64,000 nt of DNA, taken from an uncultured bacterium. Lineage in GTDB: Bacteria; Patescibacteriota; Dojkabacteria; SC72. The notes beneath the pieces were generated by a model that was not told the origin of the DNA, searched no databases, and saw only the letters and a program-made list of their open reading frames with translations. Shown here piece after piece: positions 1 through 64,000 of the stretch. Numbering within the stretch: the first letter of the stretch is position 1; each line of letters opens with the position of its first letter. The position numbers and the translations under genes are program-made. The stretch covers positions 58,875 to 122,874 of the forward strand of contig CAIVJR010000003.1 in assembly GCA_903906305.1 (NCBI GenBank), in the 5' to 3' direction.

Positions 1-3000
1 CCTCCAATGGGATGGACACAATATTCTGCACTTGATGGTTACTTTCCATATGGAGCTGCAGCATTTGGAACCGTGAATGGAGCTACAACACACAATCATG
101 CTATCGCTACGAAGACCTCTGGAGCCAGAATTGGTGCAGTAACCTGTGCAACCACAACCCCAACCACAAACAAACAAAGAGCACATACACATACCACACC
201 CGCAACAACTACTACTGATGTTTCTAACAATCCTCCATATATTGAAACCATATTCATACAAAAGAAAACCTCTCAATCCATAACCTTCAATGGAGAGGAA
301 ATGAAAAATGAGGCCCCAACAGCACCAACTGCACTTTACACAGAAGGTACGACAGACCCTAATAGAGTAATTGATTCAACCCCAGAATTCAGTGCAGTAT
401 TTAATGATCCTAATTCAATAGATTCTGCAAGTTACTATCAAATTCAAGTAAATACAGCTTCTGATTTTACTGGAACAATCATGTGGGATTCTACACAGAC
501 ATCACTTTCTCCAGAAGTTGCAACCGGTGTCAGATCGCAAGATATCTCATATGCGGGTTCTGCATTACAAGAAGGAGCAACATATTACTGGAGGATAATG
601 TTTTGGGATAATAATACGACGCAAGGAGTACTTTCAAGTCCATGGTCTGCAACCGCAGAATTTACAATGAATACAACACCAAACGCACCTACAGCCTTAC
701 TTACAGAAGGAGCAACCAATCCAAATAACGTGTCAGATCTTACTCCAGAATTTAGTGCAATATTTAGTGATCCTGATAGCACTGATACTGGGAATTTCTA
801 TCAAATAGAGGTTAATACCGCTTCAGATTTCACTGGTACTGTTATGTGGAATTCTACACAAACTGCATTAACACCTACGGTAGCAAATGGAGCAAGATCA
901 CAAGATATATCATATGCTGGTTCTGCACTACAAGAAGGAATTCTATACTATTGGAGGATAAGTTTCTGGGACAATGCTGGATCACAGAGTTCACTTTCAT
1001 CAACAGCACAATTCCTTATAAATACAGAACCAAATGCCCCTACAAGTCTACAAACAGAGGGTCTAACGAATCCAACAAACTTAACCGACTTCACGCCTGA
1101 TTTTAGTGCAATCTTTAGTGATCCAAATGCTTCAAATGTTGGAAGTCATTACCAGATAGAAGTAAGCTCAACCTCAGACTTCAGTGGAACCGCAATATGG
1201 GATTCTACTCAAACATCCTTAACACCAACAATAGTTAATGGAGCAAGATCACAGGATATCACATATGCAGGGCCTACTCTAAATGCATATTTTACTTACT
1301 ATTGGAGAATAAAATTCTGGGATAACCATGGTTTAGAAGGCGCATGGTCATCAACAGCTCAATTTAGTCTTGTTGTAACAACATGGCAAAATCCTAACTT
1401 ACAATACAAGATGCCTGTAATAGTAGCTAATACAACTGGTTCTACACTTACTAACGAAGATACTTTGATACAGGTAGATACAGCAACACTAATAGCTGCT
1501 GGAAAGATGCAGGCTGATTGTGATGATATTAGATTCTACGATGGAGATGATACTACTACTTTACAATATTGGGTGGAAGGGAAATGTAACACATCATCTA
1601 CACAGATATGGGTTAGAGTACCCTCTATACCAAATGGTGGAAAAACAATTTACATGTACTACGGAGATCCTACTGCAGTTAATGCAGCTCAATCATGGAG
1701 TGGAAATGTAATCATGTTTGCAGATGCTACATGTCCTACAGGATGGACGAGAGCAGCTGATTTAGATAACAAATTCCTTTACGGCGGAACTACATATGGG
1801 ACTACCGGAGGTGGTACAAGCCATACTCACAGTGATGCGATATGTACTTCTTCATCGATATCAACTACTAATATCGCAGGAACAATTGGAGGCGTATTAT
1901 CATCAACAACAATAACTCATACACATACAAGCTTAAGAGCTACACTACTTAGCGCTACTGTTGTTCCACCATATACAGGCATGGTGGCCTGTTACAGTAA
2001 TACCTTCCTCTTTTCTCAGGGATTGATTTCTATGTTCAATACAGATGCTCCTTCTGGATGGACGAGATTTTCAGCATTAGATAACAAATTCCCAGAGGCT
2101 ATGACTACATATGGATCCACAGGAGGAGCAAACACACATACTCATTCAACTACTACTGGATATACAACCGGAATAGCAAGTGCAACACAATCCGTAGCTC
2201 CTGTTTTTCAAGCTACTGGAGGAGCTATAACATACTCTGGTGGATATACTATACATACTTTTACCACAAGCGGAACATTTACACCTCCGGCCTCAAAAGC
2301 TGTCGACTTTTTGGTTGTTGGAGGTGGTGGAGCCGGAGGTTGGTCAACAGCTGACTGTCTTGGTGGTGGTGGTGGAGGAGGTGGTGGTGTACTATCTCAA
2401 TCAGGATATACTGTAAATGCACAGGCATACTCGATAACCGTCGGAGGACAAGGTGGAAGCTCAGTTTTCTCATCATTTACAGCAACTGGAGGAGGAGCCG
2501 GTGGAAACTACGGAGATGGGAATGGGTATGGAGGTGGAAGTGGAGGTGGAAGCATGGCAGCAAATAAAGCTCCAGGATCCGGAACTGCAGGGCAAGGAAA
2601 TGGTGGTGGATATGGATTTGGGGATATGGGATACACTTGTACAGGTGGTGGTGGTGGTGGTGGTGCCGGAGGAGGCGGTGGTGGTGCAGGAGGTTACAAC
2701 GCACCTGGTGGTGGTGGTGCAGGATTTACATCTAGCATTAGTGGTACAAGTCAAACCTATGCTGCAGGAGGAATGGGTGGTTATGCAAATGGAGGTGGTA
2801 CAAGTGCAAGTGGAGCAGCGAATACAGGAAACGGTGGAAATGGTGGAAATGGAATCGGTGGAGCCTATGGATCTGGCGGATCTGGAGTTGTAATAATCAG
2901 ATATCTTACCTCAACAGGTAGTGGTAATATGGCCTCAAGCACTCATACCCATCTTTCAGCTAGTGCAACTCCTTCAACAGTATCAAACCTTCCTCCATAT

Positions 3001-6000
3001 CTTGATATGGTATTTGCAAAAGCAAACACAGATCAATATGTAACTGGGAATAATATATTAATAACAAATGTAATACCTCCATTAGGATGGAATAGATTTA
3101 CTACGCTAGATAATAAATTTGCGAGAGGAGCTGTTACCTATGGTGGAAGTGGCGGTGCTACTACGCATGTTCATAGTACAAGTATAACTACTGGGGCTCC
3201 ATCTGCAACTATCGATGGAGGAGGAGCTGGGACAAACTATGCAGATTCCACACATACTCATTCCTGTGCAGTAGCCTCCGATACTGGCTCGAACATGCCA
3301 ACATACACAACCGTCATATATGCACAAAGAAAGACATCACAAACTACAACTTTTAGCTCAGAGCAATTAGGAAATATAGCTCCAAACGTTCCAACAAATC
3401 TTCTTACCGAAGGAACAACCAATCCAAGTGAGATAGAGGATACTACTCCAGAATTTAGTGCTATTTTCTCAGATCCTGATGTTACCGACTCAGGGATTGA
3501 ATACCAAATTCAAATAAATACAAACTCTAATTTTACTGGAGCTACAGTTTGGGATTCTAACCAAACAACTTTTACAACTGTAGCTAATGGAAACCGCTCT
3601 GAAGATATTTCATATTCAGGCCCAGCATTAAGTCCTTCATTCCCATACTACTGGAGAATTAGATTCTGGGACAACAGTGAGAAGGGAAGCAGAGTAAGTG
3701 AATGGTCATCAACAGCATCATTCTCCATAAAAACAACTACTTGGCAAATATTTGATGCTCCATACCGATTACCAATAATTGCAGCCAATACTTCAGGCTC
3801 AACACTTACTAATGAAGATGTGTTAGTTCAAATAGATACAGCTACCCTAATTGCAGCGGGGAAGATGCAAGCTGATTGTGATGATATTAGGTTCTACGAT
3901 GGTGATGATACTACTGCATTACAATATTGGGTGGAAGGAAAGTGTAATACTGATTCTACACAAATATGGGTTAGAGTTCCTTCATTACCAAATGGTGGAA
4001 AAACAATATATATGTACTATGGAGATCCAGCAGCTACAAATGGGGAAGAGGCATGGACAGGAAATGTAATCATGTTTGCAGATACTACATGTCCTACAGG
4101 ATGGACTAGGGCAGCAGATTTAGATAACAAATATCTTTACGGAGGAACTACATATGGAACCACTGGAGGAGGTACAAGTCATACTCACAGTGATGCAATA
4201 TGTACTTCTTCATCAATATCAACTACGAATATTGCTGGAACAATTGGAGGTGCACTCTCGGCTACAGCTACAACACATACACATACAAGTTTAAGAGCTA
4301 CATTACTCAGTGCTTCTGTAGTTCCTCCTTACACTGGTATGGTTGCTTGTTACAGTAATACATTCCTACTTTCCCAAGGACTAATCTCTATGTTTAACAC
4401 TACAACTCCATCTGGATGGACTAGATTCTCAGCATTGGATAGCAAGTTCCCAGAGGCTATGACTACATACGGATCTACAGGAGGAGCAGACACACATACT
4501 CATTCAACGACGACTGGATATACCACTGCTGGACCTAATGCTACTCAATCCGTAGCTCCTGCATTTCAAGTCACCGGAGGAACAATTAGTACATCAGGTT
4601 CATATACAATACATACGTTTACATCCAGTGGGACGCTTGGTGTTACAGGCTCTGGAACTGTGGATGTATTTGTAGTTGGCGGAGGTATTACTCCCGGAGG
4701 TACTACAGGAGGGAATGGTGGACAAGTTGTATACAATGCTTCATATTCTGTTTCCACCGGAGGTATTTCAGTTACAGTTGGAGGAGCAAATGCCAATTCT
4801 GCTTTTGGTGCTATTACAGCAACAGCAGGTGGGGGAGCTGCTGGTGGTGCAGGAGGAAATGGAGGTTCACGTAGATACGGTTTACCCGGAGCAGATGGAA
4901 CTCTCTCACCAATAGATGGCCTTTATTATGGTGGTGGTGGTGGTGGTGGTGCAGATGGAGATGGAGAATGGTGGGGCGGAGCAGGAGGAAATCGGGGTGG
5001 GGGCTCAGGGGGAAATCTTTTTTGGTATGAACCATGGAGTAAATTTGTTCCTGTCGCTGGGTCAGCTGGAACCGCTAATACTGGTGGCGGTGGTGGTGCC
5101 GGTGCATATCAAAGTTATTATGGACAAGCTGGTGGCGGAGCGGGAGGATCTGGCATTGTAGTAGTTAGATACCTAACAGTACAATCAGGAAGTGGAAGTA
5201 TGGCATCAAGTACACATACCCATACTTCAACAAGTTCGACTCCTTCTACAGTATCAAATCTACCCCCATATTTAGATATGGTATTCGCCAAAGCAAACAC
5301 AGACCAATATGTAACTGGGAATAATGTATTAATAACCTCCGTACTACCTCCTTTAGGGTGGGGTAGATTTACACCATTAGACAGCAAATTCACAAGAGGA
5401 TCCGCAACATATGGAACATCAGGTGGATCTACAACACACGTACATAGTACAAGTATAACAACAGGGGCTCCATCAGCCACGATTGATGGAGGTGGAACTG
5501 GAACAAACTACGCAGATGCCACACATACACATTCCTGTTCTGTAGCATCAGACACTGGATCAAACATGCCCCCATATACAACAGTCATATATGCTCAAAG
5601 AAAAACTTCACAAACAACAACTCCGGGAATAGAACAGATCGGAAATATAAAACCAGACAATCCTTCCGCTCTACTTGTAGAAGGATTATCCAATCCATTA
5701 AATGTAACAGATACTACACCTGAGTTCTCAGCAATATATACCGATGGAAATGTTGCCGATGTTGCTCGATACTATCAAATTCAAGTCAATACAACCTCTG
5801 ATTTTACTGGAACAACAAAATGGGACTCTACAAAAACAGAATATACCCCAGTTGTAACCAACGGGAATAGATCCCAAGACATATCATACGCAGGAACCTC
5901 TTTAGATGCAGGCACAACATACTACTGTAGAATTAAGTTTTGGGATAATAGCAGTTTCGGCGAAAAAGAGAGTGATTGGTCAGCTATCAATTCATTCATA

Positions 6001-6405
6001 ATGCAAGCGCCACCCAATACACCAACGGCACTCCAGACCAACAATATGGTTAATCCAACCGTATTAACTAAATCTCCTCCATCATTTACAGCATTGTACT
6101 CAGATGTAAATGAGGACAATGCTTCTGCCTACCAAATAGAAGTAAATACAAGTCCACTCTTTAACGGAACAGTAATGTGGGATTCTGGAAAGGTCGCTAC
6201 TACAATCGTAAGTGGGCAAAGATCTCCATCATATGAATACAATGGAACGCAATTAACAAACACTAATGCAACCCTTTACTGGCATATTAAATTCTGGGAT
6301 ACCATAGATGCTCCAAGTGAATGGTCTAATGTAGCACAATTCCAAGATACAGTAACACATACATATTATGAAGGATTGAAGCTAAATGGCCTAAAACTCG
6401 ATTAA
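1..6405 (+). CDS. Giant extracellular repeat protein, 5'-truncated at the window edge (frame from nt 7). FN3-like modules, DUF2341-like domain, phage tail-collar (MdpB)-like domains, Gly-rich blocks
   Basis: Continuous 2132-aa ORF with no start codon inside the window. Repeated ~115-aa modules each ending in YYWRI.FWDN. The block DCDDIRFYDGDD..QYWVEGKC..IWVRVP..GGKTIYMYYGDP resembles the DUF2341 consensus. Repeated P.GW.R...LD.KF..G.TYG..GG..THTHS and PPY...VIYAQ motifs resemble the phage tail collar domain. Long GGGGAGG low-complexity stretches. Confidence 0.8.
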   Translation, partial: PPMGWTQYSALDGYFPYGAAAFGTVNGATTHNHAIATKTSGARIGAVTCATTTPTTNKQRAHTHTTPATTTTDVSNNPPYIETIFIQKKTSQSITFNGEEMKNEAPTAPTALYTEGTTDPNRVIDSTPEFSAVFNDPNSIDSASYYQIQVNTASDFTGTIMWDSTQTSLSPEVATGVRSQDISYAGSALQEGATYYWRIMFWDNNTTQGVLSSPWSATAEFTMNTTPNAPTALLTEGATNPNNVSDLTPEFSAIFSDPDSTDTGNFYQIEVNTASDFTGTVMWNSTQTALTPTVANGARSQDISYAGSALQEGILYYWRISFWDNAGSQSSLSSTAQFLINTEPNAPTSLQTEGLTNPTNLTDFTPDFSAIFSDPNASNVGSHYQIEVSSTSDFSGTAIWDSTQTSLTPTIVNGARSQDITYAGPTLNAYFTYYWRIKFWDNHGLEGAWSSTAQFSLVVTTWQNPNLQYKMPVIVANTTGSTLTNEDTLIQVDTATLIAAGKMQADCDDIRFYDGDDTTTLQYWVEGKCNTSSTQIWVRVPSIPNGGKTIYMYYGDPTAVNAAQSWSGNVIMFADATCPTGWTRAADLDNKFLYGGTTYGTTGGGTSHTHSDAICTSSSISTTNIAGTIGGVLSSTTITHTHTSLRATLLSATVVPPYTGMVACYSNTFLFSQGLISMFNTDAPSGWTRFSALDNKFPEAMTTYGSTGGANTHTHSTTTGYTTGIASATQSVAPVFQATGGAITYSGGYTIHTFTTSGTFTPPASKAVDFLVVGGGGAGGWSTADCLGGGGGGGGGVLSQSGYTVNAQAYSITVGGQGGSSVFSSFTATGGGAGGNYGDGNGYGGGSGGGSMAANKAPGSGTAGQGNGGGYGFGDMGYTCTGGGGGGGAGGGGGGAGGYNAPGGGGAGFTSSISGTSQTYAAGGMGGYANGGGTSASGAANTGNGGNGGNGIGGAYGSGGSGVVIIRYLTSTGSGNMASSTHTHLSASATPSTVSNLPPYLDMVFAKANTDQYVTGNNILITNVIPPLGWNRFTTLDNKFARGAVTYGGSGGATTHVHSTSITTGAPSATIDGGGAGTNYADSTHTHSCAVASDTGSNMPTYTTVIYAQRKTSQTTTFSSEQLGNIAPNVPTNLLTEGTTNPSEIEDTTPEFSAIFSDPDVTDSGIEYQIQINTNSNFTGATVWDSNQTTFTTVANGNRSEDISYSGPALSPSFPYYWRIRFWDNSEKGSRVSEWSSTASFSIKTTTWQIFDAPYRLPIIAANTSGSTLTNEDVLVQIDTATLIAAGKMQADCDDIRFYDGDDTTALQYWVEGKCNTDSTQIWVRVPSLPNGGKTIYMYYGDPAATNGEEAWTGNVIMFADTTCPTGWTRAADLDNKYLYGGTTYGTTGGGTSHTHSDAICTSSSISTTNIAGTIGGALSATATTHTHTSLRATLLSASVVPPYTGMVACYSNTFLLSQGLISMFNTTTPSGWTRFSALDSKFPEAMTTYGSTGGADTHTHSTTTGYTTAGPNATQSVAPAFQVTGGTISTSGSYTIHTFTSSGTLGVTGSGTVDVFVVGGGITPGGTTGGNGGQVVYNASYSVSTGGISVTVGGANANSAFGAITATAGGGAAGGAGGNGGSRRYGLPGADGTLSPIDGLYYGGGGGGGADGDGEWWGGAGGNRGGGSGGNLFWYEPWSKFVPVAGSAGTANTGGGGGAGAYQSYYGQAGGGAGGSGIVVVRYLTVQSGSGSMASSTHTHTSTSSTPSTVSNLPPYLDMVFAKANTDQYVTGNNVLITSVLPPLGWGRFTPLDSKFTRGSATYGTSGGSTTHVHSTSITTGAPSATIDGGGTGTNYADATHTHSCSVASDTGSNMPPYTTVIYAQRKTSQTTTPGIEQIGNIKPDNPSALLVEGLSNPLNVTDTTPEFSAIYTDGNVADVARYYQIQVNTTSDFTGTTKWDSTKTEYTPVVTNGNRSQDISYAGTSLDAGTTYYCRIKFWDNSSFGEKESDWSAINSFIMQAPPNTPTALQTNNMVNPTVLTKSPPSFTALYSDVNEDNASAYQIEVNTSPLFNGTVMWDSGKVATTIVSGQRSPSYEYNGTQLTNTNATLYWHIKFWDTIDAPSEWSNVAQFQDTVTHTYYEGLKLNGLKLD
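319..1377 (+). repeat. Three tandem ~345-nt coding repeats, each an FN3-like module
   Basis: Protein blocks NAPTAL.TEG.TNP...TPEFSA.F.DP....YQI.VNT.SDFTGT..WDSTQT.L.P....G.RSQDI.YAG..L....YYWRI.FWDN occur three times in succession. Confidence 0.7.
1378..3735 (+). repeat. Super-repeat unit A (~2358 nt) inside the giant gene
   Basis: The protein segment TTWQNPNLQYKMPVIVANTTGS...through the FN3 module is repeated almost verbatim starting at nt 3736. Blocks longer than 30 aa are identical between the two copies, e.g. AAGKMQADCDDIRFYDGDDTT and CPTGWTRAADLDNK.LYGGTTYGTTGGGTSHTHSDAICTSSSISTTNIAGTIGG. Confidence 0.75.
3736..6010 (+). repeat. Super-repeat unit B, with a diverged Gly-rich core and tail FN3 modules
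   Basis: Same domain order as unit A, at a period of 2358 nt. The first ~320 nt of the window match the end of a preceding third copy (PLGW..F..LD.KF.RG..TYG..GG.TTH.HS ... NMP.YTTVIYAQRKTSQ). Confidence 0.7.
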
Positions 6406-6424
6406 TTGTAGTATAATACATGCC

Positions 6425-7183
6425 ATGAGTTTAAAAATAGAGTCATTCAAAAAAATAAGAAAAGATAAAAAGAAGTGGAAAGTCGAAACTCCTGAAGAAT
6501 TCGAGGAGCGAGAAGATACATTTCTTAAAAAACGATTACTAGGTAAAGAGCCTACAATTAACACATTTGTACGAATAACGGGTGGCAAAGCTAAAAACTA
6601 TAGAATCGATATACCTAAGACAACAAGACCACTAACTGACAGAATGAAAGTGAGAATCTTCGATATATTAAGAGAAGATGTAGTAAACAAAAAAGTCTTA
6701 GATCTCTATGCAGGAGCAGGCTCATTTGCCCTAGAAGCACTCTCAAGAGGAGCAAGTGAAGCAACAGTAGTAGATGCATCTAAAAATGCAGAATTTGTAC
6801 TCAAAAGAAATGTCGCATACACAGGTTTCTTACCACAAGTAGATATCATTAAAGCTAAGGCTGAAGAATATCTCTTTAAACAAATCAACGATGAAGAAAG
6901 ACAGTCATTTGATATCGTCTTCATGGATCCCCCATACAAACTTTACAACACAAAGAACCTTTTCAAAATGGAAAGAGTTATAAATATGGCAGCACAAATG
7001 TTAAATGGTGTTATGGACCCACAAACGAAGGAATTTAAAGGTACACTCATAGTCAAACATCCAAGAAGATACCCATTAGAAAAATTAACACTAGTTGGGA
7101 TAAAGAAATTAGAAACAGTAGAAATTGGACTAAATTCAATTTCATTCTTCATAGTAGATAACACATTGCAAAAAGAAAGCTAA
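6425..7183 (+). CDS. rsmD: 16S rRNA (guanine966-N2)-methyltransferase RsmD
   Basis: RsmD-type N-terminus followed by the LDLYAGAGSFALEALSRGA SAM-binding motif and the DPPY catalytic motif (FMDPPYKL). Confidence 0.85.
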   Translation: MSLKIESFKKIRKDKKKWKVETPEEFEEREDTFLKKRLLGKEPTINTFVRITGGKAKNYRIDIPKTTRPLTDRMKVRIFDILREDVVNKKVLDLYAGAGSFALEALSRGASEATVVDASKNAEFVLKRNVAYTGFLPQVDIIKAKAEEYLFKQINDEERQSFDIVFMDPPYKLYNTKNLFKMERVINMAAQMLNGVMDPQTKEFKGTLIVKHPRRYPLEKLTLVGIKKLETVEIGLNSISFFIVDNTLQKES

Positions 7184-7333
7184 AAATATAGAATAACAAT
7201 ATGTACAAAATATACGGAATCAATAAAAACATCCTCTGCCGAATCGTTTATACCACACGAACCTTTTAAAAATGTCGCTTGTACTTTTTCCCAAAAGAAA
7301 AACCCTTTAAATTAAGATATACTAAACATAGAT

Positions 7334-9100
7334 ATGAATAAGGAAAATATTGAAAAATTAGAAAGAATGAGGCATTCAGCCTCCCATGTATTAGCTCAGG
7401 CCGTTTTGAAACTATATCCTGATGCAAAATTAGGCATTGGCCCCGCAATAGATAACGGTTTCTACTATGATTTTGAATTCTCCGAGCCAATAACAGAAGA
7501 AGATCTCCCAGCAATAGAAAAGGAGATGAAAAATATAATCAAACAAAATCTTCCAATCGTCCAGGTCTTTATGAAGCGAAAAGAAGGTGTAGATTACCTT
7601 ACAAAAACTGGTCAAACCTACAAATTAGAATTACTTGAAGATATTCCTGACGAAGATTTAAGCTTCTTCATAACTGGAGAAAATGAATACGCAGACCTCT
7701 GTAGAGGACCACATATTGAAAGCACAAAGCAGATTGGTGTTGTGAAGCTATTAAAAACCGCTGGTGCATATTGGAGAGGTGATGAAAAGAAAAAAATGTT
7801 AACCAGAATATATGGAACCGCATTTGAAACTAAAGAAGAGCTCAAAGCATTCTTAGAATTACAGGCAGAATCAGAGCGAAGAAATCATAGAACACTTGGA
7901 AAACAGTTAAAGCTGTTTGCAATAATTCCTGAAATAGGACAAGGCCTACCAGTATGGTTACCAAGAGGATACAGAATGAGAAGAATTCTTGAAGAATATA
8001 TGTTGGATCTTGAAAGAGATGCAGGATATGAGCATATCTTAACTCCACATATTAATAGAGAAGAGCTTTTCAAAATATCCGGTCACCTTGGTTTCTACAA
8101 AGATTCTATGTATCCACCAATTGATATTGATGGCGAAAGATACTATCTAAAACCAATGAATTGTCCTGCAGGCATAATGGTCTACAAACTAGAGCCAAAG
8201 AGCTACAGAGATTTGCCATACAAGCTTGGCGAGTTTGGAACAGTATATAGATATGAGAAATCAGGCGAATTACATGGATTACAAAGAGTAAGAGGATTTA
8301 CACAAAATGATGCGCATATCTTCTGCACAGAAGAACAGTTAGAAAGCTCAATTGATGAGATTTTAGATCTTTTAGATACCTTCTACAAAGATGTTGGATT
8401 TGATAAATACAAATTTAGACTCTCTATTTCTGATTGGGATAAGAAAAAAGATCATTATGCTGGAGATCAAGCAAAATGGATATTAGCTGAAGAAACTTTA
8501 AGAAAAGTTTTAAAGAATAGAGGACTTGAATACGAAGAAATAGCTGGAGAAGCTGCATTCTACGGACCAAAGATTGACGTACAAGCTTACAATGTCTTTG
8601 GAAAAGAAGATTCCGTTTCCACCATACAGTTGGATTTCAATCTCCCTGAAAGATTTGATATTAAATATATAGATGAAAACGGAGAAGAGAAACAACCATA
8701 TATGATTCATAGAGCATTGCTAGGATCCTTTGAAAGATTCTTCTCATTCCTCATTGAACATCATGGTGGAGACTTCCCACTCTGGTTTACACCAGAGCAG
8801 GTATATGTCATTCCTATCTCTGAAAAGCATAGAGAATATTCTGACAATGTATACAAAGATCTTAAGAATGCAAAACTTAGAGTAAAACTAGATGACAGGA
8901 ACAAAAGTATGCAATCCAAGATTAGAGATGCAGAAAAGATGAAGATCCCTTACATCGTAATCATTGGAGACAAAGAGATGGAAACTGAGACAATATCAAT
9001 CCGAACCAGAAAAACTAAAGACCAAGGATTGATGAAGGTTCAAGAATTCATAGATACCCTTAAGGAAGAAATCCGAACGAAGGGTAATCCCACAAATTAA
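7334..9100 (+). CDS. thrS: Threonyl-tRNA synthetase. N2 editing domain present, N-terminal TGS domain absent
   Basis: RHSASHVLAQAV...GIGPAIDNGFYYDF (editing-domain HxxxH). Class II core with KPMNCP, FYGPKIDV and HRALLGSFERF. Followed by infC-rpmI-rplT as in the conserved operon. Confidence 0.92.
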   Translation: MNKENIEKLERMRHSASHVLAQAVLKLYPDAKLGIGPAIDNGFYYDFEFSEPITEEDLPAIEKEMKNIIKQNLPIVQVFMKRKEGVDYLTKTGQTYKLELLEDIPDEDLSFFITGENEYADLCRGPHIESTKQIGVVKLLKTAGAYWRGDEKKKMLTRIYGTAFETKEELKAFLELQAESERRNHRTLGKQLKLFAIIPEIGQGLPVWLPRGYRMRRILEEYMLDLERDAGYEHILTPHINREELFKISGHLGFYKDSMYPPIDIDGERYYLKPMNCPAGIMVYKLEPKSYRDLPYKLGEFGTVYRYEKSGELHGLQRVRGFTQNDAHIFCTEEQLESSIDEILDLLDTFYKDVGFDKYKFRLSISDWDKKKDHYAGDQAKWILAEETLRKVLKNRGLEYEEIAGEAAFYGPKIDVQAYNVFGKEDSVSTIQLDFNLPERFDIKYIDENGEEKQPYMIHRALLGSFERFFSFLIEHHGGDFPLWFTPEQVYVIPISEKHREYSDNVYKDLKNAKLRVKLDDRNKSMQSKIRDAEKMKIPYIVIIGDKEMETETISIRTRKTKDQGLMKVQEFIDTLKEEIRTKGNPTN

Positions 9101-9130
9101 TATATTTAAATTTAAAAATACAAAAATTTA

Positions 9131-9724
9131 ATGGGATATAGTGAGAACAATAACAGTAATTACAATAAAGGACAGTTCGTTAAGAAGGATTTAGGTCCTA
9201 GAAAGAACGAATGGATCCGAGTACCTGAGGTACAATTAATCGGTGCTGAAGGAGAAAACTTAGGAGTGGTAGAAACTCCAAAAGCAATGATATTAGCACA
9301 AGAGGCAGGTTTAGATCTAGTAGAGGTAGGCGCAACTGCAAAACCACCTGTATGCAAAATTATGGATTTCTCCAAGTTTGTATACCAACAAAACAAGAAG
9401 AAAAAGGCAACATTAGTGAGCTCAAAGATGAAAGAACAGAAGGAATTTAGATTTACACCAGTCATGGATATTGGAGATACAAGCCACAGAATCAAGCGAG
9501 CACAAGAATTTTTAGAGAAAGGACACCCAGTTAAGCTCACAATGGTCAAGAAAGGGAGACAATCCAAGGAAATAGCTCAATCAGTTTTTGCTGAAATATT
9601 GACTAATTTCGCAGATTATAGTAGTATCGAAGCCGAACCAAAGATGGAGAATAACCGTATATCTTTAACATTCAGACAAAATGGCAAGACAAAAAACAAA
9701 CAAAACAGCGAAGAAGAGAATTAG
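9131..9724 (+). CDS. infC: Translation initiation factor IF-3
   Basis: EVQLIGAEGENLGVV..AQEAGLDLVEV..AKPPVCKIMDFSKF matches the IF3 N- and C-domains. Sits in the thrS-infC-rpmI-rplT context. Confidence 0.9.
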   Translation: MGYSENNNSNYNKGQFVKKDLGPRKNEWIRVPEVQLIGAEGENLGVVETPKAMILAQEAGLDLVEVGATAKPPVCKIMDFSKFVYQQNKKKKATLVSSKMKEQKEFRFTPVMDIGDTSHRIKRAQEFLEKGHPVKLTMVKKGRQSKEIAQSVFAEILTNFADYSSIEAEPKMENNRISLTFRQNGKTKNKQNSEEEN

Positions 9725-9893
9725 GCTATCTAACCCAAGAGGGAACAGACCAGCTAAACTTAGATACAAACAGAGTTGCCAAGGTCACTTAAAGACTAAA
9801 AGGTCCTCTAGATCTAAGAGAAGACAGAAATCAAATGCAATCATAACTGGTGCAAATGAGAAGAAAATGATTCGAAAAGTAATTAATCTGTAG
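9681..9893 (+). CDS. rpmI: 50S ribosomal protein L35
   Basis: Basic 70-aa protein MARQKTNKTAKKRIRLS..., an L35-like N-terminus. Overlaps the infC 3' end by 44 nt in another frame. Confidence 0.8.
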   Translation: MARQKTNKTAKKRIRLSNPRGNRPAKLRYKQSCQGHLKTKRSSRSKRRQKSNAIITGANEKKMIRKVINL

Positions 9894-9904
9894 AAATATA
9901 AGTC

Positions 9905-10243
9905 ATGAGAGTCAAAGGTGGAACAGTAAGATCAAGAAAACATAATAAAATCCTAAAGGCAACTAAGGGATACAGAATGAGCAAAAATCATTTATATAGA
10001 GTTGCACACGAAGCTTTCATGCACGCTGGTCAATATGCATACAATGCAAGACAGAAGAGACAAGCACAGATTAGAAAACTTTGGATAAACAGAATCAATG
10101 CAGCATGTAAGAACAATGGTATTCAATACAAGGACTTAATCGGTGGAATGAAAACAAAGAATATTGAATTAAATAGAATGGTATTAGCAGATATTGCATA
10201 CAACAATCCTTCAGTCTTTACATTTGTAGTAAAATCTCTTTAG
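9905..10243 (+). CDS. rplT: 50S ribosomal protein L20
   Basis: MRVKGG.VRSRKHNKILK.TKGYR...RQKRQ..RKLWI.RINAA is the L20 signature. Confidence 0.92.
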   Translation: MRVKGGTVRSRKHNKILKATKGYRMSKNHLYRVAHEAFMHAGQYAYNARQKRQAQIRKLWINRINAACKNNGIQYKDLIGGMKTKNIELNRMVLADIAYNNPSVFTFVVKSL

Positions 10244-10265
10244 AGTTCTTTACTTTTGATATATA

Positions 10266-10296
10266 AAGGACTCTGCAAAGAGTCCTTTTTCTTTTT
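10266..10296 (+). terminator. Rho-independent terminator/attenuator between rplT and pheS
   Basis: AAGGACTCT-GCAA-AGAGTCCTT hairpin followed by TTTTCTTTTT. Confidence 0.7.
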
Positions 10297-10320
10297 AAAC
10301 AAACAATATACAATATAACC

Positions 10321-11343
10321 ATGGATAACAATCTAGAAAAAATACAGGTCCAGTTACAAAAAGATACCAATCTCTCATACGAAGAACTCAAAACCAAATA
10401 TCTAAGTACAAATGGACTTTTAACACTTGCGATGAAGGCCATAGCCTCCATTCCAAATGATCAAAAAGCTACATACGGACAAAATGTAAACCAGTTAAAA
10501 AGTAGTGTAACTGAATTACTAGATCAAAAGAAAAATCAATCATTGGTATACTCTCCAAACAATAGAATAGATCCAACTGCTCCATTCGATGTAAATACTC
10601 CAAAGAATGATAGACCAGAGATATGGGATATCAAAGGAACTAAGCATCCATTACATAAAGAAGTAGAAAAATTAGTAGAAATATTCCAAAGAATGGGGTT
10701 TGATGTAATGGAAAGTAAACAGATGGATGATGATTACCATATGTTTGAATCATTGAACTTCCCAGTAGGACATCCTGCAAGAGATATGTATGATACCTTC
10801 TGGACAGAAGATGGATTTGTATTACCCGCTCACACCTCTACAATGCAAAATAGGGCACTCAAACAGTTCGAGCCTCCAATCAGAGTAGTATTACCCGGAA
10901 GAGTGTTTAGACACGAAGCTACGGACGCTAGTCATGGTCATACGTTCTACCAGATGGAGGGAATATATGTAGACAAGGGTATTTCATTAGCAAATATGAA
11001 AGCAACTATAAAAACATTCTTAGAAGCATACCTTGAAACTGATTTAGAAGTAAGAATTCAGCCATCATTCTTCCCATTCACAGAGCCAGATTGTGAGTTT
11101 GTCATAAGCTGTCCTTTCTGTAACAAAACCGGATGCTCCACATGTGGACATTCAGGATGGATAGAATTAATGGGATGTGGAATGATTCATCCAAATGTAT
11201 TAACACAAGGCGGAATAGATCCAGAAGTATACAGTGGATTCGCATGGGGATTTGGAGTAGACAGATTAACAATGATAAAACTAGCAATAAATGATATACG
11301 ATATCTCAGAGACTCGAACCTTAACTTCTTAAGACAATTTTAA
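10321..11343 (+). CDS. pheS: Phenylalanyl-tRNA synthetase alpha subunit
   Basis: FFPFTEPDCEF, GWIELMGCGMIHPNVL and GFAWGFGVDRLTMI, the class II PheS motifs. Confidence 0.93.
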   Translation: MDNNLEKIQVQLQKDTNLSYEELKTKYLSTNGLLTLAMKAIASIPNDQKATYGQNVNQLKSSVTELLDQKKNQSLVYSPNNRIDPTAPFDVNTPKNDRPEIWDIKGTKHPLHKEVEKLVEIFQRMGFDVMESKQMDDDYHMFESLNFPVGHPARDMYDTFWTEDGFVLPAHTSTMQNRALKQFEPPIRVVLPGRVFRHEATDASHGHTFYQMEGIYVDKGISLANMKATIKTFLEAYLETDLEVRIQPSFFPFTEPDCEFVISCPFCNKTGCSTCGHSGWIELMGCGMIHPNVLTQGGIDPEVYSGFAWGFGVDRLTMIKLAINDIRYLRDSNLNFLRQF

Positions 11344-11345
11344 TT

Positions 11346-13832
11346 ATGAAAATATCTGTAAATCTACTAAAACAGTTAGGTAAAATTGATAAATCTAACG
11401 AAGAGATAGTGAAAGGTATTAAAGAGCATATCGGTGAGGTAGAGAGCTATCAGGACCTCGCAGAAGACTATTCTGACATCATAGTAGCAGAGATCAAAGA
11501 GAAGAAAGATCATCCAAATGCAGATAAGCTCGGGGTATATCAACTAAATATTGGGGAGGAGAAATTAGTACAGGTATTAGCAGGAGACAAGACATTGGTA
11601 GTAGGTGACAAAGTCGCATATTTAAAACCTGGAGCAAAGGTCCCATACACAATATATACAGAAGAGAAACCATTCATAATTCAATCTAGAGACATGAGAG
11701 GAATGCTATCCGACGGAATGATGGGATCCGAAAAAGAACTCAATCTTGGAAATGACCATACAATAGTTATGCGTCTTCCAGATGATGCTCCTGTAGGGAA
11801 ATCCTTCGCAGAATACTACGACTTAGATGATTTCATAATTGATATTGAAAACAAGGCATTAACAAATAGGGGAGACCTATTCGGAATTTTAGGTTTAGCT
11901 AGAGAACTTACTGTGATATTTGGAAAACCATTTAATACGCCCGTTTGGTATTTAGATAACACAAAGAATCTACGAGAAGAAAGTAGCTGTCTGGGTTTAA
12001 ACATTATTAATGATGCGGAGGTACTTTGCCCAAGATACACCGCAATTGCAATGGATAATATCGTAGTAGAAGAATCTCCAATGTGGTTAAAGAGTGCGTT
12101 GATAAAATTTGGATACAAGCCTATCAATAATATTGTAGACGTTACAAACTACATTTCTCAACTTTCAGGACAACCCCTTCATGCATTTGATTATGACAAA
12201 GTAATATCAAATGATCCAAACAAAAATAGCTCAGCAAACATAACTATTCGAATGGCAAGAGAAGGGGAGAGTATCTTAGGATTAGATGAAAAAGTACATG
12301 AATTAAACGATCGTGTCATGATTATATCTGACAGTACCAATCCATTAGCCATTGCAGGAATAATGGGAGGATCCGAGACAGAAGTAGATAACAATACACA
12401 AAGAATAATCATAGAGTGTGCGAATTTTGATAAAACAAATATTAGAAAAACTTCAATGCTACTTGGACTAAATACTGAAGCTGGTACAAAGTTCAAGCAT
12501 GCCTTAGATCCTAACCAATGTATTCCAGTATTGAAGGAAACTGTAAGAATGGTTAAAGAATTAACTAAGGCAACCATTGCTTCTGATATCATTGATATAT
12601 ATCCAACGGTTGAAGAAGAAAGAAATATAACTCTCTCCATTGTAAAGATAAACTCACACTTAGGACTAGATTTACAAAAAGAAACAATATCCCAAATCCT
12701 TACAAATTTAGAATACAAAATTGTTAAAGATGATGATGATTTCCTAACCGTATTAGTTCCAAGTTGGAGAAAGGACGTTAATATTAAAGAAGATATTCAT
12801 GAGGATATTGGAAGAATATTTGGATACAACAATGTAGAGTCAATATTACCATTAAGAAATCTCATTCCAGCAAAGGATAATGCAATATTCACATTAAAAA
12901 AGAAAATCCGCCAGATCCTTGCAGATAGTGGGGCTAATGAAACAGATACCTACAGTTTCATCGATATTGTTACATTAGAGAAAGCTAATCTTGATGCCAA
13001 CAAAGCATATAAGTTAAAGAATGCACTAGCGCCAGAATTGGCATTAATGAGAACATCACTCATTCCTTCATTGTTGCTTAAAACACAGATGAACTTGCAA
13101 GAGGGATATGACAAATTCATTCTCTATGAAATGAATATTCCACATATCCAAGGTTATGTAGATGAAAATAAATTACCAAGAGAAGATTGGCATCTTTCAT
13201 CAGTTATTACCTCAATTGAAAAACGAAATGACTCTGCATATTACATTGCTAAGAGATATGTTGAGAAAATTCTTAATACATTAAATATTAAGGATATTGA
13301 ATATACTTTGCTTTCTGAATATTCTGAGGAAAAACTTACAGAGGATTTCAAGAATAGTATATATATGTTTGATAGAAATACTTCTGCTGTAATAACTGCT
13401 GGTGATGTAGTACTTGGTATAGTAGGGGAATTGGATAACAAGGTAAAGATGAATTTCAAATTACCTAAATATTCAGCAGCATTTGATATTAATCTTAATG
13501 TATTAAATACAATAGAGATTAAGAATAGTGCATATGTTGAAATGCCTAAGTATCCTGAGAGTAGGGTAGACCTATGTGTAGAGGCTGAAGATGAGATTAG
13601 ATACAAAGATCTATATGATGTTGTATTTAAGGAGATTAATAACGATGATATGAAGGGAACTGTTTCTTGTATTGATATCTACAAAGCAAATGAGAAAGCC
13701 ACAATGAAGAGGATTACATTTGGAATAGCTGTAAAGAATTTTAATAAAACACTAAACGACAAGGATATAAAAGTCATAACGGAGAAGATAATCAAACAGC
13801 TAGAAAAGACTTACTCTGTGAAGATAATATAA
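11346..13832 (+). CDS. pheT: Phenylalanyl-tRNA synthetase beta subunit
   Basis: N-terminal tRNA-binding (EMAP-like) domain IVAEIKEKKDHPNADKLGVYQLNIGEE. B3/4 and B5-like regions. Sits immediately 3' of pheS. Confidence 0.9.
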   Translation: MKISVNLLKQLGKIDKSNEEIVKGIKEHIGEVESYQDLAEDYSDIIVAEIKEKKDHPNADKLGVYQLNIGEEKLVQVLAGDKTLVVGDKVAYLKPGAKVPYTIYTEEKPFIIQSRDMRGMLSDGMMGSEKELNLGNDHTIVMRLPDDAPVGKSFAEYYDLDDFIIDIENKALTNRGDLFGILGLARELTVIFGKPFNTPVWYLDNTKNLREESSCLGLNIINDAEVLCPRYTAIAMDNIVVEESPMWLKSALIKFGYKPINNIVDVTNYISQLSGQPLHAFDYDKVISNDPNKNSSANITIRMAREGESILGLDEKVHELNDRVMIISDSTNPLAIAGIMGGSETEVDNNTQRIIIECANFDKTNIRKTSMLLGLNTEAGTKFKHALDPNQCIPVLKETVRMVKELTKATIASDIIDIYPTVEEERNITLSIVKINSHLGLDLQKETISQILTNLEYKIVKDDDDFLTVLVPSWRKDVNIKEDIHEDIGRIFGYNNVESILPLRNLIPAKDNAIFTLKKKIRQILADSGANETDTYSFIDIVTLEKANLDANKAYKLKNALAPELALMRTSLIPSLLLKTQMNLQEGYDKFILYEMNIPHIQGYVDENKLPREDWHLSSVITSIEKRNDSAYYIAKRYVEKILNTLNIKDIEYTLLSEYSEEKLTEDFKNSIYMFDRNTSAVITAGDVVLGIVGELDNKVKMNFKLPKYSAAFDINLNVLNTIEIKNSAYVEMPKYPESRVDLCVEAEDEIRYKDLYDVVFKEINNDDMKGTVSCIDIYKANEKATMKRITFGIAVKNFNKTLNDKDIKVITEKIIKQLEKTYSVKII

Positions 13833-13841
13833 TATCTAATT

Positions 13842-16526
13842 CTATATTGGTGGTAGTGTAGCTACTTCAACATTTATACTTACGCTTGCACTTGCCGTTT
13901 TACCTGCACTATCAGTTACATTCACTGTAACAGTATGAACTCCCAAGGTGGTACCAACAGGAATTGTATAATTTACTACATATGATCCATTTGATTGTAT
14001 CGTAGCTCCAGAAATTGGGACGGCATCAAATGTAACACCGAAATTGGAAATACTTCCTGCGAATGCTACCGATCCAGAAATTTCTAAACTACCACTAACA
14101 TTTACAGTTTGATTTGCAGTTGGTTTCGTAATATCAACAACAGGAGCATTATCTACACCTAAAGGAACAGTACAGTTTGCAGTTGCAGGATCTGAGGTAA
14201 GATATACAGAACCTTCCATCTCTAACAGATATTTGTCATACGCACCTTGCTGTAATGTATTTGCTAACTTTGTTGAGAGAACATACTTAGTTGTTGTTAG
14301 TCCATACTTTTGAGCTATTGATAGATTGTCTGGTATCAAATTATTTGCTTTACATACTTCAACCGCTTTACGATTATCAACTTGTGGGGCTCCACCCTCG
14401 ACAAATATTGATGCTTCCTTGTTACAATTAACACCCTCAGCTGGAGAAGCTCCAGTATCAGTACATACTGTTGTTGAAAGGATTCCCGCAGGTCTACTGT
14501 AAGTTTCTGGGACATATCTATCCGCTACTCTCTTAACAAAAGAATTCGCAATACGAAGAGGAATAGTAGAACCCCAAGCTCCCGGAGCAACCTCTCCATT
14601 GTTATTTCCATTCCAAACAGCAACTACCAACTTCTGATGGTAAATGATTGTTGTTAAGTCCTTAGGACCATCTGTAGTACCAGTTTTTCCACAAACTCTC
14701 TTACCATTTATAGTGTAGTACCCATTATCTGGTCTATCTCCAAAACCACCAAGATCACACAACATCCAGTTAACTGCATATATTTGCTTTTCTTCAAAGA
14801 CACGTTTACCTTCTTGAGCTTGATATTCTTCAAGAACTTCACCACTGGATGATTCTACTTTGAGAATAGGGGATACATCATATTTCAAACCGCCATTTGC
14901 GAGTACGGTATATGCCATAGCATGTTCTAGTAAAGTTTCTTCTCCAGAACCTAGAGCTAAACTTAATCCATATCCAGCTTTGTTAGCTAAACTTGTAATT
15001 CCAACTGCCTCTGCAGTTTGTAAAAAGCTATCAATTCCAACTGTTTGCAATGTATATACCGCAGGAACATTTCTAGAGTACACTAATGCTTTTCTCGCAG
15101 TCATTAACCCCATATTCTTGCTATCCCAGTTCTTTGGATCATATGTACCAAATGATATTTGCTCCAAATCTGGAGTAACTGTTCCAGGACCAAAACCTTT
15201 TTGAACAGCTGTAAGATATACAAATGGCTTAATAGATGAACCCATCTGTCTTTGACTCAATGCAATATTTACATTTCCATCTACTCGAGGGTCTTCAATA
15301 TTCCAATAATCAACAGAACCAACCATAGCCAAAACTTGCCCATTGTTTGGATCCATTACCACCATTGCACCATTATTAATATTGTTTTTCTTTGCGTTAT
15401 CAACACCCTTTGAAACTTCTTCTTCTGCAATTTCTTGTACAGGGTAATCCAAAGTTGTTGTTACCTTTAACCCACCTTTTTCTACACGATCAATACCATA
15501 TTTTTCAACAAGTAATTGTTTAACATAGAAGACAAAATGAGGGGCTTTAATATCAATCTTTTTAGTACTGTATACTAACTCCTCATTCTTAGCCGCTTCA
15601 ACTTCTTCCTCTGTTACTCCAGTTAAATCCTTATGCTTAAGCATCTGAGCTAATACATAGCTTTGTCGTTCTTTAGCCATATCAGGATTAGTTCCATACA
15701 ATGGGGAATACACACCAGGGCTTTGGATGAGGCCCGCAATTACTGCACTTTCAGCAAGAGTCAATTCACTAACATCCTTTGCAAAATATGCATTGGCTGC
15801 AGCTTGTAATCCATAGTTAACACCACCCAGTGGCACTTCATTAAGATACAGTTGAAGAATTTGGTCCTTGGTAAATGTCTGTTCAACCTGCATTGTAATT
15901 AAGATTTCCTTAATTTTACGAGTATATTTCTGTTGATATGCTTCATCTCCAAGCACATCGTAAAGAATTGTGTTTTTTATCAATTGCTGAGTAATAGTGC
16001 TTGCTCCTCTTGTGATGCCTCCCGCCTTTAGATTTGCCAATGCTGCAGAAATAATACCTTTGTAGTCAACACCTTTGTGCTGATAGAACTCGATATCCTC
16101 AGCAGCTATTACTGCCCATTTGGTTTTCTCTGGGATCTTATCTATTGATACAAACTCTCTATTCTGGTTTCCATATATTGTATAGAGGATAGTCCCATTT
16201 CTATCCAAGATCTGTGTACTTTCGTCAGAACTTCTCGTAACTAATTCATCTGGAGAAGGAAGCGATTTTTGTATATTTTTAAGATATATTCCAACGGCTA
16301 AAAGGATAATACAACCAATGAAGAATACGATTCCAACAAGTATATACAATATCTTCCTCATCTTTGGTTTCATTGGCTTCTTGTCTTTACCACCTCTTGT
16401 AGGTTTACTTACACTTTTATTACTGAATTTCTTAAACACATTATATGTCGAAAAACCACCAGCGCTACGCACTGGACGCCTTGTTGTTTGAGTTCGTGAA
16501 TTTGACATGCCTACACTATATTTCAT
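13842..16526 (-). CDS. Class A penicillin-binding protein (GT51 transglycosylase + transpeptidase) with a C-terminal Ig-like extension
   Basis: N-terminal TM segment. GT51 motifs EDIEFYQHKGVDYKG and ITRGASTITQQLIKN. Transpeptidase motifs SSIKPF (SxxK) and KTGTT. C-terminal ~150 aa are beta-rich (VNVTDSAGKTASASVSINVE). Confidence 0.9.
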   Translation of the reverse strand: MKYSVGMSNSRTQTTRRPVRSAGGFSTYNVFKKFSNKSVSKPTRGGKDKKPMKPKMRKILYILVGIVFFIGCIILLAVGIYLKNIQKSLPSPDELVTRSSDESTQILDRNGTILYTIYGNQNREFVSIDKIPEKTKWAVIAAEDIEFYQHKGVDYKGIISAALANLKAGGITRGASTITQQLIKNTILYDVLGDEAYQQKYTRKIKEILITMQVEQTFTKDQILQLYLNEVPLGGVNYGLQAAANAYFAKDVSELTLAESAVIAGLIQSPGVYSPLYGTNPDMAKERQSYVLAQMLKHKDLTGVTEEEVEAAKNEELVYSTKKIDIKAPHFVFYVKQLLVEKYGIDRVEKGGLKVTTTLDYPVQEIAEEEVSKGVDNAKKNNINNGAMVVMDPNNGQVLAMVGSVDYWNIEDPRVDGNVNIALSQRQMGSSIKPFVYLTAVQKGFGPGTVTPDLEQISFGTYDPKNWDSKNMGLMTARKALVYSRNVPAVYTLQTVGIDSFLQTAEAVGITSLANKAGYGLSLALGSGEETLLEHAMAYTVLANGGLKYDVSPILKVESSSGEVLEEYQAQEGKRVFEEKQIYAVNWMLCDLGGFGDRPDNGYYTINGKRVCGKTGTTDGPKDLTTIIYHQKLVVAVWNGNNNGEVAPGAWGSTIPLRIANSFVKRVADRYVPETYSRPAGILSTTVCTDTGASPAEGVNCNKEASIFVEGGAPQVDNRKAVEVCKANNLIPDNLSIAQKYGLTTTKYVLSTKLANTLQQGAYDKYLLEMEGSVYLTSDPATANCTVPLGVDNAPVVDITKPTANQTVNVSGSLEISGSVAFAGSISNFGVTFDAVPISGATIQSNGSYVVNYTIPVGTTLGVHTVTVNVTDSAGKTASASVSINVEVATLPPI

Positions 16527-16630
16527 TAGAATTTCGGTCTATTGGCAGCTTATATATATACATTGAATATATATAATTTAGCGTTTTTATTCAAGTCCGC
16601 AGGAGAATGAGTATGTGATATAATTTTCAA

Positions 16631-17923
16631 ATGGAAACCAAATTGCAAACAACACCTTACAAAGGAACAACTGATACATATCCTCAGGATATGTTAGTAC
16701 GAAATTTCATGTTCAATACATGGACTTCTGTTGCTAAAAGATTTGGATTTGAAGAATACGATACTCCTTTAATAGAAGAGACTACATTGTACATTGCTAA
16801 ATCAGGTGATGAAATTGCATCTACGCAGCTATACAACTTCACAGATAAGGGTGGGAGAGAGATAGCCATTAGGCCTGAAATGACTCCTTCGTTAGCTCGA
16901 ATGATTGCAGCTAAGAAAAACGAACTTACATTACCTTTGAAATGGTTCAATATTGGTAAGTATTACAGATATGAAAAGCCACAGAAGGGTAGGAGAAGAG
17001 AGTTTGTTCAATTAAATGTAGATATATTCGGAGTACCAACCTTGGAAGCAGAGTTAGAAATTTTCCAATATATTCTTGCCGTTATGGAAGAGTTTAAAGC
17101 TCCAAAGGAAACATATGAGTTGAGAGTGAATAACCGATACCTTTTGAATTACCTTTTCGAAGATATTTTAAAGCTTTCGGATGAAAAGAAGGGTAAGGTT
17201 GGAAGAGCAATAGATAACTACACTAAACTTGGAAGAGAGGCTTTCATTGAATATTTGAAAGAATTAGAACTAAATGACAAACAAGTAGAGCAAGTATTGG
17301 AATTTTTGAAATGGACTTTAGAAGATTTAAAAAAGATTGCAGACAAATCAGAAGGTGCTGCTCAACTACTTGAACTCTTTGCTAAAGCAAAAGAATTAGG
17401 TTTAACCAATATCAGGTTTGAACCATCCATAATGAGAGGATTACTTTACTACACAGGAACTGTTATAGAAATGTTTGATATTGGAAGTAAAGATAATCCA
17501 AGAGCATTGCTTGGTGGTGGTAGATATGATGATCTACTTACAATATTTGGTGAAGAGAAACTTCCAGCTTTTGGTTTCGCATGGGGTGATATTGTTTTAG
17601 AAGACTACTTGAAAACATACAACCTCATTCCAACTACCAAAACTGATACAAAGGTATTTCTACCACTTTTCGACACTAAGCTATATACATATATTCAAGG
17701 TATAGCAAAGCAATTAAGAGAAAAAGGCATAAATACCGAAGCACAGATGACTGCAATCAAGTTCGGAAATCAACTTAAATATGCTTCAAAGAAGAATATT
17801 CCATGGGTTATGATAATTGGTGATGATGAAATTAATGCAAAGAAAGTTCAACTTAAGAACATGGCGACTGGGGAACAGAATCTTGTTACATTGGAAGAAG
17901 CTATGAAAATAATCAATTCGTAA
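16631..17923 (+). CDS. hisS: Histidyl-tRNA synthetase
   Basis: RPEMTPSLARM and KWFNIGKYYRYEKPQKGRRREFVQLNVDIFG (class II motifs), plus GGGRYDDL (HisRS motif 3 region). Confidence 0.92.
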   Translation: METKLQTTPYKGTTDTYPQDMLVRNFMFNTWTSVAKRFGFEEYDTPLIEETTLYIAKSGDEIASTQLYNFTDKGGREIAIRPEMTPSLARMIAAKKNELTLPLKWFNIGKYYRYEKPQKGRRREFVQLNVDIFGVPTLEAELEIFQYILAVMEEFKAPKETYELRVNNRYLLNYLFEDILKLSDEKKGKVGRAIDNYTKLGREAFIEYLKELELNDKQVEQVLEFLKWTLEDLKKIADKSEGAAQLLELFAKAKELGLTNIRFEPSIMRGLLYYTGTVIEMFDIGSKDNPRALLGGGRYDDLLTIFGEEKLPAFGFAWGDIVLEDYLKTYNLIPTTKTDTKVFLPLFDTKLYTYIQGIAKQLREKGINTEAQMTAIKFGNQLKYASKKNIPWVMIIGDDEINAKKVQLKNMATGEQNLVTLEEAMKIINS

Positions 17924-17958
17924 GTTTTTTGTAAGAATCACAGGTCTAGAATATACCT

Positions 17959-18657
17959 ATGATTGAAGCTACGAAGAAAATTCTTTGCATAACCAATAAT
18001 TTCACTTACAAGGAACAACTCCGACGAATATCCTCCTCTCACCCCAATATCTCCCTCATTTTCGTTTCGAATATTTCCAATGCTATTCTAGATTTGCAAA
18101 CAAAAAAATTTACCTTAATCATCATCGAGGATGATTGCTTTGCACAAAATGTTGCAATATCGTGTCAGTTACTCTCCACTCTCATTTCATTATGCATGAA
18201 CCAATACACTCTAATTATAGTCCCTAGATTAGATGAAGCTTACTTTACAAAATATATTCAAAAAGGATTTACATATATTGTAGATATGACTACAACTAAA
18301 TATCTTTTACCTGCAGTTCTAAAATATATTGAGGAATTTAAATCTCAAAGACCGCGACCAGAAAAGATATCTCACAAAGGATTAATACTGGATACTCAAT
18401 CTCACTACATTATCTTTAAGAATTGTAGGATACAAATGCATTCAATGTGGATCGTTATCCTGCATTTCTTAATTAAACAAAATAGCTGTTGCGATATTGC
18501 AAAAATTCAAAAATATTTAGAAATAATCTTCGAAAGATCAATTTCCCAATCATGTATCTCAGCAAATATCCATAGATTAAATAAACGGGTAAAATGCGCA
18601 ACAGGGATAGATATAATTAAGAATCGATATGGGGTAGGCTACTATCTAGTTCTCTAG
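17959..18657 (+). CDS. Atypical OmpR/PhoB-family regulator: degenerate receiver plus winged-helix DNA-binding domain
   Basis: The C-terminus KGLILDTQSHYIIFKNCRIQMHSMWIVILHFLIKQNSCCDIAKIQKYL...ANIHRLNKRV...NRYGVGYYLV fits the trans_reg_C pattern. The N-terminal half is receiver-like, but the acidic pair is replaced (KILCITNN) and a candidate Asp sits at IIIEDD. Confidence 0.55.
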   Translation: MIEATKKILCITNNFTYKEQLRRISSSHPNISLIFVSNISNAILDLQTKKFTLIIIEDDCFAQNVAISCQLLSTLISLCMNQYTLIIVPRLDEAYFTKYIQKGFTYIVDMTTTKYLLPAVLKYIEEFKSQRPRPEKISHKGLILDTQSHYIIFKNCRIQMHSMWIVILHFLIKQNSCCDIAKIQKYLEIIFERSISQSCISANIHRLNKRVKCATGIDIIKNRYGVGYYLVL

Positions 18658-21269
18658 ATCTTTTTCTTCCACTCAGCTATCTTGTTTAATGCCTCTATTG
18701 GGGTCAGGTTATCCAGATTCAATTTCTGTATCTCTTGCTCAACCTCAGAATCCTTGGCTGTAAACAATGGCATTTGGAAAGTATTTGGAGCATATGGTTT
18801 CTTTGAGGAAAAAGCATCCATATCTCTCAGTTCATTTTTAGACTCAAACATATTCTTCTGCTCAAAACCCTCAAGTATTTCATTTGCACGTTTTATGACC
18901 TTCATTGGAAGTCCAGCCATTTTAGCTACATAGATTCCATAGCTTCGGTCAGTACCACCTTTAACAATCTTCCTTAAGAATATGACTGTTCCTTTTTCTA
19001 AATCTTCTTCGACTAATACATTGTAATTTTGCACACTGTCTGGGAATTTTTCTGCTAGTTTCAGAAGCTCATGATAGTGGGTAGCGAATAGGGTACGGGC
19101 CTTGTTTTCATTAACCAAGTATTCAGCTATTGCCCATGCAATACTTACACCATCGTATGTACTTGTACCACGTCCGACTTCATCAAGAACAATAAGGCTG
19201 TACTTCGTAGCATTGTTAATAATGTTTGCAGCTTCATCCATTTCCACCATGAAAGTACTTCTTCCTCTAGAAAGATCATCAGATGCTCCAACTCTTGTAA
19301 ATATCCTATCTACTATCGATATCTCCGCCTCTGATGCAGGTACAAAACTTCCTAATTGCGCCATCAAGGTTATAGTTGCTACCTGTCGTATATATGTAGA
19401 TTTACCTGACATATTAGGTCCAGTAAGAATAGCCATGTTGGATTCTTCAAAGTTGAGGAAGGTGTCATTAGATATGAATTCTTCTGAAGATATTTTCTCA
19501 ACGATAGGATGTCTTCCTTTTTTAATATCAATAATTCCATTCTTCTCTCCAATCTCATATATCTTTGGTTTTACATATTCATTCTGCGAAGCAACAAAAG
19601 CGAAGTTAGCTAGTACATCGGTATTGGCAATGAAGGTAGCCACTTTGTGTAATGTCTCAAGGTGAGGTATAAAGGTATCTCTGAATTCTGAGAATAGCTT
19701 GTATTCTAATGCTCCAATCTTTTCTTGAGCATTAAGAATGATATCTTCCTTGGCTTTTAATTCCTCGGTTATGAATCTTTCTGCATTTACCAATGTCTGT
19801 TTTCGTATATATCTCTCTGGTACTTTTGTTAAATGGGAATTAGTTACCTCTATGTAATATCCAAATACTTTGTTGAAACTAATTTTGAGCGAAGTAATTC
19901 CTGTTTTAGCCTTCTCATCTTCTTCAAACTGTTTTAGCCATGATTTACTATCCCCACTTAAGGATCGAAGTTCATCTACTTCTGGATTAAAGCCGGTCTT
20001 TATAATCCATCCATCGGTTATGGTAGTAGGTGGATCATCAGTTATAGTTGCTTCGATTTGTGTAATTAGTTTCTCAAGAGTTGTGGTATCAATATCTTCC
20101 GTAGCTATATCTAATTCCTTTTTTAGTATTTCAGCTATTTCTAATGCATTTTTTAATGATACTTGTAGTGCATTGAAATCTCTTCCATTAGCTCGGTTTA
20201 ATCCAATCTTTCCAACAATTCGATCTATATCGTTAATATTTTCTAACTTGCTTCGTATATCTGTTAGACACTCTTGTTTGTTGTATAGCTTTTCTACTAT
20301 GTTTAATCTTTCATCTATACTCTTCTTGTCTATGAGTGGATTTAATATCCATGAATAGAGTAATCTTCTTCCCATTCGAGTAGAGGTTTGATCTAGTACT
20401 CCAAAGAGTGAGTCTGATATGTTTCCACTGTATGCACTTGCTACTAGTTCTAGATTTCTAATGGTTGCTCTGTCTAGGATCATTGTTCTGTCTGTATTTA
20501 CTCGTTTTGGTTTGAGTATGTGCTTTGGATCCATGAGTTGGGTTTCTTTGATGTACTGTAATCCCATACCTACGGCTATGATATCTCCATTGTCTTGGGA
20601 TATATCCAAGCTTTCCATATTTTTAATATCGTAGAATTCTTTTACTATTTCTGTTGCATAGTCTTTGTTTTTTAATCCTTTTTCTACAAAATGTACTGGG
20701 GTATTTGGAAAGAGTAGGGTGTCTTCTCCTTCTATGACTAGTATCTCTTCTGGGTAATATGAGGAGAGGATATTGCTTACACTGTTCTCTGTATATTTCT
20801 CGGTTATGAGTAGTGATTCTCCTGTAGATACATCACACAGGGATACTGAGAGGGTTTTCTTTTCTAAGTAGAAGCTTGCTAGGTAGGAATTTTTTACGGC
20901 ATTGGCTTCGTCTCCGTCTAGGGTTCCGGGTGTTACTATTCTTGTTACTCCTCGTTTGACTATTCCTTTTGCAAATTTGGGGTCTTCTAATTGGTCTACT
21001 ACTACTACACAGTAGCCTGCTGCTATTAACTTTGGTAGGTATTGGTCTATGGCTTTGTGCGGGAATCCTGCTAATGGTACTTTGTTGTTTTCTTTGTTTC
21101 TAGCGGTTAGGGTTATGTTTAATACTTTGGCTGTTAGTTTGGCATCGTCTCCAAAGGATTCGAAGAAATCTCCCATTCTGTACAAGAGTATTTTATCTGG
21201 GTATTGCTTCTTAAAACCCATATATTGTTTCATCATTGGTGTATCTTCCATGTATGGAAAGTATATCAT
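18654..21269 (-). CDS. mutS: DNA mismatch repair protein MutS
   Basis: PMMKQYMGFKKQYPDKILLYRMGDFFESFGDDA (mismatch-binding domain). Walker A TGPNMSGKSTYIRQ. DEVGRGTSTYDG. HTH...FATHYHEL. The true start may be the internal MMKQY Met. Confidence 0.93.
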   Translation of the reverse strand: MIYFPYMEDTPMMKQYMGFKKQYPDKILLYRMGDFFESFGDDAKLTAKVLNITLTARNKENNKVPLAGFPHKAIDQYLPKLIAAGYCVVVVDQLEDPKFAKGIVKRGVTRIVTPGTLDGDEANAVKNSYLASFYLEKKTLSVSLCDVSTGESLLITEKYTENSVSNILSSYYPEEILVIEGEDTLLFPNTPVHFVEKGLKNKDYATEIVKEFYDIKNMESLDISQDNGDIIAVGMGLQYIKETQLMDPKHILKPKRVNTDRTMILDRATIRNLELVASAYSGNISDSLFGVLDQTSTRMGRRLLYSWILNPLIDKKSIDERLNIVEKLYNKQECLTDIRSKLENINDIDRIVGKIGLNRANGRDFNALQVSLKNALEIAEILKKELDIATEDIDTTTLEKLITQIEATITDDPPTTITDGWIIKTGFNPEVDELRSLSGDSKSWLKQFEEDEKAKTGITSLKISFNKVFGYYIEVTNSHLTKVPERYIRKQTLVNAERFITEELKAKEDIILNAQEKIGALEYKLFSEFRDTFIPHLETLHKVATFIANTDVLANFAFVASQNEYVKPKIYEIGEKNGIIDIKKGRHPIVEKISSEEFISNDTFLNFEESNMAILTGPNMSGKSTYIRQVATITLMAQLGSFVPASEAEISIVDRIFTRVGASDDLSRGRSTFMVEMDEAANIINNATKYSLIVLDEVGRGTSTYDGVSIAWAIAEYLVNENKARTLFATHYHELLKLAEKFPDSVQNYNVLVEEDLEKGTVIFLRKIVKGGTDRSYGIYVAKMAGLPMKVIKRANEILEGFEQKNMFESKNELRDMDAFSSKKPYAPNTFQMPLFTAKDSEVEQEIQKLNLDNLTPIEALNKIAEWKKKI

Positions 21270-21341
21270 AGAAACCTATAATGAGAGAAATGGGGGAAAC
21301 AAAAGAGTATAATTAAAATATATAAGTTAAGCTAAAAAATT

Positions 21342-22133
21342 ATGGGAAATATAATCAATCCTTTAACTATGCAGATTTGGCAAAAGCTCATTAAATTACA
21401 GTTTAAAAATGGTGATATTAGTGATTTAAAAGAATTAGAAGGCGGCATTAATATTGATGAATTAAATCAGATTTTGAAAGATTTGGCAGATCAAAAACTT
21501 ATATATCTTTTGCACGAAGCTCAATTCACAAATTCAAAATATCGCGTTTCAGATTTGAAATCGCTTCAAAAGGATTATTCTATCAAGGGTCTCACAGTAC
21601 CTGAGAAAATTTTCAAAGGAGAGCAATTGCTTAATTACTTACAAGCTGCTAAATCTGCCTTGGGTGATTTGATTGCCAACACAGCTGCTCTTAAAGGGCC
21701 AAACCCTCCAGGAATTAATGTTGAATTAGCAAAAGAATACTCTCGTATAAATGGTATGCTAACAAATATACAGCAAGAGTTAATACCTGATACTTTGGAA
21801 GTTAAAACATATGATGATAAGGATAGTGACAGAACAAAGCTTCATTTTGAAATATCGAAAAAAAATGGGAATAAAATTACATTTTTAATTCAACTTAGCG
21901 GAACTTGGCTTGCCGTTAATCGTGAGATCGATATTGAAAAAATCAAAGATCATTTTAAAAATATTATTCAACAATACATTGCTTCATACTTCTTCAAATT
22001 ACCATATCATTGGTACACTTTGAGATGTATCTGTGCGAAATCTCCACATACCGAAGACGGAATAGTCGTTGGATCTTTTGAAGAGTTGGGACAACTTTCC
22101 ATTGAGGATCTCTTGTATAAAAGAGAGGTCTAA
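21342..22133 (+). CDS. Hypothetical protein
   Basis: 263-aa ORF with no motif I recognise. Followed by a UDG-like gene. Confidence 0.5.
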   Translation: MGNIINPLTMQIWQKLIKLQFKNGDISDLKELEGGINIDELNQILKDLADQKLIYLLHEAQFTNSKYRVSDLKSLQKDYSIKGLTVPEKIFKGEQLLNYLQAAKSALGDLIANTAALKGPNPPGINVELAKEYSRINGMLTNIQQELIPDTLEVKTYDDKDSDRTKLHFEISKKNGNKITFLIQLSGTWLAVNREIDIEKIKDHFKNIIQQYIASYFFKLPYHWYTLRCICAKSPHTEDGIVVGSFEELGQLSIEDLLYKREV

Positions 22134-22149
22134 TACTTTGTCGGCAATT

Positions 22150-22815
22150 ATGAATAAGGAAAACAAAATTAAATCTATCTTTGATGAAATCTACAACCTT
22201 AATATCTGTGGCAAAGATCCATTAAAAGTACATAGAGATATATCAAAAATGAATATTAATTCTAAAGTCATGGTCATAGCTGAAGCCATGGCTCCTGAAC
22301 AAGTAAGACTCTCTGGAGTAAACTATTTCTTTAAGGATGGAACTATTGGTAATACAGGAAAATCATTAGAGAAATTTTTAAACAAATTTGAATATACAGT
22401 ATATCCAGATAGACCTAATTGTGTTTACCATACAGAGATAGTACACGGATTCCCTGGATATGAGATAAAGAATGGAAAAAAATATATTAGAAGACCTACT
22501 AGGAAGGAAATACAATTTTCAATAGAGAGTGGAATATTACAAAAGGAGATAGAGATTGTACAACCTAAGTTAATATTACTAATGGGTAATACTGCATATC
22601 AATCTTTCTATACATATTTATTAGGTATTAAACCAAAGAATAACTTAACGAAAGAGATAGGGGAGATTAGTAATACAAAGGTATTTAAAAGGTATATGAA
22701 TATTCCATTAATACCCATACAACATAGTTCTGGAGCTAATCCTAGGTTTAGGGAGATGATTGAGAATAAAAAACTGATTGCCTTAATCCATTTATTAGTC
22801 GAAAAACATATTTAA
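22150..22815 (+). CDS. Uracil-DNA glycosylase superfamily protein with a divergent motif A
   Basis: VMVIAEAMAPEQVRLSGVNYFFKDG corresponds to the UDG motif A region (GEAPG..E..G.PF.G). IPIQHSSGANPRF corresponds to motif B (HPSP...R). The start is taken at the internal Met MNKENK (nt 22150), because the longer ORF overlaps the upstream gene. Confidence 0.55.
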   Translation: MNKENKIKSIFDEIYNLNICGKDPLKVHRDISKMNINSKVMVIAEAMAPEQVRLSGVNYFFKDGTIGNTGKSLEKFLNKFEYTVYPDRPNCVYHTEIVHGFPGYEIKNGKKYIRRPTRKEIQFSIESGILQKEIEIVQPKLILLMGNTAYQSFYTYLLGIKPKNNLTKEIGEISNTKVFKRYMNIPLIPIQHSSGANPRFREMIENKKLIALIHLLVEKHI

Positions 22816-23592
22816 TTGTATAATCAAACACTTATGCCATTGTTCAACTATAAAGAAAGTAAAATTGCATATTCACTTGTGGGAGAGGGAAATCCTTTAG
22901 TTCTTGTTCATGGTTTTAGTATAGATTCAAGAATGTGGAAACCACAAATTGAATTCTTCAAGAATAAATATCAAGTTATCACGTATGATATGCGTGGCTT
23001 TGGTTCTTCTTCTTTACCGATATCAAGATACAGCCACCATGATGATTTAAAGGCGTTTTTAGATTATCTAAATATAAAGAAGGTTAATATTGTAGGACTT
23101 TCACTAGGAGGAGAAATATCTCTGGACTTTACTCTCATGTATCCAGAATATGTAAACAAACTAATCCTACTTGACTCTTCACTATCTGGCTACTCTAGCA
23201 CTGTAGATTGGAACGTATATGCAAAAGAGCAAGGATTAGAGAAAGCAAAAGAAAATTGGTTAAATCATAATGTGTTCAAATCTGCGAGGAATAAACCTCT
23301 TGCATTACAACTACTTACAGAGATGGTTCATGATTATTCTGGGTGGCATTGGCTCAACTTCGATCCAAGAGAAAAACCAAAAGCAATTGAAAAACTTTCT
23401 GAAATAAAGTGTCCCGTTGAGATAATACTTGGGCAAAATGATTTAGATTATTATCATGATATAGCTAAAATCTTAAATGAAAGTATTAAAAACTCCAATT
23501 TAGATATTATTGATGATTCTGGTCACATGGTAAACCTAGAACAATCAGAAAAAACGAATCATATTATTGATGATTTCTTGCAAAATCTTTAG
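22816..23592 (+). CDS. Alpha/beta-fold hydrolase
   Basis: VLVHGFSIDSRMW...YDMRGFGSS...VGLSLGGEISL (nucleophile elbow G-L-S-L-G-G) ... DDSGHM (catalytic His region). Confidence 0.8.
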   Translation: MYNQTLMPLFNYKESKIAYSLVGEGNPLVLVHGFSIDSRMWKPQIEFFKNKYQVITYDMRGFGSSSLPISRYSHHDDLKAFLDYLNIKKVNIVGLSLGGEISLDFTLMYPEYVNKLILLDSSLSGYSSTVDWNVYAKEQGLEKAKENWLNHNVFKSARNKPLALQLLTEMVHDYSGWHWLNFDPREKPKAIEKLSEIKCPVEIILGQNDLDYYHDIAKILNESIKNSNLDIIDDSGHMVNLEQSEKTNHIIDDFLQNL

Positions 23593-24040
23593 TATTACAC
23601 ACTTTATTGACTTGCTGAGGTCAACAAGTCAATAATATCATTACTAGCAATAGGTTTTGATCACTTTGCTGACATCAGCAAGGTGTTATTTCCTTGTAAC
23701 CACGCCAATAACTCAGCAAAAACGGGTGTAAAATAAAAAAAATTGCAAAAAAGTGAGAACCTTTTAGATAGAGAATGCTAAGCGTATGCACCCCATAGTA
23801 TTAACAACCTCTTAGATAATTGATATAATACCTATGTTAATAAAAATCTATTCTATATTGTATTTTCATACATAAAGAGTAGAGCTCTTTAATAATACTG
23901 ATTAATATCAGTTATACCAGCGATAAAGTAATGGAATATTTACATAGTACATTTAGTTAATTATATATATAGTTGATTGAATGTACTATGTAATATCAAT
24001 CCAAATCATAAACAAAAGAACGAGGGAAAAAGGAGACCCA
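23593..24040. promoter_or_regulatory. Unusually long AT-rich intergenic region carrying repeated TTGCTGA/TCAGCAA half-sites in palindromic arrangements. Putative operator/promoter region, possibly a small RNA
   Basis: Perfect 11-bp inverted repeat TTATTGACTTG-N11-CAAGTCAATAA (23604-23636). Palindrome TTGCTGA-CA-TCAGCAA (23664-23680). A further TCAGCAA at 23713. Palindrome ACTGAT-TAAT-ATCAGT (23896-23911). SD AAAGGAG lies 7 nt upstream of the ATG at 24041. Confidence 0.45.
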
Positions 24041-24448
24041 ATGAATAACAAAGATATTGTCGAGATGATCATGAACCAAAGCCCATTCATTCGCATCCGT
24101 GCAAATGGAAACAGAAAGAGTATCCAATATGCAGAAATACTTGAAAAGGAATTTCAAACGGTTGATCTTTGTATTTCAAAAAGCTTTCAAATGCCATGGG
24201 CAAACTACGAAGATTTTGTTTTCCACCTTTTGGAAGAAAAAATTGTTTGGCCAAAGAATTTTCATATTGATATCTCCAGCTTGGAAACAGAAACTCGGCT
24301 TGGGCTTATCACAGACCCTAAACCGGACGCGGACGTGACTGAGGCCATTGCATTCATTGAGAAATTAATTGAATTTGGGAATTTCTCATGTAAAACAAGA
24401 CGAATTAAGGTGCCCGATGGTGGTATCGTATTAGTCTTCAAAAGATAA
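24041..24448 (+). CDS. Hypothetical small protein (135 aa)
   Basis: ORF with a canonical SD (AAAAAGGAGACCCAATG). No recognisable domain. Confidence 0.5.
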   Translation: MNNKDIVEMIMNQSPFIRIRANGNRKSIQYAEILEKEFQTVDLCISKSFQMPWANYEDFVFHLLEEKIVWPKNFHIDISSLETETRLGLITDPKPDADVTEAIAFIEKLIEFGNFSCKTRRIKVPDGGIVLVFKR

Positions 24449-24557
24449 TAACTCAGAGATCTCCAGCCCAAACCATATCCATATATGGACATCACAAAAT
24501 CTTTATCGCTGGTAATCTCTCAAATTGATACAAACAATTGTAATAATTTGAGATATG

Positions 24558-27086
24558 TTATCTCCCCAATATCAACTTCGTCTCTTCCTCAGATACAACC
24601 TTTCTAGCCTCTGCAATATCCTCAGCACAAACAGAAACACCATATACCCCTGCTTGTACACAATGCCTTAATAATGGCTTACAATCCTCTACAATACATA
24701 TAATCTTGTTATCATGATCCTTAGCCATATCTAAAACATTATCAACTATCCTAAATACGCTATTCCTACTCAAATCATACTTAGCATTCTCATCATTAAT
24801 CTTAAACCCTTGCATCTGTTTAGCAATACGAGGGATATTAAGGATAAGGCCATCAATCTTAGTATTAAGAATATCATCAGCAAGAATAATCTCAGAAGGA
24901 TTATCCAATATTGCATAAACCTTGAAAGAAGAAGTTCTTCTTAAGCCTTCACCAGAAAGTTGTTTCTTAAACTCCTTCATCATATCCTCATTCATAGGGG
25001 AGTGAAGCGCAATCGAAACATTCCTCTTCTTGTAAATATTCCTTATTCTCTTAACAATCTTAATAGTTCTCTTAAGTAATTCTAGGTTATTTACATAGTG
25101 TGTAGCCCCATATATCTCACTTGAAAGTGTTTGATCTTCAAACTCTTTACCTCTGGTTAAACTCTTAAACTGACCAATAGTGGCCGAACCAATGGAGAGA
25201 ACTACCTCGTTACCTTCGGCTAGTTCAACATACTTTATGACTTTCTCAGAAATCTTAGCAGCATAGTCTAGGAACTTACGATCTTCAACATATGCTAAAA
25301 GATGACGACCCTCATCAAGCATGATTTCATCAAGATCAACATATACCAAACCATGAGCATTACCAACAAAATCAATTAATTTACTTGGCTCTACATTTGT
25401 CATACTAAATACTCTAGTAGCAGAGGGAGGTAGGGTAGTATCCTTAGCAACCTTAAGTGCGGGTTCTTCAACCTTAACTTCCTCTTCTTGAGTCTTCATA
25501 AAGTCGATACCATCACCATATGTATTAACCACAGGATGTACCTCTTCCTTAGCAACGTCTTTGTAAACACTACCTGTATTACCATCAATCTTAACCATAT
25601 CGCCATCCTTAAGAAGAGTAGAGGCATTTGTAGCACCAACAATAGCTGGAATCTTGAACTCTCTACAAAGAATAGCTGTATCACTTGTAATACCACCAAA
25701 GTCCATAATGACACCACCACAAGGAATAATCATGGATTCCATTTCTGTGGAATACTTCTTAATCAAAAGAATATCATTCTTGGTATACAATTTTCCATTT
25801 GGTTGATCAACTACAGCTATCTTACCAACAACCACACCAAAGCTAGCACCAATACCAGTTATAAGAAGGTCTTCCTTACTCAATTGTTGAGCATTCTGAA
25901 TCTCTTCTCGCTTGGTCTTAGCTGCATTTATGAGGTTCTCAATCTTCCCACCCAATCCAGTATTTTGTTTCATTACCATTCTTTGAGCATCACTCACAGC
26001 TTGAGTAGCAAACATCTCTTGAGTCTTGTATTTGTCTAAGAATGCTACTACTAAATCTCTTAATGATTTTCTTGGCATTTCCATTTCAGATACCTTAACA
26101 CGATATTGCATAACATCAGAGAGTAGGGACTTGTTTTGTAATACCCAAGCTCTACCACCAGAAATTACCCATTCAATGTTTTGTGGCATTCTAGATTTGT
26201 TTTCAATGATTAACGCAATCTTAGAAATCTCTTGGATATCCTTGTCGTTTAACTTTTGTTTGTGACTCCAACCCGCTGATATCTTAATCTTCTCCTCATT
26301 ACCTCTTCTTCCTCTTGAAGGATTCATTGTCCTAATCTTCATCCATTCTTGTGGAGCAATGTGCTTTTCAAGAATAGCAAGATCACGCTTGTTTAAAAGA
26401 TATGAATCAGGTGTAACTTCTCCAGTAGATATGACATCACCAAGACCGTATACGGCTTCAATACCTAATTTCGTATCATCTTGAGTAATTGGATCTACTG
26501 TAAATACCACACCTGATATCTCTGCTTGAACCATCTTCTGTACAACGACAGCAAGCTTAACTTCAGCAAGATCGATATCCATTTTGTTAGCATATGCCAC
26601 AACATCATCAGTGAAGAGGGAACCATATACCTTCTTTATTGCACTCTTTAAATCATCATATTTTCGAACATTGAGTTCTGTGCTAAATATTCCACTAAAA
26701 GATATATTGTCATTGGCTGGGAATACTACAGAGGATCGTACAGATACCCAAGCATCAGAAAAACCAGAAAGTCGGGTATATGCACTAAGAATATCTTCTT
26801 GTACTTCTTTAGAGAATTCTTCATCTAACAGAGCTTTTAATACTTCTTCATTTTCAGGATTCTTACCTTTCTCTAGTAGTTTTTCTTTTCTGTCATGTAA
26901 CGCTTTAGTACAAAATTCGGTATATACATTACTTGCAACTACAAAAAATTCAGGAACTGGGACATCCATTTCTTTAAGAGTGAAAAGACTGAGACCTTTT
27001 CGGCCTACCTTGTTTTCATTCAATTCTTTAGCTGAGAAATCTTCAAAAAAGAATATATTGTTCTTTCTTGGTATTGAATTTTCCAT
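24558..27086 (-). CDS. PEP synthase/pyruvate phosphate dikinase-like protein (PEP-utilising enzyme family). Phospho-His position reads Asp
   Basis: N-terminal PPDK_N/ATP-grasp-like region (GRKGLSLFTLKEMDVPVPEFFVV...). Central swivel-domain motif GGITSDTAILCREFKIPAIVG, where the family consensus is GGRTSHAAI.ARE.GIPAVVG. The large C-terminal domain is unassigned. Confidence 0.6.
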   Translation of the reverse strand: MENSIPRKNNIFFFEDFSAKELNENKVGRKGLSLFTLKEMDVPVPEFFVVASNVYTEFCTKALHDRKEKLLEKGKNPENEEVLKALLDEEFSKEVQEDILSAYTRLSGFSDAWVSVRSSVVFPANDNISFSGIFSTELNVRKYDDLKSAIKKVYGSLFTDDVVAYANKMDIDLAEVKLAVVVQKMVQAEISGVVFTVDPITQDDTKLGIEAVYGLGDVISTGEVTPDSYLLNKRDLAILEKHIAPQEWMKIRTMNPSRGRRGNEEKIKISAGWSHKQKLNDKDIQEISKIALIIENKSRMPQNIEWVISGGRAWVLQNKSLLSDVMQYRVKVSEMEMPRKSLRDLVVAFLDKYKTQEMFATQAVSDAQRMVMKQNTGLGGKIENLINAAKTKREEIQNAQQLSKEDLLITGIGASFGVVVGKIAVVDQPNGKLYTKNDILLIKKYSTEMESMIIPCGGVIMDFGGITSDTAILCREFKIPAIVGATNASTLLKDGDMVKIDGNTGSVYKDVAKEEVHPVVNTYGDGIDFMKTQEEEVKVEEPALKVAKDTTLPPSATRVFSMTNVEPSKLIDFVGNAHGLVYVDLDEIMLDEGRHLLAYVEDRKFLDYAAKISEKVIKYVELAEGNEVVLSIGSATIGQFKSLTRGKEFEDQTLSSEIYGATHYVNNLELLKRTIKIVKRIRNIYKKRNVSIALHSPMNEDMMKEFKKQLSGEGLRRTSSFKVYAILDNPSEIILADDILNTKIDGLILNIPRIAKQMQGFKINDENAKYDLSRNSVFRIVDNVLDMAKDHDNKIICIVEDCKPLLRHCVQAGVYGVSVCAEDIAEARKVVSEEETKLILGR

Positions 27087-27118
27087 TTACTGGGCAGTTA
27101 AAAATAATGGTATATATA

Positions 27119-28282
27119 CTAAACAATACCTTTAGCTTTTAATTTTTGCAAGTCGATATAGAACTCATAGAATATTTGTAAGAGAACCATGAATGGGACA
27201 GCTATTAATGCACCAAATACTCCAAAGAGGATAAGGAAAATGAATACGCCCAACATGATAATCACGGGTTTTAGACCAATAGCATTGCCCATGATTTTTG
27301 GGATTATGAAGTTGTTTTCAATCTGTTGGTATACCAAGAATATTGCAAGTAATATCACTGCAGGCCAGAGACCTACTGTAATTAAAGCAATCAAAGCACA
27401 TATTGCAACTGCAATTGTAGCTCCAATACCTGGAACAGCATCAAGTAAAGCAACTAATAATGCTAATGGCAATGCAAATGGTACGTTAAATATTGTTAGT
27501 AAGATACCTGCGAATACTCCAGCAATTGTACTAATTGTAGCCTGACCAAGCATCCACTTACCAAGTTTACCCTCAACATCCAACACCAATTTCTTAATTC
27601 GATCTCGCTTTTCGTCTGAAACAATCCTTATGAGACCAAATTCCAATATTGAATCATGCTCTAATACCAAATATATTGAGAGGATCAAAGAGGAAACAAA
27701 CAAACCAGTAGTACTAAATACTCCTGAAACTGCATCGGTAACATTCTTAAGACTCTCTCCAGTGGTGATAGATTGTAATCCATTAGATACAAATTTTGTA
27801 ATTTCTTCAGAATCAACCTTTATATTTCCAAACTTTATACCATTGAAGTTTGCCACAACCTTTTCAACCCAATCTGGGAAGACTTTTACTAGTTCGGTTA
27901 GTTGGCTTACCAAAGGAATAATGACAACAGAAAGTACTGAGAGTGTAAGAATGATAGCTACAAAGTATGTAATCAATACTGCCCAACCTTTTGTGATCTT
28001 CTTAGACATCAACCAATTTACTACTGGTCTAGCGGCAGATGTAAAGACAAAACCTAAGAACAAGAATAGCGCTACACTTACAAGCTGGTTACCAAAGAAT
28101 ATAACGGCTAGGATTAAAAGTACTAATGCCAAAAGTCCCCATGAGAATTCAACAACAATTACAGGTTTAGGTTTCTCTGCTTTCTCACTGTATTTCACAG
28201 CCTCACGTAATTCATCAAGACTTCTTCTTTCCACTTCTTTTATCTCTTTACTTGTATCCTTAAATGAAAATATTTTTCCCAT
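27119..28282 (-). CDS. AI-2E family transporter (PerM/YhhT-like, UPF0118)
   Basis: Polytopic membrane protein with the GQATISTIAGVFAGILLTIFNVPFALPLALLVALLDAVPGIGATIAVA signature of the family. Confidence 0.8.
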   Translation of the reverse strand: MGKIFSFKDTSKEIKEVERRSLDELREAVKYSEKAEKPKPVIVVEFSWGLLALVLLILAVIFFGNQLVSVALFLFLGFVFTSAARPVVNWLMSKKITKGWAVLITYFVAIILTLSVLSVVIIPLVSQLTELVKVFPDWVEKVVANFNGIKFGNIKVDSEEITKFVSNGLQSITTGESLKNVTDAVSGVFSTTGLFVSSLILSIYLVLEHDSILEFGLIRIVSDEKRDRIKKLVLDVEGKLGKWMLGQATISTIAGVFAGILLTIFNVPFALPLALLVALLDAVPGIGATIAVAICALIALITVGLWPAVILLAIFLVYQQIENNFIIPKIMGNAIGLKPVIIMLGVFIFLILFGVFGALIAVPFMVLLQIFYEFYIDLQKLKAKGIV

Positions 28283-28331
28283 AATGATGTTGAATAATTT
28301 ACTTCACATATTATATCAGCTTTAAACAAAA

Positions 28332-28353
28332 GAGGGGAGACAAGCTCCCCTCC
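28332..28353 (-). terminator. Rho-independent terminator downstream of the minus-strand gene 28376-29317
   Basis: GAGGGGAG-ACAAG-CTCCCCTC hairpin. On the minus strand it is followed by TTTTGTTTAAA. Confidence 0.65.
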
Positions 28354-28375
28354 TTAAAAACCTATTTAATCTTGG

Positions 28376-29317
28376 TTATTCTCTTTTAGACTTTACATAC
28401 AACACTGAGGTTGTAGTAATACCAGAGAGCAATGCCAATATTCCAAAAACTATGACTAAGTTATTTCCTAAGAGGAAATCAGTCATCCTGCTAAATTCAC
28501 CTGCAGCGACTGGTAACGAACTGTCATTTACAGCGTCCCCATTAACACTACTGTCTGGAGAGTAGGTAACTTTAATTTCAGAATCCATAACGGATTCATT
28601 TCCTGCAATATCTTTAATTACTACATTGAAAACATTCAATCCTGAATCCAATGCAATACTTACAATTTTAAATTTCCCATCAGCATCACATGTGGCACTG
28701 TAATAGTCAGTTCCTCGTTTTACAATTACTTGCGCATCCTTTTCAACAATACCTGTAACAGTAAATGTTTGAGTTCCTACTTCTTTTGCATACGTAAGTT
28801 CTGTTAAAAGAGGGGCTGTTTTGTCTACAGTAATCTTTTCAACCAATGATTGAGCTGATATATATCGCTTTGGGAAGCCTTTAACTCCAGCTACGGTAAT
28901 ATCATATTCACCTTCCTTCTCTAGGGTTATATCTGCTTTAAAATCCCCATTTGTTCCAACCTTTGCATCTTTTACTTTCTCACCATTAACATATACATAT
29001 ACTGTGTCATATCCAGTTGCATTACCACTTACAGTGATTACACTTTCCTTTGTAACAGCTACCATCTCAGAAACTGAAGGTGATACTAATGATTCATTCA
29101 ATTCAGGGGTAGAACTGTATTTAACGAAAGAATATACTCCAAATGCAACCAACAATACTCCTAAGAATATGAATATTGCGCCAACTATTTGGGATACTTT
29201 TTCAGAATCTCTATGAGTTTTTACCTCAACTTTAGCTACCATGGATTCTTCTTTTTTAATTGTCTTCTTAACTTCTTTGGGTGCAGTATTTATAGATTTG
29301 GATTTGTTTTTTGCCAT
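28376..29317 (-). CDS. Surface protein with N-terminal signal-anchor, Ig-like beta domains and a C-terminal sorting-signal-like tail
   Basis: N-terminal TM segment IVGAIFIFLGVLLVAFGVYSF. Repeated beta-rich segments (VTVSGNATGYDTVYVYVNGEKV). The C-terminus has LPVAAG, then a hydrophobic helix, then KSKRE. Divergently adjacent to a sortase gene. Confidence 0.6.
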   Translation of the reverse strand: MAKNKSKSINTAPKEVKKTIKKEESMVAKVEVKTHRDSEKVSQIVGAIFIFLGVLLVAFGVYSFVKYSSTPELNESLVSPSVSEMVAVTKESVITVSGNATGYDTVYVYVNGEKVKDAKVGTNGDFKADITLEKEGEYDITVAGVKGFPKRYISAQSLVEKITVDKTAPLLTELTYAKEVGTQTFTVTGIVEKDAQVIVKRGTDYYSATCDADGKFKIVSIALDSGLNVFNVVIKDIAGNESVMDSEIKVTYSPDSSVNGDAVNDSSLPVAAGEFSRMTDFLLGNNLVIVFGILALLSGITTTSVLYVKSKRE

Positions 29318-29412
29318 CCTAAGCCTATATTAAAATTATATACTTCTATATTTAGGATATTACAAACTGATAATTAATGCAACTGTAGCCCAAAAATAGT
29401 AAAATACATATT

Positions 29413-30102
29413 ATGAAATTAAATAGGACTGCAAAAATAAGTATAACCGTATTCCTCATACTATTGGTGATTACACTTTTGGGGTTTCTTTTCATATATC
29501 CTTCCTACAACAAGATTTCATTAATGATTCAAGATCTCAACCCATATCGTACATCCAAGAATATATATATTGATTTTCTTTCTCGTATTTCCCCAACATT
29601 AGAGAAGTTCCAAATCAAGGTATTTGCAGCAGGATCAATCGAAGAATCTTTAGATGAAAGCCTTGTGCTAGATAGAAAAATTTTGGAAGAGGTTCATACC
29701 AATCTTAATATAGATACCGCGAATATTGCAGGAAGAATATCTGAAGGCACTACTTCCCGCGCCATGATGGAAGGGTTCTGGCATTTTCCAACCTCAGTAT
29801 ATCCTGGACAAAAGGGTAATGTCGTAGTTATTGGCCACCGTTTTCAATATCTTCCTCCAGCTAAAAACACATTCTTTAACTTAGATAAAACAAAGATAGG
29901 AGATAGCATAAAGATAAATCAGGATGAAGGGACATACACATATATTGTGACAGATATTCAGATTGTAGAACCTAACGATGTCTCCATTCTTCAAAAAACG
30001 GACGATTACAGATTAACCTTAATTACATGCACACCACTTTGGACTTCTGAACAAAGGCTTGTCATAACTGCAAAACTAGACAAATTATACAAAAAAGTGT
30101 AG
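29413..30102 (+). CDS. Sortase family transpeptidase
   Basis: N-terminal TM segment. Catalytic His in VVIGHRF. The TLITCTP motif (TLxTC) with a downstream Arg region. Confidence 0.85.
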   Translation: MKLNRTAKISITVFLILLVITLLGFLFIYPSYNKISLMIQDLNPYRTSKNIYIDFLSRISPTLEKFQIKVFAAGSIEESLDESLVLDRKILEEVHTNLNIDTANIAGRISEGTTSRAMMEGFWHFPTSVYPGQKGNVVVIGHRFQYLPPAKNTFFNLDKTKIGDSIKINQDEGTYTYIVTDIQIVEPNDVSILQKTDDYRLTLITCTPLWTSEQRLVITAKLDKLYKKV

Positions 30103-30140
30103 ACTTTTCGGACTAAATATTAAGTTAAAAATAATTAAAA

Positions 30141-31178
30141 ATGAACGATTTTTACCAGAGAAAAGATGTAAGTAAAGATACTATTGAATTTACCATAACC
30201 ATACCTAAGGATAGTTTTAATCAAAGCTACGAAACTTTAATGAAAGCTAAAGCTAAGGAAACAGATATCAAAGGTTTTAGAAAAGGAAAAGTTCCTGCTA
30301 AGTTAGTTGAGACTCAACTTGATCAATCTGTTAGATTAGAAACTTTAGAAAAGATTGCACCTTTGTATATTTCTACAGCAATTCAAAAAGAAAGCTTGGA
30401 TCCTATCGCTCCTCCTGAGTACAAAGAGATTCCTAAGCTTGAAGTAGACAAGGATGTAGAATTAACTATTACAGTTACAGTTATGCCTGAATTCAAATTA
30501 GCAAATTTGAAAAAAGTTAAGGTTGAAAAGGAAGAGGCTACCATTTCTAAAGCAGAAGTTGATGAAGCTATTGAGGATATTAAAAAGAATTACAAAACTA
30601 AAGAGAAAGAAGTTAATGATGCTTGGGCTGTAGAGGTTGGAAAAATGATTGAACTTCCTGAGGTAAAAGATTTAAAGGATCTTAAGAAACAGATCGAGGA
30701 AGCTATGAAAGCTCAAAAGGAGCATATGCTTTTACACCAAAGACAAGAGAAAGCATTAGATGAAGCTATTAAGCTTTGTGAGATTGAAATACCACAACCT
30801 GCAATTATGTATGAGGCACATGAGAGAGAAAGGTCATTCAGATATGACATGCAACAGAAGGGTGTAAAGGTTGAGGATTTTATAAAGTCTCAGAATTTAA
30901 CCATCGAGAAGATGAGAGAACTTTGGGAGAAGGATTCTAAAGAAGCACTACAAACAGATACATTCCTAAAGATGTATATGAAAGAGCATAATATTGGTAT
31001 GAATGAGCAAGAGTTAGCAGTGAGAATCGAAGAACTGAAGAAGAGTGCTCCTAAGGGTACAGATATGAGTGTATATGATGATGAAAATTGGCAGGCATAT
31101 GTTAAAAATGTTGATTTGAAACAGAGAGCTTTTGAAGCATTTATTAAAGAAGTTTTGGGAGAGATGCATAAGGATTAA
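30141..31178 (+). CDS. tig: Trigger factor (short form)
   Basis: N-terminal ribosome-binding motif GFRKGKVP. Sits immediately upstream of clpP, as in the conserved tig-clpP arrangement. Confidence 0.8.
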   Translation: MNDFYQRKDVSKDTIEFTITIPKDSFNQSYETLMKAKAKETDIKGFRKGKVPAKLVETQLDQSVRLETLEKIAPLYISTAIQKESLDPIAPPEYKEIPKLEVDKDVELTITVTVMPEFKLANLKKVKVEKEEATISKAEVDEAIEDIKKNYKTKEKEVNDAWAVEVGKMIELPEVKDLKDLKKQIEEAMKAQKEHMLLHQRQEKALDEAIKLCEIEIPQPAIMYEAHERERSFRYDMQQKGVKVEDFIKSQNLTIEKMRELWEKDSKEALQTDTFLKMYMKEHNIGMNEQELAVRIEELKKSAPKGTDMSVYDDENWQAYVKNVDLKQRAFEAFIKEVLGEMHKD

Positions 31179-31200
31179 TTAATTTAATCTATTAAAATAT

Positions 31201-31782
31201 ATGTATTTGATACCAACTGTCATAGAAAAGGATAGGGAGGGAGAAAGATCATACGATATATACTCTCGTCTTCTCAAGGACCGAATTATATTTGTCACTG
31301 GTATGATTGATGTAGAGATGGCAAATATTGTTGTTGCTCAATTGTTATTCCTAGAAAAAGAAAATCCTGACGAGCCTATTCAGATGTTCATAAATTCCCC
31401 TGGTGGAGTTATTACTGCTGGTATGGCTATTTTAGATACCATGAATTACATTAAGTGTGATATTTCTACTATCGCGGTTGGCTTAGCTGCTTCCATGGGT
31501 AGTATTCTTTTGGCTAATGGTAAGAAAGGTCAGAGGTTTGCATTACCTAATAGTAAGATCCATATTCACCAGCCTTTGGGTGGTGTAGAGGGTCAAGCTA
31601 GTGATATTGCTATTGAGGCTGAAGAGATTCTTAAGAATAGGGCAGTACTTTATGAATTCTTAGCTGAAAAGACTGGAAAGAATATTAAGGATATTGAGAA
31701 GGATGCAGACAGAGATAAGTACTTTACTGCTAAAGAGGCTAAGGAATATGGATTGATAGATAAGGTTATTAGGAAGAGATAA
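31201..31782 (+). CDS. clpP: ATP-dependent Clp protease proteolytic subunit
   Basis: [16 protein letters not shown]....A..V.AQLLFLE...P...I.M.INSPGG..TAGMAI.DTM........T...G.AASMGS.LL followed by the His/Asp region IHQP.GG. Confidence 0.93.
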
Positions 31783-31784
31783 AT

Positions 31785-32348
31785 ATGATAATTATGTCTG
31801 GAGATCCAATATATGACGAAGCAAAACAGTCTCCATTAAGTGCTGTACGAGATGAAATTGAGGTTTTGTTTAATAATCAGATTGGAGATCAAGAGGCCAT
31901 TGTTAGCAATATAATACAGGATAGCAATGGAAATGATGTCGATGGATACATTCGTAAATTAATACAAGAGAAAGAGCTCTCTATTAATCATGAAAGGTTT
32001 ACACATCTTGAAGTTACCGATAGTTCATTATTTGCAGAGATTTGTGATTATGTTGGAGTGTATAACTTACCAATTCCTAATTCTTCCTTTGTTTATTTTC
32101 TTGAAAGTAAAGATTTTGCTATTACGATAATAGCATTAGACCTTCTTGATGGTACTACGAAAGTATATATGGAACCTATGGAGCTTTCCTCGGAATTTTT
32201 AATAAAGATTTGGGAAGATGCAATAAATAAAAAAAATCAAAAACCAAATACAGCCCAAATCAAAGGTGTAACAAAGGGCTTTCCTGCAAATTGGAATATT
32301 CCTCATGCCGGTAGTCAACAAATTGATAAATCCGTAAAAAGACGATAG
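31785..32348 (+). CDS. Hypothetical protein in the position normally occupied by clpX
   Basis: 187-aa ORF starting 2 nt after the clpP stop. No AAA+ motifs. Confidence 0.5.
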   Translation: MIIMSGDPIYDEAKQSPLSAVRDEIEVLFNNQIGDQEAIVSNIIQDSNGNDVDGYIRKLIQEKELSINHERFTHLEVTDSSLFAEICDYVGVYNLPIPNSSFVYFLESKDFAITIIALDLLDGTTKVYMEPMELSSEFLIKIWEDAINKKNQKPNTAQIKGVTKGFPANWNIPHAGSQQIDKSVKRR

Positions 32349-32375
32349 AATACACACAGTTATTTAATAATATAT

Positions 32376-32449
32376 GGACGATTAGCTCAGCTGGTTAGAG
32401 CATCACATTGACATTGTGGAGGTCACAGGTTCGAGCCCTGTATCGTCCA
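32376..32449 (+). tRNA. tRNA-Val (anticodon GAC)
   Basis: Cloverleaf: acceptor GGACGAT/ATCGTCC. D-arm GCTC-AGCTGGTTA-GAGC. Anticodon arm TCACA-TTGACAT-TGTGG. T-arm ACAGG-TTCGAGC-CCTGT. Discriminator A. No encoded CCA. Confidence 0.9.
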
Positions 32450-32457
32450 GTTTATTA

Positions 32458-33180
32458 TTAAGCAGAATAACCTCTCCCTATAGATCTACCATGTTCGGCA
32501 AAGTAAGTTTGCCCTCCATGATCATTCTGGTTAACCGTCATATTTACAGCTTTTTTATTGTAACTAAATGAATCGATGTGAGTATATCCTTTTTTGCGAG
32601 TTAATAGATATGCAAAAGGCATAACTGGGTATGGGAAACCTTCATAATATGCCCCCCATGTTATTCTGTGATAATTTTCTAAAATTCTTCCTAAATCTGG
32701 CACATGCCCATTTACAAGAACAATATCTGGAACAACACAATGTAAAATAGGAAGATCTTGTTCCCAATTTGGAAATTGTTGCCATTCTGTCTTTGGCATA
32801 TATGTTCCCTTCATAAAACCTTCTTCAGAAGCTTTTATTAGCATAATTTTTCCTCTAACCAGATTCTTTCCTCTTTCCAGTTCAAAATCTCTAAGAGTAG
32901 TAAAGGTATCTATAATGGTTTGATCAACATCCGGGTCATCCATACGGTCTAATACTTGTACAATGATTGGTCTATTCGTTAAAAACTGAGTCTCAATTTC
33001 AGACATTTCAGGAGTAAGTTCTGGAATATTAGGGAATCTTATATTACTTGGCGAAGTGTTCATGATGTCTGATTCCATATCTGTTAGCCATGAAGGAATA
33101 AACTTTCTTTCTGATCTTGAATCTTCTTTAACTATAGCTTCTTCCTCAAGAACCGATTGATTAAGTGACATAACTTTCAC
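32458..33180 (-). CDS. Hypothetical protein (240 aa), stop 9 nt from the tRNA-Val 3' end
   Basis: ORF only. Contains an H...YY...E arrangement (NGHVPD...GAYYEG) of unknown significance. No confident family assignment. Confidence 0.5.
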   Translation of the reverse strand: MKVMSLNQSVLEEEAIVKEDSRSERKFIPSWLTDMESDIMNTSPSNIRFPNIPELTPEMSEIETQFLTNRPIIVQVLDRMDDPDVDQTIIDTFTTLRDFELERGKNLVRGKIMLIKASEEGFMKGTYMPKTEWQQFPNWEQDLPILHCVVPDIVLVNGHVPDLGRILENYHRITWGAYYEGFPYPVMPFAYLLTRKKGYTHIDSFSYNKKAVNMTVNQNDHGGQTYFAEHGRSIGRGYSA

Positions 33181-33244
33181 GTCCCTTATATTAATATTAT
33201 AAGATAATACTTTAAAATAGAAATTTCAAGATGTCGATCGATCC

Positions 33245-33802
33245 TTATTCCATCTTTATACCAAAAGTTTTCAATAGATATACAACCTCTTCTTTAGAAA
33301 ATTTTGCATTCTTACAGTTATTCTCTCGTATATCAAAAAAATAATTCTTAGCCTCAATAAAATCACATTCAGAAAGATTGCACTTTAGAAATTGAACACC
33401 TTTTAATTCTGACTTATTAAATGAAACACCCTTAGCCTTAACATATTCAAAATATGATTCTGTTAAATTACATTCAAAAAAATTGCTCTTTGTTAGATCT
33501 ATCTCTACAAAAACAGAGTAGGGCATATAACATTGTATGAAGGTATTACCAAATCCAAATCTACATTCAAATTTACTCCATTCAATACCAATTAGTTTAC
33601 ATTTATTAAATGTACTATCCGTTATTTTTGAATTAATAATTTTTACATTACTAATCTCACAGGTATTAAATGTACAATTGATAAATATACAATTCTTTAT
33701 ATCTTCTTCATTAATATTACATTTTTCAAAGATACATTCTTCATATTCATTATCTTTGAAATCTATATGACCTGTGAAGGTTTGTTTTAGGTATTCACTC
33801 AT
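33245..33802 (-). CDS. Pentapeptide-repeat protein (Qnr/MfpA-like right-handed quadrilateral beta-helix)
   Basis: Tandem five-residue repeats across the whole protein: CIFEKCNINEEDIKNCIFINCTFNTCEISNVKIINSKITDSTFNKCKLIGIEWSKFECRF...ECNLTESYFEYVKAKGVSFNKSELKGVQFLKCNLSECDF. Confidence 0.85.
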   Translation of the reverse strand: MSEYLKQTFTGHIDFKDNEYEECIFEKCNINEEDIKNCIFINCTFNTCEISNVKIINSKITDSTFNKCKLIGIEWSKFECRFGFGNTFIQCYMPYSVFVEIDLTKSNFFECNLTESYFEYVKAKGVSFNKSELKGVQFLKCNLSECDFIEAKNYFFDIRENNCKNAKFSKEEVVYLLKTFGIKME

Positions 33803-33854
33803 ATATATAATGATATACTAGAAAATAAATTATTTAAACAAAACCGTTAAAATA

Positions 33855-34322
33855 ATGAATAATCCACAAGCTCCCTCTTTAGAAGGACAAATATATTTCT
33901 ATCCTCCTGAGTACTATGTTTTTGATAATTTCTCCTCATTCCAAGTTGAATACAAAGGTAAGATATATCCCACATCAGAACATGCTTTCCAATCAGTTCA
34001 ATTTACTAATAATCCCGAATTAGCGAAAGTTATTAGAAATGCAAAGTCTGCTCATGAGGCACAAAAACTAGCACAAGAAAACAAGGACAAAAGAGATTCA
34101 AATTGGGAAGAGATAAAGTTAGATGTAATGAAAGAAATATTACATTGTAAAGCAGACCAACATCCGTATGTTATGAAAAAGCTTTTACAATCAGGAGACC
34201 GAGAGATAGTCGAAGATTCATGGCGCGATGATTATTGGGGTTGGGGTGAAAACAGAAATGGTCAAAATATGCTTGGAAAACTATGGATGAAAGTAAGAGA
34301 GGAAATAAAGAATTTAAATTAA
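33855..34322 (+). CDS. NADAR (YbiA-like/DUF1768) domain protein
   Basis: PTSEHAFQS.QF...P......NAKSA.EA..L...........WEE.KLDVM.EIL.CKADQHPY....LL.SGDREIVEDS..DDYWGWGENRNGQNMLGKLWMKVR matches the NADAR consensus (SEHaYQ..., D.fWG.G..G.G.N.LG..LM.vR). Confidence 0.85.
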   Translation: MNNPQAPSLEGQIYFYPPEYYVFDNFSSFQVEYKGKIYPTSEHAFQSVQFTNNPELAKVIRNAKSAHEAQKLAQENKDKRDSNWEEIKLDVMKEILHCKADQHPYVMKKLLQSGDREIVEDSWRDDYWGWGENRNGQNMLGKLWMKVREEIKNLN

Positions 34323-35252
34323 TTCCTTCAGATCATCATAGTTATTAACCATCATCAACCTCTGTCTTAATTCATTAGCCCCTTCAAAATCAGAAATATA
34401 TGCCTTTATATACTTCTTAATAACACTAAAATTCTTTTCCTCACCCCAAACCTCATTAAACAATTTCGCATGTTCAAGTAATATATTAAATCTCTCTTCC
34501 TCAGGAATATCCTCTCTACCGCTAAAAAGCCATGGATTGTTCAAAATCCCTCTCCCAACCATATATCCATCCGTACCATACGTTTTTACATATTCCTCAC
34601 CCTGCCTAGAAGAAGTAATATCACCGTTACCAATAATCAATGTAGTAGGGGAAATCTCATCCCTCATCCTTACAACCTTCTGTATCTCGTCCCATCTAGA
34701 AGGAATAGCATAACTATCCTTAGCAATCCTTCCATGTACAGTTAACATATCTAAACCTTGATTCAGTAAAAGCCCAATCCAATTCTCAGTATCAACTGTA
34801 GAATATCCCAACCTAGTCTTAACACTCACAGGAATATCTCCAGCCTCCTGTTTAACCACTTGGATTATCTCTTTAACCAGCTCTGGTTCCTTAATTAATG
34901 CAGAACCACCACCAGTATTTATTACATTTCGGACAGCACATCCCATGTTAATATCAAACCCATCAGGTTTTAATTCTTTAATTTCCCTAACTGTCTTAGC
35001 AAAATCCTCAGGAACATTTCCCCAAAGCTGTATAACAATCGGACGTTCAATCTCATTAAACCGTATTCTGTGATCTACTCTGTCTTTACCAACAGAACAA
35101 TAGCCTTCAACATTCATAAACTCAGTGAAGAAAACATCCGGCTTACCAATCTTACAAAGCATCTGCCTAAAAACAGTATCGGTCACATCCTCCATAGGGG
35201 AGAGCATAGCCAGAAAACCTTTCTCTTGTTTAATAGTTTGGAATATATTCAT
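34314..35252 (-). CDS. tRNA-dihydrouridine synthase
   Basis: FLAMLSPMEDVTDTVFRQM (FMN-binding start), VSVKTRLGY, DMLTVHGR and LIIGNGDI. Confidence 0.88.
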   Translation of the reverse strand: MNIFQTIKQEKGFLAMLSPMEDVTDTVFRQMLCKIGKPDVFFTEFMNVEGYCSVGKDRVDHRIRFNEIERPIVIQLWGNVPEDFAKTVREIKELKPDGFDINMGCAVRNVINTGGGSALIKEPELVKEIIQVVKQEAGDIPVSVKTRLGYSTVDTENWIGLLLNQGLDMLTVHGRIAKDSYAIPSRWDEIQKVVRMRDEISPTTLIIGNGDITSSRQGEEYVKTYGTDGYMVGRGILNNPWLFSGREDIPEEERFNILLEHAKLFNEVWGEEKNFSVIKKYIKAYISDFEGANELRQRLMMVNNYDDLKELI

Positions 35253-35345
35253 ATGGTTATTCTATCATAGATCAGATCTTCCTTAGACTTGCACAAGAGA
35301 GGGTTTTACAATAAACTAAACTAACAGATAAAATCTGCCCAAACA

Positions 35346-35747
35346 ATGGAAGTAAAAAACACAGTCTCGGATAACTCGGGACAACAATTACTCACAGGCA
35401 CCAAAGTCGACTCATATGCGGCTATTCTTTTGTACTCCTTTCAGGATTTTCTTAGATGGTGGTACATAAAGATGCCCATATGGCATCTACGAGTACTAAA
35501 TAGACTAGCCAAAGTTGTAGATGATCAACTTTCATTAAGTTTGCTTTCCAAAACATTCTTTACCCCATGGCACAGAGATTACTCCGCAATGGGATACCTC
35601 TTTGGAATAGCCATGCGTATTCTTTACCTACCAATTGCCGTTACAATCTTCTTGCTAATCTTCTTCCTTTACCTCCTCTTCATACTCTTTTGGATCATAT
35701 TACCCATCGCAACTTTAACATTCATTCTAACCTCACTCATTAAGTAA
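35346..35747 (+). CDS. Small integral membrane protein co-transcribed with the Clp-family ATPase
   Basis: Hydrophobic C-terminal half (IAMRILYLPIAVTIFLLIFFLYLLFILFWIILPIATLTFIL). Its stop is 2 nt before the next start. Confidence 0.55.
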   Translation: MEVKNTVSDNSGQQLLTGTKVDSYAAILLYSFQDFLRWWYIKMPIWHLRVLNRLAKVVDDQLSLSLLSKTFFTPWHRDYSAMGYLFGIAMRILYLPIAVTIFLLIFFLYLLFILFWIILPIATLTFILTSLIK

Positions 35748-35749
35748 AA

Positions 35750-38473
35750 ATGGCACTAGATTTTGAAATGCAACAAAAAACAATATGTGGATATCATAAA
35801 AAAGACACTGGCCGAGTTGGCATTATTGAAAAAAAATACCCAATACTTGAAAATGAAAATGAGGCTACATTTTTGGTTACTAGAGACCATTTTTTTTCAA
35901 TCTCAACCCAACAGATAGCTTCAGTAATTAAAAATTTCTTAAGATACAAAAAAGTACATGACATTATTCGTATACTCGCCAACATCATCATTGTCCCAGG
36001 TATCTTTGTAGCTGTTGGTTTCATTTTTAAATATGCAAATATTTTAGAGGACAGTTCATTCATCGTTCAGTTCATAGATTCAAAGTGGAGTGGAGTACTC
36101 TTTGGGTTATCAATACTTGGTGTCATAATTCTCTGGCATGACTTCTACGAAGAAAAGAGCCATCCTGTGCAATTGCCAATAGCTAAGAGAATATCTCCAA
36201 AAGAATTAGATGAAATCCGAGCTACAGGATTTAAATTTGGAAGATATGCTCACCTTGAGATAGTACATTTCACCAATCAAGAGACTCTAGAGATGCTCTG
36301 TACTTACACTAAGGATAATCACTTTTCCATATTTGAGCTTTACAAACATTTGCTTACGGATAATTTTGAAGTCCAGCAACTCATTAGAAGATCCGGAATT
36401 GAAATGGGTATTGAGGAGTTAGAAAAAGATTTCAAAGTAAATGCAGAGTCACTACCGCAGTATCACATTACGGCATACAGAAGTTTACTCACATATGCGG
36501 TTGAAGAAGCCTTGCTTACAGAAAGCAAAGAGGTTCAACCTCAACATATTTTCCTCGCAATAACCAGAATATTTCCTCAATTGCAAAAATTTCTACAAAC
36601 AAAAAATATTACAATCGATATATTAAGAGAAATATGTTTGTACAACAATAAGGTCATAAACAAGAAGAACAGAGCAAACTTCTTGGATATTAAAATTCCA
36701 TATTACAGAAGAGGGGGAATTTCAAAGCAATGGGTATTTGGATATACCTTCATACTCAGTCATTTTAGTAAAGATTTAACCCGTGTTGTTGCTGAAAGCC
36801 AGGATACATTTGGAATCGGACATGAAGAGGAAATTGAGAATTTGGTATCAGTCTTAGGAAAAATCTCGAACAAAAATGCCCTTCTCATTGGAGAAGCTGG
36901 TGTAGGGAAATCTAGTCTAATACTCGGCGTAGCACAAAGAATCAACACTGGGAATGTACCAATTCAATTAAAGGACAAACGCGTCGTTCAATTTGATGTT
37001 AATGGATTAATTGCACAAGCTTCAGGAGAGAAGAATATTGAACAACTCGTAATTAAGGCTATGGAAGAACTCGAAAATGCAGGGAACACAATCCTCTACA
37101 TCGATGAAATGCAGGAATTGATTCCTGCTAAGGCAGAAGAATCTGGCCAATCCATTGCAGGAATTATGCTTCCATACATAATGAACAGCAAATTCCCGAT
37201 TATAGGGACGATAAACTATGCTGATTATAAAAAGTATTTTTACAGTAATGAATCTCTTCGACAGAGCTTTAGTAATATTGAAGTTAAAGAAGTAAGCACG
37301 ACGGATACGTTGAAAATTCTTGAAACCAAAGTAGCCGAATTGGAATCCAACTTCTCCTGCTATATCACCTTCCCAGCTTTAGTAGCTTCTGTTGAATTAG
37401 CACAAAGATATATTAGAGACAGGAAATTACCAAGTAGTGCAGTACAAACCATTGAGGCTACATGTTCATGGGCACAATCAAACAATATTCCCAAAATTAC
37501 ATCAGAGCATGTTTCAAAGGCCATCTCTATTCAGAAGAACATAAATATTACGGAAATAGATCAAGAAGAAAGTAATCGATTGAGAAAATTAGAGGAAAAT
37601 ATTAAATCTAGAATTGTAGGACAAGACGAGGCTATCATTGCCATAACAGAAGCCCTGAGAAGAGCAAGGACAGATGTTAGGAGTGCAGACAAGCCAATTG
37701 GAACATTCTTGTTCATAGGGCCTACAGGTGTTGGTAAAACATACCTCGCCAAGGTAGTAGGTGAAGAATTCTTTGGGAACAAACAAGATATAATTAGAGT
37801 TGATATGTCTGAATATCAGGATGTATCAAGTATAGACAAGTTCTTAGGTTCATCTACACAAACCAATATCATGGGACAATCACAAATTACGTTGGTAGAC
37901 AGAGTTAAATCCAATCCATATACGGTTGTACTTTTTGATGAAATTGAAAAAGCCCATCCAGATATCCTAAACTTGTTCTTACAAATTTTTGACGAAGGAA
38001 GACTTACAAGTAGTGCAGGAGAAACTGTAGACTTCACAAATACAGTAATAATCTGTACAAGTAACATTGGAAGCCAAATTCTTCTAGAAGCACTTGAAAA
38101 AGATGCTTCACTTTGGGATGAAGCAAAAAATCGAGTATTGCTAGAATTAAGACAATATTTAAGACCTGAATTACTCAATCGTTTTGACAAAGTAATCGTA
38201 TTTGCACCACATGATATTAACAATCTAACTCAGATTTCAGAATTACTTCTCGCAGAATTAGCAAAGAGACTTGCTGACAAAGGTATGATCCTCAAATGGA
38301 ATAACCAGATACCAATGTTAGTTGCAAACAAATCAAATGAACCGGGAATGGGTGCCAGACCTATTAAAAGATACATACAAGATAGGATAGAAGGAGAAAT
38401 TGCAAAGGAAATCATAGAAGGAAATCTAAAATCTGGGGCAGAAATAAACATAAGAGAGAGCTGGATTATATAA
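35750..38473 (+). CDS. ClpA/ClpB-family double-AAA+ ATPase with an N-terminal membrane-anchoring region
   Basis: D1 Walker A LIGEAGVGKSSLILGVAQRI. D2 IVGQDEAI.AITEALRRARTDVRSADKPIGTFLFIGPTGVGKTYLAK, VVLFDEIEKAHPDILNLFLQIFDEGRLT and sensor-2 region RPELLNRFDKVIVF. Two hydrophobic helices near residues 70-125 (IIRILANIIIVPGIFVAVGFIF / VLFGLSILGVIILW). Confidence 0.85.
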   Translation: MALDFEMQQKTICGYHKKDTGRVGIIEKKYPILENENEATFLVTRDHFFSISTQQIASVIKNFLRYKKVHDIIRILANIIIVPGIFVAVGFIFKYANILEDSSFIVQFIDSKWSGVLFGLSILGVIILWHDFYEEKSHPVQLPIAKRISPKELDEIRATGFKFGRYAHLEIVHFTNQETLEMLCTYTKDNHFSIFELYKHLLTDNFEVQQLIRRSGIEMGIEELEKDFKVNAESLPQYHITAYRSLLTYAVEEALLTESKEVQPQHIFLAITRIFPQLQKFLQTKNITIDILREICLYNNKVINKKNRANFLDIKIPYYRRGGISKQWVFGYTFILSHFSKDLTRVVAESQDTFGIGHEEEIENLVSVLGKISNKNALLIGEAGVGKSSLILGVAQRINTGNVPIQLKDKRVVQFDVNGLIAQASGEKNIEQLVIKAMEELENAGNTILYIDEMQELIPAKAEESGQSIAGIMLPYIMNSKFPIIGTINYADYKKYFYSNESLRQSFSNIEVKEVSTTDTLKILETKVAELESNFSCYITFPALVASVELAQRYIRDRKLPSSAVQTIEATCSWAQSNNIPKITSEHVSKAISIQKNINITEIDQEESNRLRKLEENIKSRIVGQDEAIIAITEALRRARTDVRSADKPIGTFLFIGPTGVGKTYLAKVVGEEFFGNKQDIIRVDMSEYQDVSSIDKFLGSSTQTNIMGQSQITLVDRVKSNPYTVVLFDEIEKAHPDILNLFLQIFDEGRLTSSAGETVDFTNTVIICTSNIGSQILLEALEKDASLWDEAKNRVLLELRQYLRPELLNRFDKVIVFAPHDINNLTQISELLLAELAKRLADKGMILKWNNQIPMLVANKSNEPGMGARPIKRYIQDRIEGEIAKEIIEGNLKSGAEINIRESWII

Positions 38474-38536
38474 GCTGTTGAAAAAGAGCAATATATCGAA
38501 TATAATCCAAGATTGATAATATAAATATTTAAAGCA

Positions 38537-38716
38537 ATGGGAGCACTTCCAAAAAGAAAAATTTCAAGTAGCGTACGTGGACAAAGACGATCACACAATG
38601 CACTTAAAGTTACAGGTATGTCAAAATGTCCAAAATGCGGAAACGTAAAACGAGCACATTTTGCATGTCCATCATGTGGTTTTTACAAAGAAAAGAAAGA
38701 AACTAAAAAATCATAA
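38537..38716 (+). CDS. rpmF: 50S ribosomal protein L32 (zinc-ribbon type)
   Basis: 59-aa ORF not in the supplied track: MGALPKRKISSSVRGQRRSHNALK...CPKCG...HFACPSCGFY. L32 N-terminus plus CxxC...CxxC. Confidence 0.85.
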   Translation: MGALPKRKISSSVRGQRRSHNALKVTGMSKCPKCGNVKRAHFACPSCGFYKEKKETKKS

Positions 38717-38722
38717 TAATAT

Positions 38723-39157
38723 ATGAAAAGAGCATCTGACCCAAGGCACTTAGCGAGAATTCTTGCATTACAAAGACTATTTTCAAGTTACTTCAACAGT
38801 GGAAATCAAGACGTAGCTGAAATCCCTGTGGAGCAATTAATCGAATTAGATGAAATAGAGGAGTACAATCTTGAGCTTTTCAATGGAATCGTTGATGGTG
38901 TTAATAGTCAAAAGGAAGAGATAGATAACCTCATTACTAAATATGCACCACAATGGCCAATCTCACAGATGAAGTTAGTTGACTTACAGATACTAAGAAT
39001 AGCAATATTTGAAGGATTTGTAGGGAAGAAGACTCCACCTAAGGTAGCTATTGATGAAGCTATTGAGATTGCAAAGGATTTTGGGGGAGACACCAGTGGC
39101 AAATTTGTGAATGGTGTTCTCGGAGCAATATATGAAGAAGCAAAGAAAGATGAATAA
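38723..39157 (+). CDS. nusB: Transcription antitermination factor NusB
   Basis: [13 protein letters not shown] and [24 protein letters not shown] are NusB family motifs. Confidence 0.85.
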
Positions 39158-39857
39158 TTACGAAGAAATAGAAGCAAAATTAGGGATAGTGTTTAAGGAT
39201 AAAAGTCTCTTGGATAATGCTTTGACACATAGATCATACTTAAATGAACATCGGGAAATAGCACTTCAGAATAACGAAAGAATAGAATTTCTTGGAGATG
39301 CAGTATTGGAGCTTTTGATATCAACATATCTTTACAGTAAATATCCTGAAAAGCCAGAAGGTGAATTAACCAATATTAGAGCTGCTGTTGTAAGAACAGA
39401 GAGCTTGGCAGAAGAATCAAGAAATCTAGGCTTAGGTGAACACTTAAGAATGTCAAAAGGTGAAAAGGAATCTGGTGGACGAGACAAGGACTATCTTTTA
39501 GCAAATACCTTCGAGGCTATCCTAGGAGCAATATATCAAGACCAAGGTTTAGATGTATGTAGAGACTACATTGAGAGGACTCTTCTTAGAAAGGTCGATG
39601 GTATTGTTGAAAACAATCTCTTCATTGATCCAAAAACTCAGGCTCAAGAAATCATACAGGCAACATTCAAAGTAACTCCAATATATGAAGTTGTTAAGCA
39701 GGAAGGACCTGACCATGACAAAATATTTACTGTAGCATTGAAGATAAATAACAAGCAGATCGCAGTTGGTACAGGTTCTAGTAAGCAGAAAGCTGAGGAA
39801 GATGCGGCTAAGGCAACAGTAGAAATATTAAATAAACAAGGAAAAACCTTGAATTAA
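39150..39857 (+). CDS. rnc: Ribonuclease III
   Basis: ALTHRSY...[17 protein letters not shown] (RNase III signature) and a C-terminal dsRBD ([16 protein letters not shown]). The start is taken at MNNYEE, overlapping the nusB stop (ATGAATAA). Confidence 0.9.
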
Positions 39858-39884
39858 TCTGATTCATTTGATAGAATTCCCATT

Positions 39885-40184
39885 ATGTTAAAAATAAGAC
39901 TAAAAAGAACAGGTAGAAGAGCTCAACCACATTACAAGATTGTTGTCATGCAAGACAGCAAACCTAGAGATGGAAAAGCTATTGCAGAGATTGGATATTA
40001 TAATCCAAGAAATAATCCAACTACATTTGAAGTAGATAAAGAAGAGGCAGCTAAATGGCTCAAAAGTGGTGCACAACCATCTGACACTATAGCTCAGTAT
40101 TTCGTAAAGCTAGGCCTGATTAAGGCCCTCAAAAGAGGCTCTACAAAGCCAAGTACAGAAAAGAAGACAAAAGAAGAAAAATAG
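39885..40184 (+). CDS. rpsP: 30S ribosomal protein S16
   Basis: MLKIRLKRTGRRAQPHYKIVVMQDSKPRDGKAIAEIGYYNP is the S16 signature. Confidence 0.92.
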   Translation: MLKIRLKRTGRRAQPHYKIVVMQDSKPRDGKAIAEIGYYNPRNNPTTFEVDKEEAAKWLKSGAQPSDTIAQYFVKLGLIKALKRGSTKPSTEKKTKEEK

Positions 40185-40227
40185 TTGTATAATAATTCAA
40201 AGTATTTTAATTATTTTGAATACATAA

Positions 40228-40566
40228 ATGAAAGAGCTCCTAGATCACATTGTTAAGTCTATCGTAAATCATCCAGATAGTGTTGTTATTGAAGAAAAAG
40301 AAAGTCAAGACTTTCCTGGTTTAATTATCCTTACTATTGATGTTGCTGAAGATGACAAAGGTGTTGTAATTGGAAGAAAAGGTAGAACAATAAATGCTAT
40401 CAGAGACTTGATAACTATCCACGCTATCAGAAATGATAAAAGAGTTAAGGTATTGATCAAGGATGATAAGGCAGGACATAGAGATGATACTGAAGCTCCA
40501 AAACAAGAAGAAGAGCAACAGGTAACAACCTCTGATAATGATAATATGCTTTATGATGAAATCTAG
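40228..40566 (+). CDS. KH-domain RNA-binding protein (YlqC/UPF0109-like), conserved partner of rpsP
   Basis: VIGRKGRTINAIRDL (KH GxxG loop). Positioned directly after rpsP. Confidence 0.8.
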   Translation: MKELLDHIVKSIVNHPDSVVIEEKESQDFPGLIILTIDVAEDDKGVVIGRKGRTINAIRDLITIHAIRNDKRVKVLIKDDKAGHRDDTEAPKQEEEQQVTTSDNDNMLYDEI

Positions 40567-41279
40567 TCTAACTGACTAGCTTTTGTTTCAAATATCTTCA
40601 CGATATCTGTGAATTTGCTATACGGTGTAAATGTAGAATACACATCTGCGCTTGATGCTGATACTGGGACATAATATCCTGTAACCGAAAGACTTATCTT
40701 CCATACGCTATTGAACGCTTCTAAATCTAAATTTTCAATTGTAATAATGTAAGGAGATGCCGAATAGAGACTGTTCAAAAAATCTAGTGCATTATTTAAT
40801 GAGCCCTCGTACGCTAAAGGTCCACTTACACCTAATATGTAATTCCCTTCACTAGTCTCACCTTTTGTATTTATTTTAATATCTCCCGCAGAAATTTCCG
40901 ATGATGAAAGACCTTTCTCAGAAGCGAGATTATCGATATAGTACATGAAGCTTGATACCTTTAATGTATTTGGAATTACCTTTTGGGCATTTATGAGATC
41001 ACTTTGAAGAATTCCCTCATCCATAGCATTCAAAGTCTTTTCTAATTCTGAGAGTTGCTTTTCTTTCTGAACTATAGTTGCGTGCTCCGCTTGAAATGAT
41101 ATCGCTTTTTTTATCATCGGAACAAACACAAATACACCCAATATTACAAGAACAACGACAACAAGAATAGGAATTATAATATCAGATATCTTAAGCTTTG
41201 TTTTCTTCATTCTATCGCTTACTGCATCTATCTCTTTTTTTGTTTTTGTTGCATTGATTGCATTAGTAACTATTGGCAT
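40563..41279 (-). CDS. pilO: Type IV pilus assembly protein PilO-like
   Basis: Single N-terminal TM (IIPILVVVVLVILGVFVFVPMI), coiled-coil, then a periplasmic-type domain. Third gene of a pilM-pilN-pilO-like series. Confidence 0.6.
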   Translation of the reverse strand: MPIVTNAINATKTKKEIDAVSDRMKKTKLKISDIIIPILVVVVLVILGVFVFVPMIKKAISFQAEHATIVQKEKQLSELEKTLNAMDEGILQSDLINAQKVIPNTLKVSSFMYYIDNLASEKGLSSSEISAGDIKINTKGETSEGNYILGVSGPLAYEGSLNNALDFLNSLYSASPYIITIENLDLEAFNSVWKISLSVTGYYVPVSASSADVYSTFTPYSKFTDIVKIFETKASQLD

Positions 41280-41281
41280 AT

Positions 41282-41983
41282 CTAATTATTGGTAGAACTT
41301 AAAAATTCCTTTAGGATAAGTTTTCCTTTGAATATAAAACGTATGTAATTCCCATTATTTCCAACTGATTGTAGAGTAACAGTATCCATCTTTGGATCAT
41401 TGCTTAACAGATACCAAAACTTTGAAACATTTTCCATATCTGTCGATCTTCCTTCAATTGTGAATAACAGGTCCTGTCCCAATGAAAAAGTGCTAACCGT
41501 TGAAGTTCCACTTTTTAAAGCAATGCTATTAATGTAATCAACAACGCTTTTAGGAGAATATGTCTCTGAAAGCACACGATTATATAGCTGAATTCTTTCT
41601 GTAATTTCATTACTTGCAATCATCTTTTGAGTCATTTTCGTTACTTGAGTTTCGTATGTGCTTAGTTTGGCTTTTTCATTATTTAATGCCATTCTAGATA
41701 CAATATTAAATCCTACAATCAATATTGAAACTATAACGAGTATTAAAAGACTTACAATAGATCCGACATTGAGCTTCTTTTTCTTTTCAGCAACGACAAC
41801 TTCTTCTTTAGAAAGGGTAGGTATCAAATTAACTCCTTTTTCTGCCATTATATTTTCATAACCTGGCTTTGGAGCTTCGTTCTTTGGCATTGGTGGGGGA
41901 GTAATAGGTTGCTCTACTTTGACGGGAGATTTTTGCTCAACAACTTTTTTTTGTATATTTTTAACCTCAGGTTCGTTATTCAT
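41282..41983 (-). CDS. pilN: Type IV pilus assembly protein PilN-like
   Basis: Short cytoplasmic N-terminus, TM (IVSLLILVIVSILIVGFNIV), coiled-coil. Sits directly after pilM, overlapping it by 8 nt. Confidence 0.6.
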   Translation of the reverse strand: MNNEPEVKNIQKKVVEQKSPVKVEQPITPPPMPKNEAPKPGYENIMAEKGVNLIPTLSKEEVVVAEKKKKLNVGSIVSLLILVIVSILIVGFNIVSRMALNNEKAKLSTYETQVTKMTQKMIASNEITERIQLYNRVLSETYSPKSVVDYINSIALKSGTSTVSTFSLGQDLLFTIEGRSTDMENVSKFWYLLSNDPKMDTVTLQSVGNNGNYIRFIFKGKLILKEFLSSTNN

Positions 41984-43007
41984 CTTTTAGTGCTAAACCA
42001 ATAGCTACAGAGTATGAGGGGCCACTCTTAGCTATGATATCTTTAAATTTATTATCTATTCCGATAGAGTTCCATGGAGTAGCAATAGAGACATTTACAC
42101 CCAAACTCTTAGCAACATATTCCATTAAACCTGGAAGAAGAGCACCATCTCCGTTCAATATATAGTCCATAGGTGCTGCAACTAATGTTTTGTTCTTGTA
42201 GAATTCAATTCCTCTTCTAACTTCAACCAATATAGATTCAACGATAGGGGAGAGAACATTGTAGATCTTCCCTTCTAAAACGTTTTCTACAACACCATAG
42301 TTTCGCTTAAATTCTTCAGCTCTTGAATACTCAAAATTGAATTTATTAACTATTGATTGAGTCAAAGAGTCAGAACCAATCGCAATACTTTGAGAGAATA
42401 CTAAGTATCCCTCAGAAAGAATGCTCATATCTGTACTATTTGCTCCAAAGTCTAGCATTACTAAATCTTTTTTCTTTGTAGCACGATACATTGCTCTTCC
42501 CATTGCAACTGATTCTGTCTCTATAGCTGCAAGTTCTAACCCTGCATTCATAGCAACATTGATATATATATCAATAATTTTTCTTGGGGCAGCAACAAGA
42601 AGCACTCGTGGTGCATTCTTTTCCTGATTAAACCCAATGGTTATATAACTAAGTTGAACCTCATCAAGAGGCATTGGAATATATTGTTTTGCTTCGAAAT
42701 ATACTGCATCTTTTAATTCTTCAAGCTTTACACCTGGAAATTCTAAAAATCTAGTAAAAACTGAAAATTCTGGTAAAGCCATAACAACTGACTTATTCCT
42801 TATCTTTGATGAGTCGTACAATTTCTTTAGTACATCGGCGAGTTTGGTTTGATCTGCTTTATCTTCACTGTTTATAACACCTCTTGGTGTAATTTGAGAT
42901 CCAAGATTTACAAGCTCTGGAGTATCAGAGGATATGTTTTTTAACTCAACAGCTTTTACTGAGTGAGTACCAAAGTCTATACCTACATGGTCGGGCAACT
43001 TAGCCAT
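41976..43007 (-). CDS. pilM: Type IV pilus assembly ATPase-like protein PilM (actin-like fold)
   Basis: VGIDFGTHSVKAVEL...LDFGANSTDMSI...LNGDGALLPGL is the PilM/FtsA-like pattern. Confidence 0.8.
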   Translation of the reverse strand: MAKLPDHVGIDFGTHSVKAVELKNISSDTPELVNLGSQITPRGVINSEDKADQTKLADVLKKLYDSSKIRNKSVVMALPEFSVFTRFLEFPGVKLEELKDAVYFEAKQYIPMPLDEVQLSYITIGFNQEKNAPRVLLVAAPRKIIDIYINVAMNAGLELAAIETESVAMGRAMYRATKKKDLVMLDFGANSTDMSILSEGYLVFSQSIAIGSDSLTQSIVNKFNFEYSRAEEFKRNYGVVENVLEGKIYNVLSPIVESILVEVRRGIEFYKNKTLVAAPMDYILNGDGALLPGLMEYVAKSLGVNVSIATPWNSIGIDNKFKDIIAKSGPSYSVAIGLALKDE

Positions 43008-43079
43008 ATTGAGCAGTTTATCTAAGTTTAACTTTTAATATTTATATATAATAGCAAAAAAAGAGTAGGGCAACAAAAA

Positions 43080-43460
43080 TTATTCTCCTAAATATTTATT
43101 TAGTTCCTTTATTAATCCTTCATAGTCAATATCTGTCTTTACAAGGTAAGAAGAAGCGCCTAAATCGAAGGCTTCTTTTATAACCGCATCGCTTGTCATA
43201 TTCGTTAAGACAACAACAGGAACATTTCCATATTTGTCCGAATTTGCTTTTACAGCTCTCAGAACTTCTAATCCATCAACGCCTGGCATCATTAGATCAA
43301 GCAACAGAAGCCCTACAGTACCTATTTGCTGCGACAAAACATCCAAGCCATGATATCCGTCGGTTGCAGTTAAACAAACATAACCAGCTGTTTCTACGAG
43401 CTCCTTATATGAATCTAACAACTGCTTATCATCCTCAACTATTAATATTGTTTTTGTCAT
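43080..43460 (-). CDS. Single-domain CheY-like response regulator
   Basis: ILIVEDD, LLLLDLMMPGVDG (phospho-Asp), VVVLTNM and YLVKT (Lys). The start is taken at the internal Met MTKTIL; the longer ORF reaches 43514. Confidence 0.8.
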   Translation of the reverse strand: MTKTILIVEDDKQLLDSYKELVETAGYVCLTATDGYHGLDVLSQQIGTVGLLLLDLMMPGVDGLEVLRAVKANSDKYGNVPVVVLTNMTSDAVIKEAFDLGASSYLVKTDIDYEGLIKELNKYLGE

Positions 43461-43564
43461 ACTAAAAATATAATAAATTAATAATACCCATATACTCGTA
43501 TACAGTATAATCAAATATTCGTGTATATGTTAAGTATCCAAAATCATCCTATTTTTTTCTTTCT

Positions 43565-44278
43565 CTACCACACTATTCCCTCAGTTGAAACAACTGCTTG
43601 CCTATGAACAATTTTCTTCACAGGGGCACCTTCTGCAAGATACCACTGGGTTGGTTCCGCTTCTATATCAAATCTTATTAAGTAATTAGAATCTTTTAAT
43701 ACTGTATATGCAATATCAAAGCTTTTTATATTAACAACCTCAGAGTTAAGCGCTATTACATATTTGCTAGCATCTTCATCAAAACATGTTTGCTGTTGAT
43801 CAATGAGGTTTTGCGCAGAGGTCTTTAATATATATCCCATCTCTGGATCATTTGTAGATTTAAAATATCCTATGCATACCCAACTTTCATATCCATACGG
43901 TCTAAAATGAATTTCATTTCCAACGGCATTTGCTAATTTGGGGGTATTGTATGCTTCTAAAAGTAGAGGATCTATGGGTGATCCGTTAGTATTTACAACA
44001 ATGTTTTCCTCTGGATCATACTTCCTCACATCACTAGAACCAAATACGTAAACATCTGATGGATTTGAGTTTCGTACAGTTCTTCTAACAAGTTCCAGTA
44101 CGAATTCGCTCTCAGATCTTACTCTTGTTTTGTTACTTGATACCGTAGATATTTTTATCAGTGTTGTGAGAGTAGAAGAGGCGGTGAGCATAACTACTCC
44201 CATGATTACAATTGTAATTAACATTTCTACAAGACTAAACCCCTCATATTTTTCTTTTTTATTGAAAAGGTTCATCAT
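43565..44278 (-). CDS. Prepilin-type (class III signal) pilin-like protein
   Basis: N-terminal GFSLVEMLITIVIMGVV prepilin cleavage/methylation motif. Confidence 0.7.
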   Translation of the reverse strand: MMNLFNKKEKYEGFSLVEMLITIVIMGVVMLTASSTLTTLIKISTVSSNKTRVRSESEFVLELVRRTVRNSNPSDVYVFGSSDVRKYDPEENIVVNTNGSPIDPLLLEAYNTPKLANAVGNEIHFRPYGYESWVCIGYFKSTNDPEMGYILKTSAQNLIDQQQTCFDEDASKYVIALNSEVVNIKSFDIAYTVLKDSNYLIRFDIEAEPTQWYLAEGAPVKKIVHRQAVVSTEGIVW

Positions 44279-44841
44279 AAGTTAACAACAGTAAAATATG
44301 TATAATCTTTTACGCTATACCCCTTAGTGATACTTTCTCCCTCTACGATTGTTTGATTAACAGTTGATTGACCAACAACAACCTTCACAATAACGTAGTT
44401 GGAAGTAATGTCATAGCTTTCTATACAAAAAATTCTAAAATACAAATTGTCAGCATCTTCAGGAACCAATGCCTCCGTCTTATACTGTCCTCTTACGATT
44501 GGATCATATGTGTACGTAACCAGTTCCTGTGCATTTTTTCTAATTAAATACTGATCATCGCTATCCTTGTCTATTACATAACAATTATTTGTATCTCCTA
44601 GAGGATTTGGAAAAACATCTTCACCTGTTAACTTCTCTTGCATAGCAACATTTTGAGCCATAGTAGCACCCTCTACCGCATACTGGGTCATTGTATCTAT
44701 AGTTTCATTTTGGATCATATCCTGTAAGGTCTTAGTGGCAATTTGCATTAATACGACAGAGGATGCTCCAACTACCATAATAGCTATTAAAGCCTCTACA
44801 AAACCCATACCTTCATATTTTGATTCTAGTGTTATTTTCAT
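44275..44841 (-). CDS. Prepilin-type pilin-like protein
   Basis: N-terminal GMGFVEALIAIMVVG motif. Confidence 0.65.
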   Translation of the reverse strand: MKITLESKYEGMGFVEALIAIMVVGASSVVLMQIATKTLQDMIQNETIDTMTQYAVEGATMAQNVAMQEKLTGEDVFPNPLGDTNNCYVIDKDSDDQYLIRKNAQELVTYTYDPIVRGQYKTEALVPEDADNLYFRIFCIESYDITSNYVIVKVVVGQSTVNQTIVEGESITKGYSVKDYTYFTVVNL

Positions 44842-45614
44842 TATTGAATTGATCTAGAATTAATTTTACCTGAGAGATTGCCAATTGTTATTACCCTCGA
44901 ATTAACATCACTATCTGGAACTATCGTTATCACAAAAGGAAGGGGATCATCTATTAGCCTTCCATTACTTGCATAGTTTAATAAAGCTCCATCATCATCA
45001 TAAAAGAATGTTCTTCCTGATACAGATTCGAAGATCACATATCTTGGTGTTGATCCATCTATTGGGCTAATTGTGATTGTAGATTTTGGTGTTTTTGTTG
45101 ACTTATCATATCCAGAAAGTACACTAAGGGATGAGGAACTTCCCGATGCACATGACGATCCTATGGAATTTTCAACATTCATGTATCCATTTCTTTCATT
45201 TGGAAATCCTGAGATTGGAGAACCTAGATTTAAAAGCGCAGATGGGTTGTATGCCGGTAAGCTTGATTTAGTTAATATATCGCCATAGTCACCAAATGGG
45301 GAACACCATTTAAATACCGTATATTCACCATCATCTCCCATATCCCCGAAATCAAGTCCAAGTCCATATAACCATTTCTCACCTGAGTCTCTTTGCAAGA
45401 GCATAGCAGCTCTTTGAACAGATCGAACGTCTTGTTCTACAGTAAGTACATATTCATTCATCTTTACCGTATTTTGAAGTCCCCCAAAGGCGGAAAATGT
45501 CATAGCGCCAAGAATTGAGAAGATCGTTAAGACCACTAAAAGTTCCATCAAAGTATATGCAGAATATTTTTCTTTTGATCTTAAATTCAAGGCAGTATGT
45601 ATACAATTCAACAA
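44841..45614 (-). CDS. Prepilin-type pilin-like protein
   Basis: N-terminal AYTLMELLVVLTIFSILG motif. Confidence 0.65.
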   Translation of the reverse strand: MLNCIHTALNLRSKEKYSAYTLMELLVVLTIFSILGAMTFSAFGGLQNTVKMNEYVLTVEQDVRSVQRAAMLLQRDSGEKWLYGLGLDFGDMGDDGEYTVFKWCSPFGDYGDILTKSSLPAYNPSALLNLGSPISGFPNERNGYMNVENSIGSSCASGSSSSLSVLSGYDKSTKTPKSTITISPIDGSTPRYVIFESVSGRTFFYDDDGALLNYASNGRLIDDPLPFVITIVPDSDVNSRVITIGNLSGKINSRSIQ

Positions 45615-45642
45615 TTTAATTTAACACAGAAAGAGATTAGTA

Positions 45643-46224
45643 TCAATTATTCAAAGAAAAACCATCCTCGTTATGCCAATCTGAATTGTCCATACTTTTA
45701 ACAATAGTTCCTAATGGATCACCAGTAGATTGAGCACCTATTTCTGTATCTGTCACTGGGCTTATTTCCGGGAGAACACCAATACCATCTCCTGTGCAGT
45801 AGAATCCTCTTTCGTTTTCATCATCAATACCACCCAGCGATACACATACAACAACAAATCTTTGGTCTACACTATCAACAGCGTAATAGTAAGTAGCATC
45901 TGTACCACCATCAAAAATGGATCCATCATTAACATATTCCTTGAGAATGTAGTTATCAGGCGTTCCATTGTATCCCAGTGCATATGCGAAAAACTCTCTT
46001 TCTATACATCCATTACATGTTCCAAGTGCGGGGTAGGCACCATTAATATTTTTATATTTAAGAAGTGCTGTATATAGAATTTTGGCAGCATCTTTATGCT
46101 TTATATCTTGGCTCTTTTGAATGGCATAACGTCCAACCATTACACCAATTGATATGAGAACTATGAGAACTCCCATCACAATTAGCATTTCTACAAGCGT
46201 AAAAGCTTTATATCTTTTGATCAT
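45643..46224 (-). CDS. Type IV pilin (paralogue of the major pilin at 47057-47584)
   Basis: KAFTLVEMLIVMGVLIVL N-terminal motif. Shared internal blocks with the 47057 pilin (YTAL..Y, YYCTGDG vs YYCNGNS). Confidence 0.75.
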   Translation of the reverse strand: MIKRYKAFTLVEMLIVMGVLIVLISIGVMVGRYAIQKSQDIKHKDAAKILYTALLKYKNINGAYPALGTCNGCIEREFFAYALGYNGTPDNYILKEYVNDGSIFDGGTDATYYYAVDSVDQRFVVVCVSLGGIDDENERGFYCTGDGIGVLPEISPVTDTEIGAQSTGDPLGTIVKSMDNSDWHNEDGFSLNN

Positions 46225-46236
46225 GACTTAAATTTA

Positions 46237-46980
46237 TCATATTTGAAGATATTTAAGAACCCAATTCCAAATTTCTTCACCATATACAGTAGATATGACA
46301 AACGCAATACTTAAGAAAGGTACCATGGGAACTTTTGCTTTCTTAATACTAATCTTCTTTACAATGATGAAGACTACGGAGTAGAGGAGTGCGATGATAA
46401 CTGATAACCAGAAGAAGATAACAAATTGTTCTTTGCTAAGTAATATTCCAAGCCCCAATATTAAAAGAATGTCTCCCAAACCGAAAGATTTCTTTAATAG
46501 ATTTATTATTAACAAAGATATACCTATTAATACTGGAAGGTATATTTTTGTAATATCGAATGTAAAAGCAAATATTAATAAACATAGTCCTAAAAATATA
46601 TGTGTAAGATTCTTTGGGATTCCAAATTCCTTAATATCATAGTTACTTAATACAAATAGAAAAAGAATTATTATATAGAAGTAGAAGGAGATAGAGTATA
46701 GAAAGAAGAGTAGAAATACAGTTCCTAAAAGGAATTCCGAAATTGGATAGTATGGGTTAATTTTTGCCCCACAATATTTACATTTTCCTTGGTTGATTAG
46801 GAAACCCAAAATAGGGAATAAATCTATCCAAGAGAGTGAATGCTTACAAGTCTCACAGTGTGAGCTCTGAGTTAACAATTCTTTCCATTTAAATTTTTTT
46901 TCTATTCTGTAGAGCGTAGCATTAATGAAGCTCGCGAGTGCTGCACCAATACAGAAGATACACATATATGTGATAATCAT
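46237..46980 (-). CDS. pilD: Prepilin peptidase (A24 family)
   Basis: N-terminal tetra-Cys zinc motif (CETCKH...CKYCG). Polytopic membrane protein with DxxD-type acidic residues (GLGDILL). Confidence 0.8.
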   Translation of the reverse strand: MIITYMCIFCIGAALASFINATLYRIEKKFKWKELLTQSSHCETCKHSLSWIDLFPILGFLINQGKCKYCGAKINPYYPISEFLLGTVFLLFFLYSISFYFYIIILFLFVLSNYDIKEFGIPKNLTHIFLGLCLLIFAFTFDITKIYLPVLIGISLLIINLLKKSFGLGDILLILGLGILLSKEQFVIFFWLSVIIALLYSVVFIIVKKISIKKAKVPMVPFLSIAFVISTVYGEEIWNWVLKYLQI

Positions 46981-47012
46981 GTTCTAATTATATACTGTTG
47001 AGTTAAATAAAA

Positions 47013-47033
47013 AACCCCTCATAGCGAGGGGTT
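47013..47033. terminator. Strong bidirectional rho-independent terminator after the major pilin gene
   Basis: AACCCCTC-ATAGC-GAGGGGTT hairpin flanked by A/T tracts on both sides (AAAAAACCCCTCATAGCGAGGGGTTTTTAAA). Confidence 0.8.
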
Positions 47034-47056
47034 TTTAAATTCACAATAAAGCTATA

Positions 47057-47584
47057 CTAGTTCCAAACTTTTCCATCCCAATCAGACTGCGTTAAGCCTG
47101 CACCACCTGTCAAGAATGTATTTCCTGTAGCAACATCTTTACTTGTAATAGCAGGTGTTACGATATTTGTTGATCCGAAGCTATTACCATTACAGTAGTA
47201 ACCTAATCCTTTGTCATCGTCTACACCACCTTTAGAAACACATACTAGAACTTCCTGTTGATCATCAGAGGCAGCAAAATAGTATGTTGCTCCTGTACCA
47301 CCATTGAAAGCACCTTGATCCATATATCTGCCTAATAAAGCATCCGTAGATATCAAATATTCAGGAGTATTAGTAACACCATCATCAGGGAACTCTCTGT
47401 TATCAGTATAATATGCCTGTAAAGCAGTATAAATCTGATCTACAACATTCTGATGTGCAACATCATTAGCTCTATTGATAGCAAATCTTCCAGCAGTGAT
47501 ACCTACAGCCATCAAGATAATAAGGATACCCATAACGATAAGCATTTCTACTAATGTGAATGCTTCATAGAGATTCTTTCTCAT
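47057..47584 (-). CDS. pilA: Major type IV pilin (PilA-like)
   Basis: EAFTLVEMLIVMGILIILMAVGI prepilin N-terminus with Glu5. Own upstream region and a strong terminator downstream. Confidence 0.8.
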   Translation of the reverse strand: MRKNLYEAFTLVEMLIVMGILIILMAVGITAGRFAINRANDVAHQNVVDQIYTALQAYYTDNREFPDDGVTNTPEYLISTDALLGRYMDQGAFNGGTGATYYFAASDDQQEVLVCVSKGGVDDDKGLGYYCNGNSFGSTNIVTPAITSKDVATGNTFLTGGAGLTQSDWDGKVWN

Positions 47585-47655
47585 GTTTAATTAGACAGTT
47601 TATTAATTTAACTAATTTAAGATTACAAAACTTTTAATACCTTGTCAATGACGAT

Positions 47656-48867
47656 TTAACCTATCGCTGAAGACAGTTGGAACATAGGCATATAAACGCC
47701 TAAAGCAATAAATCCGATTGCCAATCCCATGATAATTAGGAATACCGGCTCCAACACCGATGCCATATTTGTAGTAGCCACATCAACCTCTTCCTTGTAA
47801 TATTGTGACACCTTTGTTAATACCGCATCAATTTCTCCTGTCTCTTCTCCAACCGCAATCATACTGCTAACGAGTAGGGGGAAGTATTCGCTTCTTGCAA
47901 TTGGCAATGCTAAGGCACCACCTTTCTCAACTTCAGATTTGGCTTCAATAATTGTATCTCTAAACATACTATTACTGAGTGAAGAAGCGGTTAATTCCAA
48001 AGCTTTAATAATTGATAATCCACTTCCAAGGAGTAGGGCCAATATTCTTGTAAATTGTGATAACTGCATCTTTGTAATGATCCCTCCAATAATGGGAATT
48101 TTCAAAACTAATTTATCCCAACTTCTTTTTCCTTTTGGTGAATCGAGATAATATTTGCCTCCGATTACCAATACGGCGATAACAACCAAGATTGCCCACC
48201 AATAGCCAATAAAGAACGAGCTCATACTCATCAACATTCTTGTAACCAATGGTAATTCAGCTCCAAAGTCACCATAAATTTGAGCCATGGAAGGTATGAG
48301 TACCATCATCATCAGTACTACAACTACAACAATGACTACCAATATAATTATTGGGTAGATCATTGCAGATTTTAATTTGCTGGATAAGCTATTTTTTTCT
48401 TCTAACTCAGTTGCTAGTCTTTCCAATATTACTTCTAATTTTCCACTCTCTTCACCTGCTTCTATTAAGTTTAATGTGACATCATCGTAGATTTCGTCCT
48501 GTTCTCTAAAAGATATTGATAATGATTTTCCAGATTGAACTGACGATAGAACCTCTTTTAGCACACGTTTGAAGAATGGATTCCCTGCTTGTTGGACCAT
48601 AATCTCTAAAGCCCTTGTAAGGGGCAAGCCCGCACCAACCATTGTGGACATCTGTCGCATGAAGATAACTTTTTCTTTATCGGGGACTCCTCCAATATTA
48701 ATCTCAGATAGCTTTTCGAAATCAATTCCCATTCCTTCTTTCACACTTACTACTATCAACCCTCTATCATGCAGTATATCTGTTACTGATTCTGGATCTC
48801 TAGCTTCAATTTCTCCTGTAACAATCTTTCCTTTTACATCTCTTGCTGAATATTTGAATTTCTTCAT
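47656..48867 (-). CDS. pilC: Type IV pilus platform protein PilC (GspF family)
   Basis: Two GspF-like repeats, each with TM segments (MSTMVGAGLPLTRALE ... LALLLGSGLSIIKALE). Confidence 0.88.
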   Translation of the reverse strand: MKKFKYSARDVKGKIVTGEIEARDPESVTDILHDRGLIVVSVKEGMGIDFEKLSEINIGGVPDKEKVIFMRQMSTMVGAGLPLTRALEIMVQQAGNPFFKRVLKEVLSSVQSGKSLSISFREQDEIYDDVTLNLIEAGEESGKLEVILERLATELEEKNSLSSKLKSAMIYPIIILVVIVVVVVLMMMVLIPSMAQIYGDFGAELPLVTRMLMSMSSFFIGYWWAILVVIAVLVIGGKYYLDSPKGKRSWDKLVLKIPIIGGIITKMQLSQFTRILALLLGSGLSIIKALELTASSLSNSMFRDTIIEAKSEVEKGGALALPIARSEYFPLLVSSMIAVGEETGEIDAVLTKVSQYYKEEVDVATTNMASVLEPVFLIIMGLAIGFIALGVYMPMFQLSSAIG

Positions 48868-48868
48868 T

Positions 48869-50428
48869 TTAATTCTTTAATAATCTTAAGACTTCCTCTG
48901 GGAATACTGCATATTCCTGTGCTTTTTGTACAGAAATAATGCCTTCTCTAACAAGATTTACGAGTGACTTTTCAAGAGAGATCATCCCTATATCTGAGCT
49001 TGTTCTAATAACGTTATCTATCTGGTTAGTTTTTCCTTCCCTAATTAAGTTTCCTACAGCAGAGTTTTTCAACATAATCTCAGATACAGCTCTTCTCCCA
49101 CCTTTTTCAAGAGGTATTAGTCTTTGAGCAACAACTGCTTCTAAAATGTTTGATAACTGTGCACGAACCTGGGATTGTTGATTATCTGGGAACACATCAA
49201 TGATACGATCAATTGTCTGCGATGCACTGTTAGTATGTAATGTTGCAAATACTAGATGTCCTGTTTCTGCCAAAGTAATTGTAGCTGATATTGTTTCAAG
49301 ATCTCTCATTTCCCCAACAAGCAATACGTCGGGATCTTGCCTTAACGCACTTCGAAGCGCAATATCCCATGAGTGAGTATCGTCATTCATTTCTCTTTGA
49401 TCAATCAATGCTTTCTTTCCCTCAAATACATATTCCACTGGATCTTCAATGGTTACGATGTGGCAGAATCTCGTTCGGTTAATGTCTTCAAGTAGACTTG
49501 CAAGTGTAGTACTTTTACCATGCCCTGTCGGACCAGTGACAAGTATCAATCCTTGTTTTAGTTTCGTAAATTGATGATACATTTGAGGTAACATCAATTC
49601 TTCAATTGTTCTAATTCTTGATGGTATCAATCTGAAGGCTGCACTCAAGTTCTTCATTGCGTAGTATGCATTGATTCTGAATCGTGCGTTAGAACCTCCT
49701 TCATAGGTATATGCCAAATCAATTTCTCTATTTACTTCCAAGAGTTCCTTTTTTTCATCAGAGAGAATTGAAAGGATTAACTCTTCAGCATCTTCCGGAT
49801 TTAGTATCCTATCTCCAACATCTTCTAGTTCACCATCAACTCTAATTACTGGAGGATATCCCGATGCTATATGTAAATCTGAAGCGTTTCGACTTATTGT
49901 TAATGCTAATAGGTCTTCTATTTTGTACTTAGAGTTATTAGTGCCGTTGATGGAGTAATTGGGATGGTTATGATCGGTAGAGCCCGAGGTCTCATTTACA
50001 ACATTGCTTGGAATTGGGACTTCTACAGGTTTCGCCAAGTTATTTGATTTAGGTTCTCTATCCATAGCTTTTGGTTTCTTAAACTCAGGCATAATATCAT
50101 CAAGGTTATTTCCTGATCTACCCAAAGAATCCAATGTCATATTAGAAGAGGGTAGAGGAGAAGGTCCATCAGGCAACATCCCAACATCTGTGAATGTTTT
50201 ATCCAAATTCGGTAAGACAGTTGGTTGAGCAACATATGAATTGACTTTTTGTGGTTCCGTAGGAACCTGATTTATTTCATCAATCTTTTGTGAAATTTGA
50301 GAAATATCATTGACAGTCGGAGATGCTGGTTGAACAGGTTGTACTGCGGGAGCAACAACAGGAGCATTAGCTGGAACATTAGTGTATCCAAATTTTACAT
50401 TGTTATCTTGGGCAGTATTATTATCCAT
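48869..50428 (-). CDS. pilT: PilT-family retraction ATPase with a ~170-aa Pro-rich N-terminal extension
   Basis: Core IEDLLALTISRNASDLHI...GYPPVIRVDG (PilT N-terminus), Walker A GPTGHGKSTT, VEYVFEG, DPDVLLVGEMRD, GHLVFATLHTNSA. A low-complexity region precedes the core (PANAPVVAPAVQPVQPASP). Confidence 0.85.
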   Translation of the reverse strand: MDNNTAQDNNVKFGYTNVPANAPVVAPAVQPVQPASPTVNDISQISQKIDEINQVPTEPQKVNSYVAQPTVLPNLDKTFTDVGMLPDGPSPLPSSNMTLDSLGRSGNNLDDIMPEFKKPKAMDREPKSNNLAKPVEVPIPSNVVNETSGSTDHNHPNYSINGTNNSKYKIEDLLALTISRNASDLHIASGYPPVIRVDGELEDVGDRILNPEDAEELILSILSDEKKELLEVNREIDLAYTYEGGSNARFRINAYYAMKNLSAAFRLIPSRIRTIEELMLPQMYHQFTKLKQGLILVTGPTGHGKSTTLASLLEDINRTRFCHIVTIEDPVEYVFEGKKALIDQREMNDDTHSWDIALRSALRQDPDVLLVGEMRDLETISATITLAETGHLVFATLHTNSASQTIDRIIDVFPDNQQSQVRAQLSNILEAVVAQRLIPLEKGGRRAVSEIMLKNSAVGNLIREGKTNQIDNVIRTSSDIGMISLEKSLVNLVREGIISVQKAQEYAVFPEEVLRLLKN

Positions 50429-50448
50429 TCTTTATTTATATCAAAAAT

Positions 50449-52266
50449 TTACTCTTTTGACACTCTCATAACTTCTTCAATTGTGGTTATGCCTTCGAGT
50501 GCCTTTAGGTAACCATCTTCTATCATTGTTAGCATTCCTTGCTCTTGAGCAACTTTCTCAATATCTTTGTCTGTTACTGTTTCCATCATCATTCTGCTCA
50601 ATTTGTCAGTAATATCTAATACCTCAAAAATACCAATTCGTCCGGAATATCCAGTTCCTCCACATTTATCACATCCCTTTCCGCGATATAGATATAGGAT
50701 TGGTTGACCATCTGGTCCAACTTCTGGAGCTTTGAAAGCAGAACTTCTTGGGATGAAATTGAATTCGGCTGATGTGTTTGCAGAAGCACCAACTCTAGTA
50801 AGGTATTGGATCACATCAAAACCAGGGACGCTACTCATCTCTTCTTTGATATTTTGTACTACTTCTGGAAGTGCCGGATATGCTTCAACACAATGTTCAC
50901 ATACCTTTCGAGGTAATCTTTGAGCTGCTATGGTTCTAATAGTTGAAGAGAGTAGGTATGGTTCAATTCCCATATCTAACAATCTTGGTATAGCTGCAGC
51001 CGCACTATTTGTGTGGAGAGTTGAAAGTACTAAGTGACCAGTCAAGGATGCTTGAACAGCGAGCTGAGCTGTTTCTTGATCACGGATTTCTCCGACCATT
51101 ACTATGTCTGGGTCTTGTCTTAATACAGATCTAAGTCCAGTTGCGAATGTAAGGCCAGCATCAGGATTAATTTGCACCTGAGTGACACCTGGGACACGGA
51201 TTTCAACTGGATTTTCTAAAGATATGATATTTACTTTTGAGTCGTTAACCTTCATCAAAGAACAAGCCAATGTACGAGTTTTACCACTACCGGTTGGACC
51301 AGTAACAAGTACGATACCATTGGTAACGCCAAGTCCATCTAGAAATATCTTGTATGCATGCCCACGCATACCTGTGGACTCCAGTGTAACATTGGATGTA
51401 TCCGATTCCAAAAGACGCATAACGACCTTTTCTCCATATATGGTTGGCATCGTAGAAACACGAAGATCTATCTTCGCACCATTTACTTTGATTGGGAATC
51501 TACCGTCCTGAGGAATACGTTTTTCATCAATCTTTAAATTTGAGAGAATCTTTATACGAGAAATAACCGCAGGATTTAATGTCGCAGGAAGGGTAAGTCT
51601 TTCAGTCATAACACCATTGATTCTAAATCTGACTCTCGTTTTCTTTTCCATAGGTTCAATATGGATATCTGAGGCTTGAGAGATTGCTGCATACTGAAGG
51701 ATTGCATTCACGATTCTAGCAATAGGGGCGCTTGAAAGATCTGTACTTGTTAAAATATTTGGATCCTCATTAATCTCTGTAACTGGCATTTCCACATCCT
51801 CCAACGCTTCTGTGACCTCTGTACTCATCGTTTCCCCAACTCTTCGATCTAATATATATCCAATACTTTCTGCAGTAGTAATATATACTTGAATTCTTGT
51901 ACCTGCAGGATATTTTCTTTGAAGTGCTTGTGTAGCTTGAATATCAAAAGGATCCTGCATCGCTATCTTTACAGCATCTTGAGCTCTCTCGAACGGGACT
52001 GCTCTATATTTTTGTAAAGCGTCTACACTAACTTCAGATATGATACTTTCTTGAATTTCAACCTCTTTCAAATTGACATATGGTATACCAAAGATTTCTG
52101 CTTTTGCTTGTGCAATTTGATCATCGTTTGCCAATATCATCTCCTTGATTATTGTTTCCTCACTTTTTTGACTACGGCTTCTTTCAACAAGGACCTTTCT
52201 TGCGTTATCGTCATTGATTATTCCCTTACTTTGAAAGTATTTTAAAAGCGAACTTTTAGTTATCAT
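50449..52266 (-). CDS. pilB: Type IV pilus assembly ATPase PilB (GspE family)
   Basis: N-terminal T2SSE_N-like domain. Walker A VTGPTGSGKTRTL. GHLVLSTLHTNSAAAAIPRL. Tetra-Cys (CEHC...CDKCGG). Confidence 0.9.
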   Translation of the reverse strand: MITKSSLLKYFQSKGIINDDNARKVLVERSRSQKSEETIIKEMILANDDQIAQAKAEIFGIPYVNLKEVEIQESIISEVSVDALQKYRAVPFERAQDAVKIAMQDPFDIQATQALQRKYPAGTRIQVYITTAESIGYILDRRVGETMSTEVTEALEDVEMPVTEINEDPNILTSTDLSSAPIARIVNAILQYAAISQASDIHIEPMEKKTRVRFRINGVMTERLTLPATLNPAVISRIKILSNLKIDEKRIPQDGRFPIKVNGAKIDLRVSTMPTIYGEKVVMRLLESDTSNVTLESTGMRGHAYKIFLDGLGVTNGIVLVTGPTGSGKTRTLACSLMKVNDSKVNIISLENPVEIRVPGVTQVQINPDAGLTFATGLRSVLRQDPDIVMVGEIRDQETAQLAVQASLTGHLVLSTLHTNSAAAAIPRLLDMGIEPYLLSSTIRTIAAQRLPRKVCEHCVEAYPALPEVVQNIKEEMSSVPGFDVIQYLTRVGASANTSAEFNFIPRSSAFKAPEVGPDGQPILYLYRGKGCDKCGGTGYSGRIGIFEVLDITDKLSRMMMETVTDKDIEKVAQEQGMLTMIEDGYLKALEGITTIEEVMRVSKE

Positions 52267-52367
52267 TGGGCAGCAGTTTGTAATCTAATACTTCATTCAG
52301 TTTATGATAACCGGTATAGAGAGTCAATGATTGATAGTAATTGAATATCATATGGTAGAATAGGCAT

Positions 52368-53045
52368 ATGACATATCTATTCATAAGTAAAAATACACAA
52401 CGGCAAACTAACTATTTAACGAAGTTTGTATCCGAACTCCTTGGCCAAGAGATATCATCAATACAAGAAACCCCCGATATTCATATATTAGATAGGAGAG
52501 AAGAGAATAGTATTGGAATCGAAGAGGTGAAAGAATTCATAAAAGAAATGATCTTCAAGCCCTTTGGAACTTCTAAACAAGTTGCCATAATATATGAGGC
52601 AGAGAAATTAACACCACAAGCTCAAAATTCTTTTTTAAAAACATTAGAAGAGAGCAGTGACGATACAATATATATACTTTGTGTAAATAACGAGAAGAAT
52701 GTTCTACCAACAATATATTCAAGATCAAAGCCAATATATATCAACCAAGGAATTACTGAAACATCAGAAGAGTCAAAACCACCAATTCTCGATCAAGATC
52801 TGGTAGAGCAGTTTGGATACATTGACAGTATTTCAAAAGAGAAAGTAAAATGCCTTGAATTACTAAGCGAAATAGAGGAGTACTTTAGACAAGAACTTGA
52901 AAAGGAAATTAAAAATGATAATATAAATAGCTCTAGGGCTATTTCAGAGCGATTAAAGTATGTACAAGAGACTAGAGATAAGATAAACAGCAATTGTAAT
53001 AAAAAGCTTGTATTAGAGGCTTTGCTGTTATATCTAAACGCTTAA
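52368..53045 (+). CDS. holB: DNA polymerase III delta'/delta-like clamp-loader subunit (short, no P-loop)
   Basis: QVAIIYEAEKLTPQAQNSFLKTLEE...IYILCVNN...LPTIYSRSKPIYI resembles the sensor-1 region and the SRC motif (here SRS) of delta'. Located upstream of gyrB. Confidence 0.5.
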   Translation: MTYLFISKNTQRQTNYLTKFVSELLGQEISSIQETPDIHILDRREENSIGIEEVKEFIKEMIFKPFGTSKQVAIIYEAEKLTPQAQNSFLKTLEESSDDTIYILCVNNEKNVLPTIYSRSKPIYINQGITETSEESKPPILDQDLVEQFGYIDSISKEKVKCLELLSEIEEYFRQELEKEIKNDNINSSRAISERLKYVQETRDKINSNCNKKLVLEALLLYLNA

Positions 53046-53117
53046 CATTTACTCCTAAAAAAGGTAAAATATAGGGTATTTTGACTGGTAAACTAAATTA
53101 CGAAAACCACATATATA

Positions 53118-55034
53118 ATGACCAAACAAAGTGATTATGGAGCATCTAACATTCAAGTTTTAAAAGGATTAGAAGCTGTTAGAAAACGACCAGCAATGTA
53201 CATCGGCTCTACCGATAAGTTTGGTTTACATCACATATTCACTGAAATTTTAGATAACTCAGTAGATGAAGCATTAGCAGGCTATTGTTCACATATATGG
53301 GTAATATTCAATAAAGATGGATCTCTAACAGTTAGAGATAACGGTAGAGGTATTCCTGTTGAAATGCATCCTGAAACAAAAGTTTCCACTCTAGAAACCG
53401 TTATGACCAATCTCCACGCCGGAGGTAAGTTTGATGGTGGAGCATACAAAGTATCAGGAGGGTTACACGGTGTTGGTATGAAATGTACCAATGCACTATC
53501 TGAGTGGATGATTACAACTGTCAGAAAAGAAGATGGATTGTATCAACAAAGATATGAGAGAGGTATTCCTATGGATCCTGTAAAGAGGATAGGTGATTCT
53601 ACAGAGCCAGGGACTGGTACAGAGCATACATTCAAACCTGACAAACAGATATTTGATACCATAGATTTTGATTTCCATACAATTGTTAAAAGTTGTAGAC
53701 AACATGCATATTTAACTGCAGGGCTAAGAATTACCATAACGGATGCAAGAGAAGCAAAGGCCAGAAATTACGATGTATATTTTGAAGATGGAATTAAATC
53801 ATATGTACAGTTCCTAGTTGTAAACGAAAAGCCAATCAGCACAGAGCCTTTCTACATGAACAAGGAAGAAGAAAATGTTGTAGTAGAAGTAGCTATGCAA
53901 TATACCGATAGCTTAGAGGAAGATGTTCGATGCTATACAAATAACATCATCAATCCAGAAGGTGGTACCCATTTAGCAGGTTTTAGAACTGCTCTTACTA
54001 GCGCATTGAATTCATATGCTCAAAAATCTGATCTCCTAAAAGGGCTTAGCGCAGGTTTAAGTGGAGACGATGTAAGAGAAGGATTAACCGCAGTTATTTC
54101 AGTAAAGGTTCCAGATCCTCAATTTGAAGGTCAGACCAAGATCAAGTTAAATAATCCAGAAGTAAAAAGTATAGTAGGAAAAGTTGTAAGAGATGAACTT
54201 CTAACGTACTTAGACGAACATCCAACAGAAGCAAAATCCATAATTGGAAAGGCTGTACTTTCAAACAAAGCAAAAGCGGCAGCAAAGGCTGCAAGAGATG
54301 CCGTAATACGAAAAGGTGCATTAGAATCTACAAACCTACCAGGTAAACTAGCAGATTGTAGTAGTAAGGATCCAGCAGAGAGTGAGCTATTCATAGTTGA
54401 GGGAAACTCAGCAGGTGGTTCTGCAAAACAGGGTAGGGATAGACATACACAAGCTATTCTTCCTTTAAGAGGTAAGATTTTGAATACACATAAATACAGA
54501 ATTGACAGAGTATTGGGCAATGAAGAATTCAACAACATAACTACTGCTTTAGGAGTAGGGATTGGGGATACATTAGACGTTAAGAAGCTTAGATATCACA
54601 AAATCATCATCATGAGTGATGCAGACGTTGATGGACTCCATATCACTGACTTAGTATTAACATTGCTCTTCAGATTCTTTAGACCCTTAATCGAGCAAGG
54701 TTATGTATATGTTGCACAACCACCTCTACACAAAGTAGAAATAGGAAAAAAGAAATACTACCTTTTAAACGATGCTGAAAAAGATGCGTTTGTTAAAGAA
54801 GCTAAAGAGGAAGGGAAAACAGTGGTAGCAAATAGATTTAAAGGTTTAGGAGAAATGAATCCAGAACAGCTTTGGGAAACTACCATGAATCCTGCATCTA
54901 GAGTTTTGAAGAGGGTACACATTGAAGATGCAGAAGAAGCGGAACAGACCTTTGAGCTATTAATGGGCAATGAGGTTCCTCCTAGAAGAAGGTTTATACA
55001 AACCTATGCAACTAAAGCTAACTTAGATATTTAA
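53118..55034 (+). CDS. gyrB: DNA gyrase subunit B
   Basis: VRKRPAMYIGST, GGLHGVGMKCTNALS, Toprim EGNSAGGSAKQGRDR and QAILPLRGKILN, MSDADVDGLHI. Confidence 0.95.
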   Translation: MTKQSDYGASNIQVLKGLEAVRKRPAMYIGSTDKFGLHHIFTEILDNSVDEALAGYCSHIWVIFNKDGSLTVRDNGRGIPVEMHPETKVSTLETVMTNLHAGGKFDGGAYKVSGGLHGVGMKCTNALSEWMITTVRKEDGLYQQRYERGIPMDPVKRIGDSTEPGTGTEHTFKPDKQIFDTIDFDFHTIVKSCRQHAYLTAGLRITITDAREAKARNYDVYFEDGIKSYVQFLVVNEKPISTEPFYMNKEEENVVVEVAMQYTDSLEEDVRCYTNNIINPEGGTHLAGFRTALTSALNSYAQKSDLLKGLSAGLSGDDVREGLTAVISVKVPDPQFEGQTKIKLNNPEVKSIVGKVVRDELLTYLDEHPTEAKSIIGKAVLSNKAKAAAKAARDAVIRKGALESTNLPGKLADCSSKDPAESELFIVEGNSAGGSAKQGRDRHTQAILPLRGKILNTHKYRIDRVLGNEEFNNITTALGVGIGDTLDVKKLRYHKIIIMSDADVDGLHITDLVLTLLFRFFRPLIEQGYVYVAQPPLHKVEIGKKKYYLLNDAEKDAFVKEAKEEGKTVVANRFKGLGEMNPEQLWETTMNPASRVLKRVHIEDAEEAEQTFELLMGNEVPPRRRFIQTYATKANLDI

Positions 55035-55038
55035 AGCT

Positions 55039-55587
55039 ATGGCAGACAGTTTTAACGATGACAAAATAAGAAAACCGGGACTTATAAGAAGCATTACAAG
55101 AGGTTTAACACAAACAGATGTTCCTCTTTATAAAGCAGATGAATTTGAGCATAAGAAGAAGAAAGATGATGGTTATGACATCCCTAGTGTGAATAGTACT
55201 ATCTCCATTATTAGCGCATTAAAGAGAGATCCTAATCAGAAGCCATATCAAACATTTGCAGAAAAAAGCCAGGTGATACCAAAGTATACTGTCTGGGTAT
55301 CTATGGGGCAAAAGATTGAGGGCACAGACTATCCAACAATGATTCTTATGGGAGGAATGAGTTTCAACAAGGGTGAGAAGAATGAAAGAATTCTCATCAA
55401 TACAGTTGAAGGCATTCTGAATGGTGAACCCGTTGAAAAAGTTCGAGAAGAGACTATCGATTCATTAGTAGAGTATACGCAAGAATTCAAAGAAGCAAGA
55501 TATGATCAAGAGGGAAGCTTAAAACAAGCCCAAGAAGCACAGAAAAAAGACTCTGCACAAGAGAGCGAACCTAAATCTATTTTTTAA
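55039..55587 (+). CDS. Hypothetical protein encoded between gyrB and gyrA
   Basis: 182-aa ORF. Starts 5 nt after the gyrB stop and ends 10 nt before the gyrA start. No recognisable domain. Confidence 0.5.
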   Translation: MADSFNDDKIRKPGLIRSITRGLTQTDVPLYKADEFEHKKKKDDGYDIPSVNSTISIISALKRDPNQKPYQTFAEKSQVIPKYTVWVSMGQKIEGTDYPTMILMGGMSFNKGEKNERILINTVEGILNGEPVEKVREETIDSLVEYTQEFKEARYDQEGSLKQAQEAQKKDSAQESEPKSIF

Positions 55588-55596
55588 AGAAAAATC

Positions 55597-58404
55597 ATGA
55601 CAGACGAAGAGCAAAAAAAGAAAATATTAGAGATTGCAGAAGAAGAGACTCCAACCACAGAGGAAACTCCTGCTGCAGAAGCTGAAGAAATAGTTCCAGA
55701 ACCAGAGGATGATAATGGGGAGATAAACTTTAGTCTTTCATTCAAACCAGGAGAAATAGCAGAAAGATCCATTGTTGATGAAATGAAAGCCAACTACATC
55801 GACTATTCTATGTCCGTCATTGTCTCTCGTGCATTACCAGAAGTAAAGGATGGACTCAAACCATCACAAAGAAGAATACTTGTGGCTATGAACGATTTAG
55901 CCCTGACACCAAGTGCACACTACAGAAAATGTGCAAAGATCGCAGGAGACACTTCAGGTAACTACCATCCTCACGGAGAAGCAGTAATATATCCTACATT
56001 GGTTAAATTAGCACAAGATTTTTCAACTAGATATCCTCTAATTGATGGGCAAGGAAACTTCGGTTCAATCGACGGCGATATGGCAGCAGCAATGAGATAC
56101 ACAGAAGCCCGAATGGGAAAGATCTCAATGGAGCTAATGAAAGACCTTAGCAAGGGAACCGTAACCTTCATGCCAAACTATGATGGTACAAGATTGGAAC
56201 CAACTGTTTTACCAGCAGCATTTCCAAATGTATTAGCCAACGGTGGAGATGGTATCGCAGTAGGTATGGCAACTAAAATGCCACCTCACAACCTCAAAGA
56301 ACTAATCAATGGATTACAAGCAATGATTAAGCTTGGGAATACATGGGAAGGGAATGCCATTTACAATGAACTGCGAAAAGCAAAAGAAGCAGGAGAGATA
56401 ATTCCAAGAACATTAAACTCAAAACCTGAAGACTATCTTGAAAATTACGTTGATACAAACGATTTGGGCTTTTTAGAAAAAATTAAGACCCTAAGAGAAA
56501 AAATAGCTACAGACAATAATGTATTGTATCCTGATTTTAAATCTGAGATTTCTCCATTGGATTTAATCGAAATAATTCCTGCTCCAGATTTCCCAACAGG
56601 AGCAACCATCTATGATCAAAAAGAAATATTAAATGCATACGCAACAGGTAGAGGAAGAGTATTACAAAGAGCAAAAGCATCAATAGTAGAGGGACATCAA
56701 GGAAGATTCAACATTATCGTTACCGAAATACCATTCCAAGTAAACAAGGCACACATGATTGAAAGAATGGCAGATCTTGTAAAAGAAAAGAAATTGGAAG
56801 GTATTGCAGATATCCGAGATGAATCTAGTAGAGAAGGACTGAGAGTCGTAATCGTCTTAAAACGGGAAGCACAACCAAAGGCAGTATTAAACAAGCTCTA
56901 CAAATATACTGAAATGCAAAAAGTATTCAATATGAATATGATTGCATTAGTAGAACAACAGCCAAAAACATTACCATTAAAGAGAATCTTAGAACTATTC
57001 TTGTCCTTTAGAATGACCGTTACCATTCGTAGATATGAATTTGATTTAGCAGAAGCAAGATTCAGAGCACACATCTTAGAGGGCTTACTAAAAGCCTTGG
57101 ATATGCTTGATGAGGTAATTGCTACAATTAGAGGGTCAAAGACTCAAGAAACAGCGAAAACAAATTTAATGGACAAGTTCAAATTCACAGAAGTACAAGC
57201 ACAAGCAATCTTGGATATGCAATTAAGAAGATTAGCCGCACTAGAAAAGATGAAACTAGAGAATGAGTACAAGGAATTACAAGAAAATATTAAGACATAC
57301 AATGACATTTTGGAAAATCCGGCTAGAATACTCGAAATTGTAAACTCCGATTTAGAAGAGGTAAAAGAGAAGTACGGGGACGAAAGAAGATCCAAGGTAA
57401 TTAAGGGTAAGATTGATGAAATCTCAGAAGAAGATATGGTTGCGTCAGAAGATATGTTAGTAACCATAACCCATTCTGGATATATCAAGAGGTTGACACC
57501 TGATACATACAAAGCACAAAAGCGAGGTGGGAAGGGTGTCTCTGGTGGAGACACTAAGGAAGGCGATTTCATTGAACATGCATTCCTATGTAATACCCAT
57601 GATGAGCTTCTACTCTTCACCAATAGAGGAAAAGTCTTCAACCTTAGAATCTTCGAAATTCCAGAATATGGTAGAACTGCAAAGGGATTACCTTTGGTAA
57701 ATCTTGTACAGTTAGAACCAGAAGAAATAATTACATCCGTCTTAACAAGAGATCCAAAGGGAGCAATTAAAGAACAACAAACAAGTGGCGAGGCAGTTGC
57801 TTACGAATTCTTCTTAATGGTAACAGAGAAGGGCATAATCAAAAAAACTGAGCTATCTGAATTTGCAAAGATTAGATCTAATGGACTAACAGCCATAAAG
57901 CTTGAGATTGGTGACTCATTAGCATGGGTCAAACCAACCACAGGTAAAGATGAAGTCTTGATTGTAACTGCAGAAGGGAAGTCTGTAAGATTTAAAGAAT
58001 CTGATGTAAGACCAATGGGTAGAAATACAAGAGGTGTTACAGCTATTAAGTTTAAATCTACTACAGATTGTGTAGCGGGTATGGGTATAGTTAAAAACGA
58101 CGATATGATGGTATTGACTCTCTCTGAAAATGGCTTTGGTAAAATGTCTGTACTTAAGGAATATCCAACTCAAAAAAGAGGTGGTACTGGAGTATTTACA
58201 TTTAGAGTAACTCCTAAGACTGGAAAGATCTCTACAGCGAGAATCATAGAGCCAGAACAAGAAGAGATTGTCGTCATATCCGAGAAGTCTAAGGTCATAC
58301 GTTCAGAACTCAAAACAGTTCCAAAACTTGGAAGACAAACCTCAGGTGTAAAGATTATGAATATTGGTGGAGATGATAGGGTAGCGACAGTGGCTTTACT
58401 TTAA
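55597..58404 (+). CDS. gyrA: DNA gyrase subunit A (acidic N-terminal tail, and a ~65-aa insertion in the N-terminal domain)
   Basis: YSMSVIVSRALPEVKDGLKPSQRRIL, the active-site Tyr region AAMRYTEARMGKIS, and C-terminal beta-pinwheel repeats. Extra sequence sits between MPPHNLKELINGLQAMI and PAPDFPTGA (nt ~56330-56578). Confidence 0.95.
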   Translation: MTDEEQKKKILEIAEEETPTTEETPAAEAEEIVPEPEDDNGEINFSLSFKPGEIAERSIVDEMKANYIDYSMSVIVSRALPEVKDGLKPSQRRILVAMNDLALTPSAHYRKCAKIAGDTSGNYHPHGEAVIYPTLVKLAQDFSTRYPLIDGQGNFGSIDGDMAAAMRYTEARMGKISMELMKDLSKGTVTFMPNYDGTRLEPTVLPAAFPNVLANGGDGIAVGMATKMPPHNLKELINGLQAMIKLGNTWEGNAIYNELRKAKEAGEIIPRTLNSKPEDYLENYVDTNDLGFLEKIKTLREKIATDNNVLYPDFKSEISPLDLIEIIPAPDFPTGATIYDQKEILNAYATGRGRVLQRAKASIVEGHQGRFNIIVTEIPFQVNKAHMIERMADLVKEKKLEGIADIRDESSREGLRVVIVLKREAQPKAVLNKLYKYTEMQKVFNMNMIALVEQQPKTLPLKRILELFLSFRMTVTIRRYEFDLAEARFRAHILEGLLKALDMLDEVIATIRGSKTQETAKTNLMDKFKFTEVQAQAILDMQLRRLAALEKMKLENEYKELQENIKTYNDILENPARILEIVNSDLEEVKEKYGDERRSKVIKGKIDEISEEDMVASEDMLVTITHSGYIKRLTPDTYKAQKRGGKGVSGGDTKEGDFIEHAFLCNTHDELLLFTNRGKVFNLRIFEIPEYGRTAKGLPLVNLVQLEPEEIITSVLTRDPKGAIKEQQTSGEAVAYEFFLMVTEKGIIKKTELSEFAKIRSNGLTAIKLEIGDSLAWVKPTTGKDEVLIVTAEGKSVRFKESDVRPMGRNTRGVTAIKFKSTTDCVAGMGIVKNDDMMVLTLSENGFGKMSVLKEYPTQKRGGTGVFTFRVTPKTGKISTARIIEPEQEEIVVISEKSKVIRSELKTVPKLGRQTSGVKIMNIGGDDRVATVALL

Positions 58405-58414
58405 GAGTCGAAAG

Positions 58415-58789
58415 CTATTTATATCGATCCTTGCCTTTATCTAAAAGCATATTAAATGTATTGGTTTTATCTTCTTGAACCTTTATCTTTGCAGAGAGAA
58501 GACTTAGCTTAGACCAAATATTCTCAATTGAAAGGCTCATTCTTTCTACATTACCTTCTACAGATATAAGTCTAAGATTTATGTCTTTTAGCAAGGTAGT
58601 GTGAAGCGCAACTACTTCAACAATGTTATCAAGCCTTCTTTCTATCTCTGCAAACTTTTTATCATGATTCTTTAAGATTCCCTCTACGATATGCAGCCTC
58701 TGCTCAACAGCATCCAGCCTTAGTTCTATATGATCAAACTTCGGCTGTAATAATTCTTCAATTTTCTTTAAATCCTCTTTTGTAAGCAT
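58415..58789 (-). CDS. Hypothetical coiled-coil protein
   Basis: 124-aa ORF with heptad-like E/K/L-rich sequence. Confidence 0.4.
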   Translation of the reverse strand: MLTKEDLKKIEELLQPKFDHIELRLDAVEQRLHIVEGILKNHDKKFAEIERRLDNIVEVVALHTTLLKDINLRLISVEGNVERMSLSIENIWSKLSLLSAKIKVQEDKTNTFNMLLDKGKDRYK

Positions 58790-58814
58790 ATATATATATT
58801 GTAAATGTTAAATC

Positions 58815-59018
58815 TTACAAAATCCTTACAATTTTAAAATCTTTTACAGCACCATTTTCAACAGAGGCAATCGTCTCCTTGTAGAGTTGATCATATGTTA
58901 ACCCTATTGGATACTTGATTTTGTTCTTCTCCAATTGCTTAATCAGATGCTCCAACTTAACATTCATCTTTTCCATGTTAAGAGCCATTTTGTTAATATC
59001 CATGATGTTGATATTCAT
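58815..59018 (-). CDS. Hypothetical small protein
   Basis: 67-aa ORF in the same orientation as 58415-58789. Confidence 0.3.
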   Translation of the reverse strand: MNINIMDINKMALNMEKMNVKLEHLIKQLEKNKIKYPIGLTYDQLYKETIASVENGAVKDFKIVRIL

Positions 59019-59131
59019 AATATTTCTCCTAACAATTTATATATATCCTAAGTATATCCCTTTGAAAATATATTTCATGACCTAAAATATGATATACACA
59101 TCTTGTAATATTTTTAGGATATAATGGTGGA

Positions 59132-59926
59132 ATGAAAACTACATTTTTAGCAGTTATTGCTTTCCTATCTACATCTTTGAGGCTTACACCTGATTCAGCG
59201 ATAGCCATAGCACAGAAGAATGAGGATAAAAGGAATCTTCCCATTAACCAACAGATTGTTGAATATACACAAAGTACAGAGATTAAACCTTCTGTAATAT
59301 CTACTTCTAATACAGCTAAGTGGTGGAGATATACCAAGGAGATTAAACCTGCAACTAGATCTGGTGATGACCAATTAGTACTTGTAAACAAGGAATATCA
59401 GCTACCACAGTCATATGCTCCAAGTGATTTGGTACTTGCGAGTAATGCGGGGATCAGGAAGGGGAGTGGTTACTATCTAAGAAATATACTAATCAATGAT
59501 CTAAGGAATTTGGTTAATGCCGCAGTCGCGGATTCCATAGACCTAAGTATTGTATCTGGCTATCGTTCATACAACACTCAAGTGGCTACATACAATCATT
59601 GGGTCAGTATAAACGGAGTAGATGGGGCAGATAAAATATCTGCTAGACCAGGGCATAGCCAACATCAGTTGGGGACCGCAGTAGACTTTAGTAGTAGTGA
59701 GGTTGCCGATGGATTAGGTGGAAGCTTTTACACAACAAGAGCCGCAGCATGGTTATATGCTAATTCTTGGAAATATGGTTTTGTAATTAGCTATCCTAGC
59801 GGATATGAGAGTACAACAGGATATAGCTATGAGAGTTGGCATTACAGATATATTGGGGTAGCTAATGCACAAGAGATGCATGGTAGTGGTATGATTTTAG
59901 AGGTATATTTAGACAGTAAGAATTAA
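59132..59926 (+). CDS. Peptidase M15B (VanY-like D-Ala-D-Ala carboxypeptidase) family protein
   Basis: Signal/TM N-terminus. SGYRSY, RPGHSQHQLGTAVDF and SWHYRYIG are the M15B zinc-ligand/catalytic motifs. Confidence 0.85.
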   Translation: MKTTFLAVIAFLSTSLRLTPDSAIAIAQKNEDKRNLPINQQIVEYTQSTEIKPSVISTSNTAKWWRYTKEIKPATRSGDDQLVLVNKEYQLPQSYAPSDLVLASNAGIRKGSGYYLRNILINDLRNLVNAAVADSIDLSIVSGYRSYNTQVATYNHWVSINGVDGADKISARPGHSQHQLGTAVDFSSSEVADGLGGSFYTTRAAAWLYANSWKYGFVISYPSGYESTTGYSYESWHYRYIGVANAQEMHGSGMILEVYLDSKN

Positions 59927-59948
59927 GTAAGTTATTTATAATGAAAAT

Positions 59949-60590
59949 ATGGGAAAGAGAGAGTTTTTTAAAAGATTTTCAGATTACTATGCGACGTTAG
60001 GGATTTTTGCTCTATTAATTGCAATCATTCTAATATTAATCCCTGCTGCGCCATATGTTGTTTACAAGTTACTACCATCTGAAACAAAGAACGAGGCTAC
60101 AAAAATAGCTACCCCCTTGATGGAAGATGGCTCAATAAATGTAGAAGAAAACACTAAAGTTTGGCCAGCTCAAGATCTTTCATTACCAAAGACCCTTTTT
60201 GTTACAATGGATAAGATTGAAGTATTTTCACCAATATCGACAGATTCAGACTACATAACTGCATTAAAAAATGGAGCTTGGTTAGTACCGGAGTATGGAA
60301 CACCCATGAATGAAAAGAAACCTATTATAATTGCAGCACATCGTTTTGGTTATTTATATTGGGATGATGCTACAAGAAAACAAATTTCTTTTTATAATCT
60401 TCCTAAGATGAAGGTCGGGGATACCATTGATATCATTTGGGATCAAAGAGTATTTAAATATGAAATATTTAAAGAAGAAGAAAAAACATATATTACTGAT
60501 TACTCCGCAGACCTTATCCTATATACTTGTAAATATTTTGAGTCTCCAATAAGAATATTTAGGTATGCTAGATTAATTAATACTTTGTAG
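59949..60590 (+). CDS. Sortase family transpeptidase (second copy)
   Basis: N-terminal TM. Catalytic His in IIAAHRFG. ILYTCKY (TLxTC-type Cys). A downstream Arg (IRIFRYAR). Confidence 0.7.
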   Translation: MGKREFFKRFSDYYATLGIFALLIAIILILIPAAPYVVYKLLPSETKNEATKIATPLMEDGSINVEENTKVWPAQDLSLPKTLFVTMDKIEVFSPISTDSDYITALKNGAWLVPEYGTPMNEKKPIIIAAHRFGYLYWDDATRKQISFYNLPKMKVGDTIDIIWDQRVFKYEIFKEEEKTYITDYSADLILYTCKYFESPIRIFRYARLINTL

Positions 60591-60692
60591 TCTCACCATA
60601 TCCCTCCCGCGTACGTAGTCCTATAGTATTGACGTATTCTCAAATTATTGCTATAATGTAGGCGTAATAAATTAAATTCTTATTCACTAATT

Positions 60693-60923
60693 ATGAAGAA
60701 GATACAAAATATATTACTTAGCACTTTGACATCGTTAACAATCCTATCCGTAAATGCTGTTTCAGTATTTGCAGATGGTGGAGACCCATATGTACCACAT
60801 AAACCTATTGATACAGGTTTCGCAGATCTAGAAACAATAGTTCTTGTTGGTATCGTATTATATGCTGTAGGTGTTTCATTTATAGCATTCTCTCAGTTAA
60901 TGAAGAACAAGTTTGTAAAGTAA
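60693..60923 (+). CDS. Tiny secreted protein with a sorting-signal-like C-terminus
   Basis: 76 aa. Signal peptide (..SVNAVSVFA|DGG). A short mature segment containing PHKPIDTGF, then a TM helix and a basic tail KNKFVK. A strong terminator follows. Confidence 0.55.
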   Translation: MKKIQNILLSTLTSLTILSVNAVSVFADGGDPYVPHKPIDTGFADLETIVLVGIVLYAVGVSFIAFSQLMKNKFVK

Positions 60924-60934
60924 TAAACAGATAA

Positions 60935-60959
60935 AGACCCTCGAAAGAGGGTCTTTTTG
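60935..60959 (+). terminator. Rho-independent terminator
   Basis: AGACCCTC-GAAA-GAGGGTCT followed by TTTTTG. Confidence 0.8.
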
Positions 60960-60992
60960 TTTAATTATTCTCTTTTGTGCTAAAATTACACC

Positions 60993-62597
60993 ATGATAAA
61001 CTGCCTAAAGAGAAACCTCTCTATACTAATTGTTGCGATTCTTGCATTAGGATTAATAATTCTTAATGTTAAGTTGAATTTCATAATAATGGGAGCAGAT
61101 AATGCCTCTCCATACTTTAACCCAATACAGATATTAAGTAGGATAAAAGATACCTCCGCGGTCATATTTGGTGGGATTGTATTTCAAGTTCCTTTCCTAC
61201 AAACGTTGAAGCTAATTGGATTAAATCCAGAAATCATTTCAAATATATACGTATTTTCAAACTTCTTTTTTGGAGTTATTGGAATTGCATTAATAATACG
61301 AAAACAAACACATAACTTCTGGGCTACAATATTAGGTTCTTTAATATTCATCACCAGTCTCTTTACCTTCTTCATATTCTCGCAACCAAACTTCCTCTTC
61401 ATCGCCGCCTATGGTTCCATTCCAATGCTCATTTACATACTCTCAAGAAACAAACTTAATTGGTACCATTGGGTATTACTTGTTCTCTTTTCCATATCAT
61501 TCCTTACAACTACACTAAATATTGTTGCTTTTGGACTATATTGGTTCCAAGTACTTGTGCTTTCACAAATCCTTGTTAAAGACAAGAATCTTTGGAAAAG
61601 AAACCTACTGTGGGGAATAGGTATAGTTTTAGTCTGGTTGGCGACAATCCAATCAATCATGATGATTAACGGAGATTACAAACTCTTCATTGTGAATATA
61701 TATAACTACACACAAGATCTTTTAACCAATGCATATATGTCCACTGTTACATCGGGGATTCTTGCTTCTGAAAAGACTAATTCACTTGTTAGAACTTTCC
61801 AGTTTGCACTTGGGTGGATGGAATTACATAACTCAAGCAATCAACCAATTTTTGAATTCTATTCCACATACAGAGAGAATATACTTTATACCATACTCGG
61901 TATAGTTCCATTCTTACTATCATTGTTAATAATAGTATTTAAAAAGAGTAAAAAGTATTTGCTTCTCCTTTTGGTTCTTTTTCTTTTTGTATTAGCATCC
62001 AGTGGAGTAGGGATGTCCATAATTGAAAAAATACCATACCTAAGTAGTGGATTAAGATGGGCATCAAGTAAGCTATGGCCTATGTATGTGATACCAATAA
62101 CAATATTATCAAGTGTAGTAATAGCAGAAATTATAAAAGGTAAAAAACTTCTCTCTAAGTTGGTATTTTTAATCCCACTGGTAGCCATACTTGGTATATA
62201 CAGCTATCCTATACTAAATGGGCATTTGATCTCTCAAAAAGTACTCGTAAATGTACCTACTGAATACTACAATCTTCCTACTGACTCTAAAATATTAGTA
62301 TTACCTCATCCTCAGAAGTTATACATGCGAGATTTTGAATGGGGATACTATGGTTCGGATTTCCTTTCATATCTCAATAGTTCTCAAATAGTTGATGGTG
62401 CAAATATGTATGAATATGCAACAGAATATGAGCAGATATTAGAAAGTGGGATTATTCCATCTGATATCCATTATGTTATGTACAACACATCTGCAGAGAT
62501 TAACCTTGATAATGATTTAAAACGAAAAAGTCTAGAACTCATTAAAGATCTAAAACCTCTTAATTCAAACCAGTATTTTACACTCTATGAAAAATAA
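60993..62597 (+). CDS. Large polytopic membrane protein (possibly a GT-C-like glycosyltransferase or polymerase)
   Basis: 534 aa with about 12 or more hydrophobic helices and a C-terminal soluble domain. Sits immediately upstream of a GT4 gene. Confidence 0.5.
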   Translation: MINCLKRNLSILIVAILALGLIILNVKLNFIIMGADNASPYFNPIQILSRIKDTSAVIFGGIVFQVPFLQTLKLIGLNPEIISNIYVFSNFFFGVIGIALIIRKQTHNFWATILGSLIFITSLFTFFIFSQPNFLFIAAYGSIPMLIYILSRNKLNWYHWVLLVLFSISFLTTTLNIVAFGLYWFQVLVLSQILVKDKNLWKRNLLWGIGIVLVWLATIQSIMMINGDYKLFIVNIYNYTQDLLTNAYMSTVTSGILASEKTNSLVRTFQFALGWMELHNSSNQPIFEFYSTYRENILYTILGIVPFLLSLLIIVFKKSKKYLLLLLVLFLFVLASSGVGMSIIEKIPYLSSGLRWASSKLWPMYVIPITILSSVVIAEIIKGKKLLSKLVFLIPLVAILGIYSYPILNGHLISQKVLVNVPTEYYNLPTDSKILVLPHPQKLYMRDFEWGYYGSDFLSYLNSSQIVDGANMYEYATEYEQILESGIIPSDIHYVMYNTSAEINLDNDLKRKSLELIKDLKPLNSNQYFTLYEK

Positions 62598-63702
62598 TAT
62601 CGTCATAATGGCTTGGAGAGATATCTGGCATCCAGAGAAGGGTGGCGCTGACATATATATCCAAAGGGTAGCTACATACCTTAAGAACAGAGGTTTCAGT
62701 GTTATCTACCTTACAGCCATGTACAATGGTGCAAAGAAGGAAGAGGTAAGAGATGGAATTAAATATATTAGAATGGGAAATCCAATATCAATATATTTAC
62801 TTCTACCTCTGTATTTCATCTTTAAACTTAAGGATTCTACAAAACTATTAATTGAGAATTTCAATGCGGTTCCATTCAATATTCCAATATATTTCGATAG
62901 GAATATTACCGTAATACATCATCTCCAGGATGAAGAATGGAGATTAAAATATGGCAAATTTTTAGGTAAAATGCTCCATTTTATCTTTACCAATATGTTG
63001 GTCAGAAATTACAAGCGTGAGAAATATCTTGTAACCGTTTCACCATCTTCAAGAACTGAATTAATAGACAACGGATTCTCATCGAACAACATCTCTATTG
63101 TCTACAACGGAATAAATACTAAGGTTAACGCTAAAGCAGAGAAAGATAACTCCGTCATAAAGATACTCTCCCATGGAAGAATGCCTCGAACAAAGCATAT
63201 TGATAAAGCTATTAGATTGATTAATTACACAGTAAAAAAGCTTGGGATAAAAAATATTGTACTTAAAATATCGGGAAGAGGTGCTGATGAAGAGAGATTA
63301 AAGGGATTAGTCAAAAAATATCAGCTTGAAAACTACGTAAAATTTTTGGGCTATGTAAGTGATAGGGAAAGAGCAAGATTATTTGAAGAAGCTCACTTAC
63401 ATGTACAATTCTCGCGAAAAGAAGGGTGGGGAACAACAGTATTAGAAGCATCTTCTAAGCGTACTCCAACTATTTGTTTCCCTGTACAAGGGTTAAGAGA
63501 TAGCGTAAAAGATAGTACAGGATATCTGGTTAGAGGATCATTGAGAGAAACCTGGAAACAAGCAATACATGATATTCAAAGCAACAATCAGAACTATGTA
63601 TCCAAACAAGATGCTGGTGTTATGTGGTCCTCACAATTTATATGGAGAAACCAGATGGAACACTTTGGAGAGATAGTTAGAAAAGCTTTAGTAAAGTATT
63701 AA
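62587..63702 (+). CDS. Glycosyltransferase family 4 (GT-B fold)
   Basis: C-terminal EGWGTTVLEASSKRTPTICFPVQGLRDSV contains the E-x7-E motif characteristic of GT4 retaining glycosyltransferases. Confidence 0.8.
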   Translation: MKNNIVIMAWRDIWHPEKGGADIYIQRVATYLKNRGFSVIYLTAMYNGAKKEEVRDGIKYIRMGNPISIYLLLPLYFIFKLKDSTKLLIENFNAVPFNIPIYFDRNITVIHHLQDEEWRLKYGKFLGKMLHFIFTNMLVRNYKREKYLVTVSPSSRTELIDNGFSSNNISIVYNGINTKVNAKAEKDNSVIKILSHGRMPRTKHIDKAIRLINYTVKKLGIKNIVLKISGRGADEERLKGLVKKYQLENYVKFLGYVSDRERARLFEEAHLHVQFSRKEGWGTTVLEASSKRTPTICFPVQGLRDSVKDSTGYLVRGSLRETWKQAIHDIQSNNQNYVSKQDAGVMWSSQFIWRNQMEHFGEIVRKALVKY

Positions 63703-64000
63703 TAAAAATATCACTATTAATATTCCAAATATAAAGAGGAATATAGAGAACATGTTATCAATACCCACAAACCAAATCTCAGATGTCTGATTATACACAG
63801 ATACATTTTTAAAAATATTGGTATTTAAGAAGCTATCTCCCTTTCTGGATATTAAAAAGTCCGAGTTATAGTTACGTAAATACAGACTAGAGCTACTCAA
63901 GCAGTTTGTCTCCAGAGTAAGCTTAGGTATTAATCCTGTTGTGTACCCATATGATGATATATCACAATTATCCTTGTATATAGATAGTTTTGTAGAATTC

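What the first reader, a model, noticed from the sequence alone, without database searches (positions are those of the whole stretch)
1..6405. Giant surface protein built from two near-identical ~2.36-kb tandem super-repeats, each combining DUF2341-like, phage tail-collar-like, Gly-rich and FN3-like modules
- The ORF runs to the window edge, so the protein is longer than 2132 aa.
- The protein segment TTWQ...DCDDIRFYDGDD...CPTGWTRAADLDNK.LYGGTTYGTTGGGTSHTHS...PSGWTRFSALD.KFPEAMTTYGSTGGA.THTHS...[Gly-rich]...PLGW.RFT.LD.KF.RG..TYG.SGG.TTHVHS...NMP.YTTVIYAQRKTSQ is repeated almost verbatim with a 2358-nt period (units start at nt 1378 and 3736). The window begins inside the tail of a third copy.
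- P.GW...LD.KF...TYG..GG..H.HS followed by PPY...VIY resembles the phage tail collar (MdpB / T4 gp36-like) domain.
- A protein that alternates tail-collar-like domains with DUF2341-like and FN3-like modules could be an adhesin or host-attachment protein. This fits an episymbiotic lifestyle.
- Such long, near-perfect tandem repeats are unstable under recombination and are often collapsed or expanded in assemblies.
Basis: partly seen in the sequence, partly recalled or inferred. Interest (0 to 1): 0.7.

Follow-up and report, generated by a model that had tools for sequence, protein, structure and literature searches.

The report
Modular giant surface protein of Patescibacteria
This is the 3' end of a real gene for a very large, probably membrane-anchored surface protein of an ultra-small (CPR/Patescibacteria) bacterium, built from repeated units that combine a phage-fibre-type glycine-rich domain with an unannotated histidine-rich module that always comes in threes; it is most likely an adhesin.

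Summary
The ORF is real. It is open from nt 1 to the stop at 6403-6405 (2134 codons in the window).

The units are not near-identical. They share 80% nt and 85% aa identity in the scaffold, about 35% in the Gly-rich core, and 67% aa overall. The longest exact repeat is 24 nt. An independent contig (L019) is collinear across both units, so an assembly artefact is very unlikely.

- **PxGW/2xHxH/PPY modules:** a large unannotated family (2436 cluster representatives) that occurs in threes or sixes (154 of 165 proteins). All 12 histidines are 91-100% conserved. AlphaFold2 gives pLDDT 93-99, and no solved structure matches.
- **Locus:** the gene sits in a conserved Patescibacteria locus but diverges much faster than its neighbours.

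Best reading: a multivalent adhesin. That function is inferred, not shown.

The parts
1..6405 (+). 3' part (2134 codons + stop) of one giant ORF. The 5' end lies outside the window; about 370 codons are missing, judged by collinearity with L012.
1..270 (+). Third PxGW/HxH/PPY module of an upstream unit ('unit 0'), cut at the window edge.
   Evidence: Local hmmsearch with the module profile, 74.9 bits. L012 shows the full unit 0 after a membrane anchor.
316..1374 (+). Three Ig_Rha78A_N-type Ig-like domains (nt 316-672, 679-1023, 1030-1374).
   Evidence: Pfam PF25788, E 3.3e-81, 6 stretches. Boundaries.
1378..1698 (+). DUF2341 domain of unit 1.
   Evidence: Pfam PF10102. Boundaries.
1699..2004 (+). 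Unit 1, module 1 of the triplet (CPTGW ... HTH ... HTH ... PPY).
   Evidence: 107 bits to the module profile. pLDDT 93-98.
2014..3030 (+). Unit 1, module 2 of the triplet, split by the Gly-rich insert. The module halves lie at nt 2014-2310 and 2794-3030.
2263..2904 (+). Unit 1 Gly_rich_2 domain (beta-sandwich plus glycine-rich part), inserted between the two HxH motifs of module 2.
3043..3336 (+). Unit 1, module 3 of the triplet (PPLGW ... HVH ... HTH ... PTY).
   Evidence: 109 bits. pLDDT 93-99.
3382..3732 (+). Ig_Rha78A_N-type domain between units 1 and 2.
3736..4056 (+). DUF2341 domain of unit 2.
4057..4362 (+). Unit 2, module 1.
   Evidence: 105.7 bits
4372..5301 (+). Unit 2, module 2, split by a second, strongly diverged Gly-rich domain (nt 4621-5172).
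   Evidence: Module halves. Gly_rich_2 scores only 19.8 bits, E 8.7e-4, below the 24.3-bit cut-off. About 35% identity to the unit 1 core.
5314..5607 (+). Unit 2, module 3.
   Evidence: 108.5 bits
5653..6351 (+). Two C-terminal Ig_Rha78A_N-type domains (nt 5653-6003, 6013-6351).
6352..6405 (+). Short C-terminal tail (...THTYYEGLKLNGLKLD) and stop codon. There is no LPXTG-type sorting signal.
   Evidence: Sequence. No Pfam hit.

Best explanation
The region encodes most of a very large cell-surface protein of a Patescibacteria (CPR) bacterium. About 2500 aa are expected in full. The protein is probably held in the membrane by an N-terminal hydrophobic anchor. It extends outward as a chain of repeated units, each with the order DUF2341, a triplet of ~100-aa PxGW/2xHxH/PPY modules, and then one to three Ig-like spacer domains.

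The triplet is the real structural unit. It is a compact all-beta domain of about 320 aa with 12 near-invariant histidines. I infer that these histidines clamp metal ions between the three modules, as HxH motifs do between the three chains of phage tail fibres.

In units 1 and 2 the variable loop of the middle module carries a Gly-rich domain of the kind that forms the receptor-binding tip of phage tail fibres. The two copies are different and each is conserved with its own orthologue. The protein would therefore present at least two distinct binding heads and act as a multivalent adhesin or host-recognition protein of an episymbiont.

Shown: the ORF, the domain content, the triplet rule, the structural match of the Gly-rich domain, the conserved locus, and the fast divergence. 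Inferred: surface display, metal binding, the pseudo-trimeric packing, and adhesion.
For: - **ORF and repeats:**
- **Domains:**
- **Relatives:** typical relatives (950-1270 aa) have an N-terminal hydrophobic anchor, DUF2341, three modules and Ig repeats. L012 and L014 start with MKLSKKT(I/L)IIGISTL.VAGA.LA.YF.
- **Size of the module family:** 2436 / 1140 / 307 cluster representatives at E<=1e-3 / 1e-10 / 1e-30.
- **Triplet rule:** the module count is a multiple of three in 154 of 165 proteins, and adjacent modules lie back to back, a median of 8 residues apart.
- **Histidines:** all 12 His are 91-100% conserved over 147 triplets.
- **Stand-alone version:** three tandem genes in L028 each encode one module.
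- **Structure prediction:** AF2 with 68 sequences gives mean pLDDT 84.3, pTM 0.68, and pLDDT 93-99 for the modules.
- **HxH motifs:** they coordinate iron between the three chains of the T4 gp37 fibre (PMC11705849).
- **Locus:** the gene lies upstream of RsmD-ThrRS-IF3-L20-PheST in L013, L014 and L018, and upstream of RsmD-ThrRS-IF3 and an unscanned 108-aa ORF on the shorter contig L019. Flanking proteins are mostly 90-97% identical to L014 (PheT 83%). The gene body is only about 48% identical and has 2 units instead of at least 3.
- **Paralogues:** units differ mainly at third codon positions. Gly1 and Gly2 are 92% and 67% identical to their L019 orthologues but only about 35% to each other.
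- **Literature:** large DUF2341-bearing Patescibacteria proteins have already been proposed as adhesion or host-interaction factors (PMC11809585).
Against: - There is no experimental evidence for localisation, binding or metal content.
- The N-terminus of this particular protein is outside the window. The anchor is inferred from relatives.
- I could not inspect the model coordinates, so the packing of the three modules and the geometry of the histidines are untested.
- The Gly-rich tips are not uniformly the fastest-evolving parts. Gly1 is 92% identical to its L019 orthologue, more than the Ig spacers.
- DUF2341 and Ig_Rha78A_N also occur in glycan-related proteins, so glycan binding unrelated to host attachment is possible.
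- The triplet also occurs in proteins labelled Actinomycetota and in one with a T9SS sorting signal. It is therefore not specific to episymbionts.
Confidence: 0.55

Rival explanations
1. It is a structural cell-envelope or S-layer-like protein. The repeated beta-domains build or space a surface layer and do not recognise a partner cell.
For: - The protein is a long chain of beta-sandwich domains with an N-terminal anchor in relatives.
- The gene sits at a fixed chromosomal position among housekeeping genes in several lineages.
- It lies 20 nt upstream of the next gene.
Against: - The gene body diverges far faster than its neighbours (about 48% aa against mostly 90-97%), and unit number changes between close relatives. 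This is more typical of interaction surfaces.
- The Gly-rich domain matches receptor-binding fibre tips.
Confidence: 0.15
2. It is a glycan-binding or nutrient-capture protein. Its domains bind environmental or host polysaccharide for feeding, without mediating cell-cell attachment.
For: - Ig_Rha78A_N is the N-terminal domain of alpha-L-rhamnosidases.
- Relatives combine the same modules with Laminin_G_3, H_lectin and BNR-type domains.
Against: - No catalytic domain is present. The NCBIfam rhamnosidase hits cover only the Ig part (174.7 bits against an 1800-bit cut-off).
- Nothing in the window protein matches a known carbohydrate-binding module family.
Confidence: 0.12
3. The PxGW modules are genuine phage tail-collar domains, and the gene is a phage or prophage tail-fibre gene, or a recent capture of one.
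For: - There is a collinear motif resemblance to collar-type tail proteins, with HHalign scores above shuffled controls.
- P0123 is a possible intermediate.
- The Gly-rich domain is common in viruses.
Against: - Pfam Collar is far below threshold in all modules.
- The modules have no PHROG family, and tblastn finds no match to them in 50,697 phage records.
- The neighbours are housekeeping genes in conserved synteny across Patescibacteria.
- No phage genes were found among the 20 other window ORFs scanned.
Confidence: 0.04
4. The duplication is an assembly artefact: one unit was wrongly written twice.
For: Related contigs often break inside this gene, so it is hard to assemble.
Against: - The copies are only 80% identical in nt, and the longest exact repeat is 24 nt.
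- Substitutions are concentrated at third codon positions (121 of 180 and 56 of 87), so both copies are under purifying selection.
- The independent JGI contig L019 is collinear with window nt 2381-10229 at 82% identity over 7878 columns. That span covers the unit 1 core, all of unit 2 and the downstream genes.
- L012 and L014 are also multi-unit.
Confidence: 0.02

Closest known systems
Phage tail-fibre tip proteins with a TNF-like + glycine-rich domain (cyanophage Pam3 gp24, PDB 7YPX; mycobacteriophage Bxb1 gp33/gp29, 9D93; Pfam Gly_rich_2 PF21722; more distantly the ALK glycine-rich domain, GRD)
   Same: - The unit 1 Gly-rich domain passes the Pfam threshold.
- In Pam3 gp24 this domain is held responsible for recognising the host receptor (PMC9608196).
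   Different: - Here the domain is not at the end of a trimeric fibre. It is inserted in a loop of the middle module of a single-chain triplet.
- It sits in a cellular, chromosomally encoded protein and is present twice in diverged form.
- The unit 2 copy falls below the Pfam threshold.
Phage tail-collar / MdpB-type tail proteins (Pfam Collar PF07484; T4 gp12; Anabaena phage A-1(L) long tail fibre gp34, PDB 8KEC)
   Same: - The motifs come in the same order: beta-strand + PxGW, a (P)D.R/K.F.RG motif, GG..HxH, further HxH motifs in a variable stretch, and a C-terminal N.(Q/P)PY..V..I strand.
- HHalign scores above shuffled controls.
   Different: - The ~32-residue collar core is missing.
- The HMM score is far below threshold, and HHalign probability is only 9-45%.
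- No structural match was found.
- Phage proteins are homotrimers with one copy per chain. Here three copies are fused in one chain.
T4 gp37-type HxH metal sites in trimeric fibres
   Same: HxH motifs are almost invariant, and there are six per triplet. In gp37, HxH pairs from the three chains coordinate iron (PMC11705849).
   Different: No metal, geometry or trimer-like packing has been shown here. It is an inference from the rule of three.
Large DUF2341/FhaB-bearing proteins of Patescibacteria discussed for Patescibacterium danicum (PMC11809585)
   Same: Both are very large proteins of the same phylum carrying DUF2341, and both were proposed to serve adhesion or host interaction.
   Different: - No FhaB domain is present here.
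- That paper does not describe the PxGW/HxH triplet or the Gly-rich insert (text search).
Alpha-L-rhamnosidase N-terminal Ig domain (Ig_Rha78A_N, PDB 6I60)
   Same: The six spacer domains belong to this Pfam family and align to 6I60 residues 31-128.
   Different: No glycoside hydrolase catalytic domain is present. The NCBIfam rhamnosidase score is 174.7 bits against an 1800-bit cut-off.

Membership tests
Phage tail collar domain (Pfam PF07484) | Score at or above the Pfam gathering threshold (24 bits) | tested here: not met
   8.2 bits, E 3.2 on the best window module. The best of 44 modules has E 0.14. No precomputed Collar hit in 120 homologues, and none in the 68 members of A4.
Phage tail collar domain (Pfam PF07484) | Conserved core CDG..(S)..Y..LF..IG..YG.GDG..TF.LPDLRGR | tested here: not met
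   HHalign places a ~32-column gap over this core. Only strand+PxGW and an LDxKFPRG remnant align.
Phage tail collar domain (Pfam PF07484) | Fold similarity to solved collar-bearing fibres (T4 gp12, A-1(L) gp34) | tested here: not met
Phage tail collar domain (Pfam PF07484) | Part of a homotrimeric virion fibre | tested here: not met
   The gene is chromosomal and sits among housekeeping genes in conserved synteny. No phage record or PHROG family matches the modules.
DUF2341 (Pfam PF10102) | Score at or above the gathering threshold (23.4 bits) | tested here: met
   126.9 bits, E 4.3e-37, two copies. 71.3 bits for unit 1 alone.
Gly_rich_2 (Pfam PF21722) / phage fibre-tip glycine-rich domain | Score at or above the gathering threshold (24.3 bits) | tested here: met
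   Unit 1 scores 38.8-42.2 bits. Unit 2 scores only 19.8 bits, E 8.7e-4, so it is not met for that copy.
Gly_rich_2 (Pfam PF21722) / phage fibre-tip glycine-rich domain | Fold similarity to solved fibre tips | tested here: met
Gly_rich_2 (Pfam PF21722) / phage fibre-tip glycine-rich domain | Binds a receptor on a target cell | not testable with these tools
   This needs binding experiments.
Ig_Rha78A_N (Pfam PF25788) | Score at or above the gathering threshold (27.4 bits) | tested here: met
   268.8 bits, six copies.
Alpha-L-rhamnosidase (NCBIfam NF041572/NF041573) | Full-length equivalog score, including the catalytic domain | tested here: not met
   174.7 bits against an 1800-bit cut-off. 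The hits cover only the Ig part, model positions 28-135 of 946.
Fibronectin type III (Pfam PF00041) | Pfam hit | tested here: not met
   There is no fn3 hit in the window protein at E<=1. Some relatives do carry fn3.
HxH metal sites of trimeric phage fibres (T4 gp37 type) | Conserved His-x-His motifs | tested here: met
   There are six HxH per triplet, and each His is 91-100% conserved in 147 triplets.
HxH metal sites of trimeric phage fibres (T4 gp37 type) | Three HxH pairs converge on one metal ion | not testable with these tools
LPXTG (sortase)-anchored Gram-positive adhesins | C-terminal LPXTG motif + hydrophobic segment + charged tail | tested here: not met
   The C-terminus is ...THTYYEGLKLNGLKLD. 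No Pfam hit.
FhaB-type large exoproteins | FhaB / haemagglutinin repeat domains | tested here: not met
   No such Pfam or NCBIfam hit.

The most novel reading that the evidence does not exclude
The PxGW/2xHxH/PPY triplet is a single-chain, pseudo-threefold copy of the trimeric collar/HxH region of phage tail fibres. Three modules, fused or encoded by three adjacent genes as in L028, pack around an axis. They are clamped by two His6 metal sites and display receptor-binding domains, such as the Gly-rich tip, from the middle module. CPR bacteria and DPANN archaea would then carry a monomeric cellular version of a viral host-recognition device on their surface proteins.
Probability: 0.2. Interest if true: 0.75.

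Novelty: new variant of a known kind. Interest (0 to 1): 0.55.

Why it matters
How ultra-small episymbiotic bacteria recognise and hold on to their hosts is largely unknown beyond type IV pili.

This gene gives a concrete candidate with separable parts that can be tested:
- Two different phage-fibre-type binding heads.
- A scaffold domain that is widespread (over 2400 sequence clusters, including a DPANN archaeon) yet matches no Pfam, NCBIfam or PHROG family and has no solved structure.

The strict rule of three and the 12 invariant histidines give a clear structural hypothesis, a metal-clamped pseudo-trimer. One crystal structure or one metal analysis could settle it.

The contrast between a conserved locus and a fast-changing, unit-gaining gene also makes it a possible marker of host range among related Patescibacteria.

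Tried and rejected
- **First AF2 run (17 sequences):** the modules reached only pLDDT 35-50, so that part of the model was unusable. A 68-sequence alignment fixed this.
- **Second homologous-protein search, with the module profile:** it returned only 4 small proteins. This was low yield for family size, but it gave the single-module proteins P0121 and P0123.
- **Module profile against PDB sequences:** no hit at E<=10.
- **P0230 against PDB sequences:** only noise.
- **Pfam Gp10_C hit in P0230:** it scores 31.5 bits and overlaps one module, but no single stretch passes on its own. I treated it as a weak lead only.
- **PHROG phrog_2295 hit (5e-34):** isolated modules do not hit it, so the Gly-rich part probably drives it.
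- **AlphaFold DB fold search:** the library was unavailable.
- **Idea that the Gly-rich tips are the fastest-evolving parts:** not borne out for Gly1, which is 92% identical to its orthologue.
- **Prophage origin and assembly artefact:** rejected, as set out under the rival explanations.

Full report
**1. Observation**

Frame 1 of the + strand is open from nt 1 to the stop at 6403-6405, which gives 2134 codons. The protein is therefore cut by the window edge.

A k-mer offset count, equivalent to a dot-plot, peaks at 2358 nt / 786 aa. A second peak lies at 2271 nt / 757 aa.

The copies are not near-identical.
- A global alignment gives 67% aa identity.
- The DUF2341 + module scaffold is 80% nt / 85% aa identical.
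- The Gly-rich cores are about 35% identical with several indels. The unit 2 core is 29 aa shorter, which is why the offset changes.
- The longest exact repeat in nt 1-6405 is 24 nt.

**2. Anatomy**

Pfam finds three families in the window protein:
- Ig_Rha78A_N, six copies, E 3.3e-81.
- DUF2341, two copies, E 4.3e-37.
- Gly_rich_2, one copy above threshold.

The second Gly-rich region reaches only 19.8 bits against a 24.3-bit cut-off. The NCBIfam rhamnosidase hits cover only the Ig part and are far below their cut-offs, so this is not an enzyme.

Between DUF2341 and the Ig domains lie ~100-aa modules with this pattern: strand, PxGW, LDxKF, YGxTGG, HxH, a variable stretch, HxH, PPY, strand. 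Seven such modules lie in the window.

The order along the window is:
- the third module of an upstream unit;
- three Ig domains;
- unit 1: DUF2341, module 1, module 2 split by the Gly-rich domain, module 3;
- one Ig domain;
- unit 2, with the same layout as unit 1;
- two Ig domains and a short tail without a sorting signal.

**3. The tail-collar question**

Pfam Collar scores 8.2 bits (E 3.2) on the best window module. The best of 44 modules from the family reaches E 0.14. None of 120 homologues has a precomputed Collar hit.

I built a Collar alignment from ten phage tail proteins and compared profiles.
- HHalign gave 22% probability over 17 columns, covering only strand+PxGW.
- With a 365-module profile it gave 31-45% probability and a score of 25.9. 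Sixty column-shuffled controls gave 9.5 +/- 2.0 with a maximum of 16.
- With full-length collar proteins the alignment ran end to end and four motifs fell in the same order. Probability was only 8.6%.
- The ~32-residue collar core is absent from the module.

One single-module protein, P0123, carries PTGWEICNGSNGTPDLRSKF. It hits Collar at E 0.0012 over profile positions 1-22, and it is also hit by the module profile. It looks like an intermediate form.

My reading is that membership in the Collar family fails, while a very distant relationship to collar-type tail proteins is possible but unproven.

**4. The triplet**

A full HMMER scan of 1.84 billion representatives with the module profile found 2436 proteins at E<=1e-3, 1140 at E<=1e-10, and 307 at E<=1e-30.

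In the best 141 representatives plus the close family:
- The module count is a multiple of three in 154 of 165 proteins. There are 135 with three and 19 with six. The exceptions are mostly fragments or proteins with a degenerate module.
- Adjacent modules lie back to back, a median of 8 residues apart.
- Over 147 triplets all 12 histidines are 91-100% conserved. They rank with the Trp of PxGW and the Pro of PPY as the best-conserved positions.

One contig (L028) has three adjacent genes. Each encodes a conserved N-terminal segment plus a single module, and the three products are 50-56% identical to each other.

The triplet is therefore an unannotated domain with no relative found among solved structures. 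That the three modules pack as a pseudo-trimer clamped by His6 metal sites, as in T4 gp37 (PMC11705849), is my inference. I could not read the model coordinates.

**5. The Gly-rich domain**

This domain is inserted between the two HxH motifs of module 2.
- BFVD holds 105 viral matches at E<=1e-3, nearly all named glycine-rich domain proteins.

**6. Context and evolution**

Downstream genes are housekeeping genes: an RsmD-like methyltransferase, ThrRS, IF3, L20, PheS/PheT, a class A PBP, HisRS and MutS. The window also carries type IV pilus genes.

All eight related genome loci come from Patescibacteria MAGs labelled Saccharibacteria, Dojkabacteria or unclassified. In L013, L014 and L018 the homologue sits directly upstream of RsmD-ThrRS-IF3-L20-PheST. 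On the shorter contig L019 it sits upstream of RsmD-ThrRS-IF3 and a further 108-aa ORF that was not scanned.

- **L014:** its flanking proteins are mostly 90-97% identical to the window (PheT 83%). The surface gene body is only about 48% identical in aa and has two units in 1707 aa.
- **L012:** this is the closest relative in the gene body (about 77%). It starts with a hydrophobic anchor and a Gly-less first unit. Its collinearity implies that about 370 aa are missing from the window.
- **L019:** this independent JGI contig is collinear with window nt 2381-10229 at 82% identity over 7878 columns.

Differences between the two units are mostly at third codon positions. Each Gly-rich core resembles its own L019 orthologue (92% and 67%) far more than its paralogue. 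The duplication is therefore old and maintained by selection, not an artefact.

Several related contigs break inside this gene. Copy number in other MAGs should be read with care.

**7. Function**

The best-supported reading is a membrane-anchored, modular, multivalent adhesin or host-recognition protein. Ig and DUF2341 domains would act as spacers. The triplets would act as rigid scaffolds. Two different Gly-rich heads would act as binding sites.

This agrees with earlier suggestions for large DUF2341 proteins of Patescibacteria (PMC11809585). It rests on homology and context only.

The rivals are a structural envelope protein, a glycan-binding protein, a phage tail gene and an assembly artefact. 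They are weighed in their own sections; the last two are largely excluded.

**8. Novelty**

Giant putative adhesins in CPR bacteria are known as a class. Three things appear to be new here:
- the definition of the PxGW/2xHxH/PPY module family and its rule of three;
- its possible distant link to trimeric phage collar proteins;
- the grafting of a phage-fibre-type Gly-rich head into its middle module.

No paper in the searched library links these elements. I rate it as a new variant of a known kind, of moderate interest.

Noticed in passing
L028:759-2348: Three consecutive co-directional genes each encode a ~175-aa protein. Each has a conserved N-terminus (MAWTTP..TGT.ITAAIWN..) and exactly one PxGW/2xHxH/PPY module. 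The three paralogues are 50-56% identical. This is an unfused 'three genes, one module each' version of the triplet.
   Followed up: partly
P0123 (142 aa; no window coordinates): This single-module protein carries PTGWEICNGSNGTPDLRSKF. The module profile hits it at E 2.7e-5, and Pfam Collar hits it at E 0.0012 (19.2 bits, profile positions 1-22). It may be an intermediate between phage tail-collar proteins and the module.
   Followed up: partly
L012, L016, L017 (ORF runs off the contig end); L019:1 (contig starts inside the Gly-rich domain): Four of nine related loci are truncated inside this gene. It is a frequent assembly breakpoint in metagenomes, although the window copy itself looks sound.
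   Followed up: partly
window:47656-52266 (- strand): A type IV pilus gene set is present: PilC-like (T2SSF) and two T2SSE ATPases, one of them with an MshEN domain (PilB-like). This fits a Patescibacteria episymbiont.
   Followed up: no
window:6076-13507 vs L014:5912-13371: Identity to the Patescibacteria MAG contig JAHISI010000078.1 is 85% nt from the last ~330 nt of the surface gene onward. Upstream of that point it drops abruptly to 64-72%, with rearranged matches.
   Followed up: yes
P0136 (5808 aa, MBN2422330.1) and P0211 (5472 aa, RJQ31340.1): The triplet also occurs in a giant DUF2341 protein labelled Candidatus Woesearchaeota (DPANN archaea) and in one labelled Actinomycetota. P0235 combines it with a T9SS sorting signal.
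   Followed up: no
window:55597-58404: In GyrA the DNA_topoisoIV domain is matched in two stretches, which may indicate an insertion.
   Followed up: no
window:17959-18657 and window:60993-62597: These ORFs of 232 aa and 534 aa have no Pfam hit.
   Followed up: no
window:2453-2893 (+), 2473-2754 (-), 4916-5161 (+), 5118-5480 (-): These ORFs of 81-146 aa lie in alternative frames and overlap the GGN-rich Gly-domain coding regions. They are most likely by-products of the biased composition and not genes.
   Followed up: no

Follow-up and report, generated by a model that had tools for sequence, protein, structure and literature searches.

A candidate cis-regulatory UTR frame around a hypervariable orphan gene in an uncultured bacterial lineage

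Results

We analyzed a 448-bp, AT-rich non-coding gap (23593-24040) within a 64-kb stretch of DNA, referred to here as the window. The gap is bounded on the left by the stop codon of an alpha/beta-hydrolase gene (at 23592) and on the right by a small ORF on the forward strand. Besides the hydrolase, the neighboring genes are UDG and, convergent with the small ORF, a PEP-synthase-like gene (24558-27086, minus strand). A sequence-only reading of this DNA had singled out the gap for its unusual length, which is borne out by a crude ORF map: the median gap in the window is 51 nt, and only four other gaps measure at least 200 nt, one of them an artefact of ORF choice. The gap is probably a composite of three parts, namely terminator hairpins, a deletion scar, and a promoter with a structured leader, and the right part (promoter and leader) is the only unusual one. 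The comparison set is shallow, with about 12 distinct loci representing three lineages within a single narrow clade. Related loci are designated L001 to L015, and WIN denotes the window's own copy. L003, the sole match in a scan of genome contigs with a 20-nt leader motif, was discarded as a chance match within an unrelated gene, and two scans of viral sequences gave no match. Searches of the region, the whole window and the divergent L011 locus against Rfam 15 yielded no match reaching the gathering score. The region and the L011 locus gave only chance hairpin matches to miRNA-precursor models, far under threshold, and the whole window returned tRNA-Val only.

The small ORF most likely starts at 24041, with GGAG at 24032-24035 just upstream, and extends to 24448 (135 aa). 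Gene callers prefer the ATG at 23981, which would add an N-terminal extension; this start was rejected because in-frame stops occur in L004, L009 and L010. Annotation of the small ORF by gene callers consequently begins 60 nt too early, within a leader hairpin (P2, below).

Across the related loci, the ORF falls into at least three ancient, deeply diverged allelic classes that occupy the same frame and encode products of 135 to 157 aa; the window carries a class A allele. By hhalign, class A is a homolog of class B (probability 97%); for class C, homology cannot be demonstrated by sequence. Within classes, dS ranges from 0.5 to 3 with dN/dS of about 0.2 (0.16-0.21), compared with a dS of 0.03-0.38 in the flanks. 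Diverged ORF classes occur even among strains whose flanking genes are 97-99% identical. L007, for example, is 99.4% identical to the window in the adjacent gene, yet its ORF belongs to an unrelated class. Variation spans the whole ORF, and the allele boundaries lie at the first codons and a few nucleotides beyond the stop codon. The swapping of deep classes between near-identical strains suggests that the protein is under balancing or frequency-dependent selection and the non-coding frame around it under purifying selection.

The ORF product is an orphan. No Pfam, PHROG or PADLOC match was obtained, and a 12-bit match to a homing endonuclease was dismissed. Searches of 5.8 and 1.84 billion proteins with class A, class C and all-class queries, and with a profile run on the 1.84 billion representatives, returned only this locus's own classes, apart from a spurious match to a repeat protein (P0003). 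AlphaFold modeling with class A alone was unusable (pLDDT 44) and improved to a pLDDT of 77 when the three classes were aligned together; the resulting model suggests a soluble alpha/beta protein. Foldseek searches of this model against PDB and BFVD found no match at E ≤ 0.001. The top matches, all to PCNA or beta-clamp domains, were weak (TM about 0.27) and are not relied on. We found no silent or second copies of the ORF in the 64-kb window and 66 kb of related DNA; we dismissed a weak class C tblastn match at 58851-59012, which is located in a 67-aa ORF of low complexity. As for a diversity-generating retroelement or integron, there is no reverse transcriptase or integrase among the flanking genes in L011 and L015.

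A predicted strong sigma-70-type promoter lies at 23801-23829 on the forward strand, consisting of TTAACA, a 17-nt spacer and an extended -10 element (TG-n-TATAAT). It matches 11 of 12 consensus positions plus the TG, is the best site in the region and was found in every related locus. From the position of this promoter, transcription is predicted to start near 23836. The resulting leader of about 205 nt would carry three hairpins, P0, P1 and the 27-bp P2, and we model it as a 5'UTR rather than a free-standing small RNA. Its fold scores a z of -5.5 on the forward strand versus -2.9 on the minus strand, and 98.2% of the cells in the leader alignment are paired versus 27-43% with the partners slid. 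A covariance model of the leader core detected one copy per locus in 130 kb and no repeated family there.

The three hairpins, all on the forward strand, differ in how they are conserved. P0 (23847-23883), near the 5' end of the leader, has 96.5% of its alignment cells paired and shows compensatory double changes from U-A to C-G (L004 and L009) and from A-U to G-C (L010). It is dispensable, being missing in L001 and swapped for a small hairpin in L011. P1 (23897-23912) is formed by ACTGAT-TAAT-ATCAGT. Its stem is invariant and its loop varies (TAAT, TAAA); the hairpin is lengthened to 8 bp in L001 and, through a 33-nt insertion, to about 14+5 bp in L011. Such variation in length on a fixed base fits an RNA element. 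P1 is the fourth palindrome of the sequence-only reading, which had proposed a structured small RNA as one possibility. This palindrome does belong to a predicted, conserved RNA structure, but the structure is the UTR in the other half of the gap and not a small RNA. P2 (23940-23993) is a 27+27-nt inverted repeat with a (TA)n apex of variable length. All four of its non-Watson-Crick positions are G.U on the forward strand, and an A to G polymorphism in four loci likewise gives G.U. Paired cells account for 98.6% of the P2 alignment; pairing survives four one-sided changes, one A-U pair is swapped to U-A in L011, and A.C mismatches occur in single loci. Since P2 is conserved in sequence and not in pairing alone, it could equally be a protein- or DNA-level site.

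Between P1 and P2 lies IR-L (23915-23928, forward strand; TACCAGCGATAAAG), part of the most conserved stretch of the leader (23912-23939). P2 is followed by a variable, A-rich linker (23994-24040, forward strand), which ends in GGG-(A-rich)-GGAG-A-CCC (24024-24039); the GGAG within it (24032-24035) is the Shine-Dalgarno sequence. Identity to L011 falls to only 50% in the linker, and linker variants and ORF classes occur in shuffled combinations. Most loci again have GGG and CCC on either side of the Shine-Dalgarno sequence. Two further candidates in this part of the gap were rejected: a 9-codon upstream ORF (ATG 23932), whose frame is shifted by a 1-nt deletion in L011, and a link between two CATAGTA copies (near the promoter and in P2), both of which change independently.

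On the other side of the ORF, a 66-nt 3'UTR core (24455-24520, forward strand) comprises AGAGAT, an anti-Shine-Dalgarno-like CUCC (24461-24464), CCAGC, a hairpin P3 (24473-24488), IR-R (24501-24514; CTTTATCGCTGGTA) and ATCTCT. A BLAST search found no second copy of the gap or the 3'UTR in the window. IR-R is the exact reverse complement of IR-L, and the two are predicted to form a long-range duplex between the 5'UTR and the 3'UTR. The sequence-only reading had passed over the P2 inverted repeat at 23940-23993, the promoter, and the complementarity of 24501-24514 to 23915-23928. The 3'UTR core is followed by a hairpin (CTCAAATT...AATTTGAG; 24519-24552, assigned to neither strand) between the convergent small ORF and PEP-synthase-like gene, which is likely a terminator. 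It is 97-100% identical in L004, L006, L007 and L010. L001 and L011 lack it, and there the stop codon of the convergent gene comes almost directly after the 3'UTR core. Judging from the positions of promoter and terminator, IR-L and IR-R would be carried on one transcript.

The IR-L/IR-R duplex has an energy of -22.6 kcal/mol. When six full-length mRNAs with different ORF classes are folded, it belongs to the minimum-energy structure and its pair probability is 0.97 or higher. Each of the 10 distinct loci in which both ends are present keeps 14 to 15 bp of complementarity. In L001 and L011, the helix still measures 14 bp, 2 bp being lost at one end and 2 gained at the other, and L002 has 15 bp. 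A C to T change in IR-R of L015 turns a G-C into a G.U pair. Eleven of the 14 pairs never vary. A local alternative pairing at the 3' end (AGAGAT/ATCTCT plus CCAGC/GCTGG) is equally invariant, so that covariation says nothing for or against either structure. The predicted 14-bp helix is some 100 nt away from the Shine-Dalgarno sequence, on its 5' side. Direct pairing of UCUCC with the Shine-Dalgarno sequence was predicted in only three of nine loci (WIN, L006 and L001) and is no better than in composition-matched shuffles (z of -0.1 to -2.3). A second helix of 4-5 bp between a leader UGGA and the 3'UTR proved inconsistent across loci and was rejected.

Together, the leader and the 3' block are the best-conserved sequence of their neighborhood across species; they have no Rfam match. 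Identity between the window and L011 reaches 96% in the IR-L stretch, 90% in the promoter, 89% in P2 and 87% in the 3'UTR core (91-99% between the core and the other loci), compared with 65-75% in four neighboring genes and 64-78% in three other intergenic regions. Relative to L006, leader and 3'UTR are 95-97% identical while the synonymous sites of the adjacent gene differ by 30%. Conservation is confined to separate blocks, namely the IR-L stretch, P2 and the 3' core, whereas P0, the linker and the loop sizes vary freely.

The same pattern might be explained without any RNA function if the flanks were alike only via recombination tracts that end in them. Mosaic allele classes and linker variants, unrelated alleles in near-identical strains and the lack of covariation in the long-range helix all speak for this explanation. 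However, ORFs of the same class compared across lineages are far more diverged than the flanks (for L001 versus L010, pS is 0.36 compared with 5-9%), and with the ORF more diverged than either flank a single transfer tract cannot explain both. Given also the block-wise conservation and sequence changes that respect pairing, we consider an origin by recombination alone improbable.

We are similarly skeptical of the idea that the 14-nt inverted repeats act as DNA sites, either as recombinase crossovers (a phase switch or cassette dock) or as paired operators for gene looping. These exact repeats flank a 572-bp segment that contains the whole ORF and leaves the promoter outside, different strains carry unrelated alleles of the insert, and both 14-mers are invariant as would be the case for sequence-specific sites. 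Inversion at the repeats would create a junction such as CAGTTATACCAGCGATAAAGATTTTGTGATGTCC, but all of about 18 independent assemblies show one orientation. Further, the allele boundaries are located at the start codon and just beyond the stop codon rather than at the repeats, and conservation reaches far past the repeats. The precomputed Pfam matches within 10 kb on either side include no recombinase family in L011 and L015, and the C to T change in L015 would be a mismatch in DNA while giving G.U in RNA.

All the palindromes of the sequence-only reading exist, with coordinates right to within 1 nt. In the left part of the gap, the pair TTATTGACTTG/CAAGTCAATAA sits within a larger inverted repeat with 15-nt arms and one mismatch, hp1 (23604-23635, arms 23604-23618 and 23621-23635, assigned to neither strand), and TTGCTGA-CA-TCAGCAA sits within an 11-bp stem (23662-23685) that forms part of hp2 (23662-23695, forward strand). 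The four reported copies of TTGCTGA/TCAGCAA do form a strong local cluster, as 4 of the 17 occurrences on both strands of the 64 kb (11.2 expected) are found within 108 nt, but they are not independent. Two are the arms of hp2; a third (23612-23618) belongs to hp1, which duplicates hp2 in diverged form (82% identity over a 17-nt direct repeat); and the fourth, a TCAGCAA at 23713-23719, is not conserved, relatives reading TTAGCAA, CCCCAAA or CTCAAAC. Nor does the motif TTGCTGAN2TCAGCAA recur: no second site with up to two mismatches exists in the 64-kb window.

By prediction from sequence, TTGCTGA-CA-TCAGCAA is the stem of an intrinsic (Rho-independent) terminator. The hp2 stem (CACTTTGCTGA / TCAGCAAGGTG) has 10-11 pairs, five of them G-C, and is followed by the tail TTATTTCCTT; a terminator scan of 23000-24800 identified hp2 as the sole terminator-like site. 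Among the relatives, the stem is kept in five variants through three compensatory or wobble-repairing changes. The half-sites TTGCTGA/TCAGCAA become TTTCCGA/TCGGAAA in L007 and TTGTTGA/TCAACAA in L011, where a T.G pair is also converted to C-G. All five variants are on the forward strand, are directly followed by TTATTT and fold at -13.5 to -19 kcal/mol, with the forward strand at least equaling the minus strand. Changes on paired arms, the constant TTATTT and the single strand argue for an RNA hairpin terminator and against a sequence-specific DNA site. Consistent with this type of element, hp2 combines a covarying stem of 11 bp, five of them G-C, with a short loop and a U-rich tail, and it lies 3' of a co-oriented gene in the window, L006/L008 and L007. 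In contrast to typical Rho-independent terminators, its tail is TTATTT rather than an unbroken T run, the sequence after it is a conserved box of 15 nt (GTAACCACGCCAATA), a duplicate of the module occurs locally, and hp2 persists in L011, where the upstream gene is divergent and no forward-strand gene precedes the hairpin.

The neighboring hp1 is probably a decayed copy of the hp2 hairpin, and its role is ambiguous. It overlaps a promoter-like site, TTGACT-18-AATAAT (23607-23636), and folds better on the minus strand (-17.4 versus -13.1 kcal/mol). In L006 and L011 its pairing decays while both hexamers stay.

The terminator module is optional and physically separable from the promoter of the small ORF. 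It is absent in L004, L005, L009/L015, L010 and L014, all of which keep promoter, leader and ORF, and in L006, L007 and L008 a whole LysE-family gene separates it from the promoter. The spacing from module to -35 box is 64 nt in L011 and reaches about 950 nt in other loci. Between module and promoter, the window retains the scar (23696-23790) of this LysE-family exporter gene, which is still present in relatives. The first stretch (23696-23761, forward strand) starts with the conserved GTAACCACGCCAATA and continues as a degenerate relic of the region upstream of the LysE-family gene, which includes the non-conserved fourth TCAGCAA. In alignments with L006/L008 (two module copies) and L007, the same stretch runs into a LysE-like promoter (TTCACA-17-TATAAA) and start codon. 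The second stretch (23762-23790, forward strand) consists of the last 15 nt of the exporter gene (TTTTAGATAGAGAAT, with the stop codon) and the downstream spacer. In L007 and L008, ...GAAGTGTTTTTTAGATAGAGAAT... ends a 206-aa LysE-like ORF directly before CCCCATAGTATTAACA.

Could hp1 and hp2 together constitute a tiny small-RNA gene of about 48 nt, with TTGACT-18-AATAAT as promoter, hp2 as terminator and a transcript spanning approximately 23643-23692? The promoter-like site fits 10 of 12 consensus positions, its hexamers and 18-nt spacing persist in L006 and L011 in spite of the decay of hp1 pairing, a terminator follows within 50 nt, and the module persists in L011 without an upstream gene. 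On the other hand, L011 does not conserve the 25 nt from promoter to hp2 that would make up the single-stranded body, five loci lack the module and there is no Rfam match, and such a gene is unlikely. The original proposal that the TTGCTGA/TCAGCAA palindromes form an operator array for a dimeric regulator of the small ORF is not supported and is very unlikely: in its favor are four half-site copies within 108 nt out of 17 in 64 kb, their palindromic symmetry and the mere 64 nt that separate the module from the -35 box downstream of it in L011, where both lie between divergent genes, but five loci have promoter, leader and ORF without the module and in three a whole gene intervenes, the half-sites change in sequence with pairing kept (including a T.G pair sensible only in forward-strand RNA), TTATTT is always next to them, the fourth copy is not conserved, the window has no second site and no regulator gene is adjacent.

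Discussion

Our preferred explanation is that an ordinary terminator and a deletion scar adjoin a cis-regulatory UTR frame, similar in kind to those of icaR or hok, which is built around a balanced-polymorphic orphan gene. We put the probability of this explanation as a whole, composite gap included, at roughly 0.6. According to this model, the leader and the 66-nt 3'UTR block would form one cis-acting RNA frame, in which the 14-bp helix (23915-23928/24501-24514) joins the two UTRs and makes the mRNA a closed loop. P2 and P3 would be positioned just inside this loop, on the 5' and the 3' side respectively, and closure would place the anti-Shine-Dalgarno-like UCUCC at the start of the 3'UTR block within reach of the Shine-Dalgarno sequence. 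The frame may thereby set mRNA stability, translation or both, either through an inert closed form or with the 27-bp P2 serving as the target of a double-strand-specific RNase. The pattern of alleles and breakpoints indicates exchange between near-identical strains by homologous recombination.

Parts of this arrangement resemble known systems. In Staphylococcus aureus, direct base pairing links the 3'UTR of the icaR mRNA to its Shine-Dalgarno region (PMC3868564). Both systems combine a conserved 3'UTR segment, complementary to the 5'UTR of its own mRNA, with a pyrimidine-rich anti-Shine-Dalgarno-like motif in the 3'UTR (here UCUCC) and a long double-stranded region that could serve a double-strand-specific RNase. 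In contrast to icaR, the strong predicted 14-bp helix is located upstream of the Shine-Dalgarno sequence, for which pairing is weakly and inconsistently predicted; the two systems share no sequence similarity. The hok mRNA of the hok/Sok system folds its 3' end back onto its 5' end (fbi-tac; PMC9841398), and a 5'/3'-UTR interaction is found in the Bacillus subtilis hbs mRNA (PMC5737220). As in these mRNAs, where the result is an inert or stable message, long-range pairing of the mRNA ends would enclose the coding region. Here, however, the paired segments are internal to the UTRs instead of at the extreme ends, and the predicted product is a soluble protein of 135 to 157 aa rather than the small membrane toxin of hok. 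No minus-strand promoter-like site for an antisense RNA was found in the UTRs.

With regard to its population genetics, the locus recalls a different group of systems. Polymorphic loci with conserved flanks and diverged alleles include pherotype and agr-type loci and the pilE site with its 3' Sma/Cla repeat; the same holds for the promoter plus stem-loop "mobile regulatory cassettes" of T4-type phages. Common to these and the present locus are sharp edges and near-identical mosaic flanks next to unrelated or saturated alleles, which implies recombination. The locus described here differs in that no silent copies and no partner gene were found, the product is predicted to be cytoplasmic and the flanks are structured UTRs. 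A bolder reading, which we regard as speculative and rather unlikely, is that the frame is a dedicated expression dock, comprising a promoter, a closed-loop scaffold made up of the 14-bp end-to-end helix, the 27-bp hairpin and the anti-Shine-Dalgarno motif, and a terminator, for any of many unrelated alleles of a self/non-self or defence-type protein. The frame would then be held constant across species so that recombined-in alleles share the same tight post-transcriptional control. If true, such a dock would be the population-level counterpart of an antigenic-variation expression site, made from RNA structure.

In conclusion, the TTGCTGA palindromes are an ordinary feature, a predicted terminator adjoining a gene-loss scar. 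The alleles of the small ORF are older than the genomes that carry them, and the polymorphism of this orphan family suggests a role in conflict or recognition. Interactions of 5'UTR and 3'UTR are known for very few bacterial mRNAs; the closed loop, if real, would extend this short list to an uncultured lineage and would tie this mode of control to a locus under balancing selection. It would also provide a compact model, of about 730 nt, for the uncoupling of regulatory RNA and allele turnover.

Results and discussion

The gap upstream of the small ORF has a composite anatomy. Its length of ca. 450 bp, flagged in a sequence-only reading, holds: 23592 is the last position of the alpha/beta-hydrolase gene, and the first convincing start after it, preceded by GGAG, is ATG 24041. 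In a crude ORF map of the window, gaps between genes have a median of 51 nt and ca. 94% of the sequence is coding; the bacterium is low in GC (ca. 33%), gene-dense and uses TGA as a stop codon. Three other gaps exceed 200 nt (38474-38722, 58790-59131 and 60591-60992), the third holding a 76-aa ORF (60693-60923) that resembles a small membrane or secreted protein. Three features were absent from the earlier reading: a plus-strand promoter (23801-23829; 11 of 12 consensus positions, extended -10), a plus-strand inverted repeat (P2, 23940-23993; 27+27 nt) and a 14-nt complement past the ORF.

The small-ORF product is an orphan, with two relatives in 5.8 billion proteins; a profile run against 1.84 billion representatives yielded one further real relative. 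The first clue came from L001, a 66%-identical relative on a short contig, where leader and 3'UTR are far closer to the window than the coding sequence is. Searching JGI metagenomes with a 27-nt leader motif yielded seven true loci (L004-L010), and a class C protein search (classes are allelic forms of the ORF) added L011, the most diverged relative (NCBI MAG GCA_964403155.1, 175-kb contig), together with L012-L017. With the window's own ORF, the locus was recovered unchanged from another four assemblies, and a scan of genome contigs with a 20-nt leader motif returned a chance match only. The comparison is based on ca. 12 distinct loci from one narrow clade.

Promoter, leader (in the window with hairpins P0, P1 and P2), Shine-Dalgarno sequence, ORF and a 66-nt 3'UTR block (hairpin P3) are common to all loci, and most also carry a hairpin ahead of the convergent PEP-synthase-like gene. 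This last hairpin (24519-24552) is 97-100% conserved in close relatives and missing from L001 and L011, where the 3'UTR core nearly reaches the convergent gene's stop codon. Between the window and L011, identity is 65-75% in four neighbouring genes and 64-78% in three other intergenic regions; it is 96% in the leader stretch 23912-23939, 90% in the promoter, 89% in P2 and 87% in the 3'UTR core, with 50% in the linker, 39% in the ORF and 25% in the P0 region. Compared with L006, leader and 3'UTR are 3-5% different and the adjacent gene's synonymous sites 30%. P0 contains two compensatory pairs, and P1, the ACTGAT palindrome of the earlier reading, keeps its stem while the loop grows (8-bp stem in L001, ca. 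14+5 bp hairpin in L011). All four non-Watson-Crick positions among the 27 pairs of P2 are G.U on the plus strand, and its changes comprise four one-sided ones with pairing kept, one A-U to U-A swap and three singleton A.C mismatches. The P2 apex (23958-23975) is a (TA)n tract with strain-variable length and interruptions (TATATATA, TATATA, TATATCTATA, TATATATATAAATA), as expected from slippage. In the alignment, 98.2% of cells are paired overall versus 27-43% with partners slid, and the leader fold z is -5.5 for the plus and -2.9 for the minus strand. As judged from these alignments, the frame is under purifying constraint and its hairpins respect plus-strand pairing. The Shine-Dalgarno sequence lies between GGG and CCC (24024-24039, GGG-AAAAAGGAGA-CCC), an arrangement that recurs in most loci and could form a 3-bp mini-hairpin presenting GGAG in its loop; in L015, GGAG is directly opposite CUCC.

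Gene callers place the ORF start at ATG 23981 (155 aa), within the right arm of P2. This start was rejected in view of in-frame stops in relatives and of the strong Shine-Dalgarno sequence ahead of ATG 24041; the real product most likely has 135 aa. Three allelic classes share one UTR frame: A (134-135 aa; window, L001, L002, L005, L010), B (138 aa; L006, L008) and C (157 aa; L004, L007, L009/L015, L011, L014). Alignment by hhalign shows A and B to be homologous (97%, E 1e-11), and homology of class C to either is not demonstrable by sequence. The joint alignment of the classes is colinear and raises AlphaFold pLDDT from 44 to 77, which suggests a single fold. No family match was found for the product and no significant structural match by Foldseek against PDB and a viral library. 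The predicted fold of the 24041-24448 product (model med533f55194b) is alpha-beta3-alpha-beta2-alpha-beta2, and PCNA or beta-clamp domains make up all of the weak, non-significant top Foldseek matches (E ca. 0.02, TM ca. 0.27). The locus is surrounded by DNA-repair genes (mutS, UDG, UvrA-like, DinD-like).

Within classes, dN/dS is 0.16-0.21 and dS 0.5-3, compared with a dS of 0.03-0.38 in flanking genes. L007 shares its adjacent gene with the window at 99.4%, yet carries a class C allele, and linker variants cut across the classes (window (A) equals L008 (B); L004 (C) equals L010 (A)). Similarity ends after ATGAATAA and returns 5-10 nt beyond the stop codon. This allele pattern points to ancient, functional alleles exchanged by recombination at the coding-sequence edges. 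That the flanks are alike through recombination homogenisation alone is unlikely.

Exact complementarity joins the two ends of the gene: 23915-23928 in the leader and 24501-24514 just beyond the ORF are plus-strand reverse complements over 14 nt. The predicted 14-bp duplex (-22.6 kcal/mol) is part of the minimum-energy structure, with a pair probability of at least 0.97, in full-length mRNA folds of six loci with unrelated ORFs. The helix is one pair longer (15 bp) in L002. In L001 and L011 its register shifts, with 2 bp lost where GGTA has become GGGA and 2 bp won at the opposite end by the change of AT-CTTT to TA-CTTT, leaving 14 bp; in L015 a G-C pair becomes G.U. Covariation is silent here because 11 of 14 pairs never vary, and a local alternative pairing in the 3'UTR (AGAGAT/ATCTCT plus CCAGC/GCTGG) is as invariant. 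The predicted helix rests on improbable exact complementarity beside the same gene, conservation and thermodynamics. A DNA inversion or docking site would be quite an unlikely explanation. The 3'UTR block starts with an anti-Shine-Dalgarno-like UCUCC(AG)CCC, whose pairing with the Shine-Dalgarno sequence appears in ensemble folds of the window (0.95), L006 (0.93) and L001 (0.52) and is not predicted in six other loci. Duplex energies are no better than those of shuffles, and this predicted pairing is a lead only.

All previously listed palindromes are present, with coordinates off by at most 1 nt. The four TTGCTGA copies are clustered within 108 nt (17 in 64 kb, 11.2 expected) but do not count as four separate events: a single hairpin (hp2, 23662-23685) contributes two of them as its arms, a diverged duplicate of it (hp1, 23604-23635; 17-nt direct repeat, 82%) holds the third, and the fourth (23713) is not kept in relatives. 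No further site with the full palindrome was found in the window. Hp2 forms a module, CACTTTGCTGA-nn-TCAGCAAGGTG-TTATTTCCTTGTAACCACGCCAATA, that recurs in relatives, always on the plus strand. L006 and L008 each have two copies, one following a 162-aa gene and one ahead of a LysE-family gene, and L007 and L011/L012/L013 have one. Across five module variants the stem is kept by compensatory changes (in L007, G-C to U-A and U-A to C-G; in L011, C-G to U-A and U.G to C-G). Their loop dinucleotide varies freely, and TTATTT always follows. Folding energies lie between -13.5 and -19 kcal/mol for all of them, with the plus strand never worse than the minus strand, and hp2 was the sole terminator-like site in 1.8 kb in a terminator scan. 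We read the module as a putative Rho-independent terminator. In hp1, pairing decays in L006 and L011, TTGACT-18-AATAAT is retained and the minus strand folds better than the plus strand; its role is ambiguous. A tiny sRNA from hp1-hp2 seems rather improbable. The proposed operator array for the small ORF is very unlikely, as five loci without the module retain the promoter and a whole gene separates the two in three others, which argues that the module is not this ORF's operator.

Further downstream, 23696-23761 aligns with the region upstream of the relatives' LysE-like gene and 23762-23776 (TTTTAGATAGAGAAT) corresponds to its final codons and stop. The window has thus lost that gene, and its loss accounts for much of the gap length. 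Nothing in the flagged palindromes is out of the ordinary: they are a putative terminator adjoining a gene-loss scar. The region is a hot spot of gene flux, with gene content between mutS and the small ORF differing among strains (window 21270-23592; L004-L016). Variable genes include UDG, alpha/beta-hydrolase, LysE-family exporter, UvrA-like ATPase, a DinD-like fragment, a PNPOx-like 162-aa gene, DUF3800 and minus-strand small ORFs with a GLSFNEAILFWGLT motif. Within its 3' end, the hydrolase gene carries an exact 15-nt direct repeat, ATATTATTGATGATT (23504-23518 and 23561-23575), which encodes (D)IIDD twice. As listed, the UDG-family ORF begins with TTG 22069 and overlaps the preceding 263-aa ORF; the relatives' start, MNKQEKLQ, corresponds to ATG 22150. 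The LysE-like gene promoter TTCACA-17-TG-n-TATAAA ends ca. 5 nt before the ATG (L006 3430-3470; also L007 and L008), suggesting a leaderless or near-leaderless mRNA.

Conclusion

We infer one transcript from ca. 23836 to ca. 24555, which the 14-bp helix would close, with P2 and P3 just inside. By analogy with icaR (PMC3868564), hbs (PMC5737220) and hok (PMC9841398), the frame may set stability and/or translation, and the alleles would be maintained by balancing selection. On comparative sequence evidence from these loci, the UTR frame that encloses this hypervariable orphan gene appears to be an undescribed variant of known themes.
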